A stretch of DNA of 64,000 nucleotides from a virus (lineage: Duplodnaviria; Heunggongvirae; Uroviricota; Caudoviricetes): the IMG/VR virus record IMGVR_UViG_3300017650_000009; one strand, written 5' to 3'. The stretch's first letter is position 1, and every line of letters begins with the position of its first letter. Made by a program: the position numbers and the translations under genes. Below the pieces are notes generated by a model, which was given only the letters and a program-made list of their open reading frames with translations, did not search any database and was not told where the DNA came from. Shown piece after piece: positions 1 to 64,000 of this stretch.

Positions 1-150
1 AATGCACCGAACTTCTCAACGTTAACCTGTACCGACATTTTCGATCTCCTTGTTGTGCAAGTGTTTTGCTTGCTTCCATGCTCTCAACATAGCATATTCA
101 GGAAGAACGTCAACCAGAAAAATCAGAAATAGGAAATCTTTTTTCCTATT

Positions 151-792
151 TTAGACCTTTAGTTTTTTATCAGCAATACCCTGACGTATCAACATCGCTT
201 TGTTGGTGTCGCTGAACCGTATATCACTATAAATCCAGCCCTTATCAACGAAACTCAAACCAAAAGTCAACATAAGACTTACAAGATCATCATACCCATT
301 TAGAGAATCTAATCCGTGAATAAGGACGCGATCCATAAATGTGAGTACACGATCACGAAACGGAATGTAGACGCCACTTTGGTTTTCTGGTGGAATCTCA
401 GCACAAAGTTTATCCAAAGCCTGATGAGCTTCAGTAATAGCAGCAAGCCGATTGCGTTCTTGAATCATCTTCCGATCGGCTTCTTTATTTTCACGAATAT
501 ATTTGAATATCCCGCTAGTACGTTTCGCAATACCTTCATTGGATGAAAGCTTTGCTATGGAAAGCACCCGCTTTAGTGAGCTCTCAATATTGTCGAATTC
601 GTCATCATTGGAACTTGCAAGTTCCATGAATATGGCATGAACATCAACCACTTGCATCCCAGTGAGTTTAGCCATTTTATATGACAGCTCACTAATATTA
701 GCATCATTCGTTCGAATAGCTTCAGATTCAAGTTGTGCATCTGTGCGAGCGGAAAATCCTGCTCCGAAACTTTTAAAACTTGCATATGACAC
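151..792 (-). CDS. hypothetical protein (helical/coiled-coil)
   Basis: 213-aa ORF, abuts the upstream gene (TAATG-type junction at 792) in a minus-strand run. Confidence 0.75.
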   Translation of the reverse strand: MSYASFKSFGAGFSARTDAQLESEAIRTNDANISELSYKMAKLTGMQVVDVHAIFMELASSNDDEFDNIESSLKRVLSIAKLSSNEGIAKRTSGIFKYIRENKEADRKMIQERNRLAAITEAHQALDKLCAEIPPENQSGVYIPFRDRVLTFMDRVLIHGLDSLNGYDDLVSLMLTFGLSFVDKGWIYSDIRFSDTNKAMLIRQGIADKKLKV

Positions 793-1394
793 TAAAATAT
801 TTCCTTCCGTAATGCTTCGATGTCTACGAATTCAGTCGAGGCAATTGTAAGACGTGCTTTCAACGCTTGATCTTTATTGTAAAACCCGAAGACCCCCTGA
901 TACTCACGGAACGTTCGCGTTTTAATACCGAGTTGTCGGATACCATCACGCGCAATCTTGATAGTTTCGGAATACGGTTGTCCCTTAGTCATTTCCAAAC
1001 GCATAACATAGTTGATGTCATTTGCAAAGCCCTTATTAGTGGCTTGTTCCCAAAAATGACTTAGGTTATAACTTTCCTCACGAAGCCGTGCTGCAAGAAC
1101 GAGATTGCGAAGAGTATCCTCAAGCTTATCTTGATTGCCCACGTTATACGTGATTGTAACTTCTTGTATGTCCAAGTTATATTTGATATTTTTCGATTTG
1201 AAATCTGTATTGGTTTTACTATACCAACGCCAATTTGAACCATACAACTGTAGATTTACATATCGTGCCAAAACACGACGTGCACTGGATTTTGTGACAA
1301 ATTCTTTGGCATCTGCTTCGGAAACTAGTTTTCCATTACTTCCCAAGTATTGCTTTGAATCATTATCAAAAATACGATATACAGTACGTTTCAT
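792..1394 (-). CDS. hypothetical protein, paralog of 14967..15512
   Basis: 200-aa ORF with GGAG RBS; C-terminal GFYNKDQALKARL motif. Confidence 0.8.
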   Translation of the reverse strand: MKRTVYRIFDNDSKQYLGSNGKLVSEADAKEFVTKSSARRVLARYVNLQLYGSNWRWYSKTNTDFKSKNIKYNLDIQEVTITYNVGNQDKLEDTLRNLVLAARLREESYNLSHFWEQATNKGFANDINYVMRLEMTKGQPYSETIKIARDGIRQLGIKTRTFREYQGVFGFYNKDQALKARLTIASTEFVDIEALRKEIF

Positions 1395-1450
1395 TATTTG
1401 CTCCTTAATTCGTTCACAATTAGCATGTGGAGCAAAGCGTTATCAATATA

Positions 1451-1870
1451 TTAATGCGCTAGTTTCCAGAAAGTCATAGCCGCAACCAGTTTATCCATCG
1501 ATCCTTTTAGATCGTAATGGACGAAAGAGGATGTATATTCATATGTAAGAGACGATGTTGTTGAACGGGTTATGTCAATTTGAATGACGGCCCGGAGTAA
1601 AACCCCGGGATACGATAAATCAAAAAAGAACAGATTCGCATTACTATGCGAGTTATTCCACACTTCAAATAGCTCGGGTATTGTTTTGGATATTGCAACA
1701 GTCGGCACATGTAATTGTAGGAGATCATCATATTGGTATGTTGTCCACCCATATTTGCGTGTGCCTTTATCCTTCACATTGTATGAGAATTGTGGAAAGC
1801 CGCCATCAAGACGTAGAGTTTTTACAAGAAACTCTAATATCGTCTCTTTGGGGTTAGAAATCATATCCAT
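1451..1870 (-). CDS. hypothetical protein
   Basis: 139-aa ORF with GAGG RBS, overlaps the neighbouring gene. Confidence 0.7.
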   Translation of the reverse strand: MDMISNPKETILEFLVKTLRLDGGFPQFSYNVKDKGTRKYGWTTYQYDDLLQLHVPTVAISKTIPELFEVWNNSHSNANLFFFDLSYPGVLLRAVIQIDITRSTTSSLTYEYTSSFVHYDLKGSMDKLVAAMTFWKLAH

Positions 1871-2750
1871 CCTCTCCGTTTCGTATTCTCTCTTCTATAA
1901 CATTTTTAGTATATTTTTCCAAATCGTCAAGAAGCTTTTGTTCAAATTCATCGGAGAAGGTCTTCATGATCTGATAACTCATATTATCAGTATCAATACC
2001 GGCAATGCGGGCCATTTTACCAAATAAGCCACGTCGTGCATCTTGTTCTTTTGCCCAGTGGGCTTGCGCAATCTCTTGCATTTGCTGTTTTGACCATTCC
2101 GTATGCAGCTCAAATGTTTCCTGCATAATATCCACACGCATATCATCGTTGATAGTGCGAACAATATCAATCTGATGGTCAATATCGGAACCGCCAATTT
2201 TATTGCGAATAGCCTGCTCAAGCAAATCGCCCCAAACAGAACTGATTCCGTTTGTTCGAGAATAAACTAGCTTATCCAATAACTCATTGAATTGCTTATT
2301 GAAATCAAATTTTAGCAAGTTGAGCTTTTCATTTCGCTCTTTAACTTTCTGATTATAATCGTCCTCGGCTTCTTTCAACGCGATTTCATGCTGGGCCATG
2401 AGCTTTTCATAATTGTTGATTTTCTTTTGCTCTAAATCGAGTAGAACTCCCGTTTTCTCATCGTTCGCCAGCTTGATATACATGAACATATCACGTAGAT
2501 ATTTCTGTACGGTTGGATCCCCTGCATACTCTGTTACGGCGGTAAACAAATACGCAGGGATCAAATTCGGACTTATATCCAATTCCTCTGCTACGAGTTC
2601 ACAAGTACGAGAGTTGACTTGAATTGTCGATTTGGGATATTCGGGCGTATAGTGTTGGCGCTTACTAATCCGTCGTTCACTCAAATTGTGAAAATCCGTA
2701 GTTATGGAAACCAATGATTTGAGATCAGCAAAACAAATTTTATTCATCAA
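1854..2750 (-). CDS. hypothetical coiled-coil protein
   Basis: 298-aa ORF, 4-nt overlap with the upstream gene. Confidence 0.8.
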   Translation of the reverse strand: MMNKICFADLKSLVSITTDFHNLSERRISKRQHYTPEYPKSTIQVNSRTCELVAEELDISPNLIPAYLFTAVTEYAGDPTVQKYLRDMFMYIKLANDEKTGVLLDLEQKKINNYEKLMAQHEIALKEAEDDYNQKVKERNEKLNLLKFDFNKQFNELLDKLVYSRTNGISSVWGDLLEQAIRNKIGGSDIDHQIDIVRTINDDMRVDIMQETFELHTEWSKQQMQEIAQAHWAKEQDARRGLFGKMARIAGIDTDNMSYQIMKTFSDEFEQKLLDDLEKYTKNVIEERIRNGEDGYDF

Positions 2751-3760
2751 TATTCCTCGTCGATGGTATCCAAATCATGAATAGTTTCAAAACCCTGAGC
2801 ACCTGATTTATGAAGTGCCTTAATATACAGGCGTGCTTCATGTCGAATTGAGGATTCGACAATTTCTGCTTCTCGCATAATACTTGCATATGATTCTTTA
2901 TGCCGTCTATAAGTCTCAAAATCATCAATCCGCATATCGAAATCACCATCTGCTAGAAATGTGAATTCACCCGTTCTATCATAGAACATTTCGTCTAGTT
3001 CTGCAAATCGTTTTTTGTACCGAGATAACTTCCGAAGTTTTTCACATTGAGAATCGAAGATTTGCATAATATAATTTTTATGTTCGACCACAATAAGATC
3101 CATTATACTGTGACAACGACGTAGAACATTGTTATCATATGATGATTGAATTTCCTCAGATAACTTAATGCTTTCTAGCTCTGTAATCAAGGCAACTGGA
3201 TTTGTGGCTTTGACCATATCATTTCGACGTAACACTTGAAGACCAAGTTTGGACCAAATATTTTTATCAACTTGATTATCCCTTACATCATCGATAATTG
3301 AATCGATGATCGGGTTCCACAATTTCGCAATTTCAACTTGATGCTCACAAAGCTTCTGATTGTGCTCTGAAACCCTTTTGATATATTCTAGATTTGCCCG
3401 TTCATTTTCCAACTGAATCTGGATATTTCGTTTTTCGATTTTACGAATTATTTCCTTTTGTTCGGTGACTGGAGCGATTTCGTCATCGTCGAGAACCATT
3501 TTTGCCATTACAAGCAATTTGGTTACTTGATCCTTAATCATTGGGTTTTCACTCGTAAGGATCACATCAAATAGTTTTTCCGTAACGGATGGGTTGTCCG
3601 TGATGCCCAAACGACTGTTGAGCATCTCAAATACGTGGGATGAGCAAGTTGGAACGGACTGTGGAATTAATGATTTTGGCCGCGATGGTGTTTTATCAAA
3701 GGCAGACAAAAACCATTTAATCTTACTAGAATTCGTTGTCAGGCGTTCATATGGATTCAT
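2747..3760 (-). CDS. hypothetical coiled-coil protein
   Basis: 337-aa ORF with GGAG RBS and an upstream TTGACA promoter. Confidence 0.8.
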   Translation of the reverse strand: MNPYERLTTNSSKIKWFLSAFDKTPSRPKSLIPQSVPTCSSHVFEMLNSRLGITDNPSVTEKLFDVILTSENPMIKDQVTKLLVMAKMVLDDDEIAPVTEQKEIIRKIEKRNIQIQLENERANLEYIKRVSEHNQKLCEHQVEIAKLWNPIIDSIIDDVRDNQVDKNIWSKLGLQVLRRNDMVKATNPVALITELESIKLSEEIQSSYDNNVLRRCHSIMDLIVVEHKNYIMQIFDSQCEKLRKLSRYKKRFAELDEMFYDRTGEFTFLADGDFDMRIDDFETYRRHKESYASIMREAEIVESSIRHEARLYIKALHKSGAQGFETIHDLDTIDEEY

Positions 3761-3779
3761 AGCTCACTCCTTTATACTG

Positions 3780-3807
3780 GATATAACATAGCATGTCCAG
3801 ATGTCAA
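3780..3807 (-). promoter_or_regulatory. sigma70-type early/middle promoter
   Basis: TTGACA-N16-TATATC with TG extension on the minus strand, upstream of 3760. Confidence 0.55.
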
Positions 3808-3816
3808 CATCACTGA

Positions 3817-3822
3817 TAAATA
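3817..3822 (+). promoter_or_regulatory. T4-like late promoter core TAAATA
   Basis: 25 nt upstream of the fibre gene; the motif recurs before most structural genes. Confidence 0.55.
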
Positions 3823-3846
3823 AAGCATATTGCAAAGGAGGCTTCA

Positions 3847-5265
3847 ATGGCAAAACAAGTTCAATATCGTAAAGGTACACTAGCAGAGACTAATGCCTTT
3901 ACTGGTGCAGACGGTGAAATGACTGTCGACACAACACGCCACGTTGTCGTTATTCATGATGGAACAACTGCTGGCGGCTTTCCGATGGCTCGCCAAGACC
4001 TCTTGAATGCGCGTATTTTTACTGGTGCAACCGAATCCGAAAGTTCGCTAACAGGGATTGTTCCCATTGCAACATCTGCAGATCGAGACAAAGTATTGGG
4101 TGGTGATGGAACGTGGAAAAGCCTTCTTGACGGTCCAATTGGACCCGATGGGAAATCCGCATATGAAGTGGCAGTTGATAATGGTTATATTGGCACTGAA
4201 GCTGAATGGCTGGTTTCTCTTAAAGGCGCAGATGGTGCTCCTGGCACTGACGGTGCCAAAGGCGACAAAGGCGACAAGGGAGACGATGGCTTGCCGGGTA
4301 CACCAGGAACAACTGGTAAGTCTGCTTATGAAGTTGCTGTTGATGATGGATTTGTCGGTGATGAAACTGCTTGGCTTGATTCACTTAAGGGTGAAAAGGG
4401 AGATCAAGGCGAGCCAGGAACCCCAGGCGAAAAAGGAGCAGATGGTCTCCCTGGAACAACATCTTGGGTGGAACTTACCGATCGTCCTACTTGGTTAACA
4501 ACTCCTGGATCTTTGGGCCAAGTATTGAAATCCACCGGATCCACTACTGATCCAGAATGGGGTGATATCGAAGTCACAGTGGCTTGGGCAAATATCACGG
4601 GTAAGCCAACATTTGCAACAGTAGCAACCACTGGTTCCTATGATGATCTCACAACCAAAGCCAATGCTTTGTTAAATGATAATAATGGTGATCCTCTTGA
4701 AATCTCAGTTGCTGATGGTACTGTAAGTCTTTCAAGAAATAAAGGCATTGCAGGCGGATCTGAGATTACTATTAGTGATTTGGGAATAGATCTTAAAAGT
4801 GATCGATTGGTGATTGATGGTACAATAATCCAACTGAATAATCCACCAACAATTGGTGTTGATACAACATCATATACTTTGCCTGGAACTGCTGGTACTG
4901 CTGGATCGGTTTTAGTTATGGGAGACAATTCTAATGTCTCATGGAAAGCACCACAAGTTAATATCAAGACATATAATGATTCGACAACACTTGTTCTTTC
5001 TGATGCTGAATCGTATTTGCGTTTTACGAGTGCAAGTGCAAAGACTCTTACTATTCCTACAAATGATACTGTTGCATTTCCGATTGGAACTACAATCAGT
5101 GGTATATCAGTCGGTATAGGAATCCTTACATTTATTGCGGCTAGTGGCGTAACAATTAATACTCCTGAAACTTTATCAATGCGTGAAAAGGCTTTTGTTT
5201 CATTCGTAATAACTAAGGTTGGAACAAACGAATGGGATCTAGCTGGTGATTTGGAAGCTGCATAA
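3847..5265 (+). CDS. tail fibre protein with Mtd_N-like N-terminus and collagen-like G-X-Y repeats
   Basis: N-term QYRKGT..FTGADGEMTVDTT..VIHDG..GG; G-X-Y runs; two GKSAYEVAV..G..G.E..WL.SLKG modules; typical fibre C-terminus. Confidence 0.8.
   Translation: MAKQVQYRKGTLAETNAFTGADGEMTVDTTRHVVVIHDGTTAGGFPMARQDLLNARIFTGATESESSLTGIVPIATSADRDKVLGGDGTWKSLLDGPIGPDGKSAYEVAVDNGYIGTEAEWLVSLKGADGAPGTDGAKGDKGDKGDDGLPGTPGTTGKSAYEVAVDDGFVGDETAWLDSLKGEKGDQGEPGTPGEKGADGLPGTTSWVELTDRPTWLTTPGSLGQVLKSTGSTTDPEWGDIEVTVAWANITGKPTFATVATTGSYDDLTTKANALLNDNNGDPLEISVADGTVSLSRNKGIAGGSEITISDLGIDLKSDRLVIDGTIIQLNNPPTIGVDTTSYTLPGTAGTAGSVLVMGDNSNVSWKAPQVNIKTYNDSTTLVLSDAESYLRFTSASAKTLTIPTNDTVAFPIGTTISGISVGIGILTFIAASGVTINTPETLSMREKAFVSFVITKVGTNEWDLAGDLEAA
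4131..4455 (+). repeat. intragenic collagen-like repeat with duplicated GKSAYEVAV module
   Basis: two related copies near 4150 and 4315, separated by G-X-Y triplets. Confidence 0.8.
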
Positions 5266-5708
5266 TGAGAATATCTGTTGGTAACCTCAGACGAGGTATA
5301 GTCGTTAGTCGAATGAAAGGCCCACCCGCGCCTCTTCGATTTATAACCCCGCAAGGGAATGTTCAAAACATTTATACGGACGAACCCGTAATGTTTGAGT
5401 TTGAATACGTATCAGTAAATCCAGTTGAATCAATCACGATGAGTGGTACACTTCCGACTGGATTGTCATTCAGTGCTGATGGTGTAATATACGGAAAAGT
5501 TACCACACAAATTGATGAAGTATTGGACTTTCCATTTACTATTACTATTGTTGATTCCGAAAATAATTCAATTACTGGAAATTTTTCTGTCCAAGAACGA
5601 CCTACTGTTACTGAAATACAATGGCAAACACCTGAGGGAGAAATACTTGATTCAGGTGTAGGTGCGGTAATTTATGATATGTTGAAAGCAAAGAGTACCC
5701 TAGTATGA
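5265..5708 (+). CDS. putative Ig-like (He_PIG-type) virion protein
   Basis: GTLPTGLSFSADGVIYG...FPFTITIVDS motif. Confidence 0.75.
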   Translation: MRISVGNLRRGIVVSRMKGPPAPLRFITPQGNVQNIYTDEPVMFEFEYVSVNPVESITMSGTLPTGLSFSADGVIYGKVTTQIDEVLDFPFTITIVDSENNSITGNFSVQERPTVTEIQWQTPEGEILDSGVGAVIYDMLKAKSTLV

Positions 5709-6814
5709 GTAGAACAGTCACATATACATTACATGATGGTGAGCTACCATCTGGTTTGCGTTTGAATTCAGATGGATTGATTCGAGGTGAGATTGCATAT
5801 TCAAATGTTTTTCCTGCACCGACATGGGTAACCCCATCTGAAATGCTTGCTGATTATACGGAGCTTGAGACGATAATACCAATACAGTTGGAAGCCACAA
5901 TGCAAGTTGATGCTGAAGCACTTACATATAATCTAGTAGATGAATACCGATTGGATAAAGGATTACCTTGGGGACTACGACTTGATGGTGATACTGGTAT
6001 AATATCAGGAACTTTAGAATTATTAAAGACGCGTGAAGGAGCCACTTGGAATCCTGAGGAAACTCCTGAATGGGTAACCCCCGTTGGCTCAATAGCTAAT
6101 GTTGATGAACTAACATATCTTGATATACCACTGAAGGCTAACGCATACCAAACAAGAACTCTAGTATATTCTACAATACGTGGAGGAATGCCATGGGGCA
6201 TTACGTTAAATCCAACAACAGGGAATATTTCAGGAACAGTTGAACGTTTGTTGATCGGTGGTAATGTTCAATTTGAACCTAAGCCTACATGGTTAACAAA
6301 AGAAGGAATGTTGGGAAATGTAACTACTACTATGTCATTTAATAAACAGCTCGATGCATTTCCCAATTTGGGAAATTCACTTACTTTTTCATTAATTGGT
6401 GGTGGGTTACCTTGGGGATTAACATTAAGTTATAGTGGAAATATAACAGGTATATCATCTACCGATCCTAATGCTTTTGGCGTTATAGATGCTATTTCAA
6501 ATCCACCAAGATTTGAAAATCCAAATACTATATTCTTGTCTACAAGACAAGGGGAAGTTGTTGATTTCACAATTCCTGTAATATTATTCAACTCTAGAAC
6601 CATTGTAATGGTAGACATACTACCATATAAAAATAGTTTCGGAGCTTTGCCTTGGGGTTTGAGTATGGATAACAATGGAAAAATAACTGGTACTGTTGAT
6701 ATTAATGCATCAATTGGTATATATGATATACAAGTAATTGTGATCGACTCGGAACAAGCAAGAGCTAAACTAAATTTCAAAATCCAAATAGAGGGCCCAA
6801 ATGACAATTTTTAA
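5705..6814 (+). CDS. Ig-like repeat (He_PIG-type) virion protein
   Basis: five G(L/M)P(W/S)G(L/I).L...G.I.G repeats, most preceded by P.W.TP-like segments. Confidence 0.8.
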   Translation: MSRTVTYTLHDGELPSGLRLNSDGLIRGEIAYSNVFPAPTWVTPSEMLADYTELETIIPIQLEATMQVDAEALTYNLVDEYRLDKGLPWGLRLDGDTGIISGTLELLKTREGATWNPEETPEWVTPVGSIANVDELTYLDIPLKANAYQTRTLVYSTIRGGMPWGITLNPTTGNISGTVERLLIGGNVQFEPKPTWLTKEGMLGNVTTTMSFNKQLDAFPNLGNSLTFSLIGGGLPWGLTLSYSGNITGISSTDPNAFGVIDAISNPPRFENPNTIFLSTRQGEVVDFTIPVILFNSRTIVMVDILPYKNSFGALPWGLSMDNNGKITGTVDINASIGIYDIQVIVIDSEQARAKLNFKIQIEGPNDNF

Positions 6815-8030
6815 TTTTACAGTACGTGCAACAGATGATTTGGGTGCATTTTCTGACCGCAATTTTTCTATCAATGTACGAAATACAGTTGTTGAGCGTT
6901 TTGTTGCTTCAACAAATGAAGGACATCTTTTGACTAGCGTTGATGCTGTTAATTGGACATATAGACACAATCTTTTGACCACCCCGTCGTCGGTAACTGT
7001 CGCTTTTGGTAATGTAATAAATGGGAATGGATTTTGGCTTGTAACAAAATCTCAAAATACATATCTTTATAGTAAAGACGCAATTAATTGGGTTGAGTAT
7101 AGTTTTCCTGCTGGGTATTTTTTGGTTTCCTATACAAGTAATAAAAGTGAATTTGCATATGGTGATGGAAAGATTGCTATTTTGATGTCAAGTAGCGCCA
7201 CTACATCAAATAGTTCTGGTAACACAACAGTTGTTATGGCAACAACTGAGAATGGTATAGATTGGACACTAAGTAACCCCATCGGAACAAACTTGAATAA
7301 TGGTCGTTTCACTCGACTTGCTTATGGTGATGGAAGATGGATAACAAATCATTTTGGTATTGTTTCTGGTACATTGGGGCCTACAAATAAACCTATAGTT
7401 GGTTATACCACTACTAATAATGGAGAAACTTGGGCTCCGGTTTACACTTTCGGGTACGGAAATAATGATAACATACCTCGTACTTCTCCGATGTTCTTTA
7501 ATGGATTATGGTTAATGTTCCAAAGAACAACGGCGGCATCTTATTATCTTACTAGTAATGATGGTGTGGTATGGAATACCACACAGTATCCATCCAATTC
7601 AGCATTTCCATATATGTTTAATAGAATTTTATATGGAAATGGATTATTGGTTGCATACCCTGACGCCACTACTTCAGCGGGTAGTGCATTTGATATGGCC
7701 GTTTTTACAAGTACAAATGGAACAACCTGGGATAAAACAACATTAACTGAAGCAAATTCATTGCTTAATGGAACTGTTACTGGTACTGCATATTATAGTT
7801 TTGGTACAACAACCAGTACTCAGGGATATATCACCGGTGTATATCACAATGGTAAATATATTTTTGCTACACAATCTACTGTTACGGCAGTCGGAACCGC
7901 AGGTAATGAGAATTCTGGTGGCATGATTTCTAGTACCGATGGTATTAATTGGTCTAAAATTAATATTATGAATGCCGCAGGTACAAGCAGTAAGGTTAGT
8001 ATCCAAGGACTTGCAGCGCTTAGACAATAA
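6801..8030 (+). CDS. putative receptor-binding beta-propeller (Asp-box-like repeats)
   Basis: repeated S/T-x-D/N-G-x-x-W motifs (TSVDAVNW, YSKDAINW, TENGIDW, TNNGETW, SNDGVVW, STNGTTW, STDGINW). Confidence 0.7.
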   Translation: MTIFNFTVRATDDLGAFSDRNFSINVRNTVVERFVASTNEGHLLTSVDAVNWTYRHNLLTTPSSVTVAFGNVINGNGFWLVTKSQNTYLYSKDAINWVEYSFPAGYFLVSYTSNKSEFAYGDGKIAILMSSSATTSNSSGNTTVVMATTENGIDWTLSNPIGTNLNNGRFTRLAYGDGRWITNHFGIVSGTLGPTNKPIVGYTTTNNGETWAPVYTFGYGNNDNIPRTSPMFFNGLWLMFQRTTAASYYLTSNDGVVWNTTQYPSNSAFPYMFNRILYGNGLLVAYPDATTSAGSAFDMAVFTSTNGTTWDKTTLTEANSLLNGTVTGTAYYSFGTTTSTQGYITGVYHNGKYIFATQSTVTAVGTAGNENSGGMISSTDGINWSKINIMNAAGTSSKVSIQGLAALRQ

Positions 8031-8463
8031 GCGACTGCACCATAGGTAATAGATCGTCCCAGACTTTAAAGTCTGGGCGTTCTAGCCTTCCTTGCACAAG
8101 CACATCAAGACGGCGCTGATACTGTGGATGACATCCTACAACCAACCGCTTATCGGAAACCAAAAACTTACCAAACTCCAATAGAGTGATCGGGCAAAGG
8201 GTTTCCTTAGGGAACCAGAAGAGAATAGTTTCGGATCGTGCAAGATGGTCGTGTTCCCAGATGATTTGCTTTTCTGATTCAGCATCAGAGTCCTCCATGT
8301 TCCAACCGTTACGGCGAGGATTGAATACCTCATAGTCAGTATATTTGACCAGTAGCTCGGCTGTTGGCCCCTGCCAATCCGGGCAGTTGCTTATACCGCC
8401 GGCTAAGAATAGCGTTCCTTGAGTGCTTTTGGACTCTTCCGGTGATGTAATAAGCTTGCCCAT
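8020..8463 (-). CDS. nucleoside 2-deoxyribosyltransferase-like protein
   Basis: LFLAGGI...DWQ...VFNPRR...QIIWE..HL.....ILFWF......PITLLEFG signature. Confidence 0.75.
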   Translation of the reverse strand: MGKLITSPEESKSTQGTLFLAGGISNCPDWQGPTAELLVKYTDYEVFNPRRNGWNMEDSDAESEKQIIWEHDHLARSETILFWFPKETLCPITLLEFGKFLVSDKRLVVGCHPQYQRRLDVLVQGRLERPDFKVWDDLLPMVQSLIV

Positions 8464-8465
8464 GG

Positions 8466-8906
8466 TTACTCCAAAGCATGGATGAGTTTAACTAATTCAT
8501 CCATATAATTGTTGATAGATGATGTAGAAAAAAAGCTGAAACTAAAATCAGAAGTTTCATCTTGAAATTTAGAATGGTACCCATGCCCATTGATGAAAAT
8601 CTTATGCATGGGTTCTCGATCACCCGAGGAGTACGCCCATGATATCCTAATCGATCTTAGACTGAATTCCCGAATTTCTTGTATTTCGGAAAACATAAGA
8701 ATATCACTAAGTAAAGCACGAGTGATATGACCTTCCCGATCACTAAAGTTGATCTTTGATGGTTTATCAATATTACAACTTTGCAATCGGAAGCCAAACT
8801 CCCAAATACAAGTGTTATGATCAAAGAAACAAGATCGGTAGTCATCCGGTGAGACTAAATTCAAGCTCACCGGATAAACTGTAATTGGGAAAGTTATCGA
8901 GCCCAT
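8466..8906 (-). CDS. hypothetical protein
   Basis: 146-aa ORF translationally coupled to pncA. Confidence 0.65.
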   Translation of the reverse strand: MGSITFPITVYPVSLNLVSPDDYRSCFFDHNTCIWEFGFRLQSCNIDKPSKINFSDREGHITRALLSDILMFSEIQEIREFSLRSIRISWAYSSGDREPMHKIFINGHGYHSKFQDETSDFSFSFFSTSSINNYMDELVKLIHALE

Positions 8907-9484
8907 TATACGAGTTTCACATCCTTATCAGCGAAATCGTCGAGCACAACTTCATCAATCTGTCGAACAATGCCCGCAGTGAGATTGCGAACGATTTCGA
9001 CTTTGAAGCCACGCTCAATTAGACCATCGACAGCCCACTTGACGCAGAAATCAGCGGCAACACCCACAACCACAACAGTATCGACACCATCCTCTTTAAG
9101 TTGGTCGAAGAATGTATCACGTGGAGTATGTTCGAAGCCAACGATGTCGACATCATTTTCTTCCCACATATTGAAGACTTTTTTCTCCAATGTGTAGTAA
9201 ACTATTCCCGAACGAAGCAGATTTGGATTGATTACGTTTTCCCAACCCGGCGTATATTGTACGCAATGAATTGGAAACTGTTTCGACTCTTCGTATGTTT
9301 CGTAAGTGTCAGTCAGGTGTGTGTCGAAGGTAAACAGCGCACCCGCATATTCTTCAGGCGTCAAGCTGTATGCGAAATTGTTGAGATCGCCGATGATCTT
9401 TTCTGCACCAGCAACATACAGAGCGGCCGATGGAAGCATGAAATCAACCTGTGTATCGATGAAAATAGCGAACTTCTTTGCCAT
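8906..9484 (-). CDS. pncA: nicotinamidase (isochorismatase family)
   Basis: IDTQVDF, TFDTH, FPIHC, EKKVF, GVAADFCV catalytic/metal motifs. Confidence 0.9.
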   Translation of the reverse strand: MAKKFAIFIDTQVDFMLPSAALYVAGAEKIIGDLNNFAYSLTPEEYAGALFTFDTHLTDTYETYEESKQFPIHCVQYTPGWENVINPNLLRSGIVYYTLEKKVFNMWEENDVDIVGFEHTPRDTFFDQLKEDGVDTVVVVGVAADFCVKWAVDGLIERGFKVEIVRNLTAGIVRQIDEVVLDDFADKDVKLV

Positions 9485-9500
9485 AGTCTTTCTCCTTATT

Positions 9501-10097
9501 TTACCCTAGCTTTACCTTAAAGCTATCTGGGTATGTCTGCTCGATAAGCGAATGATTAACACCGGGAACCCATTTTTTCCATTCATCTGACCGAGTTGCT
9601 AGAAAAGTGCGAATCTCTGTCGCACTCGGATATATGTTTTTTGCACGATCCACAATATGCAAACGTCTCAAAACGCCATCCTTTGTGAAATAATTTGCTT
9701 TGGCCTCGGAGGTCTGAAGAATTGGATCATCCTCCGAACCAAGCCAGAACCGACCTTTGTACCACATAGCATCGGCATGTGAGCCGGTGTAATAGTCTGT
9801 GATCTCAGGTAGTTTCATCCCACGAGCTTTTTCCAGGACATAATCGCACCAGCTATTCGAGCCTTGTTCCGCACCAATATCCTGTAGGGGAATAATGCGA
9901 ACACGATTCCCATATACATTGCGGAGCATTTGTTGGCGATCAACTTGTGTCCAAGGGTTTGATGGCTCACTATGTCGACCAGTCGAACCCAACCCGATTG
10001 ACCAAGTCTCATAGTTTTCGTTCATCATGTTAATCGTTGCAGTATGACCAAGATGAAATGGCTGGCCTCTCATGACTGCATGTGCGTGACGGGTCAT
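9501..10097 (-). CDS. nadM: NMN/NaMN adenylyltransferase (NadM-like)
   Basis: RGQPFHLGH (HxGH), IGLGS...SNPW...R..M, YTGS, SATEIR; start moved to ATG at 10097 behind a GGAG RBS. Confidence 0.85.
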   Translation of the reverse strand: MTRHAHAVMRGQPFHLGHTATINMMNENYETWSIGLGSTGRHSEPSNPWTQVDRQQMLRNVYGNRVRIIPLQDIGAEQGSNSWCDYVLEKARGMKLPEITDYYTGSHADAMWYKGRFWLGSEDDPILQTSEAKANYFTKDGVLRRLHIVDRAKNIYPSATEIRTFLATRSDEWKKWVPGVNHSLIEQTYPDSFKVKLG

Positions 10098-10378
10098 GGT
10101 TCGCTCCTTTCGGTACTCACATGATGTTCGCGAATGCAACCTTTACCGCAGCTTTTGTTTTCTGAGGTTGTAATAGCGCCGGGGCAAATCGTCGTATGCA
10201 CGACCTTGCTTGAGATTGCATTTTCCGAATATTCGATTCGATAAACCTTGCAACCCTCAATATTCGCAATGAGTGAGATTAGAGTTTTATTGGCCTCCAC
10301 GGTAGTCGATAGCGCGCCATCAGGTGCACCACAGCCAACCAGTGCCAAAGCCATTGCTGATAAAACAAGTACTCGCAT
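10094..10378 (-). CDS. putative lipoprotein
   Basis: MRVLVLSAMALALVGC lipobox; start at 10378 follows the Nudix stop. Confidence 0.65.
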   Translation of the reverse strand: MRVLVLSAMALALVGCGAPDGALSTTVEANKTLISLIANIEGCKVYRIEYSENAISSKVVHTTICPGAITTSENKSCGKGCIREHHVSTERSEP

Positions 10379-10379
10379 C

Positions 10380-11081
10380 TTACTGGCCCTTTGTAAGTTT
10401 GTCGACAACAGTTTCAATGTCTGCATCAGTGGTCTTGGTCTTACCCGCATTGAGATGCGCACGATAAAATGCAATTGCTTCCTGAGCAAACTTGTCATCG
10501 AAATAACGCTTGAGCGCCTTATTCAGGACGTTTGCGTGATCGAAAGCCATATTAACTGGAATCTGACCCTTAATGTATTTGGCAATAGTTGCCTTTGCGA
10601 GATCATCGCCGGCTTTGATTTTCTTTGCACGATCTTGCGAGATCACAACGTAATAGCAACCATTGACAACATGGCAGCGAGGATCGGTATCGGGCTTCGA
10701 ACTGTTCCAATAAAGCGTGAGCTCCGAAACATCAACGTCCAGATCAAGTTCCTCTTTGAGTTCACGCACCGCAGCCTGTTCGATTGTTTCACCAGCGCGC
10801 ACATGAATTGCAATTTCAGCTTCGCGATCTTCCTCGGCAACGTAAAGTTCCAAGTACTCACGCAGGGACATGTCCTTGCCCTGTACGGTTTTCACAACAT
10901 CGTCAATTGTGATCTTCGGATCAAGAAACCCACCCGGTAGTGAATCGGTATTTGGGTAAGCCGACGACTTTGGTCCACGAACACCGATAACAACGCCAAC
11001 GGAATCCTTTGCGCCATAGTCGACGAGAACAGTAATTGTTGCCGTAACTGCTGGGCGAGGGAACTGATATTTGAATGACAT
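10380..11081 (-). CDS. Nudix hydrolase, ADP-ribose pyrophosphatase-like
   Basis: PRPAVT, SLPGGF, Nudix box GETIEQAAVRELKEELDL, DPR, AGDD, MAFDH. Confidence 0.85.
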   Translation of the reverse strand: MSFKYQFPRPAVTATITVLVDYGAKDSVGVVIGVRGPKSSAYPNTDSLPGGFLDPKITIDDVVKTVQGKDMSLREYLELYVAEEDREAEIAIHVRAGETIEQAAVRELKEELDLDVDVSELTLYWNSSKPDTDPRCHVVNGCYYVVISQDRAKKIKAGDDLAKATIAKYIKGQIPVNMAFDHANVLNKALKRYFDDKFAQEAIAFYRAHLNAGKTKTTDADIETVVDKLTKGQ

Positions 11082-11140
11082 TGTTATCTCCTGTTGTTTC
11101 TTAATGTCAACTTAGCAGAACTGGAAGATTTGTCAACCAG

Positions 11141-11320
11141 TTATTCCTGAATTACAAGCATACGATGCAATGCGTTATCCACGTTAAGCCAAACACTTTG
11201 CTTCCATGCATCTGTTGCTTTTTCGAGAGTTTCGAAAGGACCATAAATCTCTTCTTTGCCCTCTTGAACTTCACTAAATGTAAAGTCTTTATGAACACCA
11301 CCACGAACCATGTATGCCAT
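11141..11320 (-). CDS. DUF4170-like small protein (absent from the ORF track)
   Basis: hand translation MAYMVRGGVHKDFTF...EEIYGPFETLEKATDAWKQSVWLNVDNALHRMLVIQE; GGAG RBS. Confidence 0.7.
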   Translation of the reverse strand: MAYMVRGGVHKDFTFSEVQEGKEEIYGPFETLEKATDAWKQSVWLNVDNALHRMLVIQE

Positions 11321-11332
11321 TAGCTTTGCTCC

Positions 11333-11638
11333 TTACATCGCATATGTTTCAACGGTATCAAGTACATTGATTTTATTCAGTTTCACCAATTCGAGGATCT
11401 GACCAAGCGACCAAACATCTTCAAAGGTGCCTTCAAGCGGATTTGAACCTTGTTGTATTTTAAACTCTTCAAATTCTTCTGGAGACATTGAATACTCAAG
11501 TAAATCCCACGAAGTGAATGTATCGAAGTTCATTGAACGGATATCATGTATATCAAGTTTATCCCATTCAGTTTGGTCAACCATGTAATAGGCCATTGAA
11601 TCGTCCCAAAGACCAATTAAATAAACATCGTGGACCAT
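11333..11638 (-). CDS. hypothetical acidic protein
   Basis: 101-aa ORF packed within the operon. Confidence 0.65.
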   Translation of the reverse strand: MVHDVYLIGLWDDSMAYYMVDQTEWDKLDIHDIRSMNFDTFTSWDLLEYSMSPEEFEEFKIQQGSNPLEGTFEDVWSLGQILELVKLNKINVLDTVETYAM

Positions 11639-11869
11639 TTATTCCTCCAATAGCTCCAGAGTATCGAAGTCGAATCGCCATAACGTGAAAGGAATGGTTA
11701 CCGAAGTCAAATGAATTCGTTCAACACGATCCCAATCCGTTGGTGTTTCCCCGTACATGCGCTTGGCTTTAATTGCAGCGGCATGGACATTGTCCGCCTC
11801 TACAGTTTCGCCTGGCTTGATTTTGTATGAATCTTTGCCACGCTTATACGTGAGAATATAGCTTTCCAT
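11639..11869 (-). CDS. hypothetical protein
   Basis: start reassigned to the TAATG overlap at 11869. Confidence 0.6.
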   Translation of the reverse strand: MESYILTYKRGKDSYKIKPGETVEADNVHAAAIKAKRMYGETPTDWDRVERIHLTSVTIPFTLWRFDFDTLELLEE

Positions 11870-12138
11870 TAGTCGCCCTCGTAGATCCATACGTTATCTT
11901 CACGGGTAATATTGATGCCGTACTTCTGAACGGCCGCGATCAGATCACGAACATTGCCGAAGCGGGCAGGTTTACCACCCAACATTGCTGGTTCGATATC
12001 ATCGCGGACTTCGCCGTATTGGCAGAACTGATCATCTACCGCAGCTTCTCCTGCGGCATCGAAGAGTTCGTAGCTGGCATCTGGATCACCGTGATCATGT
12101 GTCGTGAGAAGCATAAGATCCATTTGATTTCTCCTCAA
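11869..12138 (-). CDS. hypothetical protein
   Basis: 89-aa ORF overlapping the pncB stop. Confidence 0.65.
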   Translation of the reverse strand: MRRNQMDLMLLTTHDHGDPDASYELFDAAGEAAVDDQFCQYGEVRDDIEPAMLGGKPARFGNVRDLIAAVQKYGINITREDNVWIYEGD

Positions 12139-13454
12139 ACTGTAACCGGTGCGTTTTCAACACCTTCTGCGCCAAACACATTGCGGTAACGCTGAATTTC
12201 CTCAGGCGTACCTGTTGCCTTCGTGTAGTTGTCCGAAAGCTTAACAGCTGGTCGGCCATTGGCTTCCTTCACCTTACATACGAGCGAGATCGGAGCAAGA
12301 TCCTGCTGCCTATCAGCACGTGGATGGCAACCTCTGAAATCATTCGTCAACAGCGTACCCCAGCCAAAGCCGACTCGCATCTGACCCTGGAATGTGCGCT
12401 GAAGGTTGTAAATGTCTTCGGCATCCAAACCATCCGAGAACAATCCGAGTTTGGTCTTCGGATCAACACCACGAGCTGTCCACCAGTCGATTGTTTCCTG
12501 ACCCGCAGTGAGTGGGTCCTTGCTGTCGTAGCGGAAACCAGTCCAATCAGCGAGCCAATCCGGCGCATCCTTTAGGAACTGTGTCGTTCCAAACGTATCA
12601 GGAAGCGCGACCAGCAATGCCTGGCTATACGTGTTAGCCCACTTGATCAACACATCGTACTGGCTTTGCTTGAGCTCCTCGTCGGTGTTGGCCAGCGTTG
12701 CAAGAACCATTGGAAGTTCGTGTGCGTTGGTACCCTTTGCTTCCAAGTTGTGCTTCATTGCCAGGTATGCATTCGACGTGCCTGTGAATTTGTCGCCCAG
12801 TGCCTCTTGTGCTGCCTGAACTGCCCATTCCTGCCACAAGAAGCTGTGACGGCGGCGTGTACCGAAGTCGGTCAGGTTGAGCTCAGGGAGCTGATTCAAA
12901 AGCGCAAACTTATCCCAAAGTTTGGTCTTTGCACGAGCATACATGATGTCCAGCTCAAACTTGCTCATGCTACGCATTGCAGCACGAATGCGCATTTCGT
13001 TGATGATGCTGAGCGCGTAGATTTCCCAAAGCGTAACTTCGAGCCATGTACCACTGAATTCCAGCGTAAGTGCATCTGGTTCAGTAGTATCGATTTTTCC
13101 ATATAAGGTATAATCGGGAAGCCTGAATGTGCGGAGATATTCGATGAACTCAGGTTCAAACATTCCGGTCTTGCCGTAGAACGTATTGCCCTGGAGCCAG
13201 ATGAGTTCAGTATTGGTGAAACGGAGATCCTTCACAAAGTCGAGCTGCGCACGTAGTTCAGTATAGGAAATATCCTGGTGCAAGCTGACTTTCTTTGTGC
13301 GATTCTTCAACGCAAACGTTACTGGAACATCCGCGTAATGCTTGAAGATAAACTGCATCATAAGCAGTTTATAAAAATCAGTATCCAGGAGCGAACGGAC
13401 GATTGGGTCCAAACGATAATTGTGATTGTGAACTCGGGTAGCAATATCGATCAT
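12135..13454 (-). CDS. pncB: nicotinate phosphoribosyltransferase
   Basis: SLLDTDFYKLLM, DFGTRRRHS, GTSN, GTNAHE (phospho-His), LPDTFGT, RYDSKDP, FSDGL, FGWGTLLTND, AVKLSDN. Confidence 0.95.
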   Translation of the reverse strand: MIDIATRVHNHNYRLDPIVRSLLDTDFYKLLMMQFIFKHYADVPVTFALKNRTKKVSLHQDISYTELRAQLDFVKDLRFTNTELIWLQGNTFYGKTGMFEPEFIEYLRTFRLPDYTLYGKIDTTEPDALTLEFSGTWLEVTLWEIYALSIINEMRIRAAMRSMSKFELDIMYARAKTKLWDKFALLNQLPELNLTDFGTRRRHSFLWQEWAVQAAQEALGDKFTGTSNAYLAMKHNLEAKGTNAHELPMVLATLANTDEELKQSQYDVLIKWANTYSQALLVALPDTFGTTQFLKDAPDWLADWTGFRYDSKDPLTAGQETIDWWTARGVDPKTKLGLFSDGLDAEDIYNLQRTFQGQMRVGFGWGTLLTNDFRGCHPRADRQQDLAPISLVCKVKEANGRPAVKLSDNYTKATGTPEEIQRYRNVFGAEGVENAPVTV

Positions 13455-13533
13455 TTTTTTGATCTCCTCTTATTTCCGTTATGGTTGCATTAGCATGGGT
13501 TCAAAACCAATGCAACCACTTGGGAAGTTATAT

Positions 13534-14364
13534 TCAATTATTCACTGGAGCCGCTGGTAGAGCGCGTTTGTGTGCGCTTTTCTCATATGTTTCGATGATA
13601 TGTAGGGCAGCATCTGGATCGATTTGCTTGCCTTCTAGGAAATCATCGATTTCGTCGTAAGTGACACCAAAGGCATCTTCATCAGGAAGCCCTGGATTTT
13701 CACTTTCGAGATCGGCTGTTGGAGTTTTGAATACGAGGAAATCGGGCGCACCCATGTTTGTGCCAAGTGCGCGAACTCGTCGTTTGTTGAGACCAGCAAG
13801 TGGAATAACGTCGGCAGCACCATCACCAAACTTAGTGTAAAAGCCCATAAGTGCTTCGGCCGAATGATCAGTGCCGATAACAACGCCACCGGCTTCTGCT
13901 GCAATCGCATATTGCGCAATCATGCGCTGACGAGCCTTAATGTTTCCAACATGGAAATCCATGTTTGGTCCCATATATCCGATGGCCTGTGCCATCGCAT
14001 CAGTTGCTGGCTTGATATCCACGGTTAGAATATCGTCAGGTTTAATGAAGTCCAAGCAAGCTTGGGCGTCGGCTTCATCGCGTTGTGTTCCGTATGGTAA
14101 ACGGACTGCAATGAAGCGAGCTCTTATTCCTTCTTTGCGTAAGCGAGTGGCTGCTTCTTGTGCAAGCAAGCCTGTAACCAGCGAATCAACGCCACCGCTG
14201 ATTCCGAGGACAAAAGCTTTTAGCTTTGCAGTGCGAGCGTAATTAACGAGGAAATCGACGCGAGCATTATATTCGGTTTCTGCGTCAAATGTATGAAGAA
14301 CGTCTAGTTCTTTAATGATGCGAGCCTGGGTGGCTGCTATATCGATGATTGTCATGATCCTCAC
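13534..14364 (-). CDS. nadE: NH3-dependent NAD+ synthetase
   Basis: LGISGGVDS, GNIKARQRMIAQY, GTDHSAE, FYTKFGDGAAD, PTADLE, DEDAFG, HKR; true start may be ATG at 14355. Confidence 0.95.
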   Translation of the reverse strand: MRIMTIIDIAATQARIIKELDVLHTFDAETEYNARVDFLVNYARTAKLKAFVLGISGGVDSLVTGLLAQEAATRLRKEGIRARFIAVRLPYGTQRDEADAQACLDFIKPDDILTVDIKPATDAMAQAIGYMGPNMDFHVGNIKARQRMIAQYAIAAEAGGVVIGTDHSAEALMGFYTKFGDGAADVIPLAGLNKRRVRALGTNMGAPDFLVFKTPTADLESENPGLPDEDAFGVTYDEIDDFLEGKQIDPDAALHIIETYEKSAHKRALPAAPVNN

Positions 14365-14470
14365 CTTAATGGGCCATTTACATTATGAAAGTGTAATAAG
14401 TGGCCGTAACCAGTTTATTCACTTCCAATTATGCTTTTATTTATACATTAGCTCGACACCAAAGTCAAGC

Positions 14471-14977
14471 TTAAAATATTAAATCGTCATCGCCTTTGGG
14501 CTTTTCGTATTTGAGTTTCAAATGAACTGCTTCTTTCTCCAATCCAAGCATTTGAATTTCGTCAACTGAAAGCTTTTTCAAAGCATTATATTTTTGTACT
14601 TCGAGGTATTCATCTGTCGACAAGTTGACCGATTGAATCGTCGTAGCTTGATGTATAAGAATCAGACGAACATCCTGCTGTCGGAATTGCCGTTTGATAT
14701 TTTCGTATGCTTTGATAACAAGCTCAGGATCGTTTGGGTCGATAGTTGCTGCTCTATCAATCGTGTTTACGATCATTGCGTCGCCAAGACGATGCACATT
14801 CCCTCTTGTGATGTGAGAAGTTGTCCGGAAGTCATATGCTGAAATGAAGGACATGTTAGCAAAATATGAGGATTCCTCATGTACTGAGTTCACTAGGACA
14901 AATATAGCCAGTTCATGTTCGGTTGTTCCGTTGATTTGTCCATCAACTTCAGTAAATGAACCGCGTTCAAACTGCAT
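14471..14977 (-). CDS. hypothetical protein
   Basis: 168-aa ORF overlapping the upstream gene. Confidence 0.7.
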   Translation of the reverse strand: MQFERGSFTEVDGQINGTTEHELAIFVLVNSVHEESSYFANMSFISAYDFRTTSHITRGNVHRLGDAMIVNTIDRAATIDPNDPELVIKAYENIKRQFRQQDVRLILIHQATTIQSVNLSTDEYLEVQKYNALKKLSVDEIQMLGLEKEAVHLKLKYEKPKGDDDLIF

Positions 14978-15512
14978 CGTCGGTCTCCAGCAAAGTGTTG
15001 ATATCGAACACTTTTACATTTGCATTCATTGCCAACTTATATGCGATAGCATCCGCTTTATCAGCAAAAGCCAAACACATGCCTGTTTGTCGATACTTGG
15101 CCTTTTTGATTTTCATTGACGCCAATGCATCAGCAATTATTGGTCGATACTCGGCCGTCTTATATATGGGAACTTCAAGTGCAGTGACGATTGGAAATTG
15201 GTCGGCATCATTTGCTTTATCAATCTTTGCAATTAAATTTGCAAAGTCTTCGCCGTGCTTGCGATTCAATTCTTTGTTTCGAGTAATACGTGCACCGATT
15301 GCTTCCATCGATTCCGTGCTTGTCGGTAATAGTTCATAGGTGACCATTTCGCAACCCTCGTAAACCTTTGATACGTTTACGATTGCAAGGTGCCCGTTAA
15401 TGCTTTGGGTATTTTTCCAAACCTTACCTTTGGCTGTGAAATATGGGCGGTGACCACCGTCGCTGAACTTACCATCGCTGATGCGACGAATCTTGAAAAT
15501 CTTTTCAGTCAT
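14967..15512 (-). CDS. hypothetical protein, paralog of 792..1394
   Basis: 181-aa ORF behind a sigma70 promoter; LAFADKADAIAYKL motif. Confidence 0.8.
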   Translation of the reverse strand: MTEKIFKIRRISDGKFSDGGHRPYFTAKGKVWKNTQSINGHLAIVNVSKVYEGCEMVTYELLPTSTESMEAIGARITRNKELNRKHGEDFANLIAKIDKANDADQFPIVTALEVPIYKTAEYRPIIADALASMKIKKAKYRQTGMCLAFADKADAIAYKLAMNANVKVFDINTLLETDDAV

Positions 15513-15540
15513 AAAATTATCCCAATGTTACGTTGCTCGC

Positions 15541-15569
15541 TCTATAACATTGGGATAATTTTATGTCAA
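15541..15569 (-). promoter_or_regulatory. sigma70-type promoter
   Basis: TTGACA-N17-TATAGA on the minus strand. Confidence 0.6.
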
Positions 15570-16985
15570 TTATAATGCAATACGCCACATTCCAGGCTGA
15601 TATATACCGGCCATAGTAACAACCCACTGTCCTCCAACCCATGAGATTTGCTTGCCACTTTTCTTATTCAAAACGGTGTGTTGCTTGGTTGTTTCACTCG
15701 CATCGAACGCAACAGTCCACAAACCATTGCCAAGATATTCAATGATATCATTGGTTTGTGCGTGGAATTCTCCCCACGCAATTGTTGTGTTACCATCTGA
15801 GCCAATATCATTGATGACCATGTAACGATGACCAACCACTAATGGTGGCAACGGATTCTCTGGTGGGTTTACAGTATTTGGTCCAACCGGCCATGATTTC
15901 AATGGATCAATGATACCATCAATCGCTGGTAAGTCATTTGCTGGTAGTGTAGTAATATCAACAGTATAGTGGATTTTATTGTCATGATCTGCATCAATTT
16001 GAATAACACCAACGATGTCGGAATCATGATCATCCATATCTTCATTTGTTTTCAAAAGTAAACGACTGACGCCCGGTACATATTTGTCATAATACTCATC
16101 AAACAAGTAGGTGAAACTATATGGATTACCATTTGCATCATAAGGACTACCATTTTCACCCAATAGTGTAATTTCGTTACCGTCGACTCGAATGCAATGA
16201 TTGCCCGGTGTAACAATACTACGAGCCATAACATCACCACGCGCCCAATCTATTGCTGCGGTATCAAAGTCTTCATTACCATCCAAGCTTACGCTTCGAG
16301 CCTCGCTAATATTGGTAATAATCTGCTCGATGATTCTCTGACGTTGGACCTTAGCTGGTGGATTAATCCATACTGGTAGTCTAAATGTGAGTGAACTGAT
16401 TTCGATTTCAGTTGATGTACCAATGGGTATTCCACGAGATGACCAACTAATATTCTTCAATTCCATAATAGATAATGCGGTCCAATCCAAAGCATTAGTA
16501 TTCGCTTGTAGATCGATAGATGGATTAAACAGCACTAGCAGTTGTTCCATAAGCTGGTGCTTTTGTTGTTCGTTTGTGGTCCAAATATCAACTTGGATAT
16601 TAAGATCATATGGAACTGGCATCATACGTTCTACAGTGTATGACTTTCCTCGGTACTCAGTATATTTGCCTGAACTTTTGTCGACCTCACGCTCAACCAC
16701 GTTTCTAGTATCAACATGGTTGGGCGCTTGGCGACGATCACTTGCCATCTCAATACTTGTAATAAAACAAGATATTTGTGGAGTTGACATTGCAACGTTC
16801 TCACTATTATTCCCAAGAATGGCCGCTACTTGACGATCTTGTGTCGCCCATACAACAGGTACAACACGAAACTTGGGTGTGCCATCATCATTCTTTCCGA
16901 ATGCAACTTGAAACCCACTAAATGCGCGTTGAATCTGAACAATATACTGACGTAGCTGTCCGTCATAGAAATAATCGAGAGCCAT
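15570..16985 (-). CDS. tail completion/sheath stabilizer (T4 gp15-like)
   Basis: YFYDGQLRQYI..F..F, VPVVWA, P.IS..ITSI..A.DR, PVPYDLN.QVDIW...E.Q..QL.EQLL.LFNP. Confidence 0.8.
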   Translation of the reverse strand: MALDYFYDGQLRQYIVQIQRAFSGFQVAFGKNDDGTPKFRVVPVVWATQDRQVAAILGNNSENVAMSTPQISCFITSIEMASDRRQAPNHVDTRNVVEREVDKSSGKYTEYRGKSYTVERMMPVPYDLNIQVDIWTTNEQQKHQLMEQLLVLFNPSIDLQANTNALDWTALSIMELKNISWSSRGIPIGTSTEIEISSLTFRLPVWINPPAKVQRQRIIEQIITNISEARSVSLDGNEDFDTAAIDWARGDVMARSIVTPGNHCIRVDGNEITLLGENGSPYDANGNPYSFTYLFDEYYDKYVPGVSRLLLKTNEDMDDHDSDIVGVIQIDADHDNKIHYTVDITTLPANDLPAIDGIIDPLKSWPVGPNTVNPPENPLPPLVVGHRYMVINDIGSDGNTTIAWGEFHAQTNDIIEYLGNGLWTVAFDASETTKQHTVLNKKSGKQISWVGGQWVVTMAGIYQPGMWRIAL

Positions 16986-16993
16986 TGTATTCC

Positions 16994-17428
16994 TTATCTG
17001 TTTGCAAACATGTCAGCTTCGGCCTGGCGACGACGAGTCAAACCATTAAGAACTTTCCCGCCGGCTTTATTCCAACGCAAGAACTGTTCTGGTGCCAATT
17101 CAAAACGACCATTGTTGATCACTTTAAGCAAAGTGGAACCAGCAAAGTTTGTTTCACCCAAATTGTAGACAAAGCTTGCCAACGCATCGAACTGATTCTG
17201 AGTCAACGGAACCTTTACTAGGCGATTGATTGCGTTCTCGAACATTTCGAGATCCTTTTGTAGGAGGGCAACAGCCTGTGCTTCTGTGATCTTCTGACCC
17301 ATCTTGACACCACGGGTAGTACCGTAACCGATTGTTGGAACACGAACCGCATCCAAGTAAGCATCAGCGCGGAAACCCTCAAAGCTTTTAATTAGGTTTA
17401 CACCTTTAATTGACGTTTTTCTAGACAT
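16994..17428 (-). CDS. endolysin, GH24 phage lysozyme
   Basis: IKSFEGFRADAYLD...PTIGYGTT, QNQFDALASFVYNLG, GL.RRR.AE. Confidence 0.92.
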   Translation of the reverse strand: MSRKTSIKGVNLIKSFEGFRADAYLDAVRVPTIGYGTTRGVKMGQKITEAQAVALLQKDLEMFENAINRLVKVPLTQNQFDALASFVYNLGETNFAGSTLLKVINNGRFELAPEQFLRWNKAGGKVLNGLTRRRQAEADMFANR

Positions 17429-17460
17429 TTCGATCCTCCTTTTAGAAAAATATTCCTATA

Positions 17461-17466
17461 TATTTA
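17461..17466 (-). promoter_or_regulatory. late promoter core TAAATA for the lysozyme/gp15 operon
   Basis: TATTTA on the plus strand, 33 nt upstream of 17428. Confidence 0.55.
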
Positions 17467-17473
17467 TCAGTGG

Positions 17474-17500
17474 TTGACATAGGAAGTCTTTGTGTTAAAT
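17474..17500 (+). promoter_or_regulatory. sigma70-type promoter
   Basis: TTGACA...TGTTAAAT. Confidence 0.55.
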
Positions 17501-17603
17501 ATAGAGCATAACAGGAAACGGGCACGGAGCCCACAATAGGAGACACTGCGGTGTTTGAGAAGACGCACTTCCGTTAGGTAGACTAACCTAATGGAGAAAA
17601 CAA

Positions 17604-18086
17604 ATGGCATACATGGTCAACTACGGGCACTTTCTGTCCCCGACTGTTTACGAAACCTACGATGATTTGATCTATCACTTCTGGTATGAAATTGCCGACG
17701 GAAGATTTGATCGCTTCACGATCATCGACACATATGATCGTCAGCCGATCGACAAAGAACACTTTCTTAACTATGCGTGGAACAAATACTACGCACGTCG
17801 TAAAGAAAACTATCATCGTCGTCTCGGTAATTACGAATTCCGCCGTGAACCAATTCGTGGTACCGGCAAACGCAAACGTGCTGGATATCGTTATTATCGT
17901 CATCCAAAAACTCTGAATGAACTCAAAGCACTTTCCGGTGTTAAAGCTGATGAAGAATTGCGCGAGTACAAAATCAAACACGGACGTTGCAAAGCTGACA
18001 TTCCAACCTCATGGGATGACTTGGGTCGTCGCAATATTAATGATCGCAGCTGGAAGAATTTCCGAAAGCATCAGTGGAAGGACTAA
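17604..18086 (+). CDS. basic conserved phage hypothetical protein
   Basis: RHPKTLNE...PTSWDD...RSWKNFRKHQWK; GGAG RBS. Confidence 0.75.
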   Translation: MAYMVNYGHFLSPTVYETYDDLIYHFWYEIADGRFDRFTIIDTYDRQPIDKEHFLNYAWNKYYARRKENYHRRLGNYEFRREPIRGTGKRKRAGYRYYRHPKTLNELKALSGVKADEELREYKIKHGRCKADIPTSWDDLGRRNINDRSWKNFRKHQWKD

Positions 18087-18265
18087 TGGCTTACAGGCCC
18101 GGACAAAAGAGTAAAGCGATTTGTGAAACATGTGGTGGAATTCAAAACACAACTTTTGTGCTGCATTGGATAACAATTCGCAACAAAATGAGAAGAACAC
18201 TTGCCGCAAAATGTGACAAGTGTTCTTCCATTCTAGCTTATGCTAATCTTAAAAATCGGCCCTAG
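18086..18265 (+). CDS. small Zn-ribbon protein
   Basis: CETC...CDKC; TAATG coupling to the upstream gene. Confidence 0.6.
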   Translation: MAYRPGQKSKAICETCGGIQNTTFVLHWITIRNKMRRTLAAKCDKCSSILAYANLKNRP

Positions 18266-19322
18266 GTCTAATAACTTTTGATATTGCTTGCTTCTCATCA
18301 AATGTATCACCCTGAATCGTTGTCTTATTTCGGTTATTAATGAACGATTCCAATATACGATGCGCAGCCTGCCATTTCTTACGCCAATCAACTTCCTGCC
18401 TGCGCCAAACAGCCCCGTCTTTACGGAACAATACATTTGGATCATAATCCGTACGTAAGTACCAATCTCCATCCGTTGCATTGAGTGGGAAAGATGTTCC
18501 CTTGCCTATTGGTTCAGCGCCATTCGGTGGATTTCCATCGCCAGCAAAAATCCAAGGATATTGTTTTCCAAGTTCGTCACCCGGGACAACATAGAATTGT
18601 TGTGTCTCAAAGTTGCGACGATCTACATTACGCTCTGCTTCTTCGACAACCTTCTTGTTATTTTTCATCTTATTGTTGTAATCACTGATGATATCGGCGA
18701 TTGTTAGGTCACCATTTGGACCTGAGCCATTTCCATTACCATCACCCTCAATCGGATCACCATTAATATCTTCCGCTGGCTTACCTGTGATATCTTCGTA
18801 CTCCTCGGAGTTCTTCATCGGTGAAAGCTTAACACGGAACAAATGTGGGAACCATGTACTGGAAAACCCTTCAGCCGCACGAGTTACATCCTCAACCACA
18901 TAATATTTGTTGATTGCTGGTGCTTCTGGATCCAATAGCAAATCATCACGCAAATGTGGAATCTCGAAAACATCACCAGGTATGAATTTACGCCCCAAGC
19001 GACGAACAGAATCATTGATATGGAATGTCATCCAAACGATATCAGCTTGGATAATCTGACCGAACTGGATCAATGCAAATTCCATATCTTGCACGTTGTG
19101 AACACCAAGTAATTCATAAACATTTGGATCATACTTACGATTACGGTTTTCGCCAAATACTGGATCTTCGATCTCGGTAGGGTCACCATTGCCACCCTTA
19201 ATGCCTAAGTATTTGTGAACAAAAATACTTGTAGCAGCCATCTGAAATTGATCTAGGATCATCTCATCTATGTAAACGTAATCCTGATTTTTTCTAGGAT
19301 CCCATAAACTGAAATTGGCCAT
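18249..19322 (-). CDS. neck protein (T4 gp14-like)
   Basis: VHKYLG, EDPVFGENRNRKYD..VYEL, FHIND....GRK..PGD..E.PH; start reassigned to 19322 (GGAGG RBS). Confidence 0.75.
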   Translation of the reverse strand: MANFSLWDPRKNQDYVYIDEMILDQFQMAATSIFVHKYLGIKGGNGDPTEIEDPVFGENRNRKYDPNVYELLGVHNVQDMEFALIQFGQIIQADIVWMTFHINDSVRRLGRKFIPGDVFEIPHLRDDLLLDPEAPAINKYYVVEDVTRAAEGFSSTWFPHLFRVKLSPMKNSEEYEDITGKPAEDINGDPIEGDGNGNGSGPNGDLTIADIISDYNNKMKNNKKVVEEAERNVDRRNFETQQFYVVPGDELGKQYPWIFAGDGNPPNGAEPIGKGTSFPLNATDGDWYLRTDYDPNVLFRKDGAVWRRQEVDWRKKWQAAHRILESFINNRNKTTIQGDTFDEKQAISKVIRPRADF

Positions 19323-19345
19323 AATAACCCCTCCTATATATTTGA

Positions 19346-19361
19346 TATTTATGCGTAAATA
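19346..19361. promoter_or_regulatory. back-to-back late promoters for divergent gp14/gp13
   Basis: TATTTA-TGCG-TAAATA between the two start codons. Confidence 0.6.
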
Positions 19362-19388
19362 GTAGGTACTGTAATAGGGAGATAACAC

Positions 19389-20144
19389 ATGACTACTGCT
19401 ATCACGTCTAGGCAGAAACTAATAAATGAGGTTCGTGTCCTTCTGGGTGAAGGAATGGTCCGCATTGAATTGACACCACTGCATTATGAGACCGCTGTAG
19501 ATATGGCACTAGATCGTTATCGCCTACGAAGCTCTAATAGTACGGATGAGCGTTACTTGTTTGTTGAGTTACAACCTGATGAAAGCACATATGTCTTGCC
19601 AAAGGAAGTAACAATGATCAAGCAATTGTATCGACGTGGCACAACTGGTACCGCTAGTGGTACAGGTGTAAACTTTGATCCATTCGGTGCTGCATTCGTA
19701 AACCAAGTAAGTTTAGGATTAGGTTCTGGTTCTGGATCACTACTGACTTATGAGTTATTTGCAGGCTTCCAAGAAACAGTCGGTCGTATGTTTGGATTGT
19801 TCATCAATTACGATTATAATGCTGCTACTCACACACTCACCATTACACGTCACATCCGAGCAAAAGAATCTCTTCTTGCTCATGTCGAAGTATCTCGTTC
19901 CGAAGATGAACTCTATGCAGATCCCTATGCAAGACCTTGGATTCGTGATTTTACGAAAGCAACTTGCAAGATCATGCTAGGCGAAGCTCGTGGAAAATTT
20001 ACGAACTTTGTTGGTCCACAGGGCGGAACTTCTCTAAATGCTGATGCACTTAAAGCAGAAGGTCAAGCTGAGCTTGATCGTCTAGAGCACGAAGTGTCGA
20101 ATCAGTTCGATCAAAACATGGGTTGGGGCTTTATTATCGGATAA
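19389..20144 (+). CDS. neck/adaptor protein (T4 gp13-like)
   Basis: LINEVRVLLG...IELT..HYE.AVD.AL..Y; W.RDF..A.CK..LGEARGKF....GP.GG..LN...L..E. Confidence 0.8.
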   Translation: MTTAITSRQKLINEVRVLLGEGMVRIELTPLHYETAVDMALDRYRLRSSNSTDERYLFVELQPDESTYVLPKEVTMIKQLYRRGTTGTASGTGVNFDPFGAAFVNQVSLGLGSGSGSLLTYELFAGFQETVGRMFGLFINYDYNAATHTLTITRHIRAKESLLAHVEVSRSEDELYADPYARPWIRDFTKATCKIMLGEARGKFTNFVGPQGGTSLNADALKAEGQAELDRLEHEVSNQFDQNMGWGFIIG

Positions 20145-20298
20145 GACCTCACGCTTTGTTAACTCCAATAATACGAAATTATCCAACGTACTTGCGATTT
20201 TAACTCGTTTTTATTATATCTGTGACATGGCATCCGAAACTTTTTCGAAAGTCTTACGTTTATTGTGTGCAGTTTGATAAGCGAAAGGATGGTTTGTA

Positions 20299-20472
20299 AT
20301 GCGTGAGGCATATAACTATTATGTGAGTAAGGTCCTTGATGCAATGGTTGCTTCTGGTATACCACTCACTCGTGCAAAAGAACTCTGCCGTAAGAAGATT
20401 AACAAGCTTGAGCGTTGCTATTATAAGCTTGAATCTTTTGAAGTTGCAGCACAACGAATGACCAAACGTTGA
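20299..20472 (+). CDS. small hypothetical protein (absent from the track)
   Basis: hand translation MREAYNYYVSKVLDAMVASGIPLTRAKELCRKKINKLERCYYKLESFEVAAQRMTKR; AAAGGA RBS. Confidence 0.45.
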   Translation: MREAYNYYVSKVLDAMVASGIPLTRAKELCRKKINKLERCYYKLESFEVAAQRMTKR

Positions 20473-20521
20473 CAACTGCATAATACTCTGTTAGTTTACA
20501 AAAAACAAATGGAGCTTTGTA

Positions 20522-21019
20522 GTGGATCAAGAAGTAAATTTCAAAACATTCATGTCTGAGAAACATCGGGTGTATCGCTTGCTCCGTGCTGGAACCAATA
20601 TGGTTCAACATTACAAGACGCTTGCAAAGGAACTTGCGGGTTACCGAGGTGGTATTGTTTTGCCTGAACAGCTCTTGGCTCTGCAGGGCGGAACTGTGTA
20701 TGTTGTTACTACTTCATCCCAAACGAAAAACTCGGTTGCAGTGGGGTTGACCTCATATGAAAAAAGTAACCTACTTTGCAAAGGTATTCGCTTGACGCGA
20801 ATAGAAGAGATTATCGACGCTGAACAGAATTTTGATGGCCGCGCGGGTGATTGTTTTCACGTGGAAATCAAAGACAAGAGCACAATATCATTTACGTGTT
20901 CCACGTCTGATCATTCTTCTCCATACAGTCAATCAACATTGGAAAACAAAGAACGTTATTGGTTTACCAATCGTCGTGACGCCACCAATTTTGCAAAATC
21001 TCGTCTTGTGATAGGTTGA
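20522..21019 (+). CDS. hypothetical protein
   Basis: 165-aa ORF, GTG start with GGAG RBS and upstream TTGACA. Confidence 0.65.
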   Translation: MDQEVNFKTFMSEKHRVYRLLRAGTNMVQHYKTLAKELAGYRGGIVLPEQLLALQGGTVYVVTTSSQTKNSVAVGLTSYEKSNLLCKGIRLTRIEEIIDAEQNFDGRAGDCFHVEIKDKSTISFTCSTSDHSSPYSQSTLENKERYWFTNRRDATNFAKSRLVIG

Positions 21020-21043
21020 CATAATCCTAAATTCAACTATAAC
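21016..21043 (+). promoter_or_regulatory. sigma70-type promoter
   Basis: TTGACA-N16-TATAAC upstream of 21068. Confidence 0.6.
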
Positions 21044-21067
21044 CGTTATAGTTGAAAAGGAGATATC

Positions 21068-21493
21068 ATGCCTAATTATCTTTACCTTCTAGTCCGAACG
21101 GATATGGAATCTATGGGTCGGGGCAAGGGAACGGCACAAGCCGCACATGCTGCGAATCAGTTCACATGGGATCATGTGATCAATAGTTCAATTGAAGGAA
21201 AATCAATTGATCCGGCGGTTCTCGACTGGTGCCGCGAAGCTCGTGGTTTTGGAACCACAATCGCACTAGATGCTCCCAATCTCCAAGTGATGGCCGAAGC
21301 AGTCGAACTTGCGAAAGCTTTGGGCTTTGCTGCTGAACTCGTTGCTGATCCTGAATATCCACTTGTAGATGGTAATGCATTCCATATTATTCCGAATGTG
21401 ACGACCACCGCTTATGTCTTTGGTGACAAGGACAAGCTCAAGATCATTCTTCAGGATTTCAAACTCCTGGATAACGATCCAGTTAAGAGATAA
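21068..21493 (+). CDS. peptidyl-tRNA hydrolase 2 (Pth2)-like protein
   Basis: YLLVRTDM..M..GK..AQAAHAA, W......T.AL, LVADP, TTA..FG. Confidence 0.7.
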   Translation: MPNYLYLLVRTDMESMGRGKGTAQAAHAANQFTWDHVINSSIEGKSIDPAVLDWCREARGFGTTIALDAPNLQVMAEAVELAKALGFAAELVADPEYPLVDGNAFHIIPNVTTTAYVFGDKDKLKIILQDFKLLDNDPVKR

Positions 21494-22060
21494 GTGATGA
21501 ACAAGTTCGCCGATTTCAAAAGCCTCAAATATCAGATTTTCGATTTGCCGGGCTTTGGACTCGGCGTCGCACTTTCTGGTGTCGATGAATATGGTACGAC
21601 AATTCAAGTGGAGGCACTTGAAGCGGGTCCACGTTGGGGGTATATGGATCACTTGACGATCTTAAAGCCTCGTGATACAATCACTTGGGAACTATTGGTA
21701 CCCAAGGCACAAGCACATGTGAGTCTAAGGGCTGCTGGATTCCAAGAGGTCACGGATTTGTTCAGTGGTTATTTGCCCTCTGATCTTGAATTTGGCTTCA
21801 GCTACGACGAAGATGAAGAAGACGAAGAAGGATGCACGGTTGACGTGTTTTTCGCTTCACGTAAGAACTTACGTAATTTGGCTTGTGGTAAAGTGGGTGA
21901 CGATAACATCAGAGAAGGTTCGTTCGTTGAATTTCCCGATAACATTGTCGGGGACAACAGCATGGAAAATATGTTCGAGCTGAAAGACGGATGGAATGTT
22001 GAAATTACCAAAGCGGCACTTGAACGCTTGGGTTATACTTACAACCCACGTCTAATATGA
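21494..22060 (+). CDS. hypothetical acidic protein
   Basis: 188-aa ORF within the operon. Confidence 0.7.
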   Translation: MMNKFADFKSLKYQIFDLPGFGLGVALSGVDEYGTTIQVEALEAGPRWGYMDHLTILKPRDTITWELLVPKAQAHVSLRAAGFQEVTDLFSGYLPSDLEFGFSYDEDEEDEEGCTVDVFFASRKNLRNLACGKVGDDNIREGSFVEFPDNIVGDNSMENMFELKDGWNVEITKAALERLGYTYNPRLI

Positions 22061-22341
22061 GGAACAAACGAATGGTTGGGATTTATCGATTTTATGCAGA
22101 CTTTGGACGCAGTGGAACACTTGAAGGAATCTTTCTTTCAACAGCTGAAGACGTACAAGACGCAATAGGCAAGCATGTTTATTTCGGAGAAGTGCTGGGC
22201 AAATTCAGTGATATCGGCGGTACTCTTACCGAGGACGACATCACGCTGGTCACGGATGAGGCCGATGCGGTTGCTGTTTTTGCAAAGTATGATTTGAGTT
22301 CAGGATATAATCCACTCTCGTATATTAATTCCGAAGAATAA
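22057..22341 (+). CDS. conserved phage hypothetical protein
   Basis: YRFYADFGRSGTLEGIF...IGKHVYFGEVLGK; ATGA overlap. Confidence 0.7.
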   Translation: MRNKRMVGIYRFYADFGRSGTLEGIFLSTAEDVQDAIGKHVYFGEVLGKFSDIGGTLTEDDITLVTDEADAVAVFAKYDLSSGYNPLSYINSEE

Positions 22342-22345
22342 CGTA

Positions 22346-22387
22346 GAAACAGAAATAGGAAATCTTTTTCCTATTTCTGTTTTTTCT
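22346..22387. terminator. long hairpin, probable bidirectional terminator
   Basis: AAACAGAAATAGGAA-atctt-TTCCTATTTCTGTTT followed by a T run. Confidence 0.65.
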
Positions 22388-22464
22388 GCTTGACTAGAAT
22401 CCCACTTGTGTTAAGTTAAGAGCATGGAAGCAAGCACAAGTTTGCACAAATAGGAGATCGAAAA

Positions 22465-22797
22465 ATGTCAGCAGTAACGGTTCAGATTAACTCGGAATGC
22501 ACCGCAGAAATCGTTCGTAATAAGTCGATTCGACTTTATGGTACTCGTTGGGCCAATACAAGCAATTCATGTGCTTTCGATCGTACATTCAACGTGGGTG
22601 ACCAGGCTGAATATGATTCCTACAATTTGTCCTACTACGGTGAAATTGTAAGCATTACGGAAAAATCCGTAACGATTCGCGAGAAGTACAGCGACCGTAA
22701 GCGCCGCTTGAAGCTTGATATTTTCTTCTGGCGCAATTACAATTTCAATCTTGCTGAAACGCAGGAAAAGAATGCAGAAACTTCCTATTACATTTGA
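22465..22797 (+). CDS. conserved phage hypothetical protein
   Basis: FNVGDQAEYDSYNLSYYGEI; GGAG RBS; upstream TTGACT promoter. Confidence 0.75.
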   Translation: MSAVTVQINSECTAEIVRNKSIRLYGTRWANTSNSCAFDRTFNVGDQAEYDSYNLSYYGEIVSITEKSVTIREKYSDRKRRLKLDIFFWRNYNFNLAETQEKNAETSYYI

Positions 22798-22815
22798 TAA
22801 TTGACTCCCAAGCAA

Positions 22816-22848
22816 AGACCATGTTCTAACGGACATGGTCTTTTTCTT
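22816..22848 (+). terminator. intrinsic terminator
   Basis: AGACCATGT-loop-ACATGGTCT then TTTT. Confidence 0.65.
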
Positions 22849-22860
22849 TTGGGGTTTATT

Positions 22861-23310
22861 ATGGATGAAAGTGATTTCCTAACGTATTGGCGTTTATTCA
22901 AACAATGTTTGATTCACAAGCGGTTGCAAGTCACCGATCCCACTGAATCATATTTGAGTAATATCGAATTTTTCGAATCGTGTTTTGAGAACAATTTGAT
23001 TCCTGAACTCACTCAAGAACATGTAAAACCGATCCTCATTGGATTTCTTTATGAAATGGGTTTTGCATTTCGGTATATTAGACATCGATCTGTAAAACAA
23101 TCGTATAACGGCATAGCGGCAGTAAATGGCGATCCAAGCGACCCAGTTTCAAAAATGTATTTTGCTTTTGATTATTGGGAACTAACGGAGAAAGGTCGTG
23201 ATCTGATCGGCCGTCCAGATTCTGAAGACCACATCAACAAAATGATAACCAATTATTCAAAAATCAGGAAAACCTTAGGAAAGCCGATAGGCTCTCGGCC
23301 TCCTTTTTAA
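22861..23310 (+). CDS. hypothetical protein
   Basis: ATG at 22861 preferred because the longer track start crosses a terminator. Confidence 0.6.
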   Translation: MDESDFLTYWRLFKQCLIHKRLQVTDPTESYLSNIEFFESCFENNLIPELTQEHVKPILIGFLYEMGFAFRYIRHRSVKQSYNGIAAVNGDPSDPVSKMYFAFDYWELTEKGRDLIGRPDSEDHINKMITNYSKIRKTLGKPIGSRPPF

Positions 23311-23376
23311 TCCTGAATAATGACTTTCCTTGTGAATTGTTTTATTATGTGACAATTCATAATAAGGAATAATTTA

Positions 23377-24042
23377 ATGACGGACATTATTGGTATTGTT
23401 GGCTTTTTAGGCAGCGGTAAGAATACTGCTGGTAAGTTTCTCATAAACGATTACGGATATAAACCGGATTCGTTTGCATCGCCACTTAAGGATTGTGCAA
23501 GCGTAGTATTCAATTGGGATCGTGATCTTCTTGAGGGTGAAACTGATGAATCTCGCGTATGGCGAGACCAGCCAGATGAATGGTGGTCCAAGCGTTTGGA
23601 CTGGGATAATCATCCTCTTAATTATTTGAATAAGCCATTTACTCCTCGTCTTGCACTTCAGCTTTGGGGCACTGATCTGTTCCGCAAAAGCTTTTTCAAT
23701 GATATTTGGATTGCTTCTCTTGAGCATCGTCTTCATACGCAAGAGGGTAAGACTGTTGTAACGGATTGCCGTTTTCCAAATGAAATTAGTACGATTCGTA
23801 AAATGGGTGGTAAGGTTATTCGAGTAAAGCGTGGTCCTGAACCAGATTGGTGGGATATTGCACTGGCTGCCAATTCCGAAACATTTCTTCATGCTCCCGA
23901 AGCAGCTAAGGAACTAGATAAGCTTGGCGTTCATATTAGTGAATGGGCTTGGGTCGGACAGGAATTTGATGCAACCCTGACCAATGACGGAACTCTTTCG
24001 GAGCTAGAGGAAAAGGTTAAATGCTTTTTGATGAGTCTTTAA
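23377..24042 (+). CDS. deoxynucleoside monophosphate kinase (T4 gp1-like)
   Basis: GIVGFLGSGKNT, SFASPLKD, TPRLALQLWGTD, VTDCRFPNE. Confidence 0.9.
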   Translation: MTDIIGIVGFLGSGKNTAGKFLINDYGYKPDSFASPLKDCASVVFNWDRDLLEGETDESRVWRDQPDEWWSKRLDWDNHPLNYLNKPFTPRLALQLWGTDLFRKSFFNDIWIASLEHRLHTQEGKTVVTDCRFPNEISTIRKMGGKVIRVKRGPEPDWWDIALAANSETFLHAPEAAKELDKLGVHISEWAWVGQEFDATLTNDGTLSELEEKVKCFLMSL

Positions 24043-24899
24043 GCACGATTCTTAATGAACAAACTAATTTGTGTTTGAGTGGCGGTGCTGATGGTGCAGA
24101 CTTGCAATGGGGCATGAATGCAGGTCTTGCCGGTCACAAAGTAATTCATTGGAGCTTCAATGATCATCGTACAAGCGCGCCCACAGCCGAACTAGTACGC
24201 TTATCCGATGAACAACTCAAGCAAGCGGATGATGCGTTAAAACGTGCCAATAAACTTGTGAAACGAAATTGGCCTTCTAACAGCGTATTTACGAATAACT
24301 TGCTTCGACGCAATTGGTACCAAGTTAAGGATTCTCAATCAGTATATGCGGTGTCCGATGTCAAGGGACAAGAGATTTCAGGCGGTACAGCTTGGGCAGT
24401 TCAAATGTATTTGGACCGCTTTATCTATGGTGAAGAAGACATGGATAAATGTCAAGCATATGTGTTGGATAAGCAAACAGGTGTATGGTATTCTTTTCGT
24501 GAATCCAAGTGGATGTGTATGAATAGTCGCCCACCTGTACCTACTGGCGTTTGGGCAGGCATTGGTTCGCGTGAAATCAGTTTGTTAAATCGTATTGAAA
24601 TTCGCAAACTAATGGGTACCCACACTAGATCAATGATAAATCATTTACACCCCATTATAAGTGAACCCAAAGTAAATGATATCATTTATATTCCAAATCA
24701 GAAATTTGATAATGGTTCTGAGAATACAGCGGGTGGATGGGCTACAATCCGACGAATTACTGAGGATGGTAAAAACAAATGGATTAGTGTGTCTGAGATA
24801 TACATGCACAATGAATTCAAATGGTCTGATCTAGTTGACTTACAAATAGAACTAAGAGAACAATTCAAAAACGTTCGGGCGTGTCCAAAACCCGAATAG
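24021..24899 (+). CDS. putative SLOG (Smf/DprA/LOG-like) nucleotide-binding protein
   Basis: CLSGGADGAD, LLRRN, V.A, SGGTAWAV motifs. Confidence 0.5.
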   Translation: MLFDESLSTILNEQTNLCLSGGADGADLQWGMNAGLAGHKVIHWSFNDHRTSAPTAELVRLSDEQLKQADDALKRANKLVKRNWPSNSVFTNNLLRRNWYQVKDSQSVYAVSDVKGQEISGGTAWAVQMYLDRFIYGEEDMDKCQAYVLDKQTGVWYSFRESKWMCMNSRPPVPTGVWAGIGSREISLLNRIEIRKLMGTHTRSMINHLHPIISEPKVNDIIYIPNQKFDNGSENTAGGWATIRRITEDGKNKWISVSEIYMHNEFKWSDLVDLQIELREQFKNVRACPKPE

Positions 24900-24930
24900 C
24901 TCAAAACAAGTCATATCGCTACCCTTCGGA

Positions 24931-24936
24931 TAAATA
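24931..24936 (+). promoter_or_regulatory. late promoter core TAAATA (sheath)
   Basis: upstream of 24994. Confidence 0.55.
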
Positions 24937-24993
24937 AGAGAACTGGGGCATCTACTTGGCCCCACTCAATTCGTTCGTAAAGGGGTTGAATAA

Positions 24994-27900
24994 ATGGCTT
25001 ATCCGCTAAATTCTCCAGGCGTTGACGTTAGTGTTACTGACGCCAGCTTCTATGCTACAGCAGGCGAAGGCACTGTTCCTCTGATTATCATTGGTACACA
25101 TGAGTACAAGACTCATCCAAATGGTACAGATATTGCAGTAGGTACGCTTCCTGAAAACGCCAACAAACTATACCTGATCACAAGTCAGCGTGAGTTGGCC
25201 CAGACATTCGGTAACCCGGTTTTCTATCAGAAGGGCGGCACTTCCCGTCATGGCTACGAGCTTAACGAATTTGGTCTACATGCGGCATATTCCTACTTGG
25301 GTATTGCTTCTAAGGCTTTCGTTATTCGTGGCAATATCGATTATTCCCAGCTTTTCCCACGTACAAGTGCACCATTGGGTGAACCTCTACCTGGTACATA
25401 TTGGCTCGATACAAAGAGCTCCGTATGGGGTGTTCATGAAGGTGTAAACAGCACAAGCCCAGCAAGCGCTTGGAAGCCACAGACTCCAATCGTGATCGAC
25501 GAAGATGGTGAAGTTGAACATCGTGTTTTGGGTTCCAAGGAATTCGACGCTGCAACTGACCAGGTAATCACAACTGCTGGTAATCTTGTTTTGAACGGTA
25601 CAACCGTTGCACTTACTGGTGGTGATACACTTCAGACAATCGCATCAAAAATCAACGCCGCTGCAATCACTGGCATAACAGCCAATGCATTCCAGCTCGG
25701 CGGTAAGGCTCGTTTGGTACTTCGCAATTCTGCTACCAACGGTAAGGTTGAAATTGGTCAGAACAGCACAGCATCGGTTCTAGCAGCTTTGGGTCTAGAT
25801 GGCACTGAAGATGCAAGTTATGGTCCTCGTAGTTCAATCGGCTTAGATGGTACATTTGCTATCGTTCTTACCGATAATAATGAAAACGAACTATACCAGA
25901 AGATCCGTGCTGGTGGCATCGAGTTCTCAAATGATCCTCTAGCGATCAGCTATTGGTACAAAGTTGGTTCCGACTTGTGGAAGCAGGCAAGCCCAACTCG
26001 CATCAATGGTGCTAACTTGGGTACAGGTCCAGTTCCGGCACTTGATGGTCTAACTTTGGTTCTTAATGTTACCAATGATGTTGCAAGTGAAGTTTCTGTA
26101 ACATTCTCCGCTGGTGTGACTGTTGATACCGCTGTTGATGAAATTAATGCTGGTCTTCTAGCTGTTGTTGGTGACCCTGCAAAGGATATCACTGGTTCTA
26201 GCTTGGTTGCTGTTTCTCAGAATGGTTCAGTTGTTATTGTCAACAAGACAGGCGGAGACATCCGTTTGGTCAGCGACAGCGCGGCTGCAATTGCTTTGGG
26301 TCTTGAAACTAAATTCGGCGTAATGCTCCGTTACTCCCCACACTACACGATTCCTTCTCGCGTCGATGATCTCGGCCGTAAGCGTGTAAGTGCAGGTGAT
26401 GTTTGGATCAACACCACACAGTTCAACAACGGTGCAAGCTGGGTTGTTAAGTTCTTTAACGGTAACACTGGTCTTTGGAACACTGTTGCGGCTCCGTTGC
26501 TTGCCGATGATATCGCAGCTAATGCGCTATTCGGTGCAAACAAGGCAGTTGGTGTTGTTTATGTTCGTTTCAACACTGAAGGCACACTAGACGCTCCTAT
26601 TGCATCTCATCAGCTACGTCGTTGGAACGGTGCAGTTTGGGAAGCTCTTGTTTATAACTATGGCCCGGTTGCTCCAACAACTGATCCGGAAGAAGGAACC
26701 CTATGGTTCAATGAAAACTTCCGTGTTGACATCATGATCAACGATGGCGATCAGTGGGTTGGTTATCGCAACTATCCAGGAAACATTAATACTAGCCCGA
26801 ACGGCGTTATCCTAGCTGGATCCACTCCAATTGCCCAGCAGAACGGTCAACCTTTGGCTCAGAACGACTTGTGGATCAACACAAGCGATCTTGAGAACTA
26901 TCCAAAGATGTATCGTTATCAGGAACTAACCCGTAGCTGGCAGGCAATCGATAATACAGACCAGACTACTCCGTTTGGTATCGTATTTGCTGATGCTCGT
27001 GCAACTGCTGATGGTCGTCGTAATGGTTCTACTAGTGTAAGTAGCATGTTGGTTTCCAACTTTGTTGATCCTGACGCCCCAGATCCACGAGTCTATCCTG
27101 AAGGTACATTGCTTTTCAACACTCGTTATGCAACTGGTAACGTTAAGGAATGGCGTCCTCAGTATTTCGCTGGTGAATTCGGTGGTACAAACTTCACAAC
27201 TGAAGAGTACAATGTTGGTTACTCCACATTCCCTGCTCTAGTTGATGCAGGTCGTTGGGTCACTGTAAGTGGTAATCAGCCAAACGGCGCTCCGTATATG
27301 GGTCGTAAGGCTCAGCGTGCTATGGTCGTTCGTGCACTTGCTGCAACAATCAATAGCAACGATGATATCCGTGCAGAATCCGTATTCTTTAATCTTATTG
27401 CAGCTCCAGGTTACGTTGAACTTATCGACGAAATGGTTAGCTTGAATACAGATAAGAAGGAAACAGCGTTCGTTATTGGTGACACTCCAATTCGTTTGCA
27501 GCCAAATGCAACATCGTTGCTTACTTGGGCTAAGGAAGAATTGTCCGGTGCAACAACCAATAGTGAAGAAGGCATCTCTACATTTAACCCTTACGTGGGT
27601 CTCTACTACCCATGGGGCTTGGGTTCCAACGTCGATGGTTTCGACGTTATGATTCCACCAAGCACAATGGCACTTCGTACAATTGCTTATTCCGATAGTG
27701 TAAGTTATCCTTGGTTTGCTCCAGCTGGTACAAATCGTGGTCTTGTAACAAACGCAACAAACGTTGGTTACTTGAGTTCAGAAGGTGAATTCCGTTCGGT
27801 TCTTCTAAATGAAGGCCAGCGTGATGTACTTTATACGAACAAGATCAACCCAATTGTTTACTTGCCAAATCGCGGTCTAGTTGTGTATGGTCAGAAGACT

Positions 27901-28266
27901 CGTCACAATGCAGACTCCGCACTTGACAGAATCAATGTTGCGCGTTTGATCAACCACATGCGTTATAACTTGGATATTGTTTCTCGTCCATTCTTGTTCG
28001 AGCCACATAGCTTCCATACACGCGATTCCATCCGTGTAGCATTTGAACGTTACTTGGGCTCCCTAGTAAACTTGAATGCATTGTATGACTTCATCGTAGT
28101 TTGCGATGGAACAAACAATACACCGGATCGTATTGATCGTAATGAGTTGTGGGTAGACGTTGCGATTCAGCCAGTTAAGGCTATTGAGTTCATCTACATT
28201 CCAATTCGTATTGTAAACACTGGCGATAATCTCGCCGAGCTATACAATACAAGCACAACACTTTAA
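24994..28266 (+). CDS. contractile tail sheath protein (T4 gp18-like, with large insertions)
   Basis: N-term SPGVDVSVTD.SFY; C-term LY.NKINPI....G.VVYGQKT......LDRINVARL..., NNT..RIDRNELWVDVAIQPVKAIEFIYI. Confidence 0.95.
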   Translation: MAYPLNSPGVDVSVTDASFYATAGEGTVPLIIIGTHEYKTHPNGTDIAVGTLPENANKLYLITSQRELAQTFGNPVFYQKGGTSRHGYELNEFGLHAAYSYLGIASKAFVIRGNIDYSQLFPRTSAPLGEPLPGTYWLDTKSSVWGVHEGVNSTSPASAWKPQTPIVIDEDGEVEHRVLGSKEFDAATDQVITTAGNLVLNGTTVALTGGDTLQTIASKINAAAITGITANAFQLGGKARLVLRNSATNGKVEIGQNSTASVLAALGLDGTEDASYGPRSSIGLDGTFAIVLTDNNENELYQKIRAGGIEFSNDPLAISYWYKVGSDLWKQASPTRINGANLGTGPVPALDGLTLVLNVTNDVASEVSVTFSAGVTVDTAVDEINAGLLAVVGDPAKDITGSSLVAVSQNGSVVIVNKTGGDIRLVSDSAAAIALGLETKFGVMLRYSPHYTIPSRVDDLGRKRVSAGDVWINTTQFNNGASWVVKFFNGNTGLWNTVAAPLLADDIAANALFGANKAVGVVYVRFNTEGTLDAPIASHQLRRWNGAVWEALVYNYGPVAPTTDPEEGTLWFNENFRVDIMINDGDQWVGYRNYPGNINTSPNGVILAGSTPIAQQNGQPLAQNDLWINTSDLENYPKMYRYQELTRSWQAIDNTDQTTPFGIVFADARATADGRRNGSTSVSSMLVSNFVDPDAPDPRVYPEGTLLFNTRYATGNVKEWRPQYFAGEFGGTNFTTEEYNVGYSTFPALVDAGRWVTVSGNQPNGAPYMGRKAQRAMVVRALAATINSNDDIRAESVFFNLIAAPGYVELIDEMVSLNTDKKETAFVIGDTPIRLQPNATSLLTWAKEELSGATTNSEEGISTFNPYVGLYYPWGLGSNVDGFDVMIPPSTMALRTIAYSDSVSYPWFAPAGTNRGLVTNATNVGYLSSEGEFRSVLLNEGQRDVLYTNKINPIVYLPNRGLVVYGQKTRHNADSALDRINVARLINHMRYNLDIVSRPFLFEPHSFHTRDSIRVAFERYLGSLVNLNALYDFIVVCDGTNNTPDRIDRNELWVDVAIQPVKAIEFIYIPIRIVNTGDNLAELYNTSTTL

Positions 28267-28271
28267 TCAAA

Positions 28272-28298
28272 GGAGCCCGGATTCGTCCGGGCTTTTTT
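28272..28298 (+). terminator. intrinsic terminator after the sheath gene
   Basis: AGCCCGGA-TTCG-TCCGGGCT-TTTTT. Confidence 0.85.
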
Positions 28299-28311
28299 GT
28301 GACTTTTTATC

Positions 28312-28340
28312 TTGCAAAACAAAAATGTCGCTGTTATAAA
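28312..28340 (+). promoter_or_regulatory. sigma70-type promoter for the candidate ncRNA
   Basis: TTGCAA-N17-TATAAA. Confidence 0.65.
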
Positions 28341-28346
28341 GAGGAT

Positions 28347-28717
28347 GTTCTCAACGGAGTAATCCTGAACCCATAACATTATCGAGCGTTGACTGGGTGG
28401 CTTAACTGTAGCGTAAGGGTAGGTGAGGTCTAGTAAACCTCAGTTCGATATGGTATCGAGAATTAACTCGATGTAAGAGACGGCAAAGCGTAAGTTTTGC
28501 GAATTACAGGAACTTCGGTTCCAAAAAGATATTGTTCCAGGAAGGTAATTCCCTGGCGGCCCGGTTACATATGAATACGGGTGTAAGTACGGAGAACCTT
28601 CCAATCGGGGTTCTCAAGAAACGAAAGAGCAGTGAGTGGGGACACTCACAGGGCGAAGACTGGCTCTACAATATCTCAATCCAAACAAACCTAGCTTCTT
28701 CGGGAGCTAGGTTTTTT
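28347..28717 (+). ncRNA. candidate large structured noncoding RNA (~370 nt), family unknown
   Basis: own promoter and terminator, no credible ORF, multiple GNRA/UUCG-capped hairpins, 9-bp long-range helix 28527-28535/28668-28676. Confidence 0.7.
28687..28717 (+). terminator. intrinsic terminator ending the candidate ncRNA
   Basis: AAACCTAGCTTC-TTCG-GGAGCTAGGTTT-TTT. Confidence 0.85.
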
Positions 28718-28790
28718 ATTTCAAAAATATATTGATTTAAGGTTTCCTAAACAATATGTTAGCTAAAGTAAAAACAAACAGGATTAGTAA

Positions 28791-29363
28791 ATGAGTTCAA
28801 CAATTCCAATGAGTTCCATCAAGCTGCGACTCAGCGTTAGTGCTAGTGTTCCAGCAAATATGGTGGTTTTTGGCTTTAGCGTGAAGCAAGCCATTTTGAA
28901 TGAATATCAGAATACTGATCAGGAAGTCCTTACAAGGGCAGCATCAATTCTGCCTGGTGATATTTCGATTGTATCACGTTCGGAAGGAACATCTGTAGTT
29001 GGCATCCCAGTTATGTCATATCGAGTTGAATCGATCGTTGATGTATCCGATGATAACGGTCGTGCACCATCAGTAGAAGAGTTCAATAGTCCGGGATTGA
29101 TTTTCAACTTTGTTGATAAGCGAATTGTTCGTGATATCGAACAAGTTGAACAAACAATCGAACAGCTTCGTTCAGAAATTCTTAATAAAGCAAATGCTGA
29201 ATTGACACGGCTTAATGCGAATAAAAAGGAAAACGACGAAGCGTGGGTTATCGGAGAAATTGACTTCTCTGGGTCCCTTGGTATTACGGATATTGGTAAT
29301 TCTACTGAAATCGTACTCACGCCAAATGTTACACTGGTCAGAAAAATTTATCCACGTTTGTAA
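28791..29363 (+). CDS. hypothetical protein
   Basis: 190-aa ORF, AGGA RBS. Confidence 0.7.
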   Translation: MSSTIPMSSIKLRLSVSASVPANMVVFGFSVKQAILNEYQNTDQEVLTRAASILPGDISIVSRSEGTSVVGIPVMSYRVESIVDVSDDNGRAPSVEEFNSPGLIFNFVDKRIVRDIEQVEQTIEQLRSEILNKANAELTRLNANKKENDEAWVIGEIDFSGSLGITDIGNSTEIVLTPNVTLVRKIYPRL

Positions 29364-29407
29364 TTAAATGTTTGACTTTGTTGTGTTATTCAGTTAGTCT
29401 GAGGAAG

Positions 29408-29677
29408 ATGACAAAGGAAAAAGAAACGTTTTATGAGGAGTGCGGTAAGATATTAGGTATGAATCACGATTATGTCGTGCCATACGCTGCATTAAATCGG
29501 CCAAATAGATGGAACAATAGAACACCAGGGAACGGGCGTTTTCCTGGTATCGGATGCATACACATGTATGGAGAACGTTGCATCCATGTTATGCTCTTAA
29601 CACCAGTTAAGATAAACAAGCATTTCAAATCTAAGGAAGAAGTACTGGGCTATTTGAGATCGATTACCGGAAAATGA
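29408..29677 (+). CDS. conserved phage hypothetical protein
   Basis: FYEECGKILG...NRWNNR.PGNGRFPG.G; GAGGAAG RBS before ATG at 29408. Confidence 0.7.
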   Translation: MTKEKETFYEECGKILGMNHDYVVPYAALNRPNRWNNRTPGNGRFPGIGCIHMYGERCIHVMLLTPVKINKHFKSKEEVLGYLRSITGK

Positions 29678-29787
29678 CACATTTTTAATTAAACGGGACA
29701 CCAATGGGTCCGGGGATCGTTAAAAGCATTGAGTGAACCGCAGTGGGCAGACACTGTTTTAAGAAAATACATAAATTAAATTATTTT

Positions 29788-29862
29788 AGACTTGCCCGAA
29801 AGGGTCGAGAGGAATATATTTTCCTCTCGGATCGAAGATTTGCCCCAAAAGGGCCGGATGAG
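29788..29862 (+). promoter_or_regulatory. structured leader (or Y-like RNA) upstream of Ro60
   Basis: two related bulged-C hairpins flanking an 8-bp CGAGAGGA/TCCTCTCG stem, ending just before the AAGGAG RBS. Confidence 0.5.
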
Positions 29863-29876
29863 AAGGAGACTTAAAC

Positions 29877-31538
29877 ATGACAAACCAACGACAGGTAATT
29901 GCGGGGCGGGAAACAGATATGGTTCTGAATAACGCTGGTGGTTATACCTTTAAGGTATCCGATTGGGATCGACTAGATCGATTCCTAGTATTGGGAACCG
30001 AAGGTAACACCTATTACCAATCTGGTGCGGCACTTGCTCGTGAAAACGCGCAACATGTGATCTCCCTACTTCGTACGGATCCTGAGAAGGTGATTGAGCG
30101 TGTCGTTGAGATCAGCCAAGCTGGTCGTGCTCCAAAAAACGATTACGCGCTCTTTGTTCTTGCCCTTGCTGCTTCCGACAGCGCGCCAGCAACACGTCAG
30201 CTGGCTCTCGAGGTCCTACCAAAGGTAGCCCGCACGGGTACTCATCTGTTTAATTTCGTTGCATATGCGGAACAATTCCGTGGCTGGGGCCGCGCGTTTC
30301 GCCGTGCAATTGGAAACTGGTACACATCTCGAGATGTGCATTCACTAGCTTATCAGGCTGTGAAGTACCAGTCGCGTGATGGTTGGTCGAATCGAGATCT
30401 GATACGACTGAGCCACCCAACCGCAAAGGACGATTCGTTCGATGCAGTTTTCCGTTGGATGGTTTCGGGAGTCGATGGTCTAAAGGCCGGCAATCACGTT
30501 CGTGGCCCGAGAGGCTCTGAAGTAAAGACTTCACGCAAGGATGTAAGTGGTGATCTTCCATTGATAATCCAGGCTTTTGAGGAAGCAAAAACAGCAAGCG
30601 AACAGCGTGTGATTGAACTAATCATGTCAAGTAACTTGCCTCGTGAAGCAATTCCAACAAACCTGCTGACATCAGCAAAGGTGTGGGAAGCTTTATTGCA
30701 GAAGATGCCTATGACGGCCCTAGTGCGCAACTTGGCGACTATGACCCGTGTTGGTCTTTTGACTAACGGCTCAAACGCCGAGAAGCAAATTCTGGATAAA
30801 CTTTCTGATGATGATGCAATTCGAAATGCTAGATTGCATCCTATGAATATCCTTATGGCACTGAAGACGTACGACGCAGGTCGTGGTGTAATGGGAACAA
30901 ATTCATGGACTCCTAACCGCAACATCGTAGATGCACTGGATGATGCATTCTACAAGAGTTTCAAACATGTCACACCGACAGGTAAAAAGACTCTGCTTGC
31001 GCTGGACGTATCAGGAAGTATGAACTTCCAGAACATCTCCGGACTCGTAGGAATAACGCCGCGTGTAGCAAGTGCTGCAATGGCTCTAATCACTGCAAAT
31101 GTTGAACCCGATCATACGATGATTGGTTTCACAAGCGGTGGTTGGCAGGCTTCGGGTAGCAATCGCTATCATGGATCTTCGGTTCGCGAAATAGAAATTG
31201 ATCCTAAGGCAAAACTTCTTGATGTGATTAAGCAAGTGAGTGAATTGCCATTCTCCTCAACAGACTGTGCGCTGCCGATGCTTTGGGCATCCGCGCATGG
31301 TGGAGAATACGAAAACTTCTCAGTCTATACGGATAACGAAACTTACTATGGTGCCGTTCATCCATCTACAGCACTGAAGCAGTATCGTCTGGATCATAAT
31401 ATTCCGGCAAAGCTTGCTGTCTTTGGAATGACTGCTACGAAGTTCTCTATTGCTGATCCCGCAGACAGTGGTATGATGGACTTTGCAGGATTCGATAGCG
31501 CAGCACCGGAACTAGCTTCGCAGTTTTTCTCCAAGTAA
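29877..31538 (+). CDS. rsr: Ro60/Rsr TROVE + vWA RNA-binding protein
   Basis: LDRFLVLGTEG.TYY, APKND.ALF.LA, RTGTHLF.F, GWGR..RRA...WY, KYQSRDGW..RDL.RLSHP, MPMTALVRNL..M, MIDAS DVSGSM, TDC..PM, YTDNET. Confidence 0.95.
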   Translation: MTNQRQVIAGRETDMVLNNAGGYTFKVSDWDRLDRFLVLGTEGNTYYQSGAALARENAQHVISLLRTDPEKVIERVVEISQAGRAPKNDYALFVLALAASDSAPATRQLALEVLPKVARTGTHLFNFVAYAEQFRGWGRAFRRAIGNWYTSRDVHSLAYQAVKYQSRDGWSNRDLIRLSHPTAKDDSFDAVFRWMVSGVDGLKAGNHVRGPRGSEVKTSRKDVSGDLPLIIQAFEEAKTASEQRVIELIMSSNLPREAIPTNLLTSAKVWEALLQKMPMTALVRNLATMTRVGLLTNGSNAEKQILDKLSDDDAIRNARLHPMNILMALKTYDAGRGVMGTNSWTPNRNIVDALDDAFYKSFKHVTPTGKKTLLALDVSGSMNFQNISGLVGITPRVASAAMALITANVEPDHTMIGFTSGGWQASGSNRYHGSSVREIEIDPKAKLLDVIKQVSELPFSSTDCALPMLWASAHGGEYENFSVYTDNETYYGAVHPSTALKQYRLDHNIPAKLAVFGMTATKFSIADPADSGMMDFAGFDSAAPELASQFFSK

Positions 31539-31557
31539 ACGAGCGCACACCAAACCA

Positions 31558-31590
31558 GAGGGCGGGGATTGATTCACCCGCCCTCTTTCT
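31558..31590 (+). terminator. intrinsic terminator
   Basis: GAGGGCGGG-loop-CCCGCCCTC-TTT. Confidence 0.75.
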
Positions 31591-31640
31591 ATGAGTGGTT
31601 ATTGGTTAACCGCGCACATAACTTTTTTGAGCTCTTTTGG

Positions 31641-31646
31641 TAAATA
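31641..31646 (+). promoter_or_regulatory. late promoter core TAAATA (tail tube)
   Basis: upstream of 31675. Confidence 0.55.
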
Positions 31647-31674
31647 TCTGAAATGTTTCTAAAAGGAGACTCAT

Positions 31675-32259
31675 ATGGCAGAAACCCTTTCTAAATTTGG
31701 CGTTCCCCTCGGTGGTGGCGCAGGTCGTGGTGGTCTTTTACAGCTAAAGTATAAGTATCGCTTCCGCGTCCGCGTTGTCAACTTTGGACCAATTGCTGGT
31801 GGTATTGAATTGACCCAGCAGGTTCAGAGTGTTGGGAAACCATCTATCTCGCAGGCTCCGCAAGAGGTCCACTCATATAACTCCACCGGGTACTACCCAG
31901 GTAAGCATGAGTGGCAGTCAGTTCAGCTTGTATGTAAGGATGACATCACGAACAGCGTAAGCCGTCTCGTTGGTCACCAGATGCAGAAGCAGTTGAACCA
32001 CTTTGAACAGACTGGTTTTACTGCTGGTATCAACTTCAAGTTCGTAATGATGATCGAAATCATGGACGGTGGTAACGACGGCGTTCTCGAAACTTGGACC
32101 CTTGAGGGTTGCTTCCTAGAGAATGTTGATTACTCTGAACTAGCTTACGACGATAGCGGGTTCCAGACAATTACAATGACAATTCGTTACGATAACGCAA
32201 CTCAGGGCGATGGTCTAATGACCAACTTGCCAGAGATGATCCCTGGTTCACGTCTATAA
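31675..32259 (+). CDS. tail tube protein (T4 gp19-like)
   Basis: KYKYRFRV, LTQQV.SV.KP, YN...Y.PGKHEW, DD.T, E.W.LEGCF, I..TIRYDNA. Confidence 0.88.
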   Translation: MAETLSKFGVPLGGGAGRGGLLQLKYKYRFRVRVVNFGPIAGGIELTQQVQSVGKPSISQAPQEVHSYNSTGYYPGKHEWQSVQLVCKDDITNSVSRLVGHQMQKQLNHFEQTGFTAGINFKFVMMIEIMDGGNDGVLETWTLEGCFLENVDYSELAYDDSGFQTITMTIRYDNATQGDGLMTNLPEMIPGSRL

Positions 32260-32271
32260 GAGGTATCCTCT

Positions 32272-33279
32272 ATGGCTATTATGCTTAGGGATAGTCGAAC
32301 TGCAAGCCATAATTTCCGTCTCAACAATAATAGTTGGGACGGAATTCCAAAGCCGAAGTTTCTCTATTACGTGCGATTTCTTCGCTCTAATCCAGGATCC
32401 ACAAATAATGGTTCATCTGAGGGAGACTGGGCCAAGGGTATTGGAATTCTTGCAAAGAGTATCGATCGTCCAAAAATCCAATTTGATACAGATGTTGTAA
32501 ATCAATACAACAAGAAACGCATCATTCAGAAGCGTGTCGAATACGAACCAATTGGATTTACATTCCATGACACTGTTGATAACCGAGTATTCCACATGTT
32601 CGAGGACTACTTCCGTTATTATTATGGTGATCCGCGTAATACTAGCGCAGCCGATTGGTCATGGGATATCACAGCTCAACAAATGCAAACTGGTCAAGCC
32701 GGGGCATGGGGGTTCATCCCACCTATCGACGGAACCAACAATACGTATTTCTTTTCCCACATAGAATTCTATTACATCTATGGGGGTAAGTATTCTCGTT
32801 ATGATATTGTTAACCCTAAAATCAAGAGCTTCCGACCATCAAGTATGGAATACGAAAGCAATAGTGGTGCAGAAATTCAAATGGACTTCGAGTATGAAGG
32901 CATTGTGTACCAGGGTAACAATTTTGATCTTGCAAGTCAATCCGGACTACTAACGGAGATGGGACTTGCAAGTAGTGGGTTCTATGAACCACGCACCAAT
33001 AGTGGCACTGTCATTATGGAAAGCAGTTCATATAATTCTCGTTTAGGCGAAGATCCATACTTCTTTGGTGGTGATTTGTTTGGAACAGATTTGCTTAACC
33101 AAGCAACAGGATCCACAAGTAGTACCAGATCATCTGTAGTTATTGAACAGAACTCATCCTTCAACAGTGTTGTTACTGGCTACCTAAGTCGCGAAACACA
33201 AGGAACGACCGATGAGACTTTCGGTGGACCAACCATCGGAGATAACATTGCGAAACGCATGGTTAAAGGAATGAAGTAA
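32272..33279 (+). CDS. tube-fold baseplate protein (gp48/gp54-like)
   Basis: PK.KFLYYV.F, KSIDRPK..FDT..VNQYNKKR..Q.RV.YEPI..TFHDT. Confidence 0.7.
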   Translation: MAIMLRDSRTASHNFRLNNNSWDGIPKPKFLYYVRFLRSNPGSTNNGSSEGDWAKGIGILAKSIDRPKIQFDTDVVNQYNKKRIIQKRVEYEPIGFTFHDTVDNRVFHMFEDYFRYYYGDPRNTSAADWSWDITAQQMQTGQAGAWGFIPPIDGTNNTYFFSHIEFYYIYGGKYSRYDIVNPKIKSFRPSSMEYESNSGAEIQMDFEYEGIVYQGNNFDLASQSGLLTEMGLASSGFYEPRTNSGTVIMESSSYNSRLGEDPYFFGGDLFGTDLLNQATGSTSSTRSSVVIEQNSSFNSVVTGYLSRETQGTTDETFGGPTIGDNIAKRMVKGMK

Positions 33280-33725
33280 TGGCAAAATATCATCAGGACG
33301 TATTCAACCCAAAACATCCTAGCAAATATGTCGGTACCTTTCCAATTGTGTATCGTAGTGCATGGGAACTAACGTTCATGAACGTATGTGACCAGCACCC
33401 ATCTATTATTCAGTGGGCGTCTGAGAGTATCCAAATTCCGTATCAGCATCCAGTTACAGGGAAATGGCATCGATATATTCCTGATTTTCTCGTCTTGTAT
33501 GAGGATAAGAATGGTAAACGTCATGGCGAACTCATAGAGATTAAGCCGATGAGTCAAACAATTGTTGAAGCTGCTCGTACTCGTAAGGATAAAGAAGCAG
33601 TTCTGATTAATACTGCAAAATGGCAGGCAGCTGAAAAATTTTGCGCTTCAAAGCAATTGAAATTCCGCATCATGACCGAGTATGACTTGTACCAGAAAGC
33701 ACCGCGAGGCAGCCCACGTAGATAA
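33279..33725 (+). CDS. head completion nuclease (T4 gp4-like, TnsA fold)
   Basis: F.PK.P.KYVG....VYRS.WE..FM..CD, WASE...IPY, RY.PDF, IEIKP. Confidence 0.9.
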   Translation: MAKYHQDVFNPKHPSKYVGTFPIVYRSAWELTFMNVCDQHPSIIQWASESIQIPYQHPVTGKWHRYIPDFLVLYEDKNGKRHGELIEIKPMSQTIVEAARTRKDKEAVLINTAKWQAAEKFCASKQLKFRIMTEYDLYQKAPRGSPRR

Positions 33726-33762
33726 TAAATAACATGCAATTTAATGTTATTGTGGGTTTAAT

Positions 33763-34272
33763 ATGACAAAGAAAATTGAGGAAACTCTTAATCTGCCTAG
33801 CCTAGAAGAAATTCTAGGTGATGATGCTGTTAGTCCAGAGACCGAGGAAATGCTCGATCAAATCGCTAATGGTTTGGCTTACTCGGATAATGAAGTAGAG
33901 CGCTCCCTTATTGATCCTGATGGTTCTCGAGAACATGCACAGGAAATGGATGAGATCCATAATACTGCAATGCGAGCCCACAAAGACCTCCTAGATATGG
34001 CCTTTAACATGGAGCCTAAGAATGCAGGCTCCATTATTGAACCAGCCGCCCGTATGCTGGAAATCGCGTTAAAGGCATCCCAAAATAAAACCGACGCCCG
34101 AATGAAGTCCATTAAGTTGAAAATGGATAAAGAGAAACACGATAACGATTTGAAGAAAAATCAAACCGAAGGTGTAATCGAGGGTGAGGTTCCCGTTCAA
34201 TCCGAATCCGGATATATGGCAGATCGAAATGCTGTTTTGAAAGCTCTTAAAGAGAAACAAAGCAAGCCTTAA
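33763..34272 (+). CDS. helical protein, possible terminase small subunit
   Basis: helical/coiled-coil pattern next to gp4, late promoter at 33726; assignment tentative. Confidence 0.4.
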   Translation: MTKKIEETLNLPSLEEILGDDAVSPETEEMLDQIANGLAYSDNEVERSLIDPDGSREHAQEMDEIHNTAMRAHKDLLDMAFNMEPKNAGSIIEPAARMLEIALKASQNKTDARMKSIKLKMDKEKHDNDLKKNQTEGVIEGEVPVQSESGYMADRNAVLKALKEKQSKP

Positions 34273-34461
34273 CACCTCTGAAAAAATAAGATTAATCAAT
34301 AACATGCTTGGGCGTGTCAATATAATTTGTCTGAATTTTTGCTGATAAAATAATTGAATATTTCTTCCAAAACCTAGTAAAGTACACAAATAACGGTACA
34401 TCACCGGACTAAATATTCTACCTTTAGAACATAATAATAAGAAGACGAGAAAGAGAAGAAT

Positions 34462-35436
34462 ATGCTTTTCGAAGAACAAATCGCGCGTAAGCCGAACCTC
34501 TACCCATGGACTCAGACATTCATCGATAAAATTTGGGCTGGTTTCTGGACCCCAAATGAATTTGATTTCAAGTCCGATTATCATCAGTTTAAGAAAGAAA
34601 TGCCCGAAGAAGAAAAGCGTATCATCGTTAAGACTCTTTCTGCGATCGGACAGGTTGAAATCGCTGTAAAGCGTTTCTGGGCTAACCTAGGTGATAACTT
34701 GCCACACCCATCCATGTATGATTTGGGTTACGCAATGGCAAATACAGAAGTAATTCACAACCAGGCATATGAGAAGCTCCTGGATGTTCTTAAGCTTGGT
34801 AAAGCTTTTGAAGAAAATCTCAACGAACCAGTAGTTAAGGGTCGCGTTGAATATCTCCGCAAATATTTGAATAAGGTATATGGTGAAGATCATCGTAAGC
34901 AGTACATTTACTCGATTATCCTATTCACATTGTTTGTTGAAAATGTAAGCTTGTTCAGCCAGTTCTACAATGTATTGTGGTTTAACCGTGCTCGTAACCA
35001 GCTCAAGGATACTGCTCAGCAGGTCCAGTACACGCGCAATGAAGAAATGATCCATGCACTCGTAGGCATTAAGATCATCAATACTTTGCGTGAAGAATAC
35101 CCTGAACTTTTCGACGAAGATATGAAGGCTCGTATCCTTGAGGAATGTGAAGTGGCATTCGGCGCTGAAAGCCAGCTCATCGATTGGATGATTGGCGATT
35201 TTAAGGATGAAGGCATTTCGGCTGAAATTCTTAAGGAATTCATCAAGGACCGTATCAACCAGTCGTTGGAACAAATCGGTTACGGCTCGCATTTTGAAAT
35301 TGATCAGGACCTCATTGCGCAGACAACCTGGTTCAATGAAGAATTGCTCGGCAACAATATGACAGACTTCTTCTCGAAGCGTCCAGTGGAATACAGCAAG
35401 AAGTTCCGCGTATTTGACGAAGACAGTCTATTTTAA
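34462..35436 (+). CDS. nrdB: ribonucleotide reductase class Ia beta subunit
   Basis: FW.PNEF, EVIH..AY, ENVSLFSQF, EEMIH. Confidence 0.95.
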   Translation: MLFEEQIARKPNLYPWTQTFIDKIWAGFWTPNEFDFKSDYHQFKKEMPEEEKRIIVKTLSAIGQVEIAVKRFWANLGDNLPHPSMYDLGYAMANTEVIHNQAYEKLLDVLKLGKAFEENLNEPVVKGRVEYLRKYLNKVYGEDHRKQYIYSIILFTLFVENVSLFSQFYNVLWFNRARNQLKDTAQQVQYTRNEEMIHALVGIKIINTLREEYPELFDEDMKARILEECEVAFGAESQLIDWMIGDFKDEGISAEILKEFIKDRINQSLEQIGYGSHFEIDQDLIAQTTWFNEELLGNNMTDFFSKRPVEYSKKFRVFDEDSLF

Positions 35437-35470
35437 TCCACACAATTTAATTAATTCGTTCGTTTGAAAG

Positions 35471-37135
35471 ATGGGTATATACATGAATTACGAAAAAGGT
35501 TACTGGCTCAATAAGGACTCTCGCACTTATTTGAGTCGTGGCTATTTGAAGGAAGATCAGACTGCGGAAGACCGCATTCGTGAAATTTCCGAAGCTGCCG
35601 AATCCTATTTGGGTATTAAGGGGTTTGCCGAAGAATTTGAAGACTACATGCTTCGTGGTTGGATCTCTTTGAGTTCACCAGTTTGGGCTAACTTTGGCGC
35701 AGGCCGTGGTCTCCCGATTGCTTGTAACGGTAGCTATATCGACGACAACATGGATTCGATCTTGGGTAAGACTGCTGAAATCGGAAAGATGACACAGCTT
35801 GGTGCTGGAACATCTGCGTATTACGGTGCACTTCGTCCACGCGGTTCTATCATCTCCAGTGGTGGTAATGCAGATGGGCCAGTCCATTATATGGATCTCG
35901 TTGCGACGACTTCAAATGTTGTGAGCCAGTCTAGTGTTCGTCGTGGTCATTGCGCATTCTACTTGCCAATTGAACATCCTGACATTAAGGAATTCCTCAC
36001 GATTCGCGAAGAAGGTCACTCCATTCAGAACATGTCTATCGGTGTAACAATTTCCGATGCATGGATGGAAGCTATGATTGAAGGTGATAAGGAAAAGCGT
36101 AAGCTTTGGTCACGTATCATTCAGAAGCGTTTTGAATCTGGTTACCCATATTTGTTCTTCACGGACACAGTAAACCGTGGTGCTCCTGATGTCTACAAGG
36201 ACAAGGGCATGAAGATCTACGCATCGAATATGTGTGTGGAAATTGCATTGCCGTCGTCTGCGGATGAGTCGTTCGTATGTTGTTTGGCTTCTCTTAACTT
36301 GCTTCACTATGATGATTGGAAAGACACTGGTGTAGCTCGTGCACTTACACGTTTCCTTGATGCTGTTATGAGCGAATACATCGTGAAGACCGAAGGTGTT
36401 CCGTTTATGCAGGACGCACGTAAGTTTGCAATCCGTCATCGTGCTATCGGTGTTGGCGTATTAGGTTGGCACTCATATTTGCAGAGCAAGATGATTCCGT
36501 TCGAATCACAGGAAGCAAAAGACCTAAATGTGTCTATCCACAAGGACATTTTTGAGAAGTGTTTTGCTGCATCTGAAGAGCTAGCCGAGATTCTCGGTGA
36601 ACCAGAACTTCTTAAGGGTTATGGACGTCGTAACACAACTGTTATGGCAATTGCTCCAACAACTTCTAGCTCGTTCATCTTGGGCCAGGTTTCTCCAAGT
36701 ATTGAGCCTCTAAACTCTAACTACTTCACAAAGGATCTTCAGAAAGGCAAATTCGGTTATAAGAATCCGCATTTGAAGGAACTTCTTAAGACTTATCACA
36801 AAGATACCAAGGAAGTTTGGGACGACATTTTGATCCGTGGTGGTTCAGTTCAGCATTTGGACTTCCTCTCTGACGCAGAGAAGGCAGTATTCAAGACATT
36901 CGGTGAAATTGCGCAGATTGAGATTATCATTCAGGCCGCAGCACGTCAGAAGTATTTGGATCAGGGTCAGTCTTTGAATCTCATGATTCATCCTGACGCA
37001 CCACTCAAGGACGTTAACTTGATCATGATTGAAGCTTGGAAGCAGGGCGTCAAGACGCTTTACTACCAACGTTCAACTAACCCATCCCAGGAACTAGCGC
37101 GTGAGCTACTCTCCTGCAAATCTTGTGAAGCATAA
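35471..37135 (+). CDS. nrdA: ribonucleotide reductase class Ia alpha subunit (no ATP cone)
   Basis: SSPVWAN, IACN, SNMCVEI, CCLASLN, APTTSS, TLYY, C-terminal CKSC; start may be 35483. Confidence 0.95.
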   Translation: MGIYMNYEKGYWLNKDSRTYLSRGYLKEDQTAEDRIREISEAAESYLGIKGFAEEFEDYMLRGWISLSSPVWANFGAGRGLPIACNGSYIDDNMDSILGKTAEIGKMTQLGAGTSAYYGALRPRGSIISSGGNADGPVHYMDLVATTSNVVSQSSVRRGHCAFYLPIEHPDIKEFLTIREEGHSIQNMSIGVTISDAWMEAMIEGDKEKRKLWSRIIQKRFESGYPYLFFTDTVNRGAPDVYKDKGMKIYASNMCVEIALPSSADESFVCCLASLNLLHYDDWKDTGVARALTRFLDAVMSEYIVKTEGVPFMQDARKFAIRHRAIGVGVLGWHSYLQSKMIPFESQEAKDLNVSIHKDIFEKCFAASEELAEILGEPELLKGYGRRNTTVMAIAPTTSSSFILGQVSPSIEPLNSNYFTKDLQKGKFGYKNPHLKELLKTYHKDTKEVWDDILIRGGSVQHLDFLSDAEKAVFKTFGEIAQIEIIIQAAARQKYLDQGQSLNLMIHPDAPLKDVNLIMIEAWKQGVKTLYYQRSTNPSQELARELLSCKSCEA

Positions 37136-37150
37136 AAGGAGCAAAAACAG

Positions 37151-37372
37151 ATGTACACGATTTATGGCAAAGCAGAATGCGGTTACTGCAAGCGCGCTAA
37201 GGATCTCCTCGATATTCTCGGGGAGGATTATGAATATCTCGATATTGGAAATGTTGAGATTCATGAAGCAATGAATACACGTTTGGGTTACGAGGCCCGA
37301 ACTGTACCACAGATTTGGGAAAACGACACTCATATCGGTGGATTTACTGAGCTTTCCGCTCATACAAAGTAA
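37151..37372 (+). CDS. glutaredoxin
   Basis: CGYC active site, TVPQI, HIGGF. Confidence 0.9.
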   Translation: MYTIYGKAECGYCKRAKDLLDILGEDYEYLDIGNVEIHEAMNTRLGYEARTVPQIWENDTHIGGFTELSAHTK

Positions 37373-37399
37373 GAAATACCCATCTTGCACGAACGCTTT

Positions 37400-37425
37400 G
37401 GGGAGTCCTTGTGGCTCCCCTTTGT
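37400..37425 (+). terminator. intrinsic terminator
   Basis: GGGGAG-loop-CTCCCC-TTT. Confidence 0.65.
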
Positions 37426-37434
37426 TGTTTCTAC

Positions 37435-37440
37435 TAAATA
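37435..37440 (+). promoter_or_regulatory. late promoter core TAAATA
   Basis: upstream of 37469. Confidence 0.5.
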
Positions 37441-37468
37441 CAACAAACCCATTTAGTGAGGTAATAAG

Positions 37469-38239
37469 ATGAAGAGTTTCTACCAATATCTTTCCGAATT
37501 GAAGAAAGAATACAAGTACAAGCTAAAGCTTGCTGTTCCCGTGACCGATGAGATGATGGATTCCCTGGAGAATATCCTCAAGCGTTATGATGCAATTGAT
37601 GTAAGTCGTCCGAAAAAGAGTATCCTTCAGCACAATGAGATTGATTTTCCTGGTATTGGTCCGGTTGAATCCTATACAATCAACATTGTAACTGAACGTC
37701 CACTTATCACGCAATCATTGGTATCTGCTTTGCAATCGGGACTCAATGTCAGTGAACGCTTTATTCGTATTCGTGGTGAGAATGAGCCAGTAACTGTTGA
37801 ACAGCGTTTTCAAGATGAAGTTGCCCGTATCAATGACAAGGCAGAAGATGAAGGTCTAGAAGAAACTTCTCTTTTGGGCACAGAAGAACTTCCAGTAAGT
37901 GATTTGCCACAGGCTTATGGTAACGATTATAATCAGAGTCTACTAAATTATTTGGCACAATTGCAAGCCAATCGTGCTGAAGAAGAAGATGCAAAGACCC
38001 CGCATAAGACTATGTTTGGTTGGCTTAATGATCAGAAGGCTCGTGCTGATGATGCATTCATTAGTGATCACTCAGGAGTAAAGCCAGTTAGTGGATCGCT
38101 CTTGAAAGCTAAGGAAAATCCAGAAGCTCCTGTTCCAGTTGCAAACACTGGTAACTTTGATAGTTCAATTGCTTATGCAAGTAAGACTTTCAAGGATAAG
38201 GGCGGCAAGACCAAGAAACTATCTGATAAAGGTGAATAA
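37469..38239 (+). CDS. putative virion structural protein
   Basis: 256-aa ORF behind a late promoter, MKSF.QYL.E N-terminus. Confidence 0.65.
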   Translation: MKSFYQYLSELKKEYKYKLKLAVPVTDEMMDSLENILKRYDAIDVSRPKKSILQHNEIDFPGIGPVESYTINIVTERPLITQSLVSALQSGLNVSERFIRIRGENEPVTVEQRFQDEVARINDKAEDEGLEETSLLGTEELPVSDLPQAYGNDYNQSLLNYLAQLQANRAEEEDAKTPHKTMFGWLNDQKARADDAFISDHSGVKPVSGSLLKAKENPEAPVPVANTGNFDSSIAYASKTFKDKGGKTKKLSDKGE

Positions 38240-40404
38240 TGGCTGGAACAAAGCGACCGCGCACAGATTCCCTACATGGACAATCTGTAACGAAACAAGT
38301 AACTCCACATGCGGACGCCAATACGCCGGAACTTATTGAGGTTCCGGCAACGCCGACTGCGCCTTATGCTTTTACAACTGCAACTGATAATCGCTTTGAT
38401 ACACTTGATTTAATCCGTGTAAACACGTTAGGTGGTAGCTCAGGTGAAGCGAGTTTATTCTCGACAATTGATAAATCTTTGGGGTTCTATGATTTGAACT
38501 TCAAAAGTATTGCGGTTAGTGGGGACCTAGAACTTACTGAGACTCCAACCAGTGTGTTGTTGAGTCTAAAGCAACCAGAAGTTGTCCCTACATTCATCCA
38601 ATCCGGTACAAATTTGACTCAATCGGGAGGACTCATTTATAAGGGCACCAACGGTGATGTATTGGAATTCCGCACAATTGGTGTTGGTCCAGGTCTAACT
38701 TTGCAGCAGACTGCTACTCAAGTCGTATTGGGTCTAGCAACTGCGCCTGCAACTGGTGATATTTCCGGTGCAATCAATTTGGGTTCAGGCGGAGCAAATG
38801 TATTCCACAGTAAGGATGGATCAAATCTTCAATTCCGTTCTTTAATTTCTGCAAATAGCATTATTAGTTTGAATCAGAATAGTGCGGATACACAAATCGT
38901 TATTAGCTTCAATGAGGCAGCAATTAGTCTAGCTAATCTTGGTGGTGTATTACCGGCTAACCGAGTAAGTGGATTGAGCCCAATTGCTACGAATCCCGAT
39001 TATAATTTGTTGAACAATAAACCTGTTATTCCGGCACGTCTTACGGATCTACAGGATGTCAGTGGTACTCCAACACAAGGTGATACTCTAACTTATATGA
39101 GTGGCACGGGTTGGGTCCCATCTGCCCCAGGACTACAGAATGCATTCAATCGTGTTACTGTGGGTACCACATCAATCAATGCAGCTCCTGGTGCAATGGA
39201 TCTCAAATTTGAGGCCGGTGATGGTCTGGTTGTAAATGCTGCTTCTGGTACCCGCACTCTTACGTATGGAATGCGTAAGACTGGCGTTACTGCTGGATCA
39301 TACTTAAATGCAAATATCGTCATTGATGAATATGGTCGTATTTTGACTGCAGGTAATGGTTCGAGTGGAAGTGAAAACGGTTTCCCAGATCCAATGACTT
39401 CGATTGGTGATATGATTTACCGAAATAGTGCAAACCAAACAACTCGACTGAAGGGTGGTTCAAACGGTCAAGTCCTAACAATGGACTTTGGTGTTCCAAC
39501 TTGGCGTAACCCAGCCACAGGTGGCGGTGGTTCTGTTTCCAGTGTTAATATATTGGGTTCAGGCGGCATCGAAGCTACTGGTGGCCCAATCACTAGTTCT
39601 GGTGTAATCAACGTAAGTCTTAAGGCCACCGGTGTAGCTGCGGGTACCTATACAGCGGCAACAATTCGTGTTGATGCTCAGGGACGTATTACAATGGCAT
39701 CAAACAACACTATTGTTTCTGGTGCACGTAAGATTAATACGGGCTATGGCTTGGATGGTGGTGGTGATCTAACCAATGATTTGACCCTCTCTTTGCAGAA
39801 ATCTGGTGCAATTGCTGGTACTTATAGTAATCCGACTGTTCGTGTTGATGAGTATGGTCGAATCCTACAAATCTCAGGTGGCGGAGCCGGTGGCGGTGGT
39901 GGCGTAACCAGTGTTAATGCTGTTGGTCAAAATGGTATCAACATTACTGGCGCACCAATCACAAGTTCTGGTACTCTTACTGTTACCCTTACAAACACTG
40001 GTGTGCAAGCTGGTCAATACTCAAATCCAACGATTCAGGTTAACGCCCAGGGTCGTATCACCAGCATTAGTTCTGGCGGTGGCGGCGGTGGCGATGATTT
40101 CGTCCTCGGAGGCAATATGGTTGCTGGAGCAACTGGCGAACCAATTGCAAACTCATTTGGTGGCTTGTTCCTACCAATTGTTCCTTTGGCTGCATTACAA
40201 AATCGTACACATGCAGTTAACACAAATAAAGATCAAGGAATGATGGTCAATTGTTTTGAACGTAACTGGATATATGTAGCTTCAGGTGATGGACCTACAA
40301 ATCCTTGGGTTCCACTTGGTTATTATCAAAGTAGTCCTACTACTTTTGCACCACATGTATTCTTACAAGGAACACCATTGATAAGTGTTATTACTCCTGG
40401 TTAA
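38239..40404 (+). CDS. Gly-rich fibre/structural protein with tail-fibre repeats
   Basis: four TG(V/A).AG.Y.....(V/I)(D/N)..GRI repeats and GGGGG linkers. Confidence 0.75.
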   Translation: MAGTKRPRTDSLHGQSVTKQVTPHADANTPELIEVPATPTAPYAFTTATDNRFDTLDLIRVNTLGGSSGEASLFSTIDKSLGFYDLNFKSIAVSGDLELTETPTSVLLSLKQPEVVPTFIQSGTNLTQSGGLIYKGTNGDVLEFRTIGVGPGLTLQQTATQVVLGLATAPATGDISGAINLGSGGANVFHSKDGSNLQFRSLISANSIISLNQNSADTQIVISFNEAAISLANLGGVLPANRVSGLSPIATNPDYNLLNNKPVIPARLTDLQDVSGTPTQGDTLTYMSGTGWVPSAPGLQNAFNRVTVGTTSINAAPGAMDLKFEAGDGLVVNAASGTRTLTYGMRKTGVTAGSYLNANIVIDEYGRILTAGNGSSGSENGFPDPMTSIGDMIYRNSANQTTRLKGGSNGQVLTMDFGVPTWRNPATGGGGSVSSVNILGSGGIEATGGPITSSGVINVSLKATGVAAGTYTAATIRVDAQGRITMASNNTIVSGARKINTGYGLDGGGDLTNDLTLSLQKSGAIAGTYSNPTVRVDEYGRILQISGGGAGGGGGVTSVNAVGQNGINITGAPITSSGTLTVTLTNTGVQAGQYSNPTIQVNAQGRITSISSGGGGGGDDFVLGGNMVAGATGEPIANSFGGLFLPIVPLAALQNRTHAVNTNKDQGMMVNCFERNWIYVASGDGPTNPWVPLGYYQSSPTTFAPHVFLQGTPLISVITPG

Positions 40405-40442
40405 TAAATATTACTAGATTTAACCCTCAATGAGGACAAAAT

Positions 40443-41786
40443 ATGGCGAAGATGAACATTGAACTAACAATTAATACGAGCGATGACGAGAACAATCCAT
40501 CTTCGCATAGCTCGACAACAATCCGTACTGATTCCCTAGACGAATTGCAGCGTATGCTTTCCCTAGCTGGCATCAATGCAACGCCGGCAGAAACACCAGT
40601 TGAACCGGAAATCATTGATATTACTGCGGAACCGGAAGTTGAGATTGCTGAAGAACCAGAAGTCTATACACAGACTGCTGATTACAAGCCGCGTATGCCG
40701 GATCAGAAGCTAAACAATCCACGTTTCAGTGATAATTCCATTGCTGAAGATGCGGGTTTCGGAGCAAATGCTCGTGAAATTGCAGACGTTTATTTTAGTT
40801 TCTTGGATTTCGTAGATGGTGAGGAAGCTGTTGCTCGTACAGCGGATCATTTCGGTGTAACAGGTGAAGAAATCGAACGCGCAGTTCGTGAAGTTGTTGA
40901 TGCTGAAGCATTTGCAGAAACTGAAGAAGTTTCTTGTGAAGATTGTGAAGTAGAAGATAAGTTGGAACCAGCTCGTAAAACACTTCGAGATTATATGAGC
41001 GAAGCTCCAAGTGATTCTAAAGAAATCACAATGACTCTCAGTGGTGATGTTCTTGGCACATTCATGGACAACTTGGATTATCGTGCAGCCAAAGCTTATT
41101 TGGATTCATATCCTGCAGGTATCCTCCAGAATGATACTTTTGAAACTGGTAGTTTCATTTTCAAGAACCGTAAAGGGCAGTATCGTTTCTTCAACGTAAA
41201 CGCTGATGAAGTACAGGATTGGGATTGGAAGACCGATATCAAAGAACTAGTTGACACATTTAACGGTGATACTCGTGATATCAAGGCATTCCTTGGTGGT
41301 TTCTGGTATGAACCAGCTGATGAATACTTCCCCGAAGTAAAAGGTGGAATGGATTTTTATAATGAGATCCTAGATGAAGCTTATGGTCAGTCTTGGGAAG
41401 CAAAGCATGGTGGATATGTTGGTACAGTGGCGTTGCTACCAATTGAACGTATGATGGTTACTTTGGATCAGCTCGGTGAAAACGAGTATTTTGGTGACGA
41501 TTTGACATCTGGACGTTCGGGTATTGTTTGCTTCGCAATTGAGACTGGTACGGCTAATCCACGTTATACTTTCGCAAGTACATATGGCAATGCAAGTGAG
41601 TATCGTCCAAATGAGAAATACATGACCTACCATGATCAGACAGGTAAAGAACGTCCTGCTCGCGTTGTAACTTCATTCAGCGGTAAGGAATACATGGATC
41701 CAAAGGGTCGTGAAACAATCAAGTCTAACATGGCAAAGGGTGGAATGGATCCTCGTAAGAAATATTCAGTACGAGTATTCAAATAA
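40443..41786 (+). CDS. acidic putative head/prohead-core protein
   Basis: late promoter at 40405; DELQRMLSLAGI motif; acidic. Confidence 0.55.
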   Translation: MAKMNIELTINTSDDENNPSSHSSTTIRTDSLDELQRMLSLAGINATPAETPVEPEIIDITAEPEVEIAEEPEVYTQTADYKPRMPDQKLNNPRFSDNSIAEDAGFGANAREIADVYFSFLDFVDGEEAVARTADHFGVTGEEIERAVREVVDAEAFAETEEVSCEDCEVEDKLEPARKTLRDYMSEAPSDSKEITMTLSGDVLGTFMDNLDYRAAKAYLDSYPAGILQNDTFETGSFIFKNRKGQYRFFNVNADEVQDWDWKTDIKELVDTFNGDTRDIKAFLGGFWYEPADEYFPEVKGGMDFYNEILDEAYGQSWEAKHGGYVGTVALLPIERMMVTLDQLGENEYFGDDLTSGRSGIVCFAIETGTANPRYTFASTYGNASEYRPNEKYMTYHDQTGKERPARVVTSFSGKEYMDPKGRETIKSNMAKGGMDPRKKYSVRVFK

Positions 41787-41791
41787 AAACT

Positions 41792-43384
41792 ATGGCTAAA
41801 GAAGATTCAGTTGATATCGTTAAAAAAGGATATCAGAAGGACGTCTACAATAGGGATCGTGAAGAAGAGCTGCTTAAATGTGCAGCCGATCCCATTTACT
41901 TCATTGAAACATATGTTCGAATTCAGCATCCGATTAAGGGTCGTGTTCCATTTGAACCATATCCATTTCAGCGAGATTTGATTCGTTCCTTTCACGAGTT
42001 CAATAGCGTTATCGCACTAACTGCTCGTCAGATGGGTAAGACCACTTGCGCAGCGGGCTTTCTTCTTTGGAAAGCAATGTTTGAACCAGATACAACGATC
42101 CTATTGGCGGCGAACAAGATGGTTCAGGCGCTTGAAATTATGGATCGTATTCGATATGCATATGAAAATTTAGAAGATTACAACTGGTTACGCGCGGGTA
42201 TCACCGAATATAATAAAGGTACGATTCGTTTTGATAATGGATCCAAGATCGTAGCCCGCGCAACCACACCAGATGCTGGTCGTGGTCTTTCCATTACCCT
42301 TTTGTATTTGGATGAGTTTGCATTCGTTAAGCCAAACATGGCAACAGAATTCTGGACTGCCATTCAGCCTACCCTAGCGACGGGTGGAGCTTGTATCATC
42401 ACAAGCACACCAAACAACGACGAAGATCAGTTTGCGCAGATTTGGCATGGAGCCAACGCAACCATAGACAACTATGGCAACGAACGTGAACGTGGTATTG
42501 GAATCAACGGGTTCAAAGCTCTTGAGGTTAAGTGGGATAAGCATCCGGATCGTGACGAAGAATGGGCTGATAAATTCCGAGCAATGCTTGGCGAAGATAA
42601 GTTCCAGCGAGAATTTGAATGTAAGTTCGTTTCCGAGGATGAAACACTCGTTAACAACTTGACCCTATCCGTTTTGCAGAGCAAAGATGAGATTTTCAAG
42701 ATCAACGAAATTCGTTGGTATTCTGAACCACAAGCGAATCATACCTACACGGTTGCTTTGGATCCTTGTTTGGGCACCGGTGGTGACTTTGCAGCAATTC
42801 AAGTCTTCGAAATGCCAACTATGCGACAGGTAGCAGAATGGCGTCACAATAAGACTCCGATCAAGGGGCAAATTGCCACACTTATGGAAATCCTAAATTA
42901 TATTTTCTACACCCTAGTAGAGGATGAAGATCAAATCGGCGAACCCGAATTGTATTGGTCTATCGAAAATAATACTTTGGGAGAAGCTGCTCTAATAGTG
43001 ATCAATGATACTGGTGAGGAAAATTTCCCCGGTGTATTTGTTCATGAACCTCGTCGTAATGGCGGTGGCCGTGGGCGTAAGGGTTTGACAACCACAAATA
43101 AATCAAAGCTATCATCATGCGCAAAGGTGAAATCGTTGATTGAATCCCAACGCATGGAGCTTAATTCAAAAGCTTTGATTCGTGAGTTTAAGAACTTCGT
43201 ACGTTCGGGGGCATCATTTGCTGCTAAATGGGGCGAAACGGATGATTTGATCTCCGCAGTTTTGCTTTGCACAAGAATTGCACAGATGGTTGCCGAATGG
43301 GATCCAGATATGGGTGAATCACTAAAGGAAGTCGCTAACGAAGATAGTGATATGAATTTAGCCCCACTCCCAATTAGCTTCTAA
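41792..43384 (+). CDS. terL: terminase large subunit (T4 gp17-like)
   Basis: DPIYFIETY, ARQMGKTT Walker A, LYLDEFAF Walker B, ITSTPN, ALDP..G.GGDF, DDL. Confidence 0.95.
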   Translation: MAKEDSVDIVKKGYQKDVYNRDREEELLKCAADPIYFIETYVRIQHPIKGRVPFEPYPFQRDLIRSFHEFNSVIALTARQMGKTTCAAGFLLWKAMFEPDTTILLAANKMVQALEIMDRIRYAYENLEDYNWLRAGITEYNKGTIRFDNGSKIVARATTPDAGRGLSITLLYLDEFAFVKPNMATEFWTAIQPTLATGGACIITSTPNNDEDQFAQIWHGANATIDNYGNERERGIGINGFKALEVKWDKHPDRDEEWADKFRAMLGEDKFQREFECKFVSEDETLVNNLTLSVLQSKDEIFKINEIRWYSEPQANHTYTVALDPCLGTGGDFAAIQVFEMPTMRQVAEWRHNKTPIKGQIATLMEILNYIFYTLVEDEDQIGEPELYWSIENNTLGEAALIVINDTGEENFPGVFVHEPRRNGGGRGRKGLTTTNKSKLSSCAKVKSLIESQRMELNSKALIREFKNFVRSGASFAAKWGETDDLISAVLLCTRIAQMVAEWDPDMGESLKEVANEDSDMNLAPLPISF

Positions 43385-43413
43385 CATAAATATGACAAAG
43401 TTAGGAGAATAAC

Positions 43414-46287
43414 ATGGCGTCATTGATCTCAAATATGGCTAATGAAATCTTCCAGATTCTAAAAGGATCAGGTAGAACTCTTAGTCTATATGATGAATAC
43501 GGGAACAAAGTATATGAACCTGCGAGCGCTAAGAGCTTCTTTGCTGAACCAGACAAACTAATGCTCTCTATTGATCCCGATGGAGCAAATAGTGCATTAA
43601 ACATGTATGTGAGTGATTCAGCAAACGTAAGAGAAATGTCCAAGATGATTGATTCCATGCGCAACATGGCAACTCGATATAACTATCTCTTCAATATCCG
43701 CAAATACGGCAAAGACTTGAATCCCAAGGATTTTGCGTTCAAAGCATTGCCAATGATGGAATCCATGTGGGGTAGTACAAAAACTAGCTACCAAAACTTG
43801 GGATCAACTAAACTAATCATTCGACATAGTGATCGTGTATCTGAGGATGTTAGAGGGTCTCGCTCTCGCAAAATCAATGCTATTTTTGTTGAAACCTCCG
43901 AAGGCGAGCGTTTCAAATTCCCAACAAAAAACCTTCATGGTGCTCGCGCATTTGCCAAGCATATTGACTCCGGTGGCCGACCACATGATGAATTTTCACA
44001 ATTTATTTTTAATGAATGTGACAAGCAACATAGTGTAAACATTGTTCGTGCTCGCATGAAGCGTATGCAGGAATCATCGGATACCATCGATGCGTTGCGT
44101 GAGACACTTGCTAATTTTGTTGCGGAGTCGAAGTCACGTATTAGTCGCCTCCAAGGGAATCGCTTTTATTCTGGCGTAATGGAACAAATTCAAAGTAGTC
44201 CAAATGTATTGGGCGCTATGAGCCAAGAAATTAAAGCAAAACAAGCAGAGCTTGTCGAGACTCTTGGTTTAGATGAAACAGATTCGCTATTTCCGATATT
44301 GGAATCCGTGGCGAAAACTATATTGGAAATGAATCAAATGAATCCATTAAATTTTGAAGAAGAAACACTACTTCAAACTTATGTGTTTGAATCCGAAGAT
44401 CGTCTAAATGATCTTCTCGAAACACTTGAGGGCGAATTCGGTTATGAACGTGATACTCACTTTGTTATTGAAGGACTCAAAGTTGGTATGCTCGATGAAA
44501 GCGTATTTGATAACGCACAGACATATATGGGCGATTTCGATGGTTTCTCACTTACTGAGGAACCACAGGATAAGTTTCTAACTTATGCACGTCAGTGGAA
44601 TAAGGCTCGTGGTCTTGCAGCTGGTGCGGATGATTCCGAACTAGCTGATATCGATCGTTCAAGTGCAGAGCTTGCATCGGGCCTTAAGGACGTTATTGCT
44701 GGTCGTCTTAACTTGAAGATGCCTAAGGGCGAAAAACCACGTTTCACAAATAAAGCTGCGGAAATCGCATACAAGCTAAATGCCGCGGGTGAACCGGGCG
44801 TTGGTATGCAGAACGATGCACTTGCAAACTACGTAAGTAACTTGGCTCATAAAATCTCCCATGGAGAGTCGATTGATGCAAACGAGCGTTTCTTTGCTCA
44901 GCGTATTGCGGATATCGTCGACAACTCGATGGCTGCAGAATCCATCTTGCCTGAAGAGCGTGAGCTTGACGAATGGGCTGGTTCGTTCGATGAAGCACGC
45001 TATAACCCATATAATATCGGCGATGATGAAGTTTATGATGGCACAAATCTTCGTAAGGTAAAGCAGTCAGAAGTTGAAAAATTCCTCAATGAGTTCAGCA
45101 TGGATGATTTCTTCAATGAGATTTTCGATGGTGACATTGATCATGCTGTTGCACCAGATGAATCAATTAGCCGTAAGTATCTCCTGGATATGCTTTACTG
45201 GTACGCAAGTGAGCAGATGTATTTGCCTCGTGAAGCAGTGGAACAGTTCTACGGTGATTTTGAAGGTTTCCTAGATGCTGAAATCATTCCATATTTGAAA
45301 AAGCATAGCTATGATATTTCCGAATCTCTAGATGAGGCTCAGGAAATTCATATGAATGATTTCTTGCGCGGTGCAATTGCAAATGCAATCGAAAAGATGG
45401 ACTCTGGAACCTATTATGGTATCCTAAGTGGTGATGATGCACAAGATGATTTGTATGCGCTAATCGCAGATTTGAAATCAATGGTTGCTGATGAGCTTGG
45501 TCTAAATGATCTTGTAGATTATGCTGATGAGATCATGTCCATTGCTAAATCAGTATGGGGCGGCACTAATGAATCGCTTCAGGAAGCTGAATCCGGCAGT
45601 TTCGAAGGAAACCAGGGCATTGTATTTGATCAGGCTCATTCTGCGCTCGTGGCGCTCATTGAGCAAGGAAAAGGCCCTCTAACAAATGTAACTGCTGAAT
45701 GGTTTGATCCAGCAGAAGGTGATCCGGCCGAGACTCTTAAGGAACTCGCAGATGAGGCAGTTGGTACCGTAGCAAATGCTTTTGCGCGTGACGAAGAATT
45801 TGACTGGGCTTACGATTTTATTCGTAGCGATGCATGGGCAGATTTGCATAAGATTGCAACTGCTCTTATTAGTCAGAAGTATGGTGTCGAGCTAGACGAA
45901 GAAGCAATGTTTGGTCGTAACTCCCATACTCGTCAGGTTAATGCAATCAATTTTGCACAGGTTCAGACAACTCTAAAGCGTTTGATCATGGCAGAACCAA
46001 AGGACGTTCCTGCGGATCAGTATGAGAACTCAATTTTCTCAAAACTACGTGATGATTATTCTTATTCTATTCCATATTCCAACGCAATTCGTGCAAACGA
46101 AATGAAGATCCGTAAGGCTATTCAGGACGCTTATTCGAGTGAGGTTGCCGAAGATATTGAATGTGATGGTGTGGTTGTTCCTGGCGATCAGGGTGATGAT
46201 TTTGTTTATGACACTATGACTCAGGATGCGCTTGCATCGACGGAAGCTGATGCTCTTGAACGTTTGAGAAAACTAGCAGGCATTTAA
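43414..46287 (+). CDS. large acidic putative internal head protein
   Basis: 957-aa ORF behind the late promoter at 43387; ends LRKLAGI like the N-terminal motif of 40443. Confidence 0.6.
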   Translation: MASLISNMANEIFQILKGSGRTLSLYDEYGNKVYEPASAKSFFAEPDKLMLSIDPDGANSALNMYVSDSANVREMSKMIDSMRNMATRYNYLFNIRKYGKDLNPKDFAFKALPMMESMWGSTKTSYQNLGSTKLIIRHSDRVSEDVRGSRSRKINAIFVETSEGERFKFPTKNLHGARAFAKHIDSGGRPHDEFSQFIFNECDKQHSVNIVRARMKRMQESSDTIDALRETLANFVAESKSRISRLQGNRFYSGVMEQIQSSPNVLGAMSQEIKAKQAELVETLGLDETDSLFPILESVAKTILEMNQMNPLNFEEETLLQTYVFESEDRLNDLLETLEGEFGYERDTHFVIEGLKVGMLDESVFDNAQTYMGDFDGFSLTEEPQDKFLTYARQWNKARGLAAGADDSELADIDRSSAELASGLKDVIAGRLNLKMPKGEKPRFTNKAAEIAYKLNAAGEPGVGMQNDALANYVSNLAHKISHGESIDANERFFAQRIADIVDNSMAAESILPEERELDEWAGSFDEARYNPYNIGDDEVYDGTNLRKVKQSEVEKFLNEFSMDDFFNEIFDGDIDHAVAPDESISRKYLLDMLYWYASEQMYLPREAVEQFYGDFEGFLDAEIIPYLKKHSYDISESLDEAQEIHMNDFLRGAIANAIEKMDSGTYYGILSGDDAQDDLYALIADLKSMVADELGLNDLVDYADEIMSIAKSVWGGTNESLQEAESGSFEGNQGIVFDQAHSALVALIEQGKGPLTNVTAEWFDPAEGDPAETLKELADEAVGTVANAFARDEEFDWAYDFIRSDAWADLHKIATALISQKYGVELDEEAMFGRNSHTRQVNAINFAQVQTTLKRLIMAEPKDVPADQYENSIFSKLRDDYSYSIPYSNAIRANEMKIRKAIQDAYSSEVAEDIECDGVVVPGDQGDDFVYDTMTQDALASTEADALERLRKLAGI

Positions 46288-46327
46288 AAAGAATATTGAT
46301 TCTAAAGAGCTTTCTAAGCTATAAAGA

Positions 46328-46357
46328 GAGAACGGAAAGGAATTTCCGTTCTTTTCC
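46328..46357 (+). terminator. intrinsic terminator
   Basis: GAGAACGGAA-aggaat-TTCCGTTCTT-TT. Confidence 0.65.
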
Positions 46358-46526
46358 ATATTTGTAACTAACTGATATATTAGAAAATAATAAAAAATAA
46401 ATATTGATATGTCGCCCAGGTATAAATATAATGTGAACATATTAAAAACATAAGTGTTCTCAAAAACTTATAATAATTTAGGCTCACTTAATAAGGCTCT
46501 AATAAGGCTCAAAAAGGATAATAAAA

Positions 46527-47519
46527 ATGGCTACTTTAGACGATATCCGTAATAAACTTCTCGCGCAGCAGACAAAGTCTGAAAACAAGGGTGGCGGTGG
46601 CGACCGCGCAATGTATCCGTTCTGGAACACCCCTGAAGGACAATCCTCAACAATTCGTTTTCTTCCTGATGCAGATCCAAACAACACGTTTTTCTGGGTT
46701 GAACGCTTGGTTATCAAGCTTCCATTCCAGGGCGTAAAGGGTGGAGATGACAAGGAAGTGGTAGTTCAGGTTCCGTGCATGGAAATGTATAACGAAACTT
46801 GCCCTATCATCACCGAGACTCGTCCTTGGTGGAAGGATCCTGAATTGCAGCCAATGGCTCGCAAGTATTACAAGAAGAAGTCTTACTTGTTCCAGGGTTT
46901 TGTTGTAAACAGCGCCTTCGAAGAGAAGGAACTTCCGGAAAATCCAATCCGCCGTTTTGCAATCAACAGCTCGATTTTTGATATTATCAAGTCATCTTTG
47001 ATGAATCCAGAAATGGAAGATATGCCGGTTGATTTCACACACGGTCGTGATTTCAAGCTAACAAAGACCACAAAGGGTCAGTTCGCTAACTACTCTACCT
47101 CTAACTGGTCCTTCAAGACTCGTCCGCTTGGCACTGATGAACTCGGTGCAGTCGAACAGCACGGCTTGTTCAACTTGCGTGACTTCTTGCCCAAGAAGCC
47201 AGGTGCTGAAGAGCTCCAGGCAATTAAGGAAATGTTCCAGGCATCGGTAAACCAGGAAGCTTACGACGCTGATCGTTGGGGTTCTTACTACAAGCCTTTC
47301 GGTCTTCAGACGAATGACTCGGATGGCGGTGAGCGTTCTAATTCATCTCCGGCCCCTAGCGCAAGTGCAGGCGCAAGCGACATCTTGAGCCGCTTGAACA
47401 CTACGCCAGCAGCTTCTGCTCCAGCGGCAGCTCCTGTTCAGGAATCCGCTCCAGCAGCAGAAGGCAAGCCAGACGCGCAGGAAATTCTACGTCGTATTCG
47501 CGAACGTAATGGCGGCTAA
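46527..47519 (+). CDS. single-stranded DNA-binding protein (T4 gp32-like)
   Basis: TIRFLPD, FWVER, PC.EMY..TCPI, GRDFKL.KT..G.FANY..S.W. Confidence 0.9.
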   Translation: MATLDDIRNKLLAQQTKSENKGGGGDRAMYPFWNTPEGQSSTIRFLPDADPNNTFFWVERLVIKLPFQGVKGGDDKEVVVQVPCMEMYNETCPIITETRPWWKDPELQPMARKYYKKKSYLFQGFVVNSAFEEKELPENPIRRFAINSSIFDIIKSSLMNPEMEDMPVDFTHGRDFKLTKTTKGQFANYSTSNWSFKTRPLGTDELGAVEQHGLFNLRDFLPKKPGAEELQAIKEMFQASVNQEAYDADRWGSYYKPFGLQTNDSDGGERSNSSPAPSASAGASDILSRLNTTPAASAPAAAPVQESAPAAEGKPDAQEILRRIRERNGG

Positions 47520-47522
47520 TTA

Positions 47523-47550
47523 GTTGGGGAGTATAGCTCCCCAATTACTT
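47523..47550 (+). terminator. hairpin/terminator
   Basis: TTGGGGAG-loop-CTCCCCAA. Confidence 0.55.
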
Positions 47551-47591
47551 TCCCAAAATCAGTATTAATTCTGATCTCATAAGGAGATGAT

Positions 47592-48707
47592 ATGAAACCT
47601 TTGGATTTCACAAAGTTCCGCAAGGACATTACAAAGTCACTCGATGGTATTTCGGTAGGATTTAACGATCCGAAGTATTGGGTTTCGACGGGAAATTACG
47701 CTCTTAACTACGCGATTAGCTCGGACTTCCTCAAGGGTATTCCTTTGGGTAAAGTAACAATGCTTGCGGGTCAGTCGGGTTCTGGTAAGTCTTACATTGC
47801 AAGTGGTAATCTTGCACGTAATGCACAAGAAGCCGGTTACTTCGTAGTATTGATTGATTCTGAAAACGCATTGGACTCGGATTGGCTCACTGCTCTTGGT
47901 GTATCCACGGCCGAAGACAAGCTTTTGAAGATTAACGTTGCTATGATTGATGACGTTGCTAAGATTATTAGTGACTTCATGAAGGACTTTAAGTCCACAT
48001 ACAAGGATACAGTACGCGAGGATCGTCCTAAGATTCTCTTTATTGTAGACTCACTTGGTATGCTCTTGACACCAACTGACGTTAACCAGTTTGAAGCTGG
48101 TGAAATGAAGGGCGACATGGGTCGTAAGCCAAAGGCACTTAACGCGCTTGTTCGTAACTGTGTCAACATGTTTGGTGAATGGGACGTTGGTCTCGTATGT
48201 ACGAACCACTCCTATGCGAGCCAGGACATGTTTGATCCAGACGACAAGATTACTGGTGGTCAGGGCTTCATTTACGCAAGTTCCATTGTTATGGCAATGC
48301 GTAAGCTCAAGCTTAAGGAAGACGAAAACGGCAATAAGGTTTCCGAAGTGCGTGGTATTCGTTCTCAGATTAAGATTATGAAGTCGCGTTATGCAAAGCC
48401 ATTCGAATCTGTGGAAGTAAAGATTCCATGGGATACTGGTATGGATCCTTATTCGGGACTTCTCGATATGTTCGAGGCGAAGCAGGTTGTTGTCAAGGAC
48501 GGCAATAAGCTCAAGTATGTCGCGCTTGATGGTACCGAACATAAGTATTTCCGTAAGCAATACAATAGCGAAATCCTTGATATGATTATGCTTGAGTTTC
48601 CAGAGCACGAACGCCGTAAGGAAGCTGCAGAAGCAGAAGCTCGCGCAGCAGAACTGGCCGCTCTCGAAGCAGAATCGATTGAAGAGGCGGAGCTTGGTGA
48701 GGAGTAA
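47592..48707 (+). CDS. uvsX: RecA-like recombinase UvsX
   Basis: STGNYALN, AGQSGSGKS, IDSENALD, VDSLGML, DMGRK.K, TNH.Y, GGQG..YASS. Confidence 0.92.
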   Translation: MKPLDFTKFRKDITKSLDGISVGFNDPKYWVSTGNYALNYAISSDFLKGIPLGKVTMLAGQSGSGKSYIASGNLARNAQEAGYFVVLIDSENALDSDWLTALGVSTAEDKLLKINVAMIDDVAKIISDFMKDFKSTYKDTVREDRPKILFIVDSLGMLLTPTDVNQFEAGEMKGDMGRKPKALNALVRNCVNMFGEWDVGLVCTNHSYASQDMFDPDDKITGGQGFIYASSIVMAMRKLKLKEDENGNKVSEVRGIRSQIKIMKSRYAKPFESVEVKIPWDTGMDPYSGLLDMFEAKQVVVKDGNKLKYVALDGTEHKYFRKQYNSEILDMIMLEFPEHERRKEAAEAEARAAELAALEAESIEEAELGEE

Positions 48708-48743
48708 AATCCTCACCATCGACTAAATACGCAAACAAGCGGG

Positions 48744-48778
48744 CAAAAGAGACATCAATTTCTGGATGTCTTTTTTGT
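48744..48778 (+). terminator. intrinsic terminator
   Basis: AAAAGAGACATC-loop-GATGTCTTTTTT. Confidence 0.65.
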
Positions 48779-48808
48779 TGAACTAAAAACAAAGATTGGG
48801 TTAAAAAC

Positions 48809-49051
48809 ATGGGCAGTGAAAGTGAACTAGTATTGGGTCTTTGGGAGACCTTTAGGGACGTGATCCCGGCGAGCAAACGTGAAGATGCCGCTACAAAGTT
48901 ATTGAAAGTATTGGGCGATTGGGGTATTGACCTCGAAGATATGGCCAATGAATTAAATGGCGAAGATACTTATTTGGACCGCGCTTTTGAGCATTATGTG
49001 GAATCCGATGAAAATAACGACGATGAAGGCTACTACGAAGAAGATTATTGA
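48809..49051 (+). CDS. hypothetical acidic protein
   Basis: 80-aa ORF between uvsX and uvsY. Confidence 0.7.
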   Translation: MGSESELVLGLWETFRDVIPASKREDAATKLLKVLGDWGIDLEDMANELNGEDTYLDRAFEHYVESDENNDDEGYYEEDY

Positions 49052-49101
49052 TTTTTCCTAACCACAACTGTTAGGTATTAACGATAATATGGAGTTTTAC
49101 A

Positions 49102-49572
49102 ATGAGTAAATGGTACGGCAAAATTACAGCCAACCCGAACGATATGACAACGTTCGTAGATGCTATTCTCTATTTCGAATCAGAACTAGAAGCAGCAAAA
49201 CGAGAAGTAAAGCTCCACGGTAGCGTTGAGAAAGCAAGTGCGCAACTCCCTGGTATCGTGGAACATAGATTCAATCAATACCAAGAGGTAGAAGCTATTC
49301 TACGATATCTCGAAATTCGCCATACACAAACTAAGTCCGCGGCATTCAAACGATACCTGGAGACTTATGCGCGATCACTTTCTAGCAGAGATGCTGAAAA
49401 ATATGCAGATGGTGATAAGGATGTGGTTGAATTTGCTATGCTTATTAACCAGATTGCTTTAGTACGAAACACCTACATGGGTGTTATGAAAGGACTAGAT
49501 TACAAGCATTGGCAGATTAATAATCTTGTTAAATTGAAGGTCGCCGGTATGGAGGACTTCGAAGTAAACTAA
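49102..49572 (+). CDS. uvsY: recombination mediator UvsY-like
   Basis: LPGIVEHRFNQ.QE.EAIL.YL, LSSRDAEKY.DG, KGLD.K.WQ..N.VKL..AGMED; position after uvsX. Confidence 0.75.
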   Translation: MSKWYGKITANPNDMTTFVDAILYFESELEAAKREVKLHGSVEKASAQLPGIVEHRFNQYQEVEAILRYLEIRHTQTKSAAFKRYLETYARSLSSRDAEKYADGDKDVVEFAMLINQIALVRNTYMGVMKGLDYKHWQINNLVKLKVAGMEDFEVN

Positions 49573-49582
49573 CCAATTCTGG

Positions 49583-49610
49583 TTGACATTGGGCGTTCCT
49601 ATGTTATATT
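49583..49610 (+). promoter_or_regulatory. sigma70-type promoter
   Basis: TTGACA-N16-TATATT with TG extension. Confidence 0.6.
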
Positions 49611-49644
49611 GGTGTTAACTCCAATAGCAAGGGACGCCCAAATC

Positions 49645-50427
49645 ATGGTAGACATTAAGGAAATCAAAGCACGTTTTGATATGCTTGGTGAACTCGTGCA
49701 AGGCGCGATTGCTGGCCGTATTAGGGGTCTTGTCGTTGCTGGCGCTCCTGGCATCGGTAAATCCTATGGTATCGAACAAGCTCTAAAGGCTGAAGAACCA
49801 AAACAAAATGATGATCCACTTCATTACAATTTTACATTCCAGAATAACTTTCGGTTTGTGAAAGGTCATTCGTCGGCCGCAGGTCTATATGAGCTACTAT
49901 ATGAGTTCCGGGATGAAAATGCTGTACTCGCACTCGATGATTGTGATAGTATTTTCCAGGACAAAATCGGGCTTAATATTCTGAAGGCTGCACTCGATAC
50001 AACCGCAAGGCGTGTAATTAGCTGGCAAACCGCTGGCAACCAAATTAACGCACCGAAGTCCTTCGAGTTTAAGGGCTCACTCATATTCATAACAAACCTC
50101 AACTTTCATGAAATGGTACAGGCTCGGCGTAGTGAGTTGGTACCGCACCTGGAGGCCATATTAGATCGTTGTTTTTATATGGATCTTGGTTTGGAATCAT
50201 ATGATGAGAAATTTGCATGGGTCAAGTATTTGTCCAAAGACATGCAAATGCTTTCAAAACGTGGATTCACAACCAATGAAATTGATGATATATTGGAATT
50301 CATACGTGAAAAGGCAGGTACTCGTACTAGGCTAATAAGCCTGCGTAAGGTGCAGCAGGTAGCCGATGTTTTCCGTACTGCAAAAACTGACTGGCGAGTA
50401 ATGGCCCTATACACAGTTCTTGTGTAA
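49645..50427 (+). CDS. AAA+ family ATPase
   Basis: GAPGIGKS Walker A, LALDDCD Walker B, LKAALD, IFITN. Confidence 0.8.
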   Translation: MVDIKEIKARFDMLGELVQGAIAGRIRGLVVAGAPGIGKSYGIEQALKAEEPKQNDDPLHYNFTFQNNFRFVKGHSSAAGLYELLYEFRDENAVLALDDCDSIFQDKIGLNILKAALDTTARRVISWQTAGNQINAPKSFEFKGSLIFITNLNFHEMVQARRSELVPHLEAILDRCFYMDLGLESYDEKFAWVKYLSKDMQMLSKRGFTTNEIDDILEFIREKAGTRTRLISLRKVQQVADVFRTAKTDWRVMALYTVLV

Positions 50428-50490
50428 ATGAATATTGACTCCTACGATTACGGCATGTTACCGATGTCGTAATCGCCAAGGAGTAAACCA

Positions 50491-51159
50491 TTGAGATATA
50501 TTGAAGATTGCTTAGAACGACTCGATACAATTTTGATGTCGTATCCAGTAATTACCCCACCTGGATATATTCATCCAACAAAAATTGTGAGTCCATGGGA
50601 TCAGAAATTCATAAGTGATGTTTCGACGCATACTCAGCAAGGTTCCGCTCTTAGTACGGCTCAATCAGCAATCGTATTGAAAATCCTACAAAAGTATTTG
50701 GGAGTTTTTAATGCGAAACATTCCACTGAAGTGCAACAGATTTTGCATTCTCCAATTTACCGCAAACCTCTATTCGAGTCACAAAGTTTTCCACGAGAAG
50801 TCCGTTGGGCAGGTGGCGGTACACTTTTATTCCGTTTCAAATTCAACGCACAGATTTCGGTTGATCTTCGCAACCTTAATAGTTCGTTGCCTGAGTTGTC
50901 TCCTCCACATTTGGTTCATCCCTATAAGCTTTGGAAGATTAATGTTGATAATTCAAATCATAAAGAAGTTATGAGCATCATCAAGCGTCATAATTTTGAG
51001 TTTGATGATGAAGTATTAGAGTTCTTCATGCATGTGACAAATAATCTGGACAATCCAACAAGCCTTAGGATAACAGATGACGAGATACAGGTCGACGTCA
51101 ATAATGATATTTTGACAACGATTTGGTTTGATGAAATGGAATGGCTCAAGAATGTATAA
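50491..51159 (+). CDS. hypothetical protein resembling the N-terminal part of phage SNF2-type helicases
   Basis: D..F..DV.......LS.AQ..IV.KIL.KY segment; directly upstream of the degenerate helicase. Confidence 0.5.
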   Translation: MRYIEDCLERLDTILMSYPVITPPGYIHPTKIVSPWDQKFISDVSTHTQQGSALSTAQSAIVLKILQKYLGVFNAKHSTEVQQILHSPIYRKPLFESQSFPREVRWAGGGTLLFRFKFNAQISVDLRNLNSSLPELSPPHLVHPYKLWKINVDNSNHKEVMSIIKRHNFEFDDEVLEFFMHVTNNLDNPTSLRITDDEIQVDVNNDILTTIWFDEMEWLKNV

Positions 51160-52645
51160 TCGCGTAACATTGCCCAAGGATCCAAAGTGGGCTCGACATA
51201 TTTTGCGTTGGTCGAAATTGGTCAATATGGGCCCAACAAATCAATTGGAGGAATTGGCAAAGATTCGATCATTTACTGAATCTGATTTACCAAGCACATT
51301 GAAGTTATCACAGGCCGAGCAAAATGCTCTTCAATACATGTTGGATTGGAATGGTCGGTGTTTGATGTTGTCTCCGCAAGAACTATCTTTGACCCGGCAT
51401 GTGGTTCTTATGGGAATAAAGCTATTGGGGTCAAAACGAGTTCTCATTACATCGAAACGTGACCAACGGCTTGAAGACTGGCATAGCATTATCAAGCAAT
51501 TATTCCCTGATGCTGCAATTCATTTCGAAGGTAAGCCTGATCTCAAACAAGGTAATCCAGAGCAAGCAGACCTGTTCTTTTATTTGATTCGGAATAATTC
51601 CATCGCACGTTCCAAATGCGTCCAGCAAAACAAATTTGATCACTATGTGAGTGATGATGATGATTTCAGTGTGAATTATGATTTCTCCGAACATCATGAT
51701 GGATTAGCATCGGAATTTATGAGGACGACATTGGTGGGTTCAGTACCACAGTTCTGGATTAATCCAAGTGACACTCGAAGTGATATAATATTGGGCAACA
51801 TCTTTATGCGTTTACAGCAGACGCTTAAGGTATCTCCTAATATTTCCAAATACTTGCATTCGTATGCAAATATGGAAATCACATCATATTTGAAAGTACG
51901 TGGTGGAAAATATAATCTAGTATCATTAATGGAATCGATTGGTGTATGTACGAGTACAACTATTGGTGAGGAATCACAACATTACTTGATGTTGTCCTCT
52001 AGTGATATGCTTGTTACTGAAATTGGCGATCATAGTAAACGCAGATCAGAAGTGGTATTGCGATATAAACGTAAAGAGGAAGCAGTCATAGAAGCTCTAG
52101 GAAGCTCAATGGCTGAGGTTGTTACACTCGCTATGCAAGGTTCGTCCGAACATATAGACGCGCTGGAGCAACTTAAAACGACAGAATGGGCAAAGATTAA
52201 GACGCAAATGTTTCATAAACATCTAATGGCGTCTAGAGGGACTAACCCAAAGACTATTATTCTTGCTAATAACACTGCTTTGCGTCGTAGTTTGATCATT
52301 AGTTCGTTGGCTATTGAATTTGATCGGACTAAACCGGAAAGAGAACAGCAGGAAGTCCTATCCAATTTTGCATTTCCTAGTCCATCATATCGGGAATTTG
52401 AACTAATTCCCGATACATTCAAGAATAGAAGTTGTCCTACTATCATCATGCGTGATATAACAGAGTTGGATGTTCGAATCCTAACTGCGGTTGATCGTAT
52501 GATTATAGCTGAGTACGGTTATAGTCGAGCGGATATCGATGATCTCATTACGCTATCAAAGATATATGGTTTCAGGCTTATTTTTGGAACAATGCGCGGA
52601 ACGTTCGAGGATGAACTATCGGACAACCTATTGAAACCATTGTGA
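51152..52645 (+). CDS. degenerate SF2/SNF2-like helicase-fold protein
   Basis: spacing of Q-motif, GRCLM, RVLI, W...I..LFP, FDHYVSDD matches SNF2, but Walker A/DExH residues are absent. Confidence 0.5.
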   Translation: MYNRVTLPKDPKWARHILRWSKLVNMGPTNQLEELAKIRSFTESDLPSTLKLSQAEQNALQYMLDWNGRCLMLSPQELSLTRHVVLMGIKLLGSKRVLITSKRDQRLEDWHSIIKQLFPDAAIHFEGKPDLKQGNPEQADLFFYLIRNNSIARSKCVQQNKFDHYVSDDDDFSVNYDFSEHHDGLASEFMRTTLVGSVPQFWINPSDTRSDIILGNIFMRLQQTLKVSPNISKYLHSYANMEITSYLKVRGGKYNLVSLMESIGVCTSTTIGEESQHYLMLSSSDMLVTEIGDHSKRRSEVVLRYKRKEEAVIEALGSSMAEVVTLAMQGSSEHIDALEQLKTTEWAKIKTQMFHKHLMASRGTNPKTIILANNTALRRSLIISSLAIEFDRTKPEREQQEVLSNFAFPSPSYREFELIPDTFKNRSCPTIIMRDITELDVRILTAVDRMIIAEYGYSRADIDDLITLSKIYGFRLIFGTMRGTFEDELSDNLLKPL

Positions 52646-52756
52646 TTTTTCCATAAACAAATTGACTTTGGCGGCCTATATCCGTTAAATTGGATATAAG
52701 GTCGTCCTATATTAGACGACATGACCTATAACAAAAAATAATAAAAAAGGTCTATC

Positions 52757-54262
52757 GTGAAAAAATGTACTTTGAAAATCCATGATGAGGTTAATGCCTC
52801 ATTCATAAACTTGGAACCGCTTGTGCGTCGTAAATGTAATGATGCACTCAAGCACTTCTTACCACATGCTCGTCACATGCCAGCCTTTAAACTTGGACAT
52901 TGGGACGGCACTGTAAGTTTGTTCGCAGTCAATGGTAATACCTACGTTAACATGCTTGATCGTGTTTTGCCGATCATCATTGAGAGTGGGTATGAAATTG
53001 ATATTGAAGATGATCGCGTACCACGCACATTTGAATTTCCTGATGTAGACGAGAATTACATTGTTGATTTTATGCCCAATGCAGTTTGGCCGAAGGGCCA
53101 TCCAGCTGAAGGTGAAAAGATCATGCTTCGTGATTATCAAGTTCAAATCATCAAGACATTCATTGAAAATCCTCAAGCACTACAAGAGATTGCAACGGGC
53201 GCGGGTAAAACGCTTCTTACAGCAAGCCTTTCGCATTTGTGTGAGGGATATGGCCGAACACTCGTTATTGTCCCAAATAAAAGTCTAGTTGAACAAACAG
53301 AAAAAGACTACAAGAATTTGGGTCTCGATGTTGGTGTCTATTACGGTGATCGCAAAGATATCGGGAAGACTCATACGATTTGTACTTGGCAATCACTTGA
53401 TCGTATTGCTAAGGGTAGCTCAGCGAAAACAAAAACTAGTGTTGTTGATTTTGCCGACTTCATCGATGGTGTTGTTTGTATTATGATTGACGAAGCACAC
53501 CAAGCAAAAGCTGAAGTGCTCAAGAACATGATGACAGGTGCATTTGCAAATATTCCAATTCGTTGGGGACTCACGGGCACCATTCCCAAGGAAGCCCATG
53601 CTGCGGATGTTATCCTGAGTTCGATTGGACCAGTTGTTAATAAACTGGCTGCAAAGGAACTTATGGATCGCGGTGTGCTCGCCGAGTGTCACGTTGATCT
53701 ATTACAGATGATTGATCATGCTGAATTTGCAAATTTCCATGAGGAATATGAATTCCTAGTCACAGACCGTACTAAGCTGGAATGGATGGCTGGATTTGCT
53801 CAGAAACTAAGGCTTGAAGGAAATACTTTGATTCTTGTTAACCGTGTTAGTACGGGTAAAGAACTACAAAGCATGATTCCTGATTCAGAATTCATCAGTG
53901 GCGGCGTTAAGAGTGCTGAACGTAACGAAACATACGATGATGCCGCAACAAAGAACAATATGGCGATCATTGCCACATATGGTGTTGCGGCCGTTGGTAT
54001 TAATATCCCACGTATCTTTAACTTGGTTCTTGTCGAGCCTGGCAAATCGTTTGTCCGCGTTATTCAAAGTATTGGTCGCGGCATTCGTAAAGCCAAGGAC
54101 AAATCATTTGTTCAGATTTATGATATCTCGAGCACATGTAAATTCAGTAATGCTCACTTAACCAAGCGAAAGTCCTTTTACAAAGATGCACAATACCCAC
54201 ACAAGGTGACGAAGGTCAACTATTTGCAGGGTGAGTTGCTCTCAGGAACAGATGAAAAATGA
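52757..54262 (+). CDS. uvsW: DNA helicase UvsW
   Basis: LRDYQ, ATGAGKT, IDEAH, GLTGT, GINIP, QSIGRG.R. Confidence 0.92.
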   Translation: MKKCTLKIHDEVNASFINLEPLVRRKCNDALKHFLPHARHMPAFKLGHWDGTVSLFAVNGNTYVNMLDRVLPIIIESGYEIDIEDDRVPRTFEFPDVDENYIVDFMPNAVWPKGHPAEGEKIMLRDYQVQIIKTFIENPQALQEIATGAGKTLLTASLSHLCEGYGRTLVIVPNKSLVEQTEKDYKNLGLDVGVYYGDRKDIGKTHTICTWQSLDRIAKGSSAKTKTSVVDFADFIDGVVCIMIDEAHQAKAEVLKNMMTGAFANIPIRWGLTGTIPKEAHAADVILSSIGPVVNKLAAKELMDRGVLAECHVDLLQMIDHAEFANFHEEYEFLVTDRTKLEWMAGFAQKLRLEGNTLILVNRVSTGKELQSMIPDSEFISGGVKSAERNETYDDAATKNNMAIIATYGVAAVGINIPRIFNLVLVEPGKSFVRVIQSIGRGIRKAKDKSFVQIYDISSTCKFSNAHLTKRKSFYKDAQYPHKVTKVNYLQGELLSGTDEK

Positions 54263-54759
54263 AAATTTTAACCGTAGACAACAAGCCCTTTTCGATGAAC
54301 GACGTGCCGGACGAAGTTGATGATATCCGTTATTGCGTTTTGGATTATACCGATTCAAATAATGTGGATTATATTTTCATTCCATTGATGTTTTTGGAAA
54401 GCTTTAATAAGAGTTCAGTTGATCTTCGCATAGGCGAATATAGAATTCAAATGCCAAGTGATTGGTCCATCGTAATCGGAGATAAGCATTCGGGTGAATT
54501 GGAAGTCATCAGTTTAAAGCAATTGAATGATAGAGAATTCGATGCGTTTGCAATTAACCCAATTAGCGGATATATGCCGGAGTTTCTGGACATTGAGATT
54601 ATGAATGTATTTCCCGATGTGAAATGGTATTTCCCAAAACTAAAATACGGACATATTCTAGCTGTTCCTTTGTCTCACAAGGACAAGTCTACTTGTGCAT
54701 TCTTTGTTAAGGATGTGAACAAGATTCCCGAAACACTTGATATCACACAGATGGTTTGA
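54259..54759 (+). CDS. conserved hypothetical protein coupled to uvsW
   Basis: ATGA overlap; 166 aa. Confidence 0.75.
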   Translation: MKILTVDNKPFSMNDVPDEVDDIRYCVLDYTDSNNVDYIFIPLMFLESFNKSSVDLRIGEYRIQMPSDWSIVIGDKHSGELEVISLKQLNDREFDAFAINPISGYMPEFLDIEIMNVFPDVKWYFPKLKYGHILAVPLSHKDKSTCAFFVKDVNKIPETLDITQMV

Positions 54760-54762
54760 TAC

Positions 54763-54975
54763 ATGAACGTAAAATTTCACTTTGATAATGACATTTCAAC
54801 TGAGTATGAAGAACTTGAAGTTGATTATCCTGCGGGGGCAATGATCCCCCGTAAGGGTGAAATCGTCCTACACGTTAGTCCAGCGCTAGGTGAAGAACGC
54901 CAGTATGAAATTAATACTGTAATGCATGATTACTTGGTTCCAGGTGAAGTCCTAATCTATGCGAGACTGAAATGA
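54763..54975 (+). CDS. hypothetical protein
   Basis: 70-aa ORF within the operon. Confidence 0.6.
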   Translation: MNVKFHFDNDISTEYEELEVDYPAGAMIPRKGEIVLHVSPALGEERQYEINTVMHDYLVPGEVLIYARLK

Positions 54976-55247
54976 CAACATTATTCTTGAGTCTGAAAGC
55001 CGAATATTTCGATGCAATTCGTGATGGCACGAAGACTCAAGAATATCGTGAGATAACTCCGTATTGGACCAAACGTATCGTCGGCCGCACATACACGGAT
55101 ATAGTCCTGACCAAGGGTTACCCGAGAGCCGACGATATGGATCGAAGAATCCGCAAACCTTGGCGCGGTTATACAACGGGAACTATTGTTCATCCCCATT
55201 TTGGAAATCAGGAAATAAAAGTTTTTATTATCGACGTTAGTGGTTGA
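54972..55247 (+). CDS. ASCH-domain protein
   Basis: LSLKAEYFDAIRDGTKTQEYR, GYP. Confidence 0.8.
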   Translation: MTTLFLSLKAEYFDAIRDGTKTQEYREITPYWTKRIVGRTYTDIVLTKGYPRADDMDRRIRKPWRGYTTGTIVHPHFGNQEIKVFIIDVSG

Positions 55248-55271
55248 CAGGCTTCCTGTTTGTGTTATGTT
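55244..55271 (+). promoter_or_regulatory. sigma70-type promoter
   Basis: TTGACA-N16-TATGTT with TG extension. Confidence 0.55.
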
Positions 55272-55300
55272 TGATATAACAAAGCACAAGGAGATCGAAA

Positions 55301-55657
55301 ATGACTGTTTACAAATGCCCAGAAGCAGTTCAGTTTGTGCATACGGATTGGTGTAACCTTGATGTTAAGGTTGAACAAAATCGCATTCTCAATCACAAAG
55401 CTTCTCTTTTGACCTGGCTACAATCAAACGGGTATAAGGGAAAGCTAACGGGCGAAGTTGTTCGTTTTTCAGTCGCAGATGGTTATGCCGAATATATGGT
55501 TGCCGATAAGGGTCGTTCATGCGATCTGATTCACCTGCCATATTGGGATGCGTACCAGCTCCCATATGCACACCGTCTTACCCGCAAGGATATCATCCAA
55601 GCCATCGAAGTTGAAAAGGCATTTAACAACGCCTTGAAAAATCAGGGAGATCGATAA
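55301..55657 (+). CDS. hypothetical protein
   Basis: AGGAG RBS; 118 aa. Confidence 0.75.
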   Translation: MTVYKCPEAVQFVHTDWCNLDVKVEQNRILNHKASLLTWLQSNGYKGKLTGEVVRFSVADGYAEYMVADKGRSCDLIHLPYWDAYQLPYAHRLTRKDIIQAIEVEKAFNNALKNQGDR

Positions 55658-55839
55658 TGAGAACTTTCAAGCGCACCGAAACACGCAAGGGCTTTGAGGA
55701 ACAGGAATGCTGGAATGCCGGCTATACGTTTCGAACGAATGTGTTCAATATGGTTCCCGATTTGGGCCCTTGCTATGCTTGGGATGAAGAAACCAAAACT
55801 CGGCATGATATGTCCTCGCTTGTGCCAGTGGAGGCATAA
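55657..55839 (+). CDS. hypothetical protein
   Basis: TAATG coupling at both ends. Confidence 0.6.
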   Translation: MRTFKRTETRKGFEEQECWNAGYTFRTNVFNMVPDLGPCYAWDEETKTRHDMSSLVPVEA

Positions 55840-56387
55840 TGAATGTCTCCGAATATCTAGCCCTCGAGGGGATTCATACGGAACGCAATTTGAGTTATTT
55901 ACCTCAGCCAAATGTTGCTGATGTTGTGATCACTCCACTGGAGGCTCCGCACGAGTTAATCCCCACTGCATTCTGTTTTGCGTTTCGTTGTGACGGTTCT
56001 ATCCTCATGGCTCAAAACACCAGACGTGGACTGGAAGTTCCTGGTGGCCATCGCGAGATCATCGACGGAATACTTGAAACCCCATATGAAACTGCAAAGC
56101 GTGAGACACTTGAGGAAATCGGTGCATTCATGAGCGACCTCAATGCTGTGGGCTTCATGCGCAGCACATGCTTGGGTTCAAAGCCGGACGGATACGATTA
56201 TCCGTATCCCTATTCGTGCCAGCAGTTTTATGTTGGTCGTGTTACTTGGAACTTTGAATTCACCGTTACGGATGAATGCTTTGAACCAGTGTGGGTAAGC
56301 CGGGATCAGATTGAGCAACACTTGAGCGGGCGGAGTCTTGAGCTATATTATGCCGCATATAATTGGTTCATGACAAACGAAATTTAA
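55839..56387 (+). CDS. Nudix hydrolase
   Basis: GLEVPGGHRE....ETPYETAKRETLEEIG. Confidence 0.85.
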   Translation: MNVSEYLALEGIHTERNLSYLPQPNVADVVITPLEAPHELIPTAFCFAFRCDGSILMAQNTRRGLEVPGGHREIIDGILETPYETAKRETLEEIGAFMSDLNAVGFMRSTCLGSKPDGYDYPYPYSCQQFYVGRVTWNFEFTVTDECFEPVWVSRDQIEQHLSGRSLELYYAAYNWFMTNEI

Positions 56388-56390
56388 GTC

Positions 56391-56424
56391 ACAAAAAACC
56401 CCGGAATGATCCGGGGTTCTTTAT
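56391..56424. terminator. bidirectional terminator between convergent genes
   Basis: AAAAAACCCCGGA-atga-TCCGGGGTTCTTT. Confidence 0.8.
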
Positions 56425-56429
56425 TCGTA

Positions 56430-57389
56430 TTAGAGAGTGAACGCTTCCTGCAATACTGGAATCATACGGTTAGTACCGTAGAACTTCTTACCAGAAAGAG
56501 CATTACGACCTTCAAGAATGTATTCGTACATTTCGTCGGTTACTTCGTCTGCTTCAATCATATCAGCGAACTGCTTGAATACGACTGTGAAATCTTCTGT
56601 TTCTAGTTCAGTACCACGTGCTTCAGCAGCGGCAACACCAGAAGCCTTAAGATCAGCGATCATGGACTGACGGTTTTCACTTACATAACCGACTGTTGCT
56701 TCATAGGAAGCCTTAAGAGCAGCTACAGTCTTAGCAGCATCAGCACCCTTAATGAGCGCCTGCTTGTTTGATTCTGTATTTGTATGAAGCAATACGGCTG
56801 CCTGTAGAGCTTCCATATCTGTGAATGGACCATAAAGTGCTGCCCATTCAGCAACACCCTCACCAACCGCAGCCATACGGCTTGATGGAGTTAGTTCTTC
56901 GAACTTCTCTAGTGTAGGTGTGTCCATGAAACGAGCAGGGTCAGCTTCAATTATTGCAAGAACTTCTGCACCATCAGTAGCTTGGTTGATATCTTCAACT
57001 AGCTCTTCATCAGTTGCGCTTGTAGAGTCAGCAAGTGGAAGATCAGCTTCGCCTTCAACAGCCGCAGCTTCGCGAGACCACTTGTAATTATTGCGTTCCC
57101 AAGTCGTAACAGTACGGTTGTAGATGATACGAGCAAATTCATCAGCGCCATTGAAAGGCTTAACTGTTACAGTTGCTTCGCCAGCCTTTGCAGGTGCCTG
57201 GCCAACCAAACGAACTACTCCAACCTTAGCACCATTGGTGACCTGGAAACGGCCAGTGCCAACCTGACGAACAATCCAAAAACCAGTTTCTGGACCTGTG
57301 GAGTCATCGAGCCAAACAGCATCGAGGACGAGGAGTTTCTGACCAGCTTCTGGCTGACCGAAGAAACTCTTTTTAAGTGGACGACCCAT
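56430..57389 (-). CDS. putative virion structural protein
   Basis: MGRPLKKSFFG N-terminus; late promoter at 57422-57427 on the minus strand. Confidence 0.7.
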   Translation of the reverse strand: MGRPLKKSFFGQPEAGQKLLVLDAVWLDDSTGPETGFWIVRQVGTGRFQVTNGAKVGVVRLVGQAPAKAGEATVTVKPFNGADEFARIIYNRTVTTWERNNYKWSREAAAVEGEADLPLADSTSATDEELVEDINQATDGAEVLAIIEADPARFMDTPTLEKFEELTPSSRMAAVGEGVAEWAALYGPFTDMEALQAAVLLHTNTESNKQALIKGADAAKTVAALKASYEATVGYVSENRQSMIADLKASGVAAAEARGTELETEDFTVVFKQFADMIEADEVTDEMYEYILEGRNALSGKKFYGTNRMIPVLQEAFTL

Positions 57390-57464
57390 AATATATCTCC
57401 TAGTTAGGGGGTTTCTGCCTGTATTTATTATGTAAAGTAAATAAGCTTTATTAAGAGGTTCGAT

Positions 57465-57944
57465 ATGAGACTTAAATCAGACCAAATAATCCAAATATAT
57501 TTGAGTAATTTGTCTACTATGGAATTAGCCATGACATATGGTGTTTCAACTAATACTATTAGATCGATTAAGCGTAAACGTAGCCATATTGATATTACTG
57601 GTCAATTACAATTATTTCCTGGTCGACCAAAAGGAAACCGACATATACTTGATGATCAAACAGTATTGGACATATATGAGGCTACTGGTACGACACGTTG
57701 GTTCAAAGAACAATTTGGCGTATCCAAATCAGTAGTTCAAAATATAAAATTCGGTCGCACATACCAAGCCGTAACTGAAGGTCTTGGGGTACCTGGTGAG
57801 ATTAGAGTTCATTCCCTTACATGGGATGATGTATGCACGATAAGAGCAAGCAGACTTCCAACGCAAACGCTTGTGGAGCTATTTGGCGTTTCCGCTGGCA
57901 CGATTAATAATATCAAGACCGGACGCACCAGGAGCTTCAAATAA
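57465..57944 (+). CDS. triple helix-turn-helix repeat protein
   Basis: three L...Q/DV..I.......LA..(Y/F)GVS..(T/V)I..IK..R repeats. Confidence 0.75.
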   Translation: MRLKSDQIIQIYLSNLSTMELAMTYGVSTNTIRSIKRKRSHIDITGQLQLFPGRPKGNRHILDDQTVLDIYEATGTTRWFKEQFGVSKSVVQNIKFGRTYQAVTEGLGVPGEIRVHSLTWDDVCTIRASRLPTQTLVELFGVSAGTINNIKTGRTRSFK

Positions 57945-57995
57945 ATTGACAAACCACCCTATGATGTTGTTTACTTAGAACAATATTAAAGGAAT

Positions 57996-58238
57996 GTGTT
58001 TATGAAGTTTCCTCACCGAATAATTGTGAATTTCACCGAAGGCGGTTCAAAGTTAAAAATGATTCAGAAATTAAATGCATTTCTGAATCATGAAACTCGT
58101 GGCGAATATGAGCGGTATAATATTCAGAAAACCGTAAATGGTTATTCTCGTGAATTCGTGGGTATTGAACTTGCATTTGCCGACCATCAAGACGCTGTTT
58201 TATTCAAACTTGGATTTACCAATGACGACACTATTTGA
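57996..58238 (+). CDS. hypothetical protein (F....DA..FKL family)
   Basis: LAFADHQDAVLFKLGF. Confidence 0.7.
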   Translation: MFMKFPHRIIVNFTEGGSKLKMIQKLNAFLNHETRGEYERYNIQKTVNGYSREFVGIELAFADHQDAVLFKLGFTNDDTI

Positions 58239-58818
58239 TAATCTACCCGAGCTACCTTCTCTAACAGAGGAGAATGCAAAGCCGAAGAAAGCCGCCGCAG
58301 GTAAATCGTACAAGTTGGATTTATTCAAGCAAACCTTACCAGCTTTGTTTGCGTGTGATTTTGATTTCTATGATCGTTGTTCGGAAGCTGAACAGAAGGA
58401 AATCACTCCACTTATTCTAATGCGTTGGGTATCATTGTGCTTGAGTAACCAAGAGGCTGCCGTGTTCATGACAAATACATTTGTCAATGAATATTTTTGG
58501 AATCTAAGTAAGTATCCGGAGTTGCAATGGAAGTTACTTTGTGTTGCTAGTTCGGAGATAGCGAAACGTCCGCCACGTATGCAGTGGTTTCAAGCAAAGC
58601 GCTCAAATAGTAAGACGCCAAAACTTGATGCATACTTGCTGATGATAAATCCACATATAAGCGATATGGAACTTGAAATTATCAAGAATAAAATCCAATC
58701 GGAAGATGAAATCCGTGCAATGGTTCGTGAATTTGGCGAAGCAGATGCGGAAGCAAAAGATCTAATAAAGGAGTTTAAGGCACACTATGGCAAGAGCAGC
58801 AACGAAACTGAAAGCTGA
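58222..58818 (+). CDS. possible clamp-loader small subunit (gp62-like)
   Basis: D.DFYD....E.KE..P.ILMRW.S, N...N.YF..L.K.P.LQW.LL; start reassigned to 58222; tentative. Confidence 0.45.
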   Translation: MTTLFDNLPELPSLTEENAKPKKAAAGKSYKLDLFKQTLPALFACDFDFYDRCSEAEQKEITPLILMRWVSLCLSNQEAAVFMTNTFVNEYFWNLSKYPELQWKLLCVASSEIAKRPPRMQWFQAKRSNSKTPKLDAYLLMINPHISDMELEIIKNKIQSEDEIRAMVREFGEADAEAKDLIKEFKAHYGKSSNETES

Positions 58819-59506
58819 AGAAGTCAAAGCCGAGCCAATTAAACACCAGTGTGAATTTTGTAAAAAATCCTTCTCGGCCGAAAAGACTTTGTTCTCACAT
58901 ACTTGCGAGAAGAAACGTCGATGGATGTGGAAGGATGAAAAATATGCAATGCTGGGGTTCCGTGCATATCAGATTTTCTATGATATTGCACAACGCTCGA
59001 AAAAGCAAAAAACACAAGAAGACTTCATCAATTCACAGTATTATCTAGGCTTTACGAAATTCGGACGGTACTTGCAGAGCATCAATGCAATTGAGCCATA
59101 TGGATTTGTTGAGTTTTTGATTCGCTCTAATATCAAATTGGATGATTGGAGTACACCACGCGCATATGAAATATGGGTACGTGAATTGGGTAAGAAGGAA
59201 CACCCAATGAAGGCATATGAGCGTAACGTTTTACTTATGGAACAATGGGCAAAAGAAACCGGCAACGAGTGGACAGATTTCTTTCGTCTTGTGAATCCGC
59301 AGCTTGCCACGAAATGGATTGTGGGTGGACGAATAAGCCCTTGGTTATTGTATTCGGTGGGTGATTCATTAGTTGAACGCTTGAGTGACGAACAACTCAA
59401 TATGGTTAAGGAACTAATTGAGCCAAATTTTTGGTTTAAAAAGTTTGATCAATATGAGGAAGAAGTCAGTATCATCCGTGAGGAGATGAGATCCGTCGGA
59501 GTATAA
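58787..59506 (+). CDS. C2H2-like Zn-finger conserved phage protein
   Basis: CEFCKKSF..E.TL..HTCE. Confidence 0.7.
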   Translation: MARAATKLKAEEVKAEPIKHQCEFCKKSFSAEKTLFSHTCEKKRRWMWKDEKYAMLGFRAYQIFYDIAQRSKKQKTQEDFINSQYYLGFTKFGRYLQSINAIEPYGFVEFLIRSNIKLDDWSTPRAYEIWVRELGKKEHPMKAYERNVLLMEQWAKETGNEWTDFFRLVNPQLATKWIVGGRISPWLLYSVGDSLVERLSDEQLNMVKELIEPNFWFKKFDQYEEEVSIIREEMRSVGV

Positions 59507-59525
59507 CTAAGAATAAAAAGGAGCC

Positions 59526-59873
59526 GTGATGGACAATTTCTATTCAAATATGTATGGGAGCAACGGTGCTCCTAAAAAGCCCGAAACAACACCAACAACG
59601 GCCCCCACGCCCGTTGCTAAGGCTCCTATCCCGGCTCATCAACGACTTAGTGGCTTGAAGATCACAAGTTCTCATATGTTTGAGGTTGAAATCAACGGCC
59701 GAAATGTAACTATTCCTAGTGCTGCATATATTAAGTTGCTTGAGGATCAGATTAAAGAATTCCGAGCGAATTCCCGTCAACAGGCAAATCAAATTACACG
59801 TCTTACGAATGCTGTAAATAAATTGAATTCAGAATTAGACAAAGTGCGTCAATTAATACCACGCCGTAGGTAA
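59526..59873 (+). CDS. hypothetical coiled-coil protein
   Basis: GGAG RBS; 115 aa. Confidence 0.7.
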   Translation: MMDNFYSNMYGSNGAPKKPETTPTTAPTPVAKAPIPAHQRLSGLKITSSHMFEVEINGRNVTIPSAAYIKLLEDQIKEFRANSRQQANQITRLTNAVNKLNSELDKVRQLIPRRR

Positions 59874-59874
59874 C

Positions 59875-60357
59875 ATGCTCATATACTTTACAGACGAAAT
59901 AAAAAATCTAACCTGGTCATACGAATATTCTCCGCAAGATGAGATTCAAGTCGATCGATTCTGGTACACTGAGGATACACTATTGCTCCAGCTTAGTGAG
60001 ACTGATCCCTTTGTTGGTAGAACCATGTGGAGCGACTTAGATACGCTCCACTACCAAATTCTGTTACTCAAATGCTTCGATCATCTAGAGGATGATCATC
60101 CAAGTGATTCCGTTACATTGAATTTTAAGGAACCGTTTATGAGTTTTCGGTTTCTTAGTTCTGCCTTCATTAAGCAAGCCCGCATCAACGGCGTGACTGG
60201 ATTTGAGTTACTCAGCATAGTACGTAAATCCAACGGGCGACTGGCAATGGACTTCTCTAAGTCGTACAGCTTTGCATATCCATCAACTGCAATAATCGCA
60301 CCCGAACCAGCCCGCAAAATCAATCCATTCCGCATCGTTGTGGACAACTCAAAATAA
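59875..60357 (+). CDS. hypothetical protein
   Basis: 160-aa ORF within the operon. Confidence 0.65.
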   Translation: MLIYFTDEIKNLTWSYEYSPQDEIQVDRFWYTEDTLLLQLSETDPFVGRTMWSDLDTLHYQILLLKCFDHLEDDHPSDSVTLNFKEPFMSFRFLSSAFIKQARINGVTGFELLSIVRKSNGRLAMDFSKSYSFAYPSTAIIAPEPARKINPFRIVVDNSK

Positions 60358-60386
60358 TATTGTAAATCGCAAAGAATCCAAATACA

Positions 60387-60632
60387 ATGACTATTATGAA
60401 TGAACCAAAGTTTATCCATCTTAGTGAGACACCTTGTATCTTTTATTTCAACAACGATGTTTTTACGTTGCCGGGATTCAAGAAGGAAATTCTCGCCTGG
60501 TTCAAAGAACGCCAACCGGTTCATTATACTAGGAATTTAGTCAATGCTGAACGTGAAAAATATGGTGCAAGCTTTTGTATTATATTTGATTCAATCAGTG
60601 ATGCTGTTGAATTTAAAATGAGATTCGTATGA
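60387..60632 (+). CDS. hypothetical protein (F....DA..FK family)
   Basis: IIFDSISDAVEFKMRF. Confidence 0.65.
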   Translation: MTIMNEPKFIHLSETPCIFYFNNDVFTLPGFKKEILAWFKERQPVHYTRNLVNAEREKYGASFCIIFDSISDAVEFKMRFV

Positions 60633-61207
60633 AAAAGATTACCGACATTGATATCGACTTTGCTGATCGCGATCTTGCATTGGCTAAAGTAACTCATATC
60701 CCAGCAAGCATGTTGAAGGAAAATGAGCTGAAGCGACACAACGTCGGTGTATATCTGCATGACGTTCCAGTTGATCCCATCACAAATCTTTGTGCATTCG
60801 AGTATAAGCAAGCCGAGGCCAATGGATTCTTCAAGATGGACTTCCTAAATGTTGGTGTTTACAAGGATATTCGTGATCCAGCACATTTGGAAAAACTAAT
60901 GGCTACCGAGCCAATGTGGGAACTACTTGAGGATGAAACAATTGTTGATACATTGTTTCATTTGAGCGGACATTTCAATGTGGTTCAGCAAATGAAACCC
61001 CGAACCATTATGCAATTGGCAATGGTGCTTGCTATGATTCGTCCTGCAAAGCGTCATCTAGTAGGGAAGTCGTGGTCTGAAGTTGAAGCAAACATTTGGA
61101 CAGCATCTCAAGATGATTTGTTTGCGTTTAAAAAATCTCATGCAGTATCATATGCTTTGGTAATCCAAGTACAAATGAACATGCTTGTTGAGCAAGCCAG
61201 CGCATGA
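60629..61207 (+). CDS. stand-alone DNA polymerase III alpha (DnaE)-like catalytic fragment
   Basis: TDIDIDF, RH..GVY, FFKMDFL, LAMIRP, FKKSHAVSYA. Confidence 0.8.
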   Translation: MKKITDIDIDFADRDLALAKVTHIPASMLKENELKRHNVGVYLHDVPVDPITNLCAFEYKQAEANGFFKMDFLNVGVYKDIRDPAHLEKLMATEPMWELLEDETIVDTLFHLSGHFNVVQQMKPRTIMQLAMVLAMIRPAKRHLVGKSWSEVEANIWTASQDDLFAFKKSHAVSYALVIQVQMNMLVEQASA

Positions 61208-61755
61208 CAACCCGCACACAACCCTTTCCCGTAACTGATTTCCGATTTGTGGATTTTACACATTGGTATGATCCCAAGCTTTTTATTGATCCGGCTTTAC
61301 CAATCGATCATTACGTTCATAACTCGGAAGAGCATTTCGGCTATGGACATGCTGTTTCAAAGACTTGTCTTACTATTGAAGTCAATGGTAAACCAATGTT
61401 GTTTACGATGCCAAAGGGTTCGGTGGATGATGATCAATGGGCTGATGGTAAAGTATTTGATCGGCACGACTCATCCTTAACTGGAGAGTACGTCTTGTAT
61501 TTTAAATCCGAGCATTTCAACAGCGGGCTAATACATGAGATTGTTCGGGCTATGGAAGCAACCACCGGGCGTTGGTGCTTGCAATTCAAAGGATCTAAAA
61601 CGTATGGACTTGATTATAGCAGACTTCGTTTCAGTCTGTTTTCGTCCTTTGATCCACCGCATATTAGGGTAAGATTTGAACACGCGCATGATGCCGTGCT
61701 CTTTAAACTTATCTGGAAGGATGCTTCTTTACTAATTGAATCTGACGACGCTTAA
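61204..61755 (+). CDS. hypothetical protein (F....DA..FKL family)
   Basis: VRFEHAHDAVLFKLIW. Confidence 0.7.
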   Translation: MTTRTQPFPVTDFRFVDFTHWYDPKLFIDPALPIDHYVHNSEEHFGYGHAVSKTCLTIEVNGKPMLFTMPKGSVDDDQWADGKVFDRHDSSLTGEYVLYFKSEHFNSGLIHEIVRAMEATTGRWCLQFKGSKTYGLDYSRLRFSLFSSFDPPHIRVRFEHAHDAVLFKLIWKDASLLIESDDA

Positions 61756-62077
61756 TACGTTTTGCTGTTAGATCATCTAGACTCACACAGGGTCCAGCTT
61801 CAATATTAAAATCTTTTGTAATGAATGTCTTGAGGAATGGGCGGAAAACGCCCCAGCGAGGCTTTAGTGCAATATTGATTGGAAGTTGGCGATTTGTTTC
61901 CCACCACCATTCTTCGCCCAGCTCTAGGAAGAGTTTCTTCAACTCGTCAGTTGGCAAATCCCCATACACGTACATGGAAATGATTTGTGAATCACTATTG
62001 CCGACTATTCCCAGGTATTCTGTATCCACGTATGTTCCGTGGGTTAGAAAGGGGAATTTTTCTAAAGTTTTATTCAT
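61709..62077 (-). CDS. conserved phage hypothetical protein
   Basis: LGEEWWWETNRQLPINI; late promoter on the minus strand at 62117-62122. Confidence 0.75.
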   Translation of the reverse strand: MNKTLEKFPFLTHGTYVDTEYLGIVGNSDSQIISMYVYGDLPTDELKKLFLELGEEWWWETNRQLPINIALKPRWGVFRPFLKTFITKDFNIEAGPCVSLDDLTAKRIKRRQIQLVKKHPSR

Positions 62078-62151
62078 TCTTCCTAAGTCATTTTTGCTAA
62101 ATATCTAATACCGTTCTATTTATAAAAGGCTCCAACAGAGAGTAAAACGAC

Positions 62152-62958
62152 ATGGGTTCAGTGATTCTATACGAACAAAAACGACGAATTTGGTTGACCC
62201 TGGACGGTGGTGCTTTCATCAATAGGAACATGGCCATGCACAATCCAGATTTTCTAGTCTTTAAAGATTCCCAAACTGAAGTCGAATTTGTTGTCCGCAA
62301 TGTTGATCGAAAACCAATCGATCTCACTGGACGCAAAATGTTCGTTACTCTAGTGGATTATCATACCGCTGTTACACTTGCTGTTGTTCCTCTCGAAGTG
62401 GTTGATGCTAAACGTGGAATTGCTCGTTTAACATTCCTTCCGTATATGGTCAAGGACATAAAGTTGGGCTTCCACAGATATGTCGTATCTTATCAACTTG
62501 ATAATGGTAACGCAAAGCTATTGAACACTGACCAATATGAGCGAGTGAGCGGATTCTTTGAAATACGATATGGTCGTGAATTACAAGGGATCCAATCTCA
62601 GCACGCCGAGTTTAGTGAGTTCTATCCGGATAAGACAAATCGTTTTGATACTGTTTGGATCACACCAAATTTCAAGGGAAACCTCCAAAACGGTTCACTT
62701 ATCGGCCTCCACACATTCGTATTCAGCTTGGTTCATTGGACCGGCAAGGTGACGATGGAAGGCGCAATTGTTAGTGAAACACCTAAGGAAATTGATTGGT
62801 TCCCTTTACTCATTGATGAACAACGCGACCAAACATATGTGGACCGTTCCGGTCTTTGTGCGTATAACTTGAATGCTAATTTGCAATGGATTCGCTTTAA
62901 ATTTGTCCCTGATATCCGCAACAATGGCGAAATTAAAAAGGTAAGTTTACGTCACTAA
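62152..62958 (+). CDS. putative virion/baseplate structural protein
   Basis: EFVVRNVDRKPIDLTG...G.ARL beta-sandwich pattern; late promoter at 62098. Confidence 0.65.
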   Translation: MGSVILYEQKRRIWLTLDGGAFINRNMAMHNPDFLVFKDSQTEVEFVVRNVDRKPIDLTGRKMFVTLVDYHTAVTLAVVPLEVVDAKRGIARLTFLPYMVKDIKLGFHRYVVSYQLDNGNAKLLNTDQYERVSGFFEIRYGRELQGIQSQHAEFSEFYPDKTNRFDTVWITPNFKGNLQNGSLIGLHTFVFSLVHWTGKVTMEGAIVSETPKEIDWFPLLIDEQRDQTYVDRSGLCAYNLNANLQWIRFKFVPDIRNNGEIKKVSLRH

Positions 62959-63040
62959 GCTGTTGATTTTAATTGACTATTAGGGCATATCTATCTTATA
63001 TTCTAAATATAAAAATAAGAACTATAAGAAGAGGTAGATA

Positions 63041-64000
63041 ATGCCCATTGATTTCTCGCAGCGTTATTCTGACTACGCTCGATTTCTTCCTGCTGTCAGC
63101 GAAATGTATACCAGATTCGTTGTCAACCCGAACCCAAAGCGAGTAAGCCCAATATCGCAGAGCGATCTGGATTTCTTGAATCCAAATACTAATCTGTGGT
63201 ACCTACCTTGCTCGCTTTATTCGGCTGGCCAAGCTGCAAAGTCAGCAGGTGCAGCCAAACGCAAAGACATGATTACTGGTCGTACAAATAAGAATACAAC
63301 CATTCTTGGCGATTCTGGCGGATTCCAAATCCAGCAAGGTTCTATCAAGTTCAAAGGCGATGAGACGCGCGAGCGTATGATGCGTTGGCTTGAAGAGAAC
63401 TGTGACTGGTCTATGATTCTCGACTTCCCAACTGGTGGTATCAACATGGGTACTATCGAACCACATATGAATCGCCTACTTGCTGATGGTGATACTTATG
63501 AGTTCAAGTTTCCGGATGGCAAAACTGAAGTTATGGATCTCAAGCGGTTTGCTGAAGTTATGGAGTTTGATCTCAACGATCAACAATCAGGTGGATTCGC
63601 CACTTGTATGTTCCAGACTCTAGTGAACAACGTTTATTTCCAACAGCATCGCAAGCCTGAGGCAACAAAATTCCTAAATGTTGTTCAGGGTCGTAATGCT
63701 GAGGAATCAAAGTCTTGGTACGAACAGGTCAAGGATTTCAAATTCGATGGATGGTCACTTGCTGGTCCTCACAAGGAAAAGTTTGATATGACTCTCGCTC
63801 GACTCCTGGATATGCGCCGGGATGGTCTCCTAGAGGGCAAAGACTGGATGCATATTCTGGGTGTGGGTAAGCTTGCTAATGGTTGTGCTTATACGACAAT
63901 GCAACGTATGATTCGTAAGCACGACAATCCAAATTTTACAATTTCCTACGACGTATCAAGTCCATTTACTACGGCTGCATACGGTAACCTATTTTTAGGT
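63041..64000 (+). CDS. tRNA-guanine transglycosylase-like (TGT/DpdA family), truncated by the window end
   Basis: open frame from ATG 63041 to the end (absent from the track): ILGDSGGFQI, MILDFP, VVQG, HILG, SYDVSS. Confidence 0.8.
   Translation, partial: MPIDFSQRYSDYARFLPAVSEMYTRFVVNPNPKRVSPISQSDLDFLNPNTNLWYLPCSLYSAGQAAKSAGAAKRKDMITGRTNKNTTILGDSGGFQIQQGSIKFKGDETRERMMRWLEENCDWSMILDFPTGGINMGTIEPHMNRLLADGDTYEFKFPDGKTEVMDLKRFAEVMEFDLNDQQSGGFATCMFQTLVNNVYFQQHRKPEATKFLNVVQGRNAEESKSWYEQVKDFKFDGWSLAGPHKEKFDMTLARLLDMRRDGLLEGKDWMHILGVGKLANGCAYTTMQRMIRKHDNPNFTISYDVSSPFTTAAYGNLFLG

What the first reader, a model, noticed from the sequence alone, without database searches (positions are those of the whole stretch)
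28312..28717. Stand-alone ~370-nt highly structured noncoding RNA between the tail sheath gene and a phage Ro60 gene
Seen: the region is insulated by the sheath terminator, has its own TTGCAA-N17-TATAAA promoter and ends in a UUCG terminator. Its only ORF is a weak 67-codon frame with no RBS. It is packed with hairpins: GGA-GUAA-UCC (28356-65), GAGGU/ACCUC (28425-41), AUCGAG/CUCGAU (28455-72), GCAAAGC-GUAA-GUUUUGC (28483-500), GGAAC-UUCG-GUUCC (28509-22), CCAGG..GUAA..CCUGG (28537-56), GAGAACC/GGUUCUC (28592-615) and GUGAGUG-GGGA-CACUCAC (28632-49). Long-range helices are UCAAC/GUUGA, CUGUA/UACAG and a perfect 9-bp AGAUAUUGU/ACAAUAUCU. GTAA occurs seven times in ~230 nt. Established: GNRA/UUCG-rich multi-domain folds typify large functional RNAs, and bacterial Y RNAs lie near rsr. 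The diagnostic motifs of RNase P, tmRNA and tRNA are absent. Inference: this is an undescribed large phage ncRNA, possibly a Ro60 partner.
Basis: partly seen in the sequence, partly recalled or inferred. Interest (0 to 1): 0.85.

Follow-up and report, generated by a model that had tools for sequence, protein, structure and literature searches.

The report
New ornate RNA gene in jumbo phages
The region is a real stand-alone gene for a roughly 370-nt non-coding RNA with an unusually intricate, evolutionarily conserved fold; it belongs to no described RNA family, occurs only in a small clade of soil jumbo phages, and shows no dependence on the nearby Ro60 gene.

Summary
Confirmed as a real feature, with the Ro60 reading not supported. 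Window 28347-28717 (+) is a non-coding RNA gene with its own sigma-70-type promoter (28312-28340) and an intrinsic terminator (28687-28717). I found 11 further homologs: Sinorhizobium phage Phosso and metagenomic contigs, only 44-93% identical. All keep the same fold.

- On the 12-sequence alignment, 92% of cells pair (70% after shuffling, 37-40% when partners are slid).
- 50 of 63 pairs show compensatory changes.
- G.U outnumbers A.C 103 to 4, so the + strand is the RNA.
- No ORF is conserved.
- Rfam 15 and ARAGORN give nothing.

On Ro60: two relatives keep the RNA without Ro60 in the syntenic slot, Atu_ph07 keeps Ro60 without the RNA, and defining Y-RNA features are not met. Function is unknown. 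My best guess is a trans-acting folded RNA that binds a partner. No expression data exist.

Relatives carry a second structured RNA just downstream, which is deleted in this window.

The parts
28268..28299 (+). Intrinsic terminator of the tail sheath gene (24994-28266); it insulates the RNA gene from late sheath transcription
   Evidence: 14-pair stem, 7 G-C pairs, followed by a T run; the ORF matches Phage_sheath_1C.
28312..28340 (+). Promoter TTGCAA-N17-TATAAA. The start site inferred from it is about 28346-28348.
   Evidence: Sequence. The homologous position in 11 relatives carries (A-rich)GGTTGA(A/C)-N17-CTATAT/CTATAA. The scan tool lists it in Phosso and L022.
28347..28717 (+). Inferred transcript of the ncRNA ('RNA1'), about 370 nt. 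The ends are inferred, not measured.
   Evidence: The covariance model matches 28339-28690 at 312.8 bits. Promoter and terminator positions bound it. Strand from 103 G.U versus 4 A.C cells.
28351..28392 (+). Tentative helix a/a': UCAAC 28351-55 with GUUGA 28388-92. It encloses H1.
   Evidence: Pairs in the window. Comparative support is weak: the register differs between subgroups, there are several mismatches, and cognate versus non-cognate energy is -5.3 versus -4.7 kcal/mol.
28356..28365 (+). Hairpin H1, GGA-GUAA-UCC (GNRA loop)
   Evidence: a hairpin forms in 12 of 12 sequences. It is extended by compensating pairs in relatives (GGAG/CUCC, GGAAC/GUUCC, GGGAA/UUCCC).
28366..28377 (+). Near-invariant strand UGAACCCAUAAC. 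Its CCCA (28370-73) pairs with UGGG 28394-97 (helix b/b').
   Evidence: C-G, C-G, N-N', A-U pair in 12 of 12. The only variable position covaries (U-A in 9, C-G in 2, A-U in 1).
28380..28450 (+). Pseudoknot helix c/c': UAUCGA 28380-85 with UCGAUA 28445-50. It encloses b', Hx and H4.
   Evidence: 9 bp in relatives. 6 of 7 modelled pairs show changes on both sides and 97.6% of cells pair. Cognate versus non-cognate energy is -11.2 versus -5.2 kcal/mol.
28400..28442 (+). Hairpins Hx (GCU 28400-02 / AGC 28410-12) and H4 (UGAGGU 28424-29 / ACCUCA 28437-42), separated by the invariant CGUAAGGRUA (28412-21). Their loops kiss: ACUG 28405-08 with UAGU 28431-34.
   Evidence: Stems. Kissing loop: 5 columns pair in 11-12 of 12 with covariation (U-A/C-G/G-C, U-A/A-U); cognate -4.6 versus non-cognate -2.2 kcal/mol.
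28454..28473 (+). Hairpin H6 with the conserved loop GAAUUAAC
   Evidence: 98% of cells pair and 4 of 5 pairs are compensatory.
28483..28500 (+). Hairpin H7, GCAAAGC-GUAA-GUUUUGC
   Evidence: 100% of cells pair and 7 of 8 pairs are compensatory.
28501..28551 (+). Pseudoknot between the junction GAAUUAC (28501-07) and the Ha loop GUAAUUC (28545-51). It ties the 5' domain to the 3' domain.
   Evidence: 7 columns pair in 11-12 of 12 with covariation (A-U 7 / G-C 5; U-A 9 / A-U 2). Cognate -8.9 versus non-cognate -5.0 kcal/mol.
28509..28522 (+). Hairpin H8, GGAAC-UUCG-GUUCC
   Evidence: a hairpin with a different stem sequence in 11 of 12; absent in L026.
28527..28676 (+). Helix P5, AGAUAUUGU 28527-35 with ACAAUAUCU 28668-76. 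It closes the 3' multi-helix domain.
   Evidence: 7-13 bp in all 12 sequences with unrelated sequences. Cognate -13.2 versus non-cognate -7.7 kcal/mol.
28537..28649 (+). Branches inside P5: Ha 28537-56, Hb 28559-82, Hc 28592-615, Hd AGAGC 28626-30 / GCUCU 28663-67, and He 28632-49 (GNRA loop).
   Evidence: Ha pairs in 100% of cells, Hb in 98%, and Hc has 11 of 11 pairs compensatory. He carries a GNRA loop in 11 of 12.
28687..28717 (+). Intrinsic terminator (12-bp stem, UUCG loop, U run). It is homologous to the terminator of a second RNA gene in relatives.
   Evidence: and the alignment (same stem sequence and the same following ATATTG motif as the RNA2 end in Phosso and L030).
28532..28735 (+). 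67-codon TTG ORF; not a gene
   Evidence: homologs have 3-12 stops in every + frame, and L025 has no + ORF of 25 codons or more; no Pfam match.
28791..31538 (+). Downstream context: X (28791-29363, SIMPL-like fold), Y (29372-29677, a small conserved protein) and Ro60 (29877-31538)

Best explanation
**What it is.** The region is the gene for a stand-alone non-coding RNA of about 370 nt, here called RNA1.

**Shown**
- The sequence lies between a conserved sigma-70-type promoter and an intrinsic terminator.
- It is not coding.
- Twelve homologs share a fold maintained by compensatory substitutions.

**The fold**
- The 5' domain holds hairpins H1, Hx, H4, H6, H7 and H8. It is knotted by the 9-bp helix c/c', the 4-bp CCNA/UN'GG helix and an Hx-H4 kissing loop.
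- The 3' domain is a five-way junction closed by the 9-bp P5 helix, with branches Ha, Hb, Hc and Hd/He.
- A 7-bp pairing of the H7/H8 junction with the Ha loop locks the 3' domain to the 5' domain.

**Inferred**
- Host RNA polymerase with its housekeeping sigma factor transcribes it, independently of the late sheath and tube genes.
- The RNA acts in trans as a folded molecule.
- The near-invariant unpaired stretches (UCCUGAACCNAUAA, GACUNGG, CGUAAGGRUA, the GAAUUAAC loop, GUGUUAAGUAG, GAAAUGAAUGG) are held on this rigid frame. They form the site that binds a partner: a protein, an RNA or a small ligand.
- I put about 40% on 'partner-binding scaffold or decoy within the phage's RNA-metabolism island'. 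That is the most likely single mode of action.
- The partner is unknown, and the comparative data say it need not be Ro60.

**What the confidence covers.** The 0.8 refers to the core claim: a real, new, structured, stand-alone ncRNA gene acting as a folded RNA.
For: **Homologs**
- nhmmer and the covariance model find homologs in Phosso, two IMG/VR contigs and eight further metagenomic contigs, at 99.7-378.9 bits.
- Pairwise identity is 44-93%. The window's copy is 46-52% identical to the others.

**Covariation**
- RNAalifold on 12 sequences predicts 59 pairs, of which 46 are compensatory.
- 92.3% of cells pair, against 70.3% after shuffling (0 of 500 shuffles reach it) and 37-40% when partners are slid.
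- The covariation score is 0.70, against 0.25 shuffled and 0.10-0.13 slid. 50 of 63 pairs change on both sides.
- Every hairpin refolds in every homolog.
- The long-range and tertiary helices prefer their cognate partners, and an unbiased column-pair scan recovers them.

**Strand and coding**
- 103 G.U cells against 4 A.C cells. 96.0% of cells pair on the + strand, against 83.5% if the - strand were the RNA.
- No ORF is conserved on either strand.

**Transcription signals**
- The promoter is conserved.
- Terminators are present.

**Strain variants**
- Near-identical environmental strains carry three variants in the helices they hit (two in Hc, one in the tentative a/a'). All three are wobble-compatible: 28353 A>G, 28596 A>G and 28598 C>T.

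**No known family**
- Rfam gives no match at gathering score in the window or in five relatives, and nothing in the RNA body at E<=10.
- ARAGORN finds nothing.
Against: - There is no expression evidence. No RNA run is known to hold the locus, so transcript existence and ends rest on sequence signals only.
- The function is inferred from architecture alone. Nothing identifies a partner.
- In most relatives the hairpin after RNA1 lacks a U tract, and in Phosso the next scanner-listed + strand terminator downstream of RNA1 is at the end of a second RNA. There, RNA1 may be the 5' half of a longer transcript rather than a separate molecule.
- The three helices a/a', b/b' and c/c' cross one another. 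They may not all form at once, and a/a' is weakly supported.
- All homologs come from one phage clade, so co-occurrence statistics count few independent events.
Confidence: 0.8

Rival explanations
1. A giant Y-RNA-like partner of the phage Ro60. The RNA would bind Ro60 and tether it to host PNPase or another effector, as Y RNAs do.
For: - It lies on the same strand, 1.16 kb upstream of an intact TROVE + vWA Ro60.
- 9 of the 12 RNA loci carry Ro60, and one more contig ends before the slot.
- GGCGAAG at 28651-57 fits GNCGAAN0-1G in the window.
- 10 of 12 homologs have GAUCGA(A/C) just 3' of P5.
Against: - L022/L001 and L028 keep the RNA but have no Ro60 between Y and the tube gene.
- Atu_ph07 has Y and Ro60 but no homolog genome-wide or in the syntenic 4 kb with filters off.
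- The model finds nothing beside Ro60 in Catera, Beuffert or BONAISHI.
- Y RNAs are 80-130 nt, with a terminal 5'/3' stem, a 5' GNCGAA(N)G motif and, in bacteria, a tRNA-like module (PMC4201824). Here the size is about 350 nt, no terminal stem is conserved, the window's GGCGAAG is not conserved, and the window itself lacks the GAUCGAA tail.
- ARAGORN finds no tRNA-like element.
- A separate Y-like candidate (GGAUCGAA plus hairpins) sits directly in the Ro60 leader.
Confidence: 0.15
2. A ribozyme. The knotted core with invariant junction nucleotides would be an active site for self-cleavage or for processing another RNA.
For: - The size and several covarying pseudoknot or tertiary pairings resemble known large ribozymes more than typical protein-sponge sRNAs.
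- Invariant nucleotides concentrate in junction strands of the 5' pseudoknot.
- Published relatives of this phage group carry many tRNA and RNA-repair genes (PMC11242549, PMC7824862).
Against: - No similarity to any ribozyme family in Rfam at E<=10.
- No obvious cleavage-site or substrate helix.
- No flanking exons, and it has its own promoter, so it is not an intron.
- Nothing here tests catalysis.
Confidence: 0.12
3. A cis-acting leader (a very large riboswitch or attenuator) that controls read-through into X, Y and Ro60.
For: - It is co-oriented with X, Y and Ro60 and lies 75 nt upstream of X in the window.
- It ends in a terminator, as transcriptional riboswitches do.
- Two mutually exclusive-looking pairings in the 5' core (a/a' versus b/b') could be a switch.
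Against: - In nine relatives a second RNA gene of about 450 nt, with its own promoter-like TAAATA motif and terminator, separates it from X.
- A conserved TATTGTA/ATATTGA motif follows the terminator and may be X's own promoter.
- The terminator stems are unrelated among homologs, and no conserved anti-terminator alternative was seen.
- 13 helices plus 4 tertiary pairings far exceed any known aptamer.
- No Rfam riboswitch or T-box hit.
Confidence: 0.08
4. A diverged member of a known large RNA family (RNase P RNA, tmRNA, group I intron, ROOL/GOLLD/OLE/HEARO) missed by the models.
For: - The length and pseudoknot content are in the range of RNase P RNA and tmRNA.
- A related phage, AP-J-162, is reported to encode a tmRNA and a 'misc RNA' (PMC11242549).
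Against: - cmscan with 4227 families gives no hit in the body at E<=10 in the window, and none at gathering score in five relatives.
- ARAGORN finds no tmRNA or tRNA-like end.
- There is no terminal P1-type helix, no P4-type conserved strands, no tag ORF and no exons.
Confidence: 0.03
5. A protein-coding gene (the 67-codon ORF) or a DNA-level signal such as an origin or pac site.
For: An ORF exists at 28532-28735. The region is an inverted-repeat-rich intergenic stretch.
Against: - The ORF is not conserved, and stops occur in all frames in homologs.
- It has no RBS and no Pfam match.
- Strand-specific G.U pairing (103 versus 4) and compensatory changes are RNA-level signatures.
Confidence: 0.01

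Closest known systems
Bacterial and phage Y RNAs (YrlA/YrlB, Yrn1; phiLo Yrl1/Yrl2)
   Same: A non-coding RNA gene on the same strand and in the same gene island as a Ro60 (TROVE + vWA) gene in a phage.
   Different: - About three times larger (about 350 nt versus 80-130 nt).
- No conserved 5'/3' terminal stem.
- No conserved GNCGAA(N)G motif.
- No tRNA-like T/D module.
- Separated from Ro60 by two genes.
- Retained where Ro60 is absent from the syntenic slot, and absent where Ro60 is retained.
ROOL, GOLLD and OLE 'ornate' large RNAs
   Same: A large, intricately folded, covariation-supported ncRNA of unknown function. Like ROOL and GOLLD it is phage-associated. Like them it would have been found by comparative genomics only.
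   Different: - No sequence or structure match (Rfam, E<=10).
- Smaller (about 350 nt, versus the 580-800 nt I recall for ROOL and GOLLD).
- Restricted to one clade of alphaproteobacterial jumbo phages.
- No conserved self-complementary loop that would suggest the homo-oligomeric cages shown for those RNAs (PMC12286853).
RNase P RNA, tmRNA and group I introns
   Same: A comparable length, and several long-range or pseudoknot pairings with invariant junction nucleotides.
   Different: - None of their models match.
- It lacks the terminal helix and P4 strands of RNase P.
- It lacks the tRNA-like end and tag frame of tmRNA.
- It lacks the exon context of an intron; instead it has its own promoter and terminator.
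phi29 pRNA
   Same: A phage-encoded structured RNA with its own promoter, lying among morphogenesis genes (here between the sheath and tube genes). This comparison is from my own knowledge.
   Different: - No homology.
- pRNA is about 170 nt and multimerises through defined intermolecular loop pairs.
- Nothing links this RNA to assembly.
- Its promoter is of the host housekeeping type, not a late one.

Membership tests
Y RNA / YrlA | Length 80-130 nt (PMC4201824) | tested here: not met
   The model match spans 352 nt in the window and 346-379 nt in homologs.
Y RNA / YrlA | A long stem formed by the 5' and 3' ends that carries the Ro60 site | tested here: not met
   GGAU/AUCC in the window's MFE fold is not conserved and lies at or before the inferred start site. 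No terminal helix appears in the consensus.
Y RNA / YrlA | GNCGAAN0-1G motif near the 5' end (PMC4201824) | tested here: not met
   There is no such motif in the 5' part. The window's GGCGAAG (28651-57) lies in the 3' part and is not conserved. The GAUCGA(A/C) tail in 10 of 12 homologs does not fit the motif and is missing in the window.
Y RNA / YrlA | A tRNA-like module (T and D arms) | tested here: not met
   ARAGORN finds no tRNA-like gene in the window. H8 has a UUCG tetraloop, not a T loop.
Y RNA / YrlA | Encoded next to Ro60 and co-inherited with it | tested here: inconclusive
   Same strand, 1.16 kb upstream. Ro60 is present in 9 of 12 RNA loci, absent from the syntenic slot in L022/L001 and L028, and undeterminable in L031 because the contig ends. 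Atu_ph07 has Ro60 without the RNA.
Y RNA / YrlA | Binds Ro60 | not testable with these tools
   This needs RIP or EMSA.
Y RNA / YrlA | Match to a curated model | tested here: inconclusive
   No Rfam hit. Rfam also reported no Y RNA beside Ro60 in Mycobacterium phage Catera, Streptomyces phage Beuffert or Vibrio phage BONAISHI, so this blank is weak evidence.
RNase P RNA | Match to the bacterial or archaeal models; a P4 helix from conserved CR-I/CR-V strands; a terminal P1 | tested here: not met
   No hit at E<=10. No terminal helix. The candidate long-range UCCUG/CAGGR pairing fails the cognate test, -5.4 versus -5.8 kcal/mol.
tmRNA (one-piece or permuted) | A tRNA-like acceptor/T-arm end and a tag reading frame | tested here: not met
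   ARAGORN finds none. No Rfam tmRNA hit at E<=10.
Group I intron | Model match, and insertion within a gene with flanking exons | tested here: not met
   No Rfam hit. It is intergenic, with a promoter directly upstream and a terminator downstream.
ROOL / GOLLD / OLE / HEARO / raiA | Match to the family covariance model | tested here: not met
   No hit at E<=10 in the window, and none at gathering score in five relatives.
Riboswitch / T-box leader | A known aptamer model, and an expression platform directly coupled to the downstream gene | tested here: not met
   No Rfam hit. In nine relatives a second RNA gene separates it from the next ORF.

The most novel reading that the evidence does not exclude
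RNA1 is the RNA component of a new kind of phage machine: either a ribozyme, or the core of a ribonucleoprotein that jumbo phages use to handle host or phage RNA (for example tRNA or defence-related RNA). In most relatives it would work together with the adjacent second structured RNA. That second RNA and Ro60 are both missing from the locus in the same two relatives, and the two genes are not adjacent, which could mean a functional link within the island.
Probability: 0.2. Interest if true: 0.9.

Novelty: categorically new. Interest (0 to 1): 0.72.

Why it matters
Large RNAs with many covarying helices and several pseudoknots are rare. The known examples are mostly ribozymes, ribonucleoprotein cores, or the still unexplained 'ornate' RNAs.

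This adds a new class with several practical advantages:
- It has a well-determined secondary and tertiary pairing map.
- Its promoter and terminator are clear.
- It has a cultured representative, phage Phosso on Sinorhizobium meliloti, so genetics, probing, pull-downs and cryo-EM are directly possible.

It also marks the sheath-tube island of these roughly 470-kb phages as an RNA-centred accessory module holding two structured RNAs, Ro60 and small conserved proteins. In Phosso, the second RNA is currently annotated as a hypothetical protein.

It separates the RNA from the obvious Ro60/Y-RNA assumption, which would otherwise misdirect experiments.

Tried and rejected
**Searches that found nothing new**
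- blastn of the window element against 50,697 phage records: no match. Homologs are too diverged for blastn, and nhmmer was needed.
- Pattern scans of IMG/VR, JGI metagenome contigs and GTDB genome contigs with the invariant motifs returned only the two IMG/VR contigs already found, plus chance hits. L015, L032 and L033 show no further similarity and no model match.
- No whole genome is held for the window.
- Earlier scan notes hold no look-alike.
- Literature searches found no description of this RNA.

**Expression**
- No RNA holder is listed for the locus.
- The one run guessed to be RNA (X5) holds a 31.6-kb contig across the region and is probably DNA.
- Expression is therefore untested.

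**Pairings rejected or downgraded**
- Long-range UCCUG/CAGGR, proposed by RNAalifold: invariant or wobble-only, broken in four sequences, and no cognate preference.
- Helix a/a': kept only as tentative.

**Gene X as a clue**
- X always accompanies the RNA, and neither X nor the RNA was found in Atu_ph07 (the X search had no positive control).
- X folds like SIMPL/BP26, which has no known RNA link.
- All loci belong to one clade, so the co-occurrence is one event at most.
- Y gave nothing in Pfam, PHROGs or the Atlas.

**Not done**
- A second covariance model with the hand-curated helices was not built. It would have required a long typed structure string. The extra helices were tested by scripts instead.
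Full report
**What is in the window**

The tail sheath gene (24994-28266; Phage_sheath_1C) ends in a strong terminator at 28268-28299. TTGCAA-N17-TATAAA follows at 28312-28340. After that comes a stretch with no credible ORF, then a 12-bp UUCG-loop terminator with a U run at 28687-28717.

Downstream lie three further genes:
- a 190-aa ORF, called X here (28791-29363);
- a 101-aa ORF, called Y (29372-29677);
- an intact Ro60 (29877-31538; TROVE and vWA_Ro60).

The tail tube genes follow. Ro60 is therefore in the same island but 1.16 kb away, not adjacent.

The + strand folds 4.5 SD better than dinucleotide shuffles.

**Known families**

- Rfam 15 gives nothing at gathering score in the 64-kb window.
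- At E<=10 on 28200-28850, the only matches are terminator look-alikes at the two ends. Nothing matches the body.
- ARAGORN finds no tRNA or tmRNA.
- Five relatives are equally blank at gathering score.
- One caution applies. Rfam also reported no Y RNA beside Ro60 in Mycobacterium phage Catera, Streptomyces phage Beuffert or Vibrio phage BONAISHI. YrlA-like RNAs are published for mycobacteriophages (PMC4201824), so the blank is weak evidence on Y RNAs specifically.

**Homologs**

The sheath protein identifies the phage as a relative of two phages:
- Sinorhizobium phage Phosso (74% identical sheath);
- more distantly, Agrobacterium phage Atu_ph07 (60%).

How the homologs were found:
- blastn with the element finds nothing.
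- nhmmer finds homologs downstream of the sheath gene in Phosso and in two IMG/VR contigs.
- A covariance model built from these four scores them at 313-379 bits.
- Homologs of gene X led to more contigs. The model found the RNA in every one that includes the upstream DNA, at 99.7-351.6 bits.
- Twelve distinct copies were aligned. They are 44-93% identical, and the window's copy is among the most diverged at 46-52%.
- Motif scans of IMG/VR, JGI metagenomes and GTDB genomes added only chance hits.

As far as these collections show, the family is confined to Phosso-like jumbo phages. Near-identical strains of the window's phage occur in soil, sludge and lake DNA runs.

**It is a structured RNA read from the + strand**

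- On the 12-sequence alignment, RNAalifold predicts 59 pairs, of which 46 have compensatory changes.
- For the model's 63 pairs, 92.3% of cells form standard pairs. After shuffling this is 70.3% (0 of 500 shuffles reach the observed value), and when the partner column is slid it is 37-40%.
- The covariation score is 0.70, against 0.25 shuffled and 0.10-0.13 slid. 50 pairs change on both sides.
- Each hairpin region, folded on its own, gives the same hairpin in all or nearly all sequences with different stem sequences.
- G.U cells outnumber A.C cells 103 to 4. Pairing would fall from 96.0% to 83.5% if the opposite strand were the RNA.
- No ORF is conserved on either strand. The window's 67-codon frame is interrupted in all homologs.
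- Three variants in near-identical strains fall in the helices they hit (two in Hc, one in the tentative a/a'). All three are wobble-compatible.

**The fold (window coordinates)**

*5' domain*
- H1 28356-65.
- The near-invariant strand UGAACCCAUAAC.
- Helix c/c' (28380-85 with 28445-50; 9 bp in relatives; cognate versus non-cognate duplex energy -11.2 versus -5.2 kcal/mol).
- Hx 28400-12.
- The invariant CGUAAGGRUA.
- H4 28424-42, H6 28454-73, H7 28483-500 and H8 28509-22.

*3' domain*
- P5 (28527-35 with 28668-76; -13.2 versus -7.7 kcal/mol) closes the domain.
- Its branches are Ha 28537-56, Hb 28559-82, Hc 28592-615, Hd 28626-30 with 28663-67, and He 28632-49.

- CCNA 28370-73 pairs with UN'GG 28394-97. 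The single variable position covaries perfectly (U-A in 9, C-G in 2, A-U in 1). With c/c' this forms an H-type pseudoknot.
- A kissing interaction links the Hx loop (28405-08) and the H4 loop (28431-34). It is 5 bp, pairs in 11-12 of 12, and switches between UAGAA/UUCUA, UGGAA/UUCCA, GGACA/UGUCC and CGUA/UACG.
- A 7-bp pairing links the junction after H7 (GAAUUAC 28501-07) with the Ha loop (GUAAUUC 28545-51). It pairs in 11-12 of 12 (A-U/G-C 7:5 and U-A/A-U changes; -8.9 versus -5.0 kcal/mol) and ties the two domains together.

*Pairings that did not hold up*
- CUGUA/UACAG is not conserved.
- UCCUG/CAGGR fails the cognate test.

**Transcription signals**

All relatives carry an A-rich stretch, then GGTTGA(A/C)-N17-CTATAT or CTATAA, directly upstream. 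The scan tool lists TTGAAT-17-TATATT in Phosso and TTGACA-17-TATATT (11 of 12) in L022, ending 1-4 nt before the model match. From memory, this matches the alphaproteobacterial housekeeping promoter consensus CTTGAC-N17-CTATAT. That suggests transcription by host polymerase, independent of the late structural genes; this is an inference.

At the 3' side, every homolog has a stable hairpin downstream of the model match (within about 45 nt). Only the window, L022 and L028 have canonical U-tract terminators.

**A second RNA in relatives, and what it says about the window**

- In nine relatives a further conserved element of about 450 nt lies between RNA1 and X.
- It has invariant blocks, a long-range GGUCC..GUC / GAU..GGACC helix, a covarying GAAA hairpin, indels that are not multiples of three, and a strong terminator.
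- It has no Rfam match.
- In Phosso it is annotated as an 81-aa protein.
- It is absent from the window, from L022/L001, from L028 and from the Atu_ph07 locus.
- The window's terminator and the ATATTGA motif after it are homologous to the end of this second RNA.

The window therefore carries a deletion running from the 3' tail of RNA1 to the terminator of RNA2. This explains why the window lacks the GAUCGA(A/C) tail that 10 of 12 homologs have.

In Phosso, no canonical terminator separates the two RNAs. There they may be one transcript of about 800 nt. The three RNA1-only lineages show that RNA1 is a module that is retained on its own.

**Relation to Ro60**

*For a link*
- Same strand and same island, with Ro60 present in 9 of 12 loci.

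*Against a link*
- L022/L001 and L028 have RNA1, X and Y but no Ro60 before the tube gene.
- Atu_ph07 has Y and Ro60 (mis-annotated as Clp protease-like) but no RNA1. This holds genome-wide and in the syntenic 4 kb with filters off.
- The model finds nothing beside Ro60 in three unrelated phages.
- The defining Y-RNA features from PMC4201824 are not met: 80-130 nt, a terminal stem, a 5' GNCGAA(N)G motif, and a tRNA-like module.
- A Y-like candidate (GGAUCGAA plus conserved hairpins) lies in the Ro60 leader itself, in the window, in Phosso and in two further contigs.
- RNA2, not RNA1, is the element missing together with Ro60 in L022 and L028. The tree does not firmly show that these are separate events.

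**Gene X**

- X accompanies RNA1 in all loci. Neither X nor RNA1 was found in Atu_ph07, though the X search had no positive control.
- It has a SIMPL/BP26-like fold: pLDDT 86, Foldseek 7c50 at E 5e-6, 4hvz.
- That fold has no known RNA role, and the co-occurrence is a single clade-level event.

**What it most likely does**

*Shown*
- A conserved, strand-specific, non-coding, intricately folded RNA element with promoter and terminator signals.

*Inferred*
- It is made as a discrete RNA and acts in trans.
- Its invariant unpaired strands, displayed on a rigid knotted frame, form a binding or active site.

*My allocation*

| Reading | Probability |
|---|---|
| Partner-binding scaffold or decoy | about 40% |
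| Specifically Ro60 | about 15% |
| Ribozyme | about 12% |
| Cis leader | about 8% |
| Other or unknown | the rest |

None of this is tested. There are no RNA data for the locus.

**Verdict**

The feature is real and well supported. It is a new RNA class with no relation to any curated family, and it has a cultured representative for experiments. The Ro60-partner interpretation is not supported by the comparative data, but only binding experiments can exclude it.

Noticed in passing
L010:9986-10445 (Phosso); also L023 4547-4997, L031 1893-2348, L002 10216-10662, L025, L026, L027, L029 and L030: A second conserved structured RNA ('RNA2', about 450 nt) lies between RNA1 and gene X in nine relatives. 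It has invariant blocks (TAAATA, GAGCCGA..GGGTTATCT, GGTCCAAGTCG, CACTTGCTCT, AAGATGAGGACC), a long-range helix, a covarying GAAA hairpin and its own terminator. It has no Rfam match. In Phosso it is annotated as an 81-aa hypothetical protein (XYS97552.1). It is absent from the window, L022/L001, L028 and the Atu_ph07 locus.
   Followed up: partly
window 28676-28760: The window's RNA1 terminator and the following ATATTGA motif are homologous to the terminator region of RNA2 in relatives. The window therefore has a deletion that removed RNA2 and the usual GAUCGA(A/C) tail of RNA1.
   Followed up: partly
L022 (= L001) and L028 versus the other loci: Ro60 and RNA2 are both missing in the same two relatives, although the two genes are not adjacent (X and Y lie between). 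The window keeps Ro60 without RNA2. This may hint at an RNA2-Ro60 link, but the tree support for independent losses is weak.
   Followed up: partly
window 28791-29363: Gene X has no Pfam or PHROG match. Its AlphaFold model (pLDDT 86) matches the SIMPL-like protein of Campylobacter (7c50, E 5e-6) and Brucella BP26 (4hvz). It always accompanies RNA1, and neither was found in Atu_ph07.
   Followed up: yes
window 29372-29677; L011:9818-10138: Small protein Y (about 100 aa, motif RWNNRxPGNGRFEG with conserved Cys and His) sits just upstream of Ro60 and is conserved even in Atu_ph07, where it overlaps the Ro60 start. No family or Atlas match.
   Followed up: partly
window 29700-29876; L010:11493-11635: The Ro60 leader holds a hairpin, then (U)GGAUCGAA, then UUGCCCCAAAAGGGCCGGAUGAGAAGGAG. 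This is conserved in the window, Phosso, L021 and L023 and is diverged in others. It is a better-placed Y-RNA-like or autoregulatory candidate than RNA1.
   Followed up: partly
L011:10131-11786 (Atu_ph07, ASV44713.1): The gene annotated as 'Clp protease-like protein' is a Ro60 (TROVE 1.9e-36, vWA_Ro60 6.3e-42). A 650-nt stretch without annotation follows it, before the tube gene.
   Followed up: partly
L026 1860-3506, L028 2605-4281, L030 2242-3885, L023 8404-9102: Homing-endonuclease-type genes (NUMOD3-containing, 547-558 aa; GIY-YIG) are inserted at different places in the sheath-tube island of several relatives. The island is a hot spot for mobile insertions.
   Followed up: no
L034 (Catera), L035 (BONAISHI), L036 (Beuffert): Rfam 15 at gathering score reports no Y-RNA family next to Ro60 in these phages, only tRNAs in Beuffert. 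Catera has a 480-nt and BONAISHI a 760-nt unannotated gap upstream of Ro60.
   Followed up: no
window 27800-29400 in runs X5, X7, X9 and X10: Strains at least 95% identical (mostly 99% or more) occur in a soil or isolate-type run, bioreactor sludge, lake water and another sample. Only 6 substitutions fall in the RNA region, and the 3 that lie in helices are wobble-compatible.
   Followed up: yes
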